Assembly (NCBI RefSeq): GCF_014541205.1
Contig: NZ_CP061280.1
Location: forward strand, 666,798-698,797
From: Mannheimia bovis
Lineage (GTDB): Bacteria; Pseudomonadota; Gammaproteobacteria; Enterobacterales; Pasteurellaceae
DNA: 32,000 bases
Direction: 5' to 3'
Numbering within the stretch: position 1 is the first letter of the stretch; each line of letters begins with the position of its first letter. The notes under the pieces were generated by a model, which worked only from the letters and a program-made list of their open reading frames with translations, made no database searches and was not told the origin of the DNA. Positions 1 to 32,000 of the stretch are shown in pieces. A program made the position numbers and the translations under genes.

Positions 1-2
1 GT

Positions 3-659
3 TGTTTTCACTGTGATAAATCATTGGCGATTGGTATTCACGGATTTTGTAGTTTTTGCCAAAAACAAATGAAAAGGCAGCCCTACTGTACTCATTGTGG
101 AATGAGTTCGATCGAGTACCGTAATTATTGTGGATATTGTTTAAGAAGTGAGCCTAAGTGGCATAAATTAGTGAGAGTAGGAGAATACAAGCCGCCGCTT
201 TCTCATTGGGTTCATCGATTTAAATTTCAGCAACAATATTGGCTTGATCAGGCTCTTGCTCGGCAATTACTTTTAGCTATAAAGCAAGCTCAACGAGAGC
301 AAGGTTTAAGATTGCCGGAAGTGATTATGCCAGTACCGTTATTTTGGCAGCGATATTGGCAGAGAGGTTTTAATCAAAGTGAATTATTAAGCCGTTGGTT
401 AGCTAAATGGCTCAATATTCCGCTGGATAATCAAAGTTTAATAAGGCAGAGGAAGACCATCTCTCAACGAGATCTTACCGCTGCGGAACGCCGTAAAAAT
501 TTGAAACGGGCTTTTAGCTATCAACCTATCAGAGGGTATAAGCGAGTGGCGATTGTTGATGATGTGCTTACAACAGGTTCAACGTTGAATGCAATTTGTG
601 CTGAATTATTGAAATGGAATGTTGAAGAAATTCAAGTTTGGGTGTTAGCAAGAGCTTAG
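3..659 (+). CDS. comF: ComF/GntX-family competence protein (amidophosphoribosyltransferase fold), 5' end off the window
   Basis: The frame is open from base 3 (CFHCDKS...), so the TTG at 24 is not the true start. It has N-terminal Cys-pair zinc-finger motifs and the C-terminal PRTase motif VAIVDDVLTTGSTL. The protein is collinear with Haemophilus ComF as I remember it. Confidence 0.85.
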   Translation, partial: CFHCDKSLAIGIHGFCSFCQKQMKRQPYCTHCGMSSIEYRNYCGYCLRSEPKWHKLVRVGEYKPPLSHWVHRFKFQQQYWLDQALARQLLLAIKQAQREQGLRLPEVIMPVPLFWQRYWQRGFNQSELLSRWLAKWLNIPLDNQSLIRQRKTISQRDLTAAERRKNLKRAFSYQPIRGYKRVAIVDDVLTTGSTLNAICAELLKWNVEEIQVWVLARA

Positions 660-774
660 TATTATTTCTTTATTTGAAATAATATATTTTAAAATTGATG
701 GATTATCAAATAAATGTTTTCCTTTAAAATACGCCCTCAATTGTTTAGTTACTTTTATTTTTTAAGGAAAGCTT

Positions 775-1185
775 ATGAACTCAACTTTAAACAACTTACA
801 ACCTCTTGCCCTTTTAATTACCCGTATTGTAGCAGGCTATATGTTTTTGCTACACGGTACGGCAAAATTCTTTGAATTTCCGATGTCGATGACAAATGGC
901 AACGGTAGTGTACCTCTTTTCTCAATTTACGGTGCAGCAGGGATTTTAGAAATTGCAGGTGGTATTTTATTTATTTTAGGCTTATTCACTCGTCAAACTG
1001 CATTTTTGCTTTCAGGTATGATGGCGTATGCGTTTTTCATTGTTCACGGTGCACAAGGTAATGTTTTACTTCCATTATTAAACGGTGGTGAATTAGCAGG
1101 TCTTTACTCAGTTTTATTCTTAACTTTTATTTTTATTGGGGCAGGAAAATATTCGCTAGATGCAAAATTATTTGGTAAAGCGTAA
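775..1185 (+). CDS. DoxX-family inner-membrane protein
   Basis: 136 aa with four hydrophobic segments. The N-terminal LLITRIVAGYMFLLHGTAKF signature is typical of DoxX. An AGGAAAG RBS precedes the ATG. Confidence 0.75.
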   Translation: MNSTLNNLQPLALLITRIVAGYMFLLHGTAKFFEFPMSMTNGNGSVPLFSIYGAAGILEIAGGILFILGLFTRQTAFLLSGMMAYAFFIVHGAQGNVLLPLLNGGELAGLYSVLFLTFIFIGAGKYSLDAKLFGKA

Positions 1186-1203
1186 TTCTCATTAGCTTAT
1201 AAT

Positions 1204-1250
1204 ACAAGCGGTCAGATTTTGTAAAAAATTTACTAAATCTGACCGCTTGT
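1204..1250. terminator. Bidirectional rho-independent terminator built from an inverted USS pair
   Basis: ACAAGCGGTCAGATTT ... AAATCTGACCGCTTGT forms a 16 bp perfect stem followed by GTTTTGTTTT. It sits between the convergent genes doxX and dcuB. Confidence 0.8.
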
Positions 1251-1272
1251 GTTTTGTTTTATGTGTATGTAA

Positions 1273-2607
1273 CTAGATTAACACATTTGCGACTGTAATA
1301 CCTACAATACAAGCCGTAATTACACCTACTAAACCCGGAGCCATAAAGCTGTGGTTAAAGTAGTATTTACCGATTTTGGTTGTACCTGTTACGTCAAAGT
1401 TCACTGTTGCGATATCTGACGGATAGTTTGGAATAAAGAAGTAGGCATAGGTAGCCGGCATTAAACCCACTAATAACGGAGCTGGTAAGCCCATTGCAAT
1501 ACCGACCGGTAGTAACATTTTCGCTGTTACCGCTTGGCTATTTACCACCACAGACACCGCAAAGAGTGCGAAAGCAAATGTCCAAGGTTGGGCTTGAACC
1601 ATTTCCATTACACCTGCTTTAAATGCCGGCATTGCGTACGTAAAGTAGGTATCACTCATCCAAGCAATACCGAAAATAGCGATTGCAGCAACCATACCCG
1701 ATTTAAATACAATACCGTTTGGCACTTTTTTCGGGTCGGTTTTGGTAAGCACTAAAATTAAACCACCGAAAGTCAGCATTACGATTTGAATGATTTGATC
1801 CATTCCCGCCACTTTGCCTGTTGCCGCAACTGTTGGTTTAATGCTTGGGAACATTGCAATCACCACAATAGTTGCAATTGCTGCTAAGAATAAGTAAACC
1901 GAATTTTTCGCACTTGCCGGTAATTGTTCATCTAACGAAGTTGCACTGGTTTCTTCAATTTGTTTGCGTAATTCCGGGTCTTGCATACGACGTTGGAATT
2001 CAGGATCGTCCTCAAGCTCTTTACCACGACGTAAGCTATATAAAGACATCGCAATGACACCGCAGAAAGTTGCGGTAATAGTTACCCCTACCACATTTAA
2101 AAGCGTAACGCCTTCAAAGCCCGGTAATTTAGTAATTTCAGTTAAATAATAAGCAACCGCTGCAGATAACGGGCTACCGGTAATCCCTAATTGAGAGGCG
2201 ACAGAGGCTGCTGCCATTGGGCGTTCCGGGCGAATTTTATTTTTTAAGGCGATATCGCCGATAATCGGCATAATGGAGTAAACGGAATGACCTGTACCTA
2301 ACATCAAGGTCATCACATAGGTAACAAGTGGACCTAAGAACGTAATACGTTTAGGATTGTTGCGTAAAATGCGTTCTGCAATCTGCAACATAAATTTTAA
2401 ACCGCCAGCTGCTTCAAGAATGGAAGCACAGGTTACCACGGCTAAAATCACTAACATAACACTGATTGGTGGAGCGGAAAGTGGCATTCCTAAGAAGAAG
2501 ACTTCAACGAATAACCCAATACCTGACACAACCCCTAAACCGATACCACCGTAACGGCTACCAGCGTATAAAAATGCTAATAAAAGCAAAAATTCTGCAT
2601 AAAGCAT
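1273..2607 (-). CDS. dcuB: Anaerobic C4-dicarboxylate transporter, DcuB type
   Basis: 444 aa polytopic protein. The blocks LQIAERILRNNPKRITF and GTGHSVYSIMPIIGDIALKNKIRPERPMAAAS match E. coli DcuB rather than DcuA. A GAGG RBS lies upstream. Confidence 0.9.
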   Translation of the reverse strand: MLYAEFLLLLAFLYAGSRYGGIGLGVVSGIGLFVEVFFLGMPLSAPPISVMLVILAVVTCASILEAAGGLKFMLQIAERILRNNPKRITFLGPLVTYVMTLMLGTGHSVYSIMPIIGDIALKNKIRPERPMAAASVASQLGITGSPLSAAVAYYLTEITKLPGFEGVTLLNVVGVTITATFCGVIAMSLYSLRRGKELEDDPEFQRRMQDPELRKQIEETSATSLDEQLPASAKNSVYLFLAAIATIVVIAMFPSIKPTVAATGKVAGMDQIIQIVMLTFGGLILVLTKTDPKKVPNGIVFKSGMVAAIAIFGIAWMSDTYFTYAMPAFKAGVMEMVQAQPWTFAFALFAVSVVVNSQAVTAKMLLPVGIAMGLPAPLLVGLMPATYAYFFIPNYPSDIATVNFDVTGTTKIGKYYFNHSFMAPGLVGVITACIVGITVANVLI

Positions 2608-2668
2608 AAGAACCTCAATTTAAAAATAATCACTGGAAATAAGTATACTCGAATTATTTTTTTAAACT

Positions 2669-2682
2669 TTGAAATAAATCAA
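2669..2682 (-). promoter_or_regulatory. FNR box (TTGAA-N4-ATCAA) of a class II promoter for dcuB
   Basis: TTGAAATAAATCAA matches 9 of 10 positions of TTGAT-N4-ATCAA. A TATACT -10 hexamer on the minus strand at 2647-2642 places the box centre about 41 bp upstream of the predicted start. Confidence 0.55.
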
Positions 2683-2802
2683 AAATTACTAACTCTAAAG
2701 AGGTGGTTTGATGAAAATTTAATTTCTTTGCTTAGAAAAATAGATTACTAAGCAATTAATAGATAACTCACTTGAAGGCAAACGGTTGCTCTGATAAAAT
2801 TT

Positions 2803-2841
2803 GCGGAACAAAAATTTAACTAAAATGAATAATTATTCATT
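2803..2841 (+). promoter_or_regulatory. Tandem ARG boxes (ArgR operator) upstream of the PhzF-family gene
   Basis: 2824-2841 AATGAATAATTATTCATT is a perfect match to wnTGAATwwwwATTCAnw. A weaker box (GCGGAACAAAAATTTAAC, 2803-2820) lies exactly 3 bp upstream, which is the canonical spacing. Confidence 0.6.
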
Positions 2842-2853
2842 TTAAAAGGTGTT

Positions 2854-3693
2854 ATGAAAAGCTACTTTTACTCATTAATTAATGTTTTCGCACAAAGCCA
2901 TTTTGGTGGCAATCCAGTTGCGGTATTTTATGAAGCAGATGGATTAGATGACAGCCAAATGCAGCTTATCGCCCGTCAGTTTAATCTTTCCGAAGTTGTT
3001 TTTATTCAATCTCCTACCTATTTACAAGCGGTCAAAAAACTCAAAATTTTTACGCCTGATTATGAAATGCCTTTCGCAGGACACCCAACCATTGGTGCAG
3101 CTTTCGTTTTATATTCGCAACTCAATCTGCCTGATGAATACCTTCTTGAAACCAAAGCAGGTTTAGTGGAAATTCAATATCAAAATAATGAAGTTATCTT
3201 TGCATTAAAAAATGGAGCAAAGTTGGAAAGTCCCCCTCTAAGCCGTGCCGAATGTGCCGATATTTTAGGACTTGAGATTAGCGATATCGCTTGTGAACCT
3301 TGCTATGTAAACACCGGCGTAGAGCAGTTGTTGATTGAGTTATCCTCCCCACAAGCGGTCGAAAATTGCAAAATAAATGCAAATTTATTTATAGGTAATA
3401 GAGCCATTAAAGATAGTCTCTATATTTGGCATAGAATGGGAGATAAAGTAAAAGCCCGCTTGTTTTTTACTGCACAAGGTGCGGTAGTGGAAGATCCGGG
3501 AACAGGCTCAGCTGCGGCAAATTTGGGCGGGTGGCATATTGCAAAAGGGCTAACACCATTGAATGTTACTATTTCTCAAGGTGATGAAATAGATAGACCG
3601 AACCGTTTGTCTTTAAGTGTTGATGAGAAACACACTATCTTCGTTGGCGGTAAAGCAATTTTAGTGGGTAAAGGAGAATTTTATTTACCGTAA
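2854..3693 (+). CDS. PhzF-family (YddE-like) isomerase/epimerase
   Basis: 279 aa. The N-terminal [15 protein letters not shown]...[16 protein letters not shown] and the DPGTGSAA motif are typical of the PhzF family. Confidence 0.8.
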
Positions 3694-3710
3694 AATTTTG
3701 GTTGCCACTA

Positions 3711-3728
3711 ATTGAATTTTTATGCAAT
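3711..3728 (+). promoter_or_regulatory. ARG box immediately upstream of argF
   Basis: ATTGAATTTTTATGCAAT matches 9 of 10 core positions of the ARG box consensus, 43 bp before the argF ATG. It overlaps the ATGCAA-N5-TTGCAT palindrome. Confidence 0.5.
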
Positions 3729-3770
3729 AATTTTGCATATTTTATTTTAATGTTTACAGGGAGAAACAAA

Positions 3771-4775
3771 ATGGCATTTAACTTAAAAAACAGACATTTA
3801 TTAAGTTTAGTAAATCACACCGAGCGTGAAATTCGCTTTTTATTAGACTTGGCTCGTGATTTAAAACGTGCAAAATATGCAGGCACTGAACAGCAGAAGC
3901 TAAAAGGCAAAAATATTGCGTTAATTTTTGAAAAAACCTCCACTCGTACCCGTTGTGCTTTCGAAGTGGCGGCTTACGATCAGGGAGCTCACGTTACTTA
4001 TATTGACCCAACTTCCTCCCAAATTGGGCATAAAGAATCAATGAAAGACACTGCCCGAGTACTAGGCAGAATGTATGATGCTATTCAATATCGAGGCTTT
4101 AAGCAATCGGTAGTACAAGAGTTAGCTGATTATGCAGGTGTGCCAGTATTCAACGGCTTAACCGATGAATTCCACCCAACCCAAATGTTGGCGGACGTTC
4201 TAACGATGATAGAAAACTGCGAGAAACCATTAAGCCAAATTAGCTATGTGTATATTGGTGATGCCCGTAACAATATGGGGAACTCATTATTATTAATCGG
4301 TGCAAAATTAGGTATGGATGTGCGTATTTGTGCTCCGAAAGCCTTATTGCCTGAAGATGCTTTAGTTGAAATGTGCCAAAAATTTGCTGAAGAATCAGGG
4401 GCAAGAATTACTGTGACTGAAGATATTGAGAAAGCGGTTAAAGATGTTGATTTCGTGCATACTGATGTTTGGGTTTCAATGGGCGAACCATTAGACAGCT
4501 GGGGCGAGCGTATTGATTTATTAATGCCTTACCGAGTAACGCCTGAATTAATGAAATTGACAGGCAACCCGAAAGTGAAATTTATGCACTGTTTGCCGGC
4601 GTTTCACAATAGTGAAACTAAAATTGGCAAAGAGATTGCTGAAAAATATCCTGCATTAGCCAATGGCATTGAAGTAACTGAAGAAGTATTTGAATCGCCT
4701 GCTAATGTAGCATTCGAACAAGCGGAAAACAGAATGCACACAATTAAGGCGGTGATGGTTGCAAGTCTAGCTTAA
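3771..4775 (+). CDS. argF: Ornithine carbamoyltransferase
   Basis: Contains [17 protein letters not shown] and HCLPAF motifs and is collinear with E. coli ArgI/ArgF. I chose the ATG at 3771 (GGGAGA RBS) rather than the TTG at 3702 in the ORF track. Confidence 0.93.
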
Positions 4776-4781
4776 TTTAAT

Positions 4782-4815
4782 AAAAAACGGCTGAAATTTT
4801 CAGCCGTTTGTTTTT
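4782..4815. terminator. Bidirectional terminator between argF and glnA
   Basis: AAACGGCTGAAA / TTTCAGCCGTTT form a perfect stem flanked by an A-run and a T-run, between convergent genes. Confidence 0.8.
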
Positions 4816-4831
4816 GCCCTAAGTTTGTTTA

Positions 4832-6253
4832 TTAAGCGTAGTAAAGTTCAAACTCAACAGGGTGTGGGGTCATATTCACACGCTCAACTTCTTTACGGCG
4901 AATGCCGATGTAAGCATCAATAAATTCTTTAGTGAACACACCACCTTGAGTTAAGAATTCAAAATCATTGCTTAAGGCATCAAGGGCAACTTCTAATGAT
5001 GAAGCAACTGTTGGAATATCTTTCAGCTCTTCCGGCGGTAAGTCGTAAAGGTTTTTATCCATTGCATCGCCCGGGTGGATTTTGTTGATCACACCGTCTA
5101 AACCCGCCATTAATAATGCAGCAAAACATAAGTATGGGTTTGCCATTGGATCTGGGAAGCGAGCTTCCACACGAGTGGCTTTCGGGCTGGTTACTGCCGG
5201 AATACGGATAGAGGCTGAACGGTTACTTGCTGAATAAGCTAATAACACTGGAGCTTCAAAGCCCGGCACTAAACGTTTGTATGAGTTTGTGGTTGGGTTG
5301 GTGAACGCATTTAATGCTTTAGCGTGTTTGATGATACCACCGATATAGTAAAGGGCAGTTTCAGATAAACCTGCGTATTTATCACCCATAAAGACGTTTT
5401 TGCCGTCTTTGCTTAACGACATATTACAGTGCATTCCCGAACCGTTATCGCCTGCGAACGGTTTTGGCATAAAGCAGGCTGTTTTACCGTGTTCAACTGC
5501 TACATTTTGCACGATGTATTTGTAAATTTGGGTTTCGTCCGCTTTTAACGTTAAGCTATTAAAACGGGTTGCGATCTCATTTTGACCCGCAGTTGCCACT
5601 TCGTGGTGGTGAGCTTCGATCACTAAGCCCATTTCTTCCATCAGTAAGCACATTTCTGAGCGAATATCGTGAGCTGTATCAATTGGGGCAATCGCACAGT
5701 AGCCGCCTTTTTTCAATGGGCGATAGCCATTGTTACCGTCTTCAAATTTACGGTTGGTATTCCAAGCGGCTTCAACATCATCAATTTTGTATGAGACATT
5801 GTTCATCTCGGTGCTGAAACGCACATCGTCAAACAGGAAAAATTCCGGCTCAGGTCCGAACATCACGCTGTCGGCAATACCGGTAGATTTTAAATAGTTT
5901 TCTGCACGTTGAGCGATAGAGCGAGGGTCGCGGTCATAAGACTGCATTGTGTTAGGGTCGTAAATTGAACAGCGGATAGTGAGGGTAGGAATGCGAGCGA
6001 AAGGATCAACAACAGCAGTTTCGGCAATTGGCATTAAAAGCATATCGGCTTTATTAATCGCTTTCCAGCCCTCAACGGACGAGCCGTCGAACATTTTGCC
6101 TTCCTCAAATAAGTCTTCAAGATCATTGATGACCAAACTGACTGGTAATGAAACTCCGTGCTCTTTACCTTTAATATCAGTAAATTTTAATAAGACAAAT
6201 TTGATGTCATTGTCTTGAATTAGTTTAGATACGTTAGCGATTGCGTTCGACAT
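4832..6253 (-). CDS. glnA: Glutamine synthetase type I
   Basis: 473 aa with full-length similarity to GlnA ([20 protein letters not shown], and an adenylylation-region-like NLYDLPPEE). Confidence 0.95.
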
Positions 6254-6424
6254 AATATAAGTATTCCTCGTAGCGAAATTAATAAATAAAAAACTCGCAC
6301 ATCATAGCATTTTTTTAGCTGAAAATGTGATGTTTTTTAGTCGCATTTATACAAAAGAAATTTCAGCAGTATTGTCAATTTTTGCTAAAATCAAAAGGAT
6401 TTTTTGGCTAGAGGAAACAAAGTT

Positions 6425-7495
6425 ATGCAACCGATTTATCATATTTTAGGCTCGGATATTCCGCATCATAATCAGCGTGTTTTAACGTTTTTTCAACAAG
6501 AGTTGCTACCTACGTTGCCGTCTTCTTCCTATTATTTTTATGTAGTGGGTAAGGATATGCTTAAAACCTATTTCCCTGATTTGGAGATAACCACTTTTTC
6601 TACTCAAAAACAAATTGCTCAAGCACTCATTGCAAAAAATCAGCAAAATCCGACCGCTTGTTTTATCTTACACGGTCAGTTTAATCTGTGGATCTGGTTT
6701 GCTATTGTGTTAGGAAAATTATCAACAGAAAATATTATCTGGCATATTTGGGGAGCAGATTTATATGAGGTCTCTGCTTCTTGGAAATTTAGATTATTTT
6801 ATCCAATTAGGCGGTTTGCTCAACGTAAGTTAAAGCAGATTTGGGCAACAAGGGGTGATCTGGATTATGTCTGGCGACGTATAAGATCAAGATCGGAACA
6901 AGATCGGTTAATCTATTTCGCAACGAAATTGCCGGATCGACATAGCGTGCAGAGAGTTAAAAATGATCAATTAACTATTTTATTAGGCAATTCAGGCGAT
7001 CCTTCTAATAATCATATTCAAGCATTAAAGGAAATCCAGCAGCGTTTGGGCAACAACGTACGAATTATTGTGCCAATGGGCTATCCGGCAAATAATGAAG
7101 GTTATATTCAGCAAGTGGAAGCTGAGGGCAAGCGGTTATTTTTAGCGGAAAATTTGCAAATTCTGCGAGAAAAATTGGATTTTGACGAATATCTTTTATT
7201 GCTTTCACAATGCGATCTCGGCTATTTTAACTTTGAACGCCAGCAAGGCATTGGTACGATTTGTTTGTTGATCCAACAGAATATTCCCTGCGTGCTACAC
7301 CCGAATAATCTGTTTGGTTTGGATATGCAAGCTGAGCAAGTGCCTTATCTGTTGGCGAAGAATATGACATTTTCAAAAATTCAAGCTGCCAAACAACAAT
7401 TAGGTGATATAAATAAAAACAACATTGCGTTTTTTCCTCAAACTTATCTGAAATTATGGCAAACACAATTAACTGAATTGATACATAATGAATAA
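6425..7495 (+). CDS. wecF: TDP-Fuc4NAc:lipid II Fuc4NAc transferase (ECA synthesis)
   Basis: MQPIYHILGSDIPHHNQRVLTFF, WHIWGADLYE and VPMGYPANNE are collinear with E. coli WecF. The start is set at the ATG aligned with the E. coli N-terminus. Confidence 0.88.
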   Translation: MQPIYHILGSDIPHHNQRVLTFFQQELLPTLPSSSYYFYVVGKDMLKTYFPDLEITTFSTQKQIAQALIAKNQQNPTACFILHGQFNLWIWFAIVLGKLSTENIIWHIWGADLYEVSASWKFRLFYPIRRFAQRKLKQIWATRGDLDYVWRRIRSRSEQDRLIYFATKLPDRHSVQRVKNDQLTILLGNSGDPSNNHIQALKEIQQRLGNNVRIIVPMGYPANNEGYIQQVEAEGKRLFLAENLQILREKLDFDEYLLLLSQCDLGYFNFERQQGIGTICLLIQQNIPCVLHPNNLFGLDMQAEQVPYLLAKNMTFSKIQAAKQQLGDINKNNIAFFPQTYLKLWQTQLTELIHNE

Positions 7496-8753
7496 TTTAC
7501 TGTTTCTTGGCGGATTTTACCTCGTTTCCGTAGGGCTATTTTTAACCGTACTTTATCGGCTTTATCAGAAATCGGGCTTTACTTTCCATTTACTGTTCAG
7601 TCTGATCTATTTTATTACCTTTTACGCAGGCTTCCCGCTTTCTCTCGCAATGGCATTAGGCTTTGATTACTTACTCCCAAACATTGAACATCAATGGTTG
7701 GTGTTCGCAACAAGTGGAGCAGGCTATTTGATTTATTATGTGGTTTATTCTTACTGCTGCCGTTTCTCACTGCCATTTCAGACTACATCTGCAAATTTTC
7801 AGGCAAAAATAACCGCTTGTATGTTGGCGTTAGTTGCCATTTCAACGTTATTCTACTTCCTTTATTTAAACGGTTTCCTCTTCTTTAAATTAGAAAAGTA
7901 TAGCCAGCTGTTCGCTAAAGATTGGGTGGTACTTTCAGCATTAAAACGTTTTTTCTACTTTTTATTGCCGGCTCTGCTGATTTTCTTCTTCTTATGTAGG
8001 AACAAAAAAGCGTGGTGGACTGTGCTGATTATCGGCGGATTATTTGGCTTATTAACTTATTTCGCTGTAGGTGGTACAAGGGCAAATTTAGCATTGGCGG
8101 TGGCATTTTTCTTGCTGATTGGTTTGCAGCAAAAGTATCTTTCGCTATCCACTGTAGTTTGGCTAGGGTTAAGTGGTGTAATCGCAATGTTTTTCCTCGC
8201 TCTCGCTCGCTATAAATTAGATCTTTCTGTCGGTGAAACCATTTACACTTTCTTATATTTAAGCCGCGATACTTTTTCGCCTTGGGAAAATCTTGCTCTC
8301 TTATTATCTTCTGATGTGGAATATCAAGGTTTGATGCCGATTATACGGGATTTCTATGTTTATATTCCGCAATCTGTTTGGCAAGAACGCCCCGATATTG
8401 CTTGGAACACGGCAAATTATTTCACTAAAGTGATTTTGGGGAATCATTCAGGCTTAGCTATTTCGCCCACATTATTAGGTTCTTTCTATATTATGGGTGG
8501 ATTTGGGTTGATCGCGATTGGAATGGCGGTTGTGGCGTTTTTGATTAAAATGTTAGATAACTTTTTTACCTATGGAAAAGCAGTCAATTCCGCATTAATT
8601 CAGGCATATTGTTTCGGTAATTTGTTCAACTTGATTGTTTTAGTCCGAGAGGGAATGGACGCTTTTGTCTCTCGCTTCCTCTTTTTTACGATTGTTTTTG
8701 CCGCTTGTTGGCTATTAGCGAAGTTAATAGGTAGGAAACAAGATGTTCGATAA
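7488..8753 (+). CDS. wzyE: ECA polymerase
   Basis: 421 aa polytopic membrane protein lying between wecF and wecG as in Enterobacterales. Its ATGA overlaps the wecF stop. Confidence 0.8.
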   Translation: MNNLLFLGGFYLVSVGLFLTVLYRLYQKSGFTFHLLFSLIYFITFYAGFPLSLAMALGFDYLLPNIEHQWLVFATSGAGYLIYYVVYSYCCRFSLPFQTTSANFQAKITACMLALVAISTLFYFLYLNGFLFFKLEKYSQLFAKDWVVLSALKRFFYFLLPALLIFFFLCRNKKAWWTVLIIGGLFGLLTYFAVGGTRANLALAVAFFLLIGLQQKYLSLSTVVWLGLSGVIAMFFLALARYKLDLSVGETIYTFLYLSRDTFSPWENLALLLSSDVEYQGLMPIIRDFYVYIPQSVWQERPDIAWNTANYFTKVILGNHSGLAISPTLLGSFYIMGGFGLIAIGMAVVAFLIKMLDNFFTYGKAVNSALIQAYCFGNLFNLIVLVREGMDAFVSRFLFFTIVFAACWLLAKLIGRKQDVR

Positions 8754-9465
8754 CGTCATTATTCGTGGAATTAGGTTACAAGCGGTTAAAAATCAGAAAA
8801 TTTTTGCAAATTTTTTAATGAATGAGCAGGGTATTCAACAAGGAAGGTTGATCGCCATTAATGCGGAAAAAGTGATTAATGCGGAAAAAAATCCTCAGCT
8901 ACGCAGAGTGATTGATAACGCTGAATTTAACTACGCAGATGGGATTAGCATTGTTCAATCAATAAAAAAGAAATATCCCAATATGGAAATAGAACGAATT
9001 GCGGGAGCAGATTTATGGGAAGTGCTAATGCAAAAAGCGGGGGAGTTGAATATACCTGTTTTTTTAGTAGGTAGCACTTCTGAGAATTTAACGTTAATTG
9101 AAGCTAAGTTAGCAAAATGGAATGTTAATATTGTCGGCACGCATCACGGATATTTTAATGCCGAAGATGAACACTCTCTTATTACCCAAATTAAGCAAAG
9201 TGAAGCGAAATTTATCAGTGTTGCAATGGGAACGCCAAAGCAAGAGCTATTTATTCAAAAAGTCTATAAAGAATATCCGCAGGCTCTCTATATGGGGGTA
9301 GGGGGAACTTACGATGTTTTTACCGGAAAGGCAAAAAGAGCACCTAAAATCTGGCAAAATTTAGGACTGGAGTGGTTGTATCGCTTATTACGTCAGCCTA
9401 CACGTTGGCAACGACAACTCAATTTGCTTAAATATGCTTATTATTATGTAACGAATCAGCTCTAA
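8743..9465 (+). CDS. wecG: UDP-ManNAcA transferase (WecG/TagA/CpsF family)
   Basis: 240 aa with ADGISIV, VFLVGS and GLEWLYRLLRQPTRW motifs of the WecG family. It overlaps the wzyE end by 11 nt. Confidence 0.88.
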   Translation: MFDNVIIRGIRLQAVKNQKIFANFLMNEQGIQQGRLIAINAEKVINAEKNPQLRRVIDNAEFNYADGISIVQSIKKKYPNMEIERIAGADLWEVLMQKAGELNIPVFLVGSTSENLTLIEAKLAKWNVNIVGTHHGYFNAEDEHSLITQIKQSEAKFISVAMGTPKQELFIQKVYKEYPQALYMGVGGTYDVFTGKAKRAPKIWQNLGLEWLYRLLRQPTRWQRQLNLLKYAYYYVTNQL

Positions 9466-9550
9466 AAATCAGCATATTTGCTATTTATTACACGTTTTGA
9501 ATAAAATAAAGCCAAACAAGATGTTTTTTTTAATTTTTTTGAAAAAGTGC

Positions 9551-9579
9551 TAGACAAGGAAGTTGGAAATCTATAATAT
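9551..9579 (+). promoter_or_regulatory. Candidate stable-RNA promoter for the tRNA-rrn transcription unit
   Basis: TAGACA (5 of 6 -35 positions) is followed by TATAAT at 15 bp or TAATAT at 17 bp. A GC-rich discriminator (ACGCCTCC) follows, and an A/T-rich UP-like tract lies at 9517-9548. Confidence 0.45.
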
Positions 9580-9621
9580 ACGCCTCCGTTGCGACGCATT
9601 AACTTATTGATGTAAATCAAA

Positions 9622-9698
<77 letters not shown>

Positions 9699-9726
9699 GT
9701 TGTCAATGCAGCACTATCAACAAAAT

Positions 9727-9803
9727 GGTGGCTATAGCTCAGTTGGTAGAGCCCTGGATTGTGATTCCAGTTGTCGTGGGTTCGAATCCCATTAGCCACC
9801 CCA
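9727..9803 (+). tRNA. hisR: tRNA-His (GTG)
   Basis: Has the extra G-1, acceptor GTGGCTA/TAGCCAC, anticodon loop ATTGTGATT and encoded CCA. Confidence 0.93.
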
Positions 9804-9835
9804 TTTCAAATATACTCTTTAATTAGAGTAGCTGA

Positions 9836-9912
9836 CGGCGAGTAGCGCAGCTTGGTAGCGCAACTGGTTTGGGACCAGTGGGTCGTAGGTTCAAATCCTA
9901 TCTCGCCGACCA
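9836..9912 (+). tRNA. proM: tRNA-Pro (TGG)
   Basis: Acceptor CGGCGAG/CTCGCCG, anticodon loop TTTGGGA and encoded CCA. Confidence 0.93.
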
Positions 9913-9922
9913 CTTTTTATTT

Positions 9923-9935
9923 TGCTCTTTAACAA
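9923..9935 (+). promoter_or_regulatory. rrn leader antitermination boxA (followed by boxC-like TGTGTGGG)
   Basis: TGCTCTTTAACAA matches the E. coli boxA exactly. The next ~35 nt (TTTATCAGACAATCTGTGTGGGCAC) are almost identical to the E. coli rrn leader. Confidence 0.85.
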
Positions 9936-10120
9936 TTTATCAGACAATCTGTGTGGGCACTTGTTGATAGACTTGATTTAAAACTATTTTTTTAATTTTG
10001 AAGTCTTAATAGGTGCTTAACTAGAAATTCATTACTTTCTTTTAACTGAACTTTTTTAAGTTGAGCTAAGTTTGAAAGTGCGATTTTATGTCAGTACATA
10101 TTGAGCGATTAAACTTTTTG

Positions 10121-11659
<1,539 letters not shown>

Positions 11660-11858
11660 CCAAAAATCAAGGGCGAAGCTAAGCGAGAGCGAAGTGGAGC
11701 AGAAACGACAGCAAGTGTTCACACAGATTGTTTGATAAAGCAGTAGGACAAGATGAATGAGATTTAGACATTCAAGCGGTTAAAATCTTGCAAGATTTTG
11801 CAAATGTCGCTAAAATGTTTAACCCAAAATGGAAAAGTGGAAAGCATCTTTAAATGTT

Positions 11859-11934
11859 GTCCCCATCGTCTAGAGGCCTAGGACATCGCCCTTTCACGGC
11901 GGTAACCGGGGTTCGAATCCCCGTGGGGACGCCA
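11859..11934 (+). tRNA. gltU: tRNA-Glu (TTC) in the 16S-23S spacer
   Basis: GTCCCCATCGTCTAGAGGCC... with anticodon loop CTTTCAC and encoded CCA. Confidence 0.93.
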
Positions 11935-11960
11935 TTTAAAGATGATTTTTATTGTCTTAA

Positions 11961-11973
11961 TGTTCTTTAAAAA
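11961..11973 (+). promoter_or_regulatory. Spacer boxA-like element
   Basis: TGTTCTTTAAAAA is close to the E. coli spacer boxA and sits at the equivalent position after the spacer tRNA. Confidence 0.6.
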
Positions 11974-12138
11974 TTTAGAAACAAGCTGAAAAACTGAGAG
12001 ATTTTCGAAAGAAAGTCTGAGTAGTTCAAAAATCTTAGCTGAACAAAAGCAGCTAAGTGTTTAGTTTAAAAACTAACTTTAAGTGTTTTGTTTTTTCTTT
12101 CTCTGGATTGAAATAACAGAAAACATTTGAGGTTGTAT

Positions 12139-15038
<2,900 letters not shown>

Positions 15039-15183
15039 ACAACGCTCAAGTGTTTTTATAGAGAAACAAGAAGACACAAGGCGAAGTAAAGTAAAGACTA
15101 AACAAAAAAGACGAATGAAGAAAAGACAAACAAAGAGAAGAATACTCAAAGTAGCAGCTTGTTTTTAGATTTTAACTGAATTA

Positions 15184-15301
15184 TCCCGATGACCATAGTG
15201 CTGTGGTTCTACCTGACACCATTCCGAACTCAGAAGTAAAACGCAGTAACGTCGATGGTAGTGTGGTGTTTCGCCATGTGAGAGTAGAGCATCATCGGGT
15301 A
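15184..15301 (+). rRNA. rrf: 5S rRNA, copy 1
   Basis: Collinear with E. coli 5S (CCTGACACCATTCCGAACTCAGAAGT...GATGGTAGTGTGG...). Helix I is CCCGATGA/TCATCGGG. Confidence 0.93.
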
Positions 15302-15352
15302 TTATTTCCTGAATATTTTTGATTGAGAGCATTCAGGAAATAGAAAGAATTT

Positions 15353-15470
15353 GATTGATGACCATAGTGCTGTGGTTCTACCTGACACCATCCCGAACTC
15401 AGAAGTAAAACGCAGTAACGCCGATGGTAGTGTAGTGTTTCGCTATGTGAGAGTAGGGCATCATCAATCT
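15353..15470 (+). rRNA. rrf: 5S rRNA, copy 2 (diverged tandem copy)
   Basis: Same architecture as copy 1. Helix I is GATTGATGA/TCATCAATC. See the 5S finding for the compensatory changes. Confidence 0.9.
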
Positions 15471-15481
15471 AGGAATTTAGT

Positions 15482-15558
15482 GGAGCGGTAGTTCAGCTGG
15501 TTAGAATACCTGCCTGTCACGCAGGGGGTCGCGGGTTCGAGTCCCGTCCGTTCCGCCA
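15482..15558 (+). tRNA. aspT: tRNA-Asp (GTC)
   Basis: GGAGCGGTAGTTCAGCTGG... with anticodon loop CTGTCAC and encoded CCA. Confidence 0.93.
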
Positions 15559-15624
15559 AGTATTTAACCCTGTAGGGGCGAATAATCATTCGCCCCTATA
15601 AGTGTAAAAAGAAAAAATATCAAC

Positions 15625-15700
15625 AGGGGCGTAGTTCAATTGGTAGAGCACCGGTCTCCAAAACCGGGTGTTGGGAGTTCGAGCCTCTCCGCCCCTGCCA
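15625..15700 (+). tRNA. trpT: tRNA-Trp (CCA)
   Basis: AGGGGCGTAGTTCAATTGG... with anticodon loop CTCCAAA and encoded CCA. The Asp-Trp distal pair matches the layout of E. coli rrnC. Confidence 0.93.
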
Positions 15701-15708
15701 TTATTTAT

Positions 15709-15736
15709 AAGCCGACTCATTTGAGTCGGTTTTTTG
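15709..15736 (+). terminator. rrn operon rho-independent terminator
   Basis: The AAGCCGACTCA / TGAGTCGGTT stem is followed by TTTTTT. Confidence 0.85.
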
Positions 15737-15765
15737 ATTCAATATTTGTAAATTTTCTTCTTATT

Positions 15766-15788
15766 GGCATAGTAGGCAAAAGTGTGGG
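15766..15788. repeat. IS outer left terminal inverted repeat
   Basis: Matches the right IR at 21 of 23 positions and shares the terminal GGCATAGTAG. Confidence 0.75.
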
Positions 15789-15804
15789 ATTTTTGCATTT
15801 TCTA

Positions 15805-15827
15805 TGCCAAGTAGACAAAAGTGTTGG
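15805..15827. repeat. Second, sub-terminal copy of the IS end, in direct orientation with the outer left IR
   Basis: TGCCAAGTAGACAAAAGTGTTGG matches the right IR at 20 of 23 positions. Its inner 17 nt are identical. Confidence 0.7.
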
Positions 15828-15849
15828 TTTTGATTATTTTTATTCATCA

Positions 15850-16777
15850 TTACCAACTCTTTTTATTTAAAAAATCCTTTATAAACATAACCTTATGTTT
15901 TTTTGTTAATCCATTATGATTACTTAATTTCTGTTTAAGTTCCTTAAATAGACTTGCTATTCTATTGGTTGTCTTGTCTATATTGAGATGTGGATGTTTC
16001 TCAAACGAAAATAAATAATCTTGATAGCGTTTCAAGCTCGCATAAGCTCCCCTTACTTCTCTATGTTTATAAGGATAATAACCTTTTTCATTCGGATATT
16101 CTGATCGTTCATTTAAAAAATCCTGATGTTTTAAATACCATAAGTGTAATGTTTTATAAAATGTATTTTTCGTGCTTTTTGTTAGCGTTTTTACGATTAT
16201 TTTTAATTCTTTTCCTGCAACCGATTTATGTTTTATTCTGAGCTTTCTCATCACAATCGCAATCATATGAAATTGACACATTTGAGTTGGTGTATCAAAA
16301 ACATCTTTTAACAGTCTACGCCGACCATCACAAGTAACCGATTGAATTATATAGCCTTTCTCTCGTAGTCGATTTAAAGCAGTTTTGTAGTAAATATCTT
16401 TCTCGGTTTTAACGGTGTAATGTGCAATGACTTTTTTAATATTACTATCCATCAAAACTAAAATACCAAAATCACGATGAAAGAATGTCGTATCCATCAC
16501 ACTATTTAATTTTTTATTTTGGGGAAGGTTTAATTTATTTTTAGGGGATTTTTCAATATATCTTTGAATTGTTCTGACTGAACAATGATATTTATCGGCA
16601 AGTTGTTTGTAGGTTTGTTTTCCTGATGTGTAATCAATCCAAATGGATATTGGATCTAATTTTTTATTAAAGCTGAAAGTTTTATTACAAGAAGTGCATT
16701 TGTAACGTTGAGTGTTATTTTTCTTACCATGTTTATGTATAGTCGATTTTTGGCAGAAAGGACAATTTTTTGTTCAT
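15850..16777 (-). pseudogene. IS transposase (Zn-ribbon, HTH and DDE-type catalytic domain), out of frame at an A6 tract right after the ATG
   Basis: The frame is open from 16773 to 15850 (308 codons): ...CPFCQKSTIHKHGKKNNTQRYKCTSCNKTF...KQLADKYHCSVRTIQRYI...MDTTFF...VTCDG...CQFH...TTNRIASLF. Its only canonical in-frame start is the GTG at 16500. The ATG at 16777 (ATGAACAAAAAATTG) lies in the adjacent frame and stops after 14 codons. An A5 or A8 tract would fuse the two frames. Confidence 0.7.
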
Positions 16778-16831
16778 AATTCAAAAAAGTGGGTTAAAGC
16801 CTTGTACTATAAGGTTTTAACCCACTTTTTA

Positions 16832-16854
16832 CCAACACTTTTGTCTACTATGCC
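16832..16854. repeat. IS right terminal inverted repeat
   Basis: CCAACACTTTTGTCTACTATGCC. Confidence 0.75.
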
Positions 16855-16990
16855 TTATTTTAAAGAGCAGGAAAAGAATGTGTTGTTCATCAGCTTCTGG
16901 CGATATGCAAAAGTGGAGGAGGATGACTCTTTATTATTTAGGCTAAGACAGGCAAGCAGTTATTTTTAGGAAAATTTATAGCTTACTTCT

Positions 16991-17719
16991 TTAAATCCAT
17001 TCAAGTGTATAAGGCGTAATACCAATTTCTTTACTATTAAGACAATCCTGTAGAGCTCTAACATTATTAACAATATTTTCGGTAATTAGGTTCGCTTGTT
17101 TGATTTTTTCTTCGGTAGTATTAGGATCTTTTTCATTAAATAAAATTGCATTTAATAACTTTTCTGCGTGTACGCCAGCTCGGCAGTAGTGCAATACACC
17201 GACATCATTAAATGTTGTTGCAACGGAACTGATTTGAGTGGTTGCTATGCCTAATGCTCCGTCTTCTCCGCCTAACTCACGAAAAAGCTGATGTTGTGGA
17301 AAACCACCGCAAGCAAGAAAAAATGAACGGCGGAATACGTTATTTCCTGCACCTGTCATTTGCATAGTCTGCCAAGCCAGCTCAAAATTGGGATGTAAGC
17401 CGTATCGATCTGGTAGATCAATCGGTTTTAATGCTAAACGTACAAGTGCAGTTTCCGGTTTGAACTTAAAAATTTTTTCTGCAACCTGTAATGCCCCCCA
17501 GTTACGGGCCTTAGCTGCACCACCGTTTTTAGGCATTTGTTCTACACGGATTTTATGGGGTACTTGAGCTTGCAAGTGTTGGGCAAGTGCTAGGGTACCA
17601 TCGGTTGAGACATCATCAATTAACCAAATCAGGTTTGATTCCGGCTGATTTATCGCACTTTGTACCGCTCTAACCAATGTGTTTTCAGCGTTGTAGCAAG
17701 GGATAATTACATCTATCAT
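16991..17719 (-). CDS. Glycosyltransferase family 2 protein (atypical, see findings)
   Basis: The N-terminus [21 protein letters not shown]...[10 protein letters not shown]...[11 protein letters not shown] is classic GT2, and a later GGEDGALG motif is present. Its ATGA overlaps the lpxH stop. Confidence 0.75.
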
Positions 17720-18417
17720 ATAAATTTTGCTCCTTGTTCGCTTACTTCTAAAATTGAAGCATAATCAGTTTTCCAATCCCCTAAAACTATGCGGGTGAAG
17801 TCAGTCTCTTTGTGAATAGCTTGGCGATGGGTATGTCCGTGGATAAGTTGGGTAGCGTTAAATCTTGCCACGGTTTCCGATGTAAATTGAGGGTTAACAT
17901 CCATAATATTAGCTGATTTATGCTGTTTTTCTTGTCGGCTTTTAGTACGGATTTTCTCTGCAATCCGAATACGCCAAGTAAGTGGTAGGCATAGGAATAA
18001 GGCTTGTCGCCATTTCTGATGGACTTTCTTACGGAATGCTTGGTATGTGTGATCGTCAATGCAAAGTGTGTCGCCATGGCAGAGTAGGGTTTGTTTGCCA
18101 AATAGATCGACTACTTCATAATCCGGCAGAATTTCCATTCCTGTTTGTTGGCTGAAGCATTTTCCTATCAAGAAATCACGGTTTCCGCAAATAAAATAGC
18201 ATTTTACACCGCTTGTAGTAAGGGTTTTAATGGCTGCTTTTACGGTAGAAATTAACTCGGATTCTTCATCATCACCAATCCAAAAGTCGAAGAGATCTCC
18301 TAAAATATAAACCGCTTGTGCAAGCGGTGCTTTTTGCTGCATAAATTGCAAAAAGTGTTGGGTAATTTCAGGTTGATTTTCGTTTAAATGAAGATCGGCA
18401 ATAAAGTAGTAAGTCAT
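17716..18417 (-). CDS. lpxH: UDP-2,3-diacylglucosamine diphosphatase
   Basis: Carries the calcineurin-like metallophosphatase motifs of LpxH: [23 protein letters not shown] and HGHTH. Confidence 0.93.
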
Positions 18418-18430
18418 TGAGTATTTGTAT

Positions 18431-18473
18431 GAAAAAGAAAACGGTTCAATTTTTTACAAAATCGAACCGTTTG
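18431..18473 (-). terminator. Terminator after the DUF1523-like gene
   Basis: On the minus strand, the AAACGGTTCGATTTT / AAAATTGAACCGTTT stem (one mismatch) is followed by TCTTTTTC. Confidence 0.65.
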
Positions 18474-18492
18474 TCAAAGGAATTTATTGAAT

Positions 18493-19014
18493 TTAATCTT
18501 TAAAAATACCGCGAATCAGCTGTACCGATAAGAAGAATAGGAATGCTAATACAGCGTAAAGGACATAGCTGAAAATCGGTTTGCTAACGGTTTCTGCTTC
18601 AGCAAGCGGTTTAATGGAAACAATGTTTCTAAATTCATTTAACCAGTTGATACGCCAGCCGTAATATTTGATTTGAACGCGTTGTTTTTCGTTTGCGTAA
18701 GCCTGAGCTTTGGCTTGAATATCCGCAGATCCGAATTTGAAATAGGGTGGGAGCCCCCAGCCGGTATCTTCGTTACGATACACCATCACTTTCTTGGTTT
18801 CAGGTTCTTCGGTAAAGAGGAAGTAAACATCACGTACTTGACCATCAGCAGGGTTTGATTTGCTGATAACGCCGTCTTTATCCATTCTGCGAACTTCCAT
18901 TCCTGTTACTAATGTTTCTTCATAGCTTGGCATTGCGTAATTAACAGCTCCACCTAATACAATAAAAAAGGCAAGTGAGACTAAAATTAGAAAATATTTG
19001 AGCATAGTTCTCAT
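18493..19014 (-). CDS. Conserved membrane-anchored protein, DUF1523-like
   Basis: 173 aa with N- and C-terminal TM segments and the YRNEDTGWGLPPYFKF block I associate with DUF1523. The start is set at the ATG with an AAGGAA RBS, not the longer ORF in the track. Confidence 0.6.
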   Translation of the reverse strand: MRTMLKYFLILVSLAFFIVLGGAVNYAMPSYEETLVTGMEVRRMDKDGVISKSNPADGQVRDVYFLFTEEPETKKVMVYRNEDTGWGLPPYFKFGSADIQAKAQAYANEKQRVQIKYYGWRINWLNEFRNIVSIKPLAEAETVSKPIFSYVLYAVLAFLFFLSVQLIRGIFKD

Positions 19015-19024
19015 ATTCTGTTCC

Positions 19025-19813
19025 TTATAATTGAATTTTAAATAAGTTTTGCACATTTTCAGTTGTAATGCGAGCAAATTCTTCTGTTGAAACCCCTTTT
19101 AATGTTGCAACATACTCACAGGTTTCTCGCACATAAGCGGGCTGATTCGGCTTTCCTCGATAAGGGATAGGAGCTAGATAAGGCGAATCTGTTTCCACTA
19201 ATAAACGATCCAATGGCACTTTTCTGACCACATCTCGTAATTCTTCTGCATTGCGAAACGTGATAATTCCTGAGATTGAAATATAAAAGCCGATATCTAA
19301 AGCTCGCTTTGCCATTGCCCAATCTTCGGTAAAGCAGTGCAAAACACCTCCACATTTTTCTGCCTTGTTTTGTTCTAGCATATCCATAGTATCTTGGCGT
19401 GCTGAACGAGAATGGATAATTAATGGTTTATTCAGTTTATTTGCAATATCAATTTGTTGAACAAAAAGGGATTGCTGTAATGCTTTGGTTTCCGGCGTGT
19501 AGTGATAATCCAACCCTGTTTCGCCAATAGCAACTACTTTTGGATCTTGGGCAAATTCAAACAATTTGTCGTAATCAAAAGGCTCATCTTCTACATTTAA
19601 TGGGTGAACACCACAAGAAAGCGATACATCATTGCGATGAGCGGTTAGGTTTTTCATTGCTTCAAAACGCCCAACGGTTGTACAAACAGAAAGAAAATGA
19701 TGAACGCCGCGAGCTTTTGCATTTTCAATCACTTCATCAATATTTTTATGTCGGGTTTCGTAGTCTAAAGAGTCTAAATGGCAGTGTGAGTCAATAATAA
19801 ATAAGTCTTTCAT
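19025..19813 (-). CDS. ycfH: TatD-family metal-dependent hydrolase (YcfH type)
   Basis: IDSHCHLD, the GETGLDYHY region and ETDSPYL motifs. Its position after holB matches E. coli. Confidence 0.9.
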
Positions 19814-19830
19814 TTGTTCCTTTTATTGTT

Positions 19831-20808
19831 CTATTCAAAAATTAAAACCAGTTTCGTCAAGCAGTCCAAGAGCATCAATTCCTGATTAACGGCATTCACT
19901 TCTACTAAGTCCCGTTGGGTTTGTTGGAGGATTTGGTGTCCTTGCATTAAGCCGTGAGTGGTGAGCTGTTGGCTAAATGGGATAATGCCGTTTTGGAGAT
20001 CTGGGTTAAGCCAACCTTGCGTAATGTTCATTTTGGCTTTAAGAGCATCGTTGAAGAAACTTTCGAGCCATTCGAGTTGTTGCAAAACATCTTCTTTTTC
20101 TTTGTCGAAGGCTTGGAAGAGTGGCACAACATCTCGGCTTTTATAGAAACGCCAGAAGGTTTGTAGGAACGCTTTTCGTTGTTGCAAGCGGTCATTTTCC
20201 AGAAAAGTTTTGCAAATAAGTGGGCGAGAGCGACAAAGGCGGAGAGCGGTTTCTAGCTCGTGCATTGAGGTTGCAGGAAATTCCGTTTGCAACCATTGCA
20301 TTGCTTCCGTAGTTTGTGGAGCATAAAGTACCCACGTTTGGCTGCGGCTTTGAATGGTCGCTAACACGGTAGATTGCAACGGGGCTTCCAGCAAGAAATA
20401 GACATTCTCACGTGGTTCTTCAAGGGTTTTGAGTAGAGCATTGCTGCTGGCTTCGGTTAAGCGATCTACTCCTCGAATATAGACAACGGTATTACCACCT
20501 TGTTGAGCGAAATTTTGTAGGTTAGCGATTAACTCTCGCACCTGGTCGATACCGATATCTTTTCCCTCAATAGGTTCTAAGATATGGAAGTCGGGATGAT
20601 TTTTGCTTTGTATAAGTTGGCAACTTTTGCATTGGGAGCAAGGCTCATTGCTTGTTTTTTCGGTGCAAAGTAACCACTCAGCCACTTTTTTGATTAAAGT
20701 ATCTGTGCCTAGCCCGACATCGGTTTTAAACAGCAGGGCGTGGTGTCCGTATCCATTTAAAAATGAAGCGATTATTTGTTGGTAAGTGCTTTCAAGCCAA
20801 ATGTACAT
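19831..20808 (-). CDS. holB: DNA polymerase III delta-prime subunit
   Basis: GHHALLF, a CxxCxSCQL zinc module and a TLEEP motif. The ATG overlaps the tmk stop (TAATG). A TTG 12 nt upstream is the alternative start. Confidence 0.9.
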   Translation of the reverse strand: MYIWLESTYQQIIASFLNGYGHHALLFKTDVGLGTDTLIKKVAEWLLCTEKTSNEPCSQCKSCQLIQSKNHPDFHILEPIEGKDIGIDQVRELIANLQNFAQQGGNTVVYIRGVDRLTEASSNALLKTLEEPRENVYFLLEAPLQSTVLATIQSRSQTWVLYAPQTTEAMQWLQTEFPATSMHELETALRLCRSRPLICKTFLENDRLQQRKAFLQTFWRFYKSRDVVPLFQAFDKEKEDVLQQLEWLESFFNDALKAKMNITQGWLNPDLQNGIIPFSQQLTTHGLMQGHQILQQTQRDLVEVNAVNQELMLLDCLTKLVLIFE

Positions 20809-21428
20809 TATTTCAGCCAATTTCTAATTGCGTGTTGAATATCTGCGGTAACTTGTTCAATTGATTGTTCTGCATTGATAATGACTGCTTTATCATTATT
20901 TTGCGTGAGTTCTAAATAACGCTCACGGGTGCGATAGAAAAAATCTAAACTTTGTTGTTCAATTCTGTCTAATTCGCCTCTGCCTCTGGCTCGCTCTAAA
21001 CCGATAACAGGATCAAGGTCGAGATAAATCGTTAAATCAGGTTCAAATGTACCAAGAACGGATTCTTTTAATGTTTCGAGTAATTTGCGATCCAGCTTAC
21101 GTCCTCCGCCTTGATAGGCTTGGGAAGACATATCGTGCCTGTCGCCCAGCACCCATTTACCTTCAGCAAGTGCCGGTTTAATCACATTTTCCACCAGTTG
21201 AACACGGGCAGCATAGAGCATTAATAATTCTGCTTTATCGGTTACAGGCTCTTCGGTTTCGTGCTTAATTAAATGACGGAGTTTTTCGGCAAGAGGAGTA
21301 CCACCCGGTTCACGGGTCATCACGATATTACTAATGCCTGCTTGCTCTAACTCTTTTAAAATTACTTGGTGAGCAGTTGTTTTACCTGCACCTTCTAAGC
21401 CTTCAATCACAATAAATTTTCCACGCAT
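20808..21428 (-). CDS. tmk: Thymidylate kinase
   Basis: [19 protein letters not shown]-loop plus the DRHD/YQGGGR region. The start is taken at the conserved MRGKF, not the upstream ATG in the track. Confidence 0.93.
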
Positions 21429-21438
21429 AGATTTCTCA

Positions 21439-22488
21439 CTATTTTTTCTGTTCGTTACTTTGATTATTTTTGCGTTTACGTTCAATTTGAATCCACTCTT
21501 GTACTGCTTTATTATGCTCGCTCAGAGTGCGACTGAATTTGTGTCCGCCTGTGCCATCGGCTACAAAGTATAAATACGGTGTATCGTCAGGATTTGCTAC
21601 TGCCTTGATAGACGCCTCGCTTGGCATCGCAATTGGCGTTGGTGGTAAACCATCGATTTGATAAGTGTTATATGGCGTTACTTCTTCTAAATCTTTACGG
21701 CGGATATTGCCATCGTAGCGATCACCCATTCCATAAATCACGGTTGGATCGGTTTGCAGACGCATTTTAATACGTAGACGGTTAATGAACACTGAAGCAA
21801 CTTGAGGGCGTTCGCCTGCAACGCCGGTTTCTTTTTCCACAATAGATGCAAGAATTAACATCTCATACGGATTAGCAAGCGGTAGATTTTCCGATTTATT
21901 TTGCCAAGCTTGCTCTAATGCTGTTTTCTGCTTTTGGTAAGCACGTTTTAGCAAGGCTAAATCCGTGGAATTTGGCGTGTAGCTGTAAGTATCCGGAGCA
22001 ATCCAACCTTCCATTTTTTCGTGTGGAATACCTAGTAATTCAGCGATTTCTTTTTCTGATTTATCTTTTAGCGTCTGTTGTAAATATTTCGCTTGGCTAA
22101 GTTGTTCACGCCAAACCTTGAATGTTCTGCCTTCAATAAACTGCACATTTAATTGCACTTCTTTCCCTGAACTTAAATGAGCGAGTAAATCTTTTACTGT
22201 TGTTAAACCATTTAAGGAATAAGCCCCGGCTTTGAATTTACTTAATTCAGGGTGCAGTCGCATCAAATAGGGGAGTAGATCCGCATCATTGTGCGTAACA
22301 ATGCCTTGTTCTTCTAATAATGTGGCTAATTTTGTGCTTGAAACGCCTCGTTCCAGTACGAAAAGTTGGTCTGGCTGAGCCGTGATTTTATGCTCTGCTA
22401 AATTGTTAAGTTTTTGGTAGCCGTAAAATACTCCACCAAGGGCGATAATACCGACTAAACCTAATGCAATAAGGATTTTTTTTAACAT
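21439..22488 (-). CDS. mltG: Endolytic murein transglycosylase (YceG family)
   Basis: N-terminal TM segment, ASIVEKET catalytic motif and YNTY motif. The mltG-tmk-holB-ycfH order is as in E. coli. Confidence 0.92.
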
Positions 22489-22578
22489 CGAAATTGAATG
22501 AAATTAGGGAAAACGAGTTAAATTTTACTATAAAGCGGTCGGTTTTTCAGAAAAATTTGCAAATGTGATTTGAATAAA

Positions 22579-22654
22579 TGGTGGGTCATGAAGGATTCGA
22601 ACCTTCGACCAACGGATTAAAAGTCCGCTGCTCTACCGACTGAGCTAATGACCC
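22579..22654 (-). tRNA. tRNA-Lys (TTT), copy 3 of the array in transcription order
   Basis: The reverse complement reads GGGTCATTAGCTCAGTCGGTAGAGCAGCGGACTTTTAATCCGTTGGTCGAAGGTTCGAATCCTTCATGACCCACCA. Confidence 0.93.
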
Positions 22655-22676
22655 TCAAGGAGGTATTATAAGATAA

Positions 22677-22752
22677 TGGTGGGTCATGAAGGATTCGAAC
22701 CTTCGACCAACGGATTAAAAGTCCGCTGCTCTACCGACTGAGCTAATGACCC
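22677..22752 (-). tRNA. tRNA-Lys (TTT), copy 2
   Basis: Identical 76 nt gene, 98 bp register. Confidence 0.93.
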
Positions 22753-22774
22753 TCAAGGAAGTATTATAAGATAA

Positions 22775-22850
22775 TGGTGGGTCATGAAGGATTCGAACCT
22801 TCGACCAACGGATTAAAAGTCCGCTGCTCTACCGACTGAGCTAATGACCC
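22775..22850 (-). tRNA. tRNA-Lys (TTT), copy 1
   Basis: Identical 76 nt gene, 98 bp register. Confidence 0.93.
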
Positions 22851-22873
22851 ATAATCTTGCGTAACGAGGGCAT

Positions 22874-22901
22874 ATCATACGGATTTTTGAAAGTTTGGCA
22901 A
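22874..22901 (-). promoter_or_regulatory. Promoter of the tRNA-Lys array
   Basis: On the minus strand: TTGCCA, a 16 bp spacer, TATGAT, then the GC-rich discriminator ATGCCCTCG. An A/T-rich UP-like tract lies upstream (22905-22925). Confidence 0.6.
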
Positions 22902-23059
22902 GTTTTTTTTCTCTAAAAAATGTTGAGTGTGTGGTTTATAAGCAATTTTACGGAAAATTAAACAGTTTGATACAAAATACAAACGGGCTTTTATCTTTTT
23001 CTGAAAATAAGCTATAATCACGCCGTTTATTTAACCATCAATTTTAGAAGGAAAACAAA

Positions 23060-23587
23060 ATGGGCTTAGAATTAGTTCCAGCTGGTAAAGAATTACCAGA
23101 TGATATTTATGTTGTAATTGAAATTCCGGCAAATTCAGATCCAATCAAATACGAAGTGGACAAAGAAACCGGTGCATTATTTGTGGATCGCTTTATGGCA
23201 ACTGCAATGTTCTATCCGGCAAACTACGGTTATGTAAATAATACTTTATCATCTGATGGTGACCCGGTAGATGTATTAGTACCAACGCCATACCCATTAC
23301 AGCCGGGTTCAGTGATTCGTTGCCGCCCGGTTGGTGTATTAAAAATGACCGATGAAGCAGGTGGTGATGCGAAGGTAGTTGCCGTTCCACACACTAAATT
23401 AAGTAAAGAGTACGATCACATTAAAGATGTAGGTGATTTACCGGCATTATTAAAAGCTCAAATCCAACACTTCTTCGAAAGCTATAAAGCGTTAGAAGCA
23501 GGCAAGTGGGTGAAAGTTGAAGGTTGGGGCGATGTAAACGAAGCTCGCCAAGAAATCTTAGAATCTTTCGAGCGTGCTAAAAAATAA
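23060..23587 (+). CDS. ppa: Inorganic pyrophosphatase (family I)
   Basis: 175 aa with [25 protein letters not shown] and DGDPVDVLV motifs. Confidence 0.95.
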
Positions 23588-23597
23588 TTTTGATCTG

Positions 23598-23628
23598 AAT
23601 GCCAAACAGATTTGTTTGGCATTTTTTG
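23598..23628 (+). terminator. ppa terminator
   Basis: The AATGCCAAACA / TGTTTGGCATT stem is followed by TTTTT. Confidence 0.8.
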
Positions 23629-23640
23629 TGGGAAATCAAT

Positions 23641-24396
23641 ATGAATTTTATTAAAAAATTAGGTCTTTCAGTTTTTTTAGCTACTGCAGTGGTTTCTTGT
23701 GCCACAACAGAAAGTATTAACCAAGAAGCAGCACAAAGTTATGCTCAAGTAAAATCACAAGCCCACCAGCAAAATGCGATTGATACTACATCTCCTACCG
23801 CAAAACGTGTTCACGCGGTTTTCCATAAGATGAAGCCTTATGCAGAAAAATCAAATGCAACAGGTACGCCTTTTCATTGGGAAATCACAGTTTTAAAATC
23901 GGATGAACTGAATGCGTGGGCAATGCCGGGCGGTAAAATGGCATTTTACACAGGCTTAGTGGAAAGACTTGATTTATCTAATGATGAAATTGCGGTAGTG
24001 ATGGGACACGAGATGGCTCACGCCTTAAAAGAGCACGGAAAATCGGATCGTACAGTAACAATGATTAGTGGCATTGTAGGTGCGATAGCAGATATTGCAG
24101 TAACTGCTTCAACAGGTATAAGCACAGAAGGTTTATTAAGCACAGGTGTTGACTTAATTGCCACCAAGCCATTCTCTCGTAGCCAAGAAAATGAAGCAGA
24201 TGAAGTCGGTTTAATGTTGATGGCAGAATCAGGTTATAACCCGTCAGCAGCACCAAACGTGTGGATTAAAATGAGTAAAGCAAACGGCGATTCAGGTTTA
24301 TCAATTTTCTCAACCCACCCATCAAATGCGGATCGCCAAGCAAATCTGGCTCGCCTTGTACCAGAAGCGATGAAAGTTTATAACGCACGCAAATAA
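23641..24396 (+). CDS. M48-family zinc metallopeptidase lipoprotein (LoiP/YcaL-like)
   Basis: Has a lipobox (LATAVVSC), a HEMAH zinc motif and a downstream ENEADEVG. The start is set at the ATG after the ppa terminator. Confidence 0.85.
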   Translation: MNFIKKLGLSVFLATAVVSCATTESINQEAAQSYAQVKSQAHQQNAIDTTSPTAKRVHAVFHKMKPYAEKSNATGTPFHWEITVLKSDELNAWAMPGGKMAFYTGLVERLDLSNDEIAVVMGHEMAHALKEHGKSDRTVTMISGIVGAIADIAVTASTGISTEGLLSTGVDLIATKPFSRSQENEADEVGLMLMAESGYNPSAAPNVWIKMSKANGDSGLSIFSTHPSNADRQANLARLVPEAMKVYNARK

Positions 24397-24510
24397 GATG
24401 ACCAGCGGGTTACAAAAGCATCGCTTTTTGAACGTTGGCAAAGCCTACGGCAGCGAAGCTGTGAACAATCCTAACAAGGATTGTGAATAATTTTCACTGA
24501 TTTTTTGCAA

Positions 24511-24542
24511 AAAAATGCTCTTGATAATTCAAGAGCATTTTT
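24511..24542. terminator. Bidirectional terminator between the M48 gene and trpS
   Basis: AAAAATGCTCTTGA / TCAAGAGCATTTTT form a perfect stem with flanking A and T runs. Confidence 0.8.
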
Positions 24543-24561
24543 ATTTGCAGTTTCAAATCAA

Positions 24562-25593
24562 TTAGTAACGTACAAAGCCGACTAATTCGTAAACCTTATC
24601 TAACGTTGATTTCGCTCTCGATCGTGCTTTATCAGCACCTTCACGGTAGATTTTTTCAAGCAAGGCTTCGTCTTGGCGGTAGTGGTGATAGCGTTCTTGT
24701 AAGTCGGTTAATAACTCAGAGACTTTATCCGCCACTTCGGTTTTGAGATGTCCGTACATTTTACCTTCAAATTCAGCTTCTAATTCAGCGATAGTTTTGC
24801 CGGTAATCGCAGAGAGAATATCCAATAAGTTAGACACGCCCGCTTTATTTTGCACGTCATAACGTACTACAGGTGGTTCATCGCCGTCAGTCATTGCACG
24901 CTTGATTTTCTTCGCGACTGCTTTCGGATCTTCTAACAAGCCGATTACGTTATTACGGTTATCATCTGATTTTGACATCTTTTTCGTCGGCTCAAGTAGT
25001 GACATCACTCTCGCCCCTGATTTCGCAATAAAGACTTCCGGCACGGCAAAAACCGGCTCAATCACATTGCCTTCAGCATCTTTCTTTCCATATAACGCAT
25101 TGAAACGGTTAGCAATATCACGGGTGATTTCTAAGTGCTGTTTTTGGTCATCGCCCACCGGTACTTGGTTCGCTTGGTATAGCAAAATATCCGCTGCCAT
25201 TAGCACCGGGTAAGTAAATAAGCCCACGTTTACGTTTTCTTCATAGCGGGCAGATTTATCTTTAAATTGTGTCATTCGGCTCATTTCGCCAAAATAGGTG
25301 TAGCAGTTTAAGATCCACGCCAGCTGTGCGTGTTCCGGCACGTGAGATTGAATGAAGATCGTGCTTTTGTTCGGATCGATACCACAAGCTAAATAAAGGG
25401 CTAACACATCAAGGATAGATTTGCGTAACGCTTCGGGATCTTGACGCACGGTAATAGCGTGTTGATCGACAATACAATACACACAGTCATAATCATCTTG
25501 CATTTTTACCCAGTTGCGTAACGCCCCTAAGTAGTTGCCAATCGTCAATTCACCAGAGGGCTGCACGCCACTAAATACAATAGGTTTGGTCAT
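24562..25593 (-). CDS. trpS: Tryptophan--tRNA ligase
   Basis: [19 protein letters not shown] (HIGH-class region) and KMSKS. The start is at MTKPIVF rather than the upstream ATG in the track. Confidence 0.95.
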
Positions 25594-25647
25594 TTTATTT
25601 TCTCGTTTTAATTGCAAAAAATTGTGGAAATTATACCGCTTGTCGCC

Positions 25648-26313
25648 CTATTCGCCTACAATTTTCAACACGTCTTTAAATTCGCTAGTCACAAAAGTCG
25701 GGTTGGATTGTTCAATCGGGATATTGTAGTTGTAGCCATAGGTTAATCCCACAACATCACAGCCGGCGGCTTTTGAGGCGATAATATCGTTTTCCGAATC
25801 GCCCACGAATAAGAGTTCTTGTGGGGTAATGCCAAATTTTTCACAGATAAAGAACATTGGATCCGGGTGCGGTTTGATTTTAGGGAGGGATTGCCCGCCT
25901 AAGGTTTCATCAAACAGATGATAAATACCGAATGCAGACAGCACCGGCTCAACTAATTTGGTTGGCTTGTTGGTAATCACCACCAGCGGATAGCCTTTGG
26001 CTTTTAAGGTTTCCAATGTTTCTTTCACATTCGGATAAAGCTCGCTCTCTTCGCAAACATAGGTGGCGTAGTATTTGTCAAAGCTGGCTCGCATTTTCAC
26101 CAACTGCTCGGCATCAAAGATTTTGCCAGTGTGGTTAATGGCGTTTTGGAAGAAAATATCCGCCCCTTTGCCGACCCAAGTTAGCACTTTTTGTTGCGTG
26201 ACAGTGGGCAAGCCAGCCTCTAAAAACATAGCATTGGCAACTAAGGTGAGATCGGGTAGGGTGTTAATTAAAGTTCCGTCTAAATCGAAACCGATGACTT
26301 TATATTTTTTCAT
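25648..26313 (-). CDS. gph: Phosphoglycolate phosphatase (HAD superfamily)
   Basis: FDLDGTL, VITNKP and GDSENDI motifs. The gph-trpS linkage is as in E. coli. Confidence 0.88.
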   Translation of the reverse strand: MKKYKVIGFDLDGTLINTLPDLTLVANAMFLEAGLPTVTQQKVLTWVGKGADIFFQNAINHTGKIFDAEQLVKMRASFDKYYATYVCEESELYPNVKETLETLKAKGYPLVVITNKPTKLVEPVLSAFGIYHLFDETLGGQSLPKIKPHPDPMFFICEKFGITPQELLFVGDSENDIIASKAAGCDVVGLTYGYNYNIPIEQSNPTFVTSEFKDVLKIVGE

Positions 26314-26331
26314 TGTATCTCCTTAAAAAAC

Positions 26332-26378
26332 ACAAGCGGTCGTTTTATGCAAATTTTTTGCCATTTTCGACCGCTTGT
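26332..26378 (-). terminator. USS-pair hairpin after lgt
   Basis: ACAAGCGGTCG ... CGACCGCTTGT form an inverted pair around an A/T-rich loop, between lgt and gph. Confidence 0.6.
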
Positions 26379-26380
26379 TA

Positions 26381-27178
26381 TTATTTCACTTTGTTTATTT
26401 TATACGCCCACGCCATAATCAAGATTCCGCCGATAATCATCGGTAAAGAGAGCAATTGCCCACGCGTGATTAAATCAGCAGTAGTATTTACGTTAGGGTC
26501 GATTTCTCGAAAATATTCCACAATAAAGCGGAACGTGCCGTAGCCAATTAAAAATAAGCCTGCAACAGAGCCTGTCGGACGAGGTTTTTTGATGAACCAG
26601 TTGAGGATAAAGAGTAGCACCACACCTTCTAAAAAGGCTTCGTAGAGCTGTGATGGGTGGCGGGGTAGATAGCCACCGCTTGGGAATAATACCGCCCAAG
26701 GTACATCGGTTACACGTCCCCAAAGTTCATCATTAATGAAATTGCCGATACGCCCCATTCCTAGTCCGAATGGTACGAGCGGTGCGATAAAATCAGCCGT
26801 TTGCCAGAAACTGCGTTTTTGGCGGTGGGATACCCAAATCATTGCAACAATCACTCCAATTAAGCCACCGTGGAACGACATTCCCCCTTCCCAAATGCGG
26901 AAAAGGTAGAGTGGATCTTGTAAAAAACGGTCGAAATTGTAGAAGAACACATCGCCAATGCGTCCGCCTAAAACAACACCCCAGAAACCGGTGTAGATTA
27001 AGTTATCAACTTGTTCGGTTGTCCACACGCCGTTAGAATTTTTGGCTCTTTTCATTCCTAGCCAGTAAGCAAAGGCGAATCCTGCTAAATACATTAAGCC
27101 ATACCAACGTAGGGCAATCGGACCAATTTCAAAGACGATAGGGCTGATTTGTGGAAATTGAATAAATTGTTCGTTCAT
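26381..27178 (-). CDS. lgt: Phosphatidylglycerol--prolipoprotein diacylglyceryl transferase
   Basis: [25 protein letters not shown] and [13 protein letters not shown] motifs. Confidence 0.95.
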
Positions 27179-27185
27179 AGCTTCC

Positions 27186-27974
27186 TTATTTTAAAAACAT
27201 ATTGATGGCAATTGCTACAAGCAACATTGCAAAGGCTTTTTTTAGCATCGGAACAGGTAATGCGTTCGCGGCACTTGCTCCCATTTTTGAGGTAAAAAAC
27301 GAAGTGGCGGTAATACCGAGTAGGGCTGGCAGATAGACATAACCCAGAGAATAATCCGGCATTCCTTCTAAGCCCCAACCGCTCACAATAAAGCTGATTG
27401 TGCCGGATAAACCTAAAAATGCCCCACAAAATGAAGATGTCCCAATGGCTCGTTTAATATCTAAACCACGATCGTTTAAAAACGGTACAATAAATGCTCC
27501 GCCTGCGATTCCTGCCATACTAGACAGTGTTCCAATCACACTTCCCCCTACTAATGTGGTTTGTAAGGTAAGCGGTTTATTTTTCGGTGCTCTTTTTAAG
27601 GTGAAAAGCATTTTTCCTGCAAGATATAACACCATTACCGCAAAGATTTTAGACATAATTTGCGGATCGAGCTTACTTACCACCAAGCCGGATAGAAATA
27701 CCGAGATCATTAATGCCGGAATAAAAGATTTACTGGTTTGTATATCAACATTTCCCAACTTATGATGGCGTTGAGCAGACGAAAATGCAGTAATAATAAT
27801 GGTTGAGAACGACGTACCTAACGCGGTAGACATTATATATTCAGGCGGCACGCCTGCCATTGGTAGTAAAAAAACCAAGCTCGGGACGATGATTAAACCG
27901 CCCCCAATACCGAATAATCCTGCTAAAAAGCCAACAAATACCCCTAAAAATAGACAGCTTAACAAAATAGTCAT
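27186..27974 (-). CDS. TSUP (TauE/SafE) family anion permease
   Basis: 262 aa polytopic protein. It has repeated G-rich TM motifs ([13 protein letters not shown] and [12 protein letters not shown]) typical of TSUP. Confidence 0.8.
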
Positions 27975-27976
27975 TA

Positions 27977-28621
27977 TTATTTTCCTTTTTGGTTATGTTG
28001 ATGCCAACTCCGATACGGCTTGCGATTTTCCTGTTTATAAGGTTTGGCGGAGTCCTGAAAGGATTTTCTAGTCGCGTGAGAAAATTTTTCATCACGCTCG
28101 GTACGAGATTTTTCAAGCGGTCTATCTTCAGCATTTTTTTGCATATTATTTTGCAGAACCTGTGCAAATTCTTTCATTGCTTTACGATAAACATCTCGTT
28201 TAAAAGAAACGACCTGACGAACAGGATACCAAAAGCTTACCCATCGCCAGCCGTCAAATTCCGGATTTTTCGTCGTTTTTAGATTAATTAGACTTTCATC
28301 ACTAATAAGTTGCAATAAAAACCAGCGCTGTTTCTGCCCAATACACACAGGACCGGAACCTTCATTGCGTACCAAGCGTTTTGGCAGCTTATATTTCAGC
28401 CAATATTTAGACGCCCAAAGTAATCGCACATCTTTCTTCGTTAAGCCGACTTCTTCATAAAGCTCACGGTACATTGCTGTTTCAATGTTTTCCCCCTCGT
28501 TAATGCCGCCTTGCGGAAATTGCCAAGAGTTTTGACCAAACCGTTTTGCCCACAGAACTTGTCCGTGCTTGTTACAGATAACGATTCCAACATTTGGGCG
28601 GTAGCCATCGAAATCGATCAC
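27977..28621 (-). CDS. rppH: RNA pyrophosphohydrolase (Nudix)
   Basis: GTG start with an [26 protein letters not shown]...[23 protein letters not shown] is the Nudix box. The protein is collinear with E. coli RppH and adds a basic C-terminal tail. Confidence 0.93.
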
Positions 28622-28707
28622 TCGACCACCTAATGAATAAATTTAGAATACGGGAATTGTTTCATACTTTGAGTTGATTTGCAAAAAATCCATTAAATCC
28701 GACCGCT

Positions 28708-29065
28708 TGTGAATAACTTTGTGGATAACTATTGAATTTCAAGGGTATAAGCTGAGGATAACTACGCTGAACGTTGTAAAATAGAGTAGTTAATCAGATC
28801 TGAAAATACGATCTTTTTCTTAAGCAATGATCTGGATAAAGATCAAGTTGTTGATTTTTTTCTCATCAAAATAAGGTTAAATTTTAAAATGAGTAAACCG
28901 AGAAATTTTTACTTGCTAAAGCGTATTGAGTTATCCCCACCATTTGTGGATAAAGATGTGATAGTTTTTCAAAATAGGCGTGAATAACTTAAAAAAACTA
29001 TTCGATATTTTGAAAATATAAAATAAAATCAAATAGTTATATTTATTTCATAGAGCTGTGAATAG
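28708..29065. other. DnaA-box cluster with a GATC cluster and an IHF consensus (DARS2-like element, or replication origin)
   Basis: DnaA boxes read on the + strand: TGTGAATAA 28708, TGTGGATAA 28720, TGAGGATAA 28753, TCTGGATAA 28831, TTATCCCCA 28931, TGTGGATAA 28945, CGTGAATAA 28979, TGTGAATAG 29057. GATC occurs at 28797, 28810, 28829 and 28841. AATCAAATAGTTA at 29027-29039 fits WATCAANNNNTTR. Confidence 0.6.
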
Positions 29066-29121
29066 GCAGGGATTTTATTGGTTGTTTTTTGTTCTATATG
29101 ATGAATTAGACAAAATAGCTT

Positions 29122-29142
29122 AAAAAGGGGCAAAGCCCCTTT
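29122..29142 (-). terminator. Terminator of the TonB-dependent receptor gene
   Basis: On the minus strand, the AAAGGGGC TTT GCCCCTTT stem-loop is followed by a T-run. Confidence 0.8.
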
Positions 29143-29147
29143 AATTG

Positions 29148-31307
29148 TTAAAATTTAAATTCTACTGAAGCCATCGCATAACGTTCAGGGGCGAGATAAC
29201 GATTTAACCCCTCACCTGTTATGCTATTTGCAACTCCTGGGCTCGTAACACCAATAGTTCTTAGGTTATCCCAAGTCCAATATTTTTTATTAAAGAGGTT
29301 ATAAACGCCTACTTTAACAATTGCTCTTTCCCCAAATTTTTTGTGTGCAACCAAATCAAATACGGTTGCAGAATTACTTAAGTATGGGTAAGTAGTCAGC
29401 GAGCTATCGTAGCTTAAATAACCAGTATTGGCTAAAATCGCATATTGTTGTGCATCTTTAGCCTTTTTACCTTGTGTATATGTGCCGTTTAGGTGAACTG
29501 CCCAGTCATTGTTTGAAGCTCGATAACCTATACCAAATAAGGCTTTTAGGGGTTGAACAGTCAGTAAATCAGAGCCATCATCACGTTTCCCTTTAGCATA
29601 GCCAATTCCGCCATTCAGCTCAAAGCCTTGTGGGATCGCATTCCACGCAGCATTTAAGTCTAAAGTTCCGTTAATATCAACACCTTTGATTTTGGCTCGG
29701 TGGACATTTTGCGATTGGTAAATATTTCTCCCAACAGTTGCAAGATCAATCAGATTTCTATAATGGGTGTGGTAAGCCGTTACGCTCAAATTGCCTAATG
29801 AACCATTACCTACCAGTGAAATTTGATTACCTAAGCTGGTTTCTGGTTTCAAGTTGGTATTTGCTAGGAAAATTTGGCTCATACCACGCCCTTGAACCTC
29901 ACGGTTAAAGAACATTTCACTTGCAGTCGGTGTTCTAAAGCCACGACTGATCTTATAGCCAACCTGCCATACAGGGGAGAGTTGATAATTTAAACCAATA
30001 TCGCCAGCCCAATTATTAAACTGTTTATTTGAAACTCTATTATCATCAGAACTTAAAGCTGTTCTTTCATATCTTGCATTAATATGGCTTGATAATCGCT
30101 GATTTAACAGGATTGAATCTCCCAATAAAATATGGAAGTTTTTTGTTTTTGCTGGCGACTGCATATTTTGATCGGTTGGCGTAATACCTGCTGTATAGGT
30201 TTTCATATCAAAACGGAAATCAGATACTCCATAGCCTAATTCAGTTGAAAATCTATGTTCTGTACTCCCTAGATGGGCTGGCTTGAAGGTGCTTGCTAAC
30301 CTGCCTTCAACCGTGTTGGTATGAAAGGCACGCTTGGTATTATCTGTTTTTACGCCTCTTGTTGTATTAATTTGATCATTTCTACCCGAAATTTCGGTGT
30401 CTTGTTTAGTTACAGAGAACTTAATATTCTCAAAAATAGTTGCTTTTGGCGTATATAAATAGGTAACACCATAGGTGTCTATTTCTTGCACATCAGTGAA
30501 ATCACGCAATGTTGTTTCTGAGTAGGAAAGTTCCTGACCGACCATTTTACGGCGTTGTTTTAAGGCTTTCAGTTCAAGGCGATTTTCATCATTCCATTTT
30601 AGACCCATTTTGGCTAAGTAACTGTATTGGTTATTTTTGTAAGGATTTGGTAATCCACGCCCGGTTCCCATAATATTAGGCCCATTTGAGGTGGTTTGCA
30701 CTTCATTACCCTGACGGTGGCTATAGACAAAAAGTGCATCTGCATATTGTCCGTCTGCAGCTATAGATGCCGTTTTAATATGCTCTTTATTTTGACCGTT
30801 ATAGCCATACTTTAGCATTCCGCCAGCTTTACGATCTTTCATTAAAATATCATCAACTGTTTTAGTGGTGTAATTGACCGCTCCTCCTAATGCACCGTTA
30901 ACTGCTGATGTGCTTGAGCCTTTTTCAATAGACACATTACCCATTAATTCAGTATCAATTTCAGGGCGAGATTTGTTGTAATAACTATAGCGACTAAATG
31001 TAGCATAGTTATTTGATGCTGCTGATGAGATACCATCAACGGTGATAGTAACTTGATTATTCTCAACACCACGAATATTAAATCCTTGCGAACCAAAGCG
31101 ACCTGTTTGAGGTACACCCATATCGGTACTATAACGTACTAAGTCTTGATTGCTATTTATAATTTGCTGTTTGAGCAGATTTTTGTGTTGTTCATTAACT
31201 TCAATTGTCTCTAGTTCAACAGAGTTTACGGCTGTTTCTTGGGCAAGTGAAAGTTGGGAAATAGCAGTAGTAATAACTATCGCTAATGTGGTTCGCTTGA
31301 TATGCAT
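29148..31307 (-). CDS. TonB-dependent outer-membrane receptor, probably heme/hemoprotein type
   Basis: 719 aa with a signal peptide, a TonB box (ELETIEV), a plug region (FNIRGVE...VDG) and a C-terminal ...VEFKF. The neighbouring gene is a heme-type substrate-binding protein. Confidence 0.85.
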   Translation of the reverse strand: MHIKRTTLAIVITTAISQLSLAQETAVNSVELETIEVNEQHKNLLKQQIINSNQDLVRYSTDMGVPQTGRFGSQGFNIRGVENNQVTITVDGISSAASNNYATFSRYSYYNKSRPEIDTELMGNVSIEKGSSTSAVNGALGGAVNYTTKTVDDILMKDRKAGGMLKYGYNGQNKEHIKTASIAADGQYADALFVYSHRQGNEVQTTSNGPNIMGTGRGLPNPYKNNQYSYLAKMGLKWNDENRLELKALKQRRKMVGQELSYSETTLRDFTDVQEIDTYGVTYLYTPKATIFENIKFSVTKQDTEISGRNDQINTTRGVKTDNTKRAFHTNTVEGRLASTFKPAHLGSTEHRFSTELGYGVSDFRFDMKTYTAGITPTDQNMQSPAKTKNFHILLGDSILLNQRLSSHINARYERTALSSDDNRVSNKQFNNWAGDIGLNYQLSPVWQVGYKISRGFRTPTASEMFFNREVQGRGMSQIFLANTNLKPETSLGNQISLVGNGSLGNLSVTAYHTHYRNLIDLATVGRNIYQSQNVHRAKIKGVDINGTLDLNAAWNAIPQGFELNGGIGYAKGKRDDGSDLLTVQPLKALFGIGYRASNNDWAVHLNGTYTQGKKAKDAQQYAILANTGYLSYDSSLTTYPYLSNSATVFDLVAHKKFGERAIVKVGVYNLFNKKYWTWDNLRTIGVTSPGVANSITGEGLNRYLAPERYAMASVEFKF

Positions 31308-31383
31308 ATTTGATAGCTCCTTAAGTGATTTTAAATGTTATAAAAGTGTTAATATCATATCATTTTTGTTGAAAAACAAAACA

Positions 31384-31402
31384 AGAATTATTATCATTTA
31401 AT
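31384..31402. promoter_or_regulatory. Weak Fur-box candidate in the divergent promoter region
   Basis: AGAATTATTATCATTTAAT matches about 12 of 19 positions of GATAATGATAATCATTATC by hand alignment. Confidence 0.3.
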
Positions 31403-31431
31403 AAAAAATAAAAATCAATGGAGTTATGAAA

Positions 31432-32000
31432 ATGAAATCTTTTCTTTTGTCATTAATTACAATGACTTTGGCTTTGAGCAATGCACAAGCGGCTGAAAAA
31501 ATTGTTTCTACGGCAGGTTATGCTTCTGAAATTGTAGCGGAATTAGGTAGAGGGGATAATTTAGTGGGTGTTGATACCACCTCGATTAAACCCGAAGCAG
31601 AGATGGAGAAAAAGCCTAAAATCGGTTATCGTCGCCAGCTTTCTGCTGAAGGTATTCTTTCATTAAAACCTGATTTAATTATTCTTGCACCTGATGCGGG
31701 CCCTCAAGCCGTGATTGATCAAATAAAAGCGAGTGGTATTGCATTGCTTTACTTAGAAAATAAACAAAGTTTAGAAGGCATTCGTGATGATATTGCTCAA
31801 ATCGCTAAAACGATTGGAGCAGAGACAGAGGCAAAATTATTAACAGAAAAAATTTTGGCAGATGAGCAAAAATTGATTGCTCTGCGTAACCAACATTCAG
31901 CAGATATAAATGCGTTAGTATTAATCGATACCCCAACACAAGGTGTATTTGGTTTAGGAAAGGATAGTGCTGGCGAACATTTTTTGAGCTTATTAAAACT
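31432..32000 (+). CDS. Heme/hemin ABC transporter periplasmic substrate-binding protein (HmuT/ChuT-like), 3' end off the window
   Basis: Not in the ORF track because no stop is reached. I translated it by hand: MKSFLLSLITMTLALSNAQAAEKIVSTAGYASEIVAELGRGDNLVGVDTTS...IGYRRQLSAEGILSLKPDLIILAPDAG. The alternative ATG at 31426 lies only 3 nt from the GGAG. Confidence 0.75.
   Translation, partial: MKSFLLSLITMTLALSNAQAAEKIVSTAGYASEIVAELGRGDNLVGVDTTSIKPEAEMEKKPKIGYRRQLSAEGILSLKPDLIILAPDAGPQAVIDQIKASGIALLYLENKQSLEGIRDDIAQIAKTIGAETEAKLLTEKILADEQKLIALRNQHSADINALVLIDTPTQGVFGLGKDSAGEHFLSLLK

What the first reader, a model, noticed from the sequence alone, without database searches (positions are those of the whole stretch)
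28700..29070. DnaA-box cluster upstream of rppH: candidate DARS2-type DnaA-reactivating sequence, with oriC as the alternative
The 526 bp gap between rppH and the receptor gene holds at least 8 DnaA-box-like 9-mers in about 350 bp. Two are perfect TGTGGATAA and one matches the relaxed TTATNCACA consensus; the other five each have one mismatch. The two boxes at 28931-28953 (TTATCCCCA, 5 nt, TGTGGATAA) face each other. Four GATC sites fall within 48 bp (28797-28844), three of them as GATCT. A perfect IHF consensus lies at 29027-29039 inside a very A/T-rich tract. As I recall, E. coli DARS2 maps to the mutH-rppH (ygdP/nudH) intergenic region. Its core has oppositely oriented DnaA boxes and it is regulated through IHF and Fis sites. 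The rppH...lgt linkage is conserved here, so the cluster sits at the syntenic position. I am not aware of DARS elements being described in Pasteurellaceae. The oriC alternative is favoured by the GATCT-led A/T 13-mer-like repeats. It is disfavoured because the rrn operon 13 kb to the left would then be transcribed head-on into the leftward fork, and only one 13-mer (GATCTTTTTCTTA) fits the E. coli consensus well.
Basis: partly seen in the sequence, partly recalled or inferred. Interest (0 to 1): 0.75.

Follow-up and report, generated by a model that had tools for sequence, protein, structure and literature searches.

The report
DARS2-type DnaA-reactivating site upstream of rppH
The non-coding stretch upstream of rppH in this Mannheimia genome is most likely the counterpart of E. 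coli DARS2, a DNA site that recharges the replication initiator DnaA with ATP, and it is not the replication origin.

Summary
The 526-bp gap between rppH and the receptor gene holds 8 DnaA boxes, against about 1 expected. It also holds 4 GATC sites within 48 bp and a perfect IHF consensus.

The interpretation as DARS2 is supported. Positions 28931-28965 read TTATCCCCA-5bp-TGTGGATAA-3bp-TGTGATAGT. This is the box I / II / III layout of the E. coli DARS cores, in the same orientation relative to rppH.

The three boxes are nearly invariant, and both spacers vary freely, in about 33 Pasteurellaceae species. An IHF-like site sits 85-86 bp from box II in almost all of them. E. coli IBS1-2 lies 71-99 bp away on the same side. 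P. multocida, Avibacterium and P. testudinis carry a core almost identical to the E. coli DARS2 core. Some basal Pasteurellaceae still have mutH next to rppH.

The oriC alternative is rejected. A canonical oriC lies next to mnmG in Mannheimia granulomatis, A. pleuropneumoniae and H. influenzae. The rrn operon in the window also points towards the element.

Features specific to this lineage are a conserved GATC cluster, a tandem pair of strong boxes near the rppH promoter, and loss of the element upstream of rppH in H. influenzae.

ADP release from DnaA is inferred, not shown. I rate it a new member of a known kind, of moderate interest.

The parts
28931..28939 (+). DnaA box I (TTATCCCCA, one mismatch). 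It converges on box II across a 5-bp spacer.
   Evidence: It is invariant as TGGGGATAA (read in the rppH-forward orientation) in about 30 species, while the spacer varies.
28945..28953 (-). DnaA box II (TTATCCACA, perfect consensus). It is probably the nucleating high-affinity site.
   Evidence: It has the same position and orientation as box II of E. coli DARS1 and DARS2.
28957..28965 (-). DnaA box III (ACTATCACA, degenerate). It lies 3 bp from box II in the same orientation.
   Evidence: Conserved as [T/A]CTATCACA at a fixed 3-bp distance in about 30 species. E. coli box III is TTCTTCACA with the same spacing.
28979..28987 (-). Accessory DnaA box (TTATTCACG), starting 34 bp from the start of box II.
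   Evidence: Conserved as TTAT[A/T]CACG at a fixed position in the Mannheimia/Actinobacillus clade.
29027..29039 (-). IHF-binding consensus (TAACTATTTGATT on the minus strand). It starts 86 bp from the start of box II.
   Evidence: It is a perfect YAANNNNTTGATW. An IHF-like motif starts 85-86 bp from box II in about 32 species, including P. testudinis and Spirabiliibacterium. The same motif, TAACTTATTGTTTT, occupies the IHF position of the oriC of M. granulomatis.
29057..29065 (-). DnaA box (CTATTCACA) between the IHF site and the Fis-like block. It is restricted to Mannheimia.
29080..29094 (-). Conserved A-rich block (GAACAAAAAACAACC). It is a candidate Fis site with one mismatch to GNNYANNNNNTRNNC.
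   Evidence: The block is conserved. It matches the Fis consensus exactly in about 20 of 36 species, at 129-142 bp from box II. Binding is inferred only.
28797..28844 (.). GATC cluster (4 sites) enclosing DnaA box 28831-28839. It is a candidate Dam/SeqA module.
   Evidence: Summed over the elements of 36 species there are 184 GATC against 44.8 expected, and 32 of 36 species have at least 3. E. coli has no GATC in the equivalent stretch.
28753..28761 (-). DnaA box (TTATCCTCA).
   Evidence: It is moderately conserved as GTTATCC.
28708..28728 (-). Tandem head-to-tail DnaA boxes (TTATCCACA-aag-TTATTCACA), 87-107 bp upstream of the rppH start codon.
   Evidence: The tandem pair with a 3-bp spacer is conserved in almost all Pasteurellaceae loci examined.
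28656..28668 (-). Conserved AGTATGAAACAAT. It is probably the extended -10 region of the rppH promoter. It anchors the homology of this gap with the E. coli gap.
   Evidence: Nearly invariant in 33 species. TATGAAACAATC occurs at the same distance from rppH in E. coli and H. influenzae. The promoter role is inferred, and the consensus scan did not call it.
29123..29143 (-). G+C-rich inverted repeat (AAAGGGGC-ttt-GCCCCTTT) just after the receptor gene's stop codon. It is a probable terminator and marks the outer edge of the element.
   Evidence: Read from the sequence. The simple terminator scan did not call it.

Best explanation
This is the Pasteurellaceae counterpart of E. coli DARS2, a non-coding chromosomal site that turns inactive ADP-DnaA back into ATP-DnaA.

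Proposed mechanism (inferred from the E. coli system, not shown here):
1. DnaA binds the perfect box II (28945-28953).
2. It recruits a second DnaA to the weak, oppositely oriented box I, 5 bp away. This forces a head-to-head contact between the AAA+ domains.
3. It recruits a third DnaA to box III, 3 bp away, in head-to-tail contact.
4. IHF, bound at a site starting 86 bp away (29027-29039), bends the DNA. The bend brings a factor bound further out, probably Fis at 29080-29094, against the core complex.
5. ADP is released. The nucleotide-free DnaA leaves and rebinds ATP.

The GATC cluster and the tandem strong boxes between the core and the rppH promoter are lineage-specific additions. They probably time or damp this activity, or regulate rppH.
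For: Anatomy:
- 28931-28965 reads TTATCCCCA-ccatt-TGTGGATAA-aga-TGTGATAGT.
- E. coli DARS2 core reads TTATTCACC-ttttc-TGTGGATAG-agt-TGTGAAGAA.
- E. coli DARS1 core reads TTATCCACT-attcc-TGTGGATAA-cca-TGTGTATTA.

Specificity:
- A scan for convergent boxes 5 bp apart finds DARS1 and DARS2. It finds nothing in 5 kb around datA or 7 kb around oriC.
- It finds one hit in the 32-kb window.
- In 1.06 Mb of 61 rppH loci, all 37 hits lie at the rppH-upstream site. Other spacings give 0-3 hits.

Conservation:
- The three boxes are nearly invariant, and both spacers vary, in about 33 species of Mannheimia, Actinobacillus, Glaesserella, H. ducreyi, Bibersteinia and others.
- The IHF-like motif keeps a start 85-86 bp from box II, with no insertions or deletions, even though the sequence in between diverges. 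The distance from the core to rppH varies between 316 and 448 bp.

Orthology:
- The orientation relative to rppH is the same as in E. coli.
- E. coli IBS1-2 (TAATGCATTGACT-gat-AATGAATATTTTA, confirmed from the published primers) lies 71-99 bp from box II on the same side.
- P. multocida has TTATCCACA-gaaac-AGTGAATAA and P. testudinis has TTATCCACA-gaaaa-CCTGAATAA. Both nearly equal the Enterobacterales core xTATCCACA-gaaaa-xGTGAATAA.
- mutH is still the divergent neighbour of rppH in P. testudinis and Spirabiliibacterium.
- The rppH promoter-proximal block TATGAAACAATC is shared with E. coli.

Independence from neighbours: the upstream gene differs between species. The receptor gene is upstream only in the window and in L002. 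The element nevertheless stays with rppH.

Known biology: the 5-bp head-to-head arrangement, box III, and the position-sensitive IHF site are the features shown to be needed for ADP release in E. coli (PMC6868365, PMC4245941, PMC11724364).
Against: - No biochemical or genetic test exists for any Pasteurellaceae species. The activity is inferred from sequence.
- Box III in the window is very degenerate, with four mismatches in register. Only the TCACA end is shared with E. coli.
- The Fis-like block has one mismatch in the window, and the Fis consensus is loose. E. coli DARS2 strictly needs Fis.
- No clear counterpart of the E. coli box V / FBS2-3 feedback cluster was found.
- E. coli has a second, distal triple of the same layout around its box VI. 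Mutating box VI did not matter in plasmid assays. So the layout alone does not guarantee activity, and orthology to that distal triple cannot be fully excluded.
- H. influenzae has no such element upstream of rppH, so it is not indispensable in the family.
- DnaA residues Gln208 and Leu290 were not checked in Mannheimia.
Confidence: 0.72

Rival explanations
1. It is the chromosomal replication origin, oriC. The DnaA boxes would form the initiation complex and the GATCT-led A/T stretch would be the unwinding element.
For: The gap holds many DnaA boxes, an IHF site, four GATC sites (three as GATCT) and is 71% A+T. The local GC-skew comparison of flanks in 26 loci was ambiguous, with 11 showing a weak origin-like sign change.
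Against: - A canonical oriC lies next to mnmG in the same genus (M. granulomatis L067:4552-5000), in A. pleuropneumoniae (L068) and in H. influenzae (L064). It has R4, a central box pair, an IHF site and R1, followed by three GATCT 13-mers, with 6-11 GATC sites. This layout is colinear with E. coli oriC.
- Published GC-skew work places oriC next to gidA in A. pleuropneumoniae, H. ducreyi and P. multocida (PMC2175527 and PMC6409639).
- mnmG is not within the window or within 10 kb of rppH in any of 61 loci.
- The rrn operon at 10120-15470 is on the plus strand. It would be transcribed head-on into a fork coming from 28.8 kb.
- H. ducreyi has strongly positive skew on both flanks, +0.15 and +0.13, with no switch.
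- The convergent 5-bp pair is absent from the four oriC regions examined.
Confidence: 0.02
2. It is a DnaA-dependent transcriptional control region for the rppH-lgt operon, possibly with sequestration by SeqA as at the dnaA promoter. It would have no role in nucleotide exchange.
For: The tandem perfect boxes end about 23 bp upstream of a plausible -35 element (TTGCAA) with an extended -10 element (TGaAACAAT). They are conserved. The GATC cluster lies just upstream. DnaA is a known transcription factor (general knowledge).
Against: - This could explain the proximal module (28708-28844). It does not explain a triple 310 bp upstream with the exact DARS geometry and an IHF site held at a fixed 85-86 bp distance.
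- The E. coli counterpart at the same locus has a demonstrated DARS function.
- H. influenzae keeps the promoter block but has lost all the boxes. rppH expression therefore does not need them.
Confidence: 0.14
3. It is a datA-like or purely titrating site. The cluster would soak up DnaA or, with IHF, promote hydrolysis of DnaA-bound ATP, which is the opposite of reactivation.
For: Like datA, it combines several DnaA boxes with one IHF site. Three boxes are perfect or relaxed-perfect and would titrate DnaA in any case.
Against: - The E. coli datA region has no convergent 5-bp pair.
- The locus is the DARS2 position, not the tRNA-Gly/queG position of datA.
- Core sequence, orientation and IHF distance match DARS2.
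- The sequence cannot rule out that the extra tandem boxes act as a titration sink alongside a DARS function.
Confidence: 0.08

Closest known systems
E. coli DARS2 (DnaA-reactivating sequence 2, rppH/ygdP-mutH intergenic region; Fujimitsu 2009, Kasho 2014)
   Same: - Same locus, upstream of rppH, with the rppH...lgt linkage kept.
- Same orientation relative to rppH.
- Same core layout: box I, 5 bp, box II, 3 bp, box III.
- A weak box I.
- An IHF site on the box III side at a similar distance: starting at 86 bp here, against 71-99 bp for E. coli IBS1-2.
- A candidate Fis site further out.
- The P. multocida, Avibacterium and P. testudinis versions have nearly the E. coli core sequence, including the GAAAx spacer.
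   Different: - The core lies 310-450 bp from rppH instead of about 160 bp.
- Box II is a perfect consensus, as in DARS1.
- There is a single IHF site rather than two adjacent ones.
- The Fis-like block lies about 45-55 bp beyond the IHF site, not roughly equidistant as in E. coli.
- There is no recognisable box V / FBS2-3 cluster.
- A GATC cluster and a tandem pair of strong boxes lie between the core and the rppH promoter. E. coli has none of these.
- mutH is no longer the neighbour in the Mannheimia clade.
- Activity has not been tested.
E. coli DARS1 (bioD-uvrB intergenic region)
   Same: It has the same three-box core with a perfect box II: TTATCCACT-attcc-TGTGGATAA-cca-TGTGTATTA.
   Different: It lies at a different locus. 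DARS1 needs no IHF or Fis, whereas this element carries a spacing-constrained IHF site.
E. coli DnaA box VI region (distal triple in the same rppH-mutH gap)
   Same: TCTTACACC-atg-TTATCCACA-gaaag-CTGGGATAA has the same layout. Its box I ends in GGGATAA, like TGGGGATAA in the Mannheimia clade.
   Different: It has no IHF site at 86 bp, only weak matches at 109 bp. It lies on the mutH side, about 316 bp beyond the DARS2 core. It was reported to be dispensable.
oriC of Pasteurellaceae and E. coli (mnmG-adjacent)
   Same: It shares DnaA boxes, an IHF site with the same TAACTTATTGTTTT motif, GATC enrichment and A+T richness.
   Different: oriC has head-to-tail arrays framed by R1 and R4, three GATCT 13-mers next to R1, and 6-14 GATC sites. 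It has no convergent 5-bp pair and lies at a different locus.
E. coli datA
   Same: It is a cluster of DnaA boxes with one IHF site.
   Different: It has no convergent 5-bp pair. It lies at a different locus and has the opposite biochemical outcome.

Membership tests
DARS2 | Core with DnaA boxes I and II in opposite orientation, separated by 5 bp | tested here: met
   TTATCCCCA-ccatt-TGTGGATAA at 28931-28953. The same scan recovers E. coli DARS1 and DARS2 and nothing in datA or oriC. All 37 hits in 1.06 Mb of related loci lie at this site.
DARS2 | Box III next to box II in the same orientation, allowing head-to-tail contact | tested here: met
   TGTGATAGT at 28957-28965, 3 bp from box II as in E. 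coli. It is degenerate, with four mismatches. However, [T/A]CTATCACA is nearly invariant at this position in about 30 species.
DARS2 | IHF-binding site flanking the core at a constrained distance (IBS1-2 is essential and position-sensitive in E. coli) | tested here: met
   A perfect consensus lies at 29027-29039. An IHF-like motif starts 85-86 bp from box II in about 32 species. E. coli IBS1-2 lies at 71-99 bp on the same side. IHF binding itself was not tested.
DARS2 | Fis-binding sites beyond the IHF site (FBS2-3 is essential in E. coli) | tested here: inconclusive
   A conserved block at 29080-29094 has one mismatch to the Fis consensus. The block matches exactly in about 20 of 36 species. 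The consensus is loose and the geometry differs from E. coli.
DARS2 | Position in the rppH(ygdP)-mutH intergenic region | tested here: met
   The element is upstream of rppH, with lgt downstream. mutH is replaced by other genes in the Mannheimia clade. It is still adjacent in P. testudinis and Spirabiliibacterium, which carry the same element.
DARS2 | Box V cluster overlapping the Fis sites (ATP-DnaA negative feedback) | tested here: inconclusive
   There is no cluster of a strong box with flanking weak boxes next to the Fis-like block. A single box at 29057-29065 is specific to Mannheimia. The tandem boxes at 28708-28728 lie on the other side of the core.
DARS2 | Promotes ADP release from ADP-DnaA and raises initiation frequency | not testable with these tools
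   This needs an in vitro nucleotide-release assay and in vivo deletion or multicopy experiments.
DARS2 | DnaA retains the residues needed for the DARS reaction (Gln208, Leu290 in E. coli numbering) | not tested
oriC | Unwinding element of repeated A/T-rich 13-mers next to an ordered R1...R4 box array | tested here: not met
   Only one passable 13-mer is present, and the boxes are not arranged as R1-IHF-...-R4. The mnmG-adjacent gaps of M. granulomatis, A. pleuropneumoniae and H. influenzae do show that arrangement.
oriC | Site where replication direction switches (GC skew, orientation of rrn operons) | tested here: not met
   The rrn operon points towards the element. H. ducreyi shows no skew switch. 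Published skew analyses place oriC at gidA. The local skew test across 26 loci was uninformative on its own. Whole-genome skew could not be computed.
datA | Box cluster with an IHF site between oppositely placed essential boxes, near the tRNA-Gly genes, promoting ATP hydrolysis | tested here: not met
   The locus and the layout are different. E. coli datA has no convergent 5-bp pair. The biochemical outcome is not testable here.

The most novel reading that the evidence does not exclude
Pasteurellaceae may run a re-wired DARS2. A conserved GATC cluster (and, in many genera, GATC sites overlapping the accessory box and box III) would put DnaA reactivation under Dam/SeqA control. The site would be shut off by hemimethylation after the fork passes and would become active again only later in the cycle. 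The tandem strong boxes would act as an ATP-DnaA sensor. Together these would replace the Fis/box V feedback of E. coli. The loss of the element upstream of rppH in H. influenzae would then mark a lineage that regulates DnaA differently.
Probability: 0.2. Interest if true: 0.65.

Novelty: new member of a known kind. Interest (0 to 1): 0.42.

Why it matters
DARS2 is the main route by which E. coli regenerates active DnaA before each round of replication. Published comparisons that I could read list only Enterobacterales, Vibrio, Shewanella and Aeromonas.

Finding the same core and an IHF site at a fixed distance in Pasteurellaceae extends the system to a family of important animal and human pathogens. 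That family includes Mannheimia, Actinobacillus, Glaesserella, Pasteurella and H. ducreyi.

The comparison is also a natural mutagenesis experiment. It shows which features are under selection:
- the three boxes;
- the 5-bp and 3-bp spacings, but not the spacer sequences;
- the 85-86 bp distance to the IHF site.

It further points to lineage-specific regulation through GATC sites, and to loss of the element upstream of rppH in H. influenzae. Both are directly testable.

Tried and rejected
- **Exact-protein look-up.** Looking up the window's RppH found no record.
- **Local GC skew.** I compared 10-kb flanks in 26 loci. The skews were weak and followed gene strand, so the test could not decide between oriC and non-oriC. 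I used rrn orientation, the literature and a direct look at the mnmG locus instead.
- **First mapping of the E. coli core.** I first took the E. coli pair TTATCCCAG-ctttc-TGTGGATAA (L001:7451-7473) for the DARS2 core. The published deletion and substitution primers showed the core is at L001:7136-7170 and that the other pair contains box VI. I then weighed orthology to either triple and preferred the core. The reasons were the IHF site's position and the E. coli-like cores of P. multocida and P. testudinis.
- **rppH-proximal tandem boxes as a core remnant.** I considered that the tandem boxes (28708-28728) might be a degenerate remnant of the core. There is no box I 5 bp away in the window or in most species. 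Spirabiliibacterium does keep a full second triple at that position.
- **Distance from oriC.** I tried to obtain oriC and rppH coordinates in one complete P. multocida genome. The look-ups returned different strains: mnmG at 2.04 Mb of LR134488.1 and rppH at 0.36 Mb of LT906448.1. No distance is claimed.
- **Promoter and terminator scans.** The consensus scans of the gap found nothing useful on the minus strand.
- **Rfam.** No RNA family matched in the gap.
- **Fujimitsu et al. 2009.** The paper could not be read.
- **Probe sequences.** They served only as search probes. Only the database proteins they retrieved are used as evidence.
Full report
**1. What is in the sequence**

rppH occupies 27977-28621 on the minus strand. 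Upstream of it on the same strand lies a TonB-dependent receptor gene of the haemoglobin/transferrin/lactoferrin family (29148-31307). Downstream of rppH lie a TauE-type membrane protein gene and lgt.

Shuffles of the gap give a mean of 1.07, and 0 of 2000 shuffles reach 8. It is the densest such stretch in the window. Four GATC sites lie within 48 bp, and a perfect IHF consensus lies at 29027-29039.

**2. Where E. coli DARS2 really is**

In MG1655, rppH and mutH are divergent neighbours separated by 684 bp. [quoted passage not shown]

TTATTCACC-ttttc-TGTGGATAG-agt-TGTGAAGAA

It lies at L001:7136-7170, 158-192 bp upstream of rppH.

The literature defines the core as follows. Boxes I and II are opposed and 5 bp apart. 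Box III is head-to-tail with box II. The head-to-head contact of AAA+ domains releases ADP (PMC6868365). DARS2 also needs IHF at IBS1-2 and Fis at FBS2-3, and moving IBS1-2 by 5 bp impairs activity (PMC4245941). Primers from that paper identify IBS1-2 as TAATGCATTGACT-gat-AATGAATATTTTA. This lies 71-99 bp from the start of box II, on the box III side.

**3. The window has the same core**

Positions 28931-28965 read TTATCCCCA-ccatt-TGTGGATAA-aga-TGTGATAGT. This has the same order of boxes, the same 5-bp and 3-bp spacers and the same orientation relative to rppH. The IHF consensus starts 86 bp from the start of box II, on the box III side.

A scan for convergent boxes 5 bp apart gave these results:

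| Region scanned | Hits |
|---|---|
| E. coli DARS1 region | 1, the DARS1 core |
| E. coli DARS2 region | 1, the DARS2 core |
| 5 kb around E. coli datA | 0 |
| 7 kb around E. coli oriC | 0 |
| The 32-kb window | 1, at 28931 |
| 61 rppH loci, 1.06 Mb | 37, all at the rppH-upstream site |

In the 61 loci, other spacings between 0 and 15 bp gave 0-3 hits each.

**4. Conservation**

The window comes from Mannheimia. Its RppH is 99% identical to that of M. indoligenes.

- In about 33 Pasteurellaceae species the triple [T/A]CTATCACA-N3-TTATCCACA-N5-TGGGGATAA lies 316-375 bp upstream of rppH. The species include Mannheimia, Actinobacillus, Glaesserella, H. ducreyi, H. parahaemolyticus, Bibersteinia, Nicoletella, Ursidibacter and Otariodibacter. 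The boxes are almost invariant and both spacers vary freely.
- When the sequences are anchored on box II without gaps, an IHF-like motif (TAACTTATTGTTT, or a perfect consensus in Mannheimia) starts 85-86 bp away in about 32 species. These include the deep-branching P. testudinis and Spirabiliibacterium. The sequence in between is poorly conserved.
- By contrast, the distance from the core to rppH varies by more than 100 bp.
- The same TAACTTATTGTTTT motif occupies the IHF position in the oriC of M. granulomatis. This supports reading it as an IHF site.
- Further out, a conserved block (G.TTAAAAAATAA.C) fits the Fis consensus exactly in about 20 of 36 species. In the window it has one mismatch (29080-29094). 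This remains a candidate only.

**5. Orthology with E. coli**

Several lines link the two elements:
- The promoter-proximal block TATGAAACAATC is shared by E. coli, Mannheimia and H. influenzae.
- mutH is still the divergent neighbour of rppH in P. testudinis and Spirabiliibacterium. It is also the neighbour in Enterobacterales, Vibrionaceae and an alteromonad.
- The cores of P. multocida (TCAACCACA-att-TTATCCACA-gaaac-AGTGAATAA), Avibacterium and P. testudinis (TTATCCACA-gaaaa-CCTGAATAA) are nearly the Enterobacterales core xTATCCACA-gaaaa-xGTGAATAA. They occupy the same place in the same overall layout as the Mannheimia triple.

One caveat applies. E. coli, Hafnia and Erwinia carry a second, distal triple (TCTTACACC-atg-TTATCCACA-gaaag-CTGGGATAA). 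Its perfect box is the published box VI, which was reported dispensable. Its box I resembles the TGGGGATAA of the Mannheimia clade. I prefer orthology to the core because of the position of the IHF site. The distal triple has only weak IHF-like matches at 109 bp.

**6. What is different here**

- Two head-to-tail strong boxes lie 87-107 bp from the rppH start. They are conserved almost family-wide.
- A GATC-rich stretch lies between those boxes and the core. Across 36 species the element holds 184 GATC sites against 44.8 expected, and 32 species have at least three. The species are related, so this is not an independent count.
- In many genera, GATC sites also overlap the accessory box and box III.
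- E. coli has no GATC site in the equivalent stretch.
- The upstream gene varies. The receptor gene is upstream only in the window and in its closest relative.
- H. influenzae has proB 80 bp upstream of rppH and no boxes at all.

**7. It is not oriC**

- The gaps upstream of mnmG in M. granulomatis, A. pleuropneumoniae and H. influenzae show the classical origin. It has R4, a central pair of boxes, an IHF site and R1, followed by three GATCT-led 13-mers, with 6-11 GATC sites. This is colinear with E. coli oriC.
- Genome papers place oriC there by GC skew in A. pleuropneumoniae, H. ducreyi and P. multocida.
- mnmG is absent from the window and from all 61 rppH loci.
- The rrn operon in the window is transcribed towards the element.
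- H. ducreyi shows no skew switch across the element.
- My broader local-skew test was uninformative. Whole-genome skew could not be computed.

**8. Mechanism, and how sure**

Shown here:
- the anatomy;
- its statistical specificity;
- its conservation pattern;
- its correspondence to DARS2 in position and geometry;
- the existence of a separate oriC.

Inferred from E. coli work:
- IHF bends the DNA to bring an outer factor to the core.
- ADP is released.

Speculative:
- The GATC cluster makes the site sensitive to Dam/SeqA.
- The tandem boxes sense DnaA level or regulate rppH.

I put 0.72 on a DARS2-type function. Most of the remainder goes to a purely transcriptional or titrating role. About 0.02 goes to oriC.

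**9. Novelty**

The published species lists that I could read cover only Enterobacterales, Vibrio, Shewanella and Aeromonas (Kasho 2014 Figure S10 and Miyoshi 2021 Figure 8). Full-text searches found no link between DARS and Pasteurellaceae.

This is a new member of a known kind, with lineage-specific additions. It is useful rather than surprising.

Noticed in passing
window 6857-7001: A second GATC cluster, 7 sites in 145 bp. It lies inside the coding sequence of wecF (TDP-N-acetylfucosamine:lipid II N-acetylfucosaminyltransferase).
   Followed up: no
window 24404-24497 (+): An Rfam match to Aggregatibacter sRNA 22 (RF02902, 58.6 bits against a gathering score of 39.8). It lies in the short gap between the convergent M48 protease and trpS genes. 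A DnaA-box-like 9-mer (TTATTCACA) lies at 24482-24490.
   Followed up: no
window 9622-15697 and 22582-22850: The rrn operon carries two tandem 5S genes and is flanked by tRNA genes on both sides. Three tRNA genes with identical scores lie in tandem on the minus strand at 22582-22850.
   Followed up: no
L001:7451-7485 (E. coli MG1655 rppH-mutH gap); also L045, L043: E. coli has a second triple of DARS-core layout, about 316 bp beyond the DARS2 core. It reads TCTTACACC-atg-TTATCCACA-gaaag-CTGGGATAA in the rppH-forward orientation. Its perfect box is the published DnaA box VI. The whole block is conserved in Hafnia and Erwinia. The accessible text mentions box VI but not this arrangement around it.
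   Followed up: partly
L070:2921-3000 (H. influenzae CP089177.1): In H. influenzae, proB ends 80 bp upstream of rppH. That gap has no DnaA box, GATC site or IHF site, so the element is absent from this position. Whether it has moved elsewhere in the genome is unknown.
   Followed up: partly
L038, L042, L062 (Spirabiliibacterium), 129-383 bp upstream of rppH: These genomes keep mutH next to rppH and have two triples. One lies at -365/-383 with an IHF site at 86 bp. The other lies at -129/-135, where other Pasteurellaceae have only the tandem boxes. This suggests the tandem pair is a remnant of a second core.
   Followed up: partly
L067:4552-5000, L068:4531-5000, L064:3498-4000: The oriC regions of Pasteurellaceae next to mnmG have a closely spaced inverted pair of perfect boxes at the centre: TGTGGATAA-9bp-TTATCCACA in M. 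granulomatis and A. pleuropneumoniae. This fits the remark in PMC4451416 about extra central high-affinity sites in H. influenzae.
   Followed up: no
L020 (H. paracuniculus), L029, L036, L039-L041: Several Pasteurellaceae loci show no recognisable triple upstream of rppH. In H. paracuniculus, rppH and mnmG appear to lie on the same 204-kb contig, judging from matching contig lengths.
   Followed up: no
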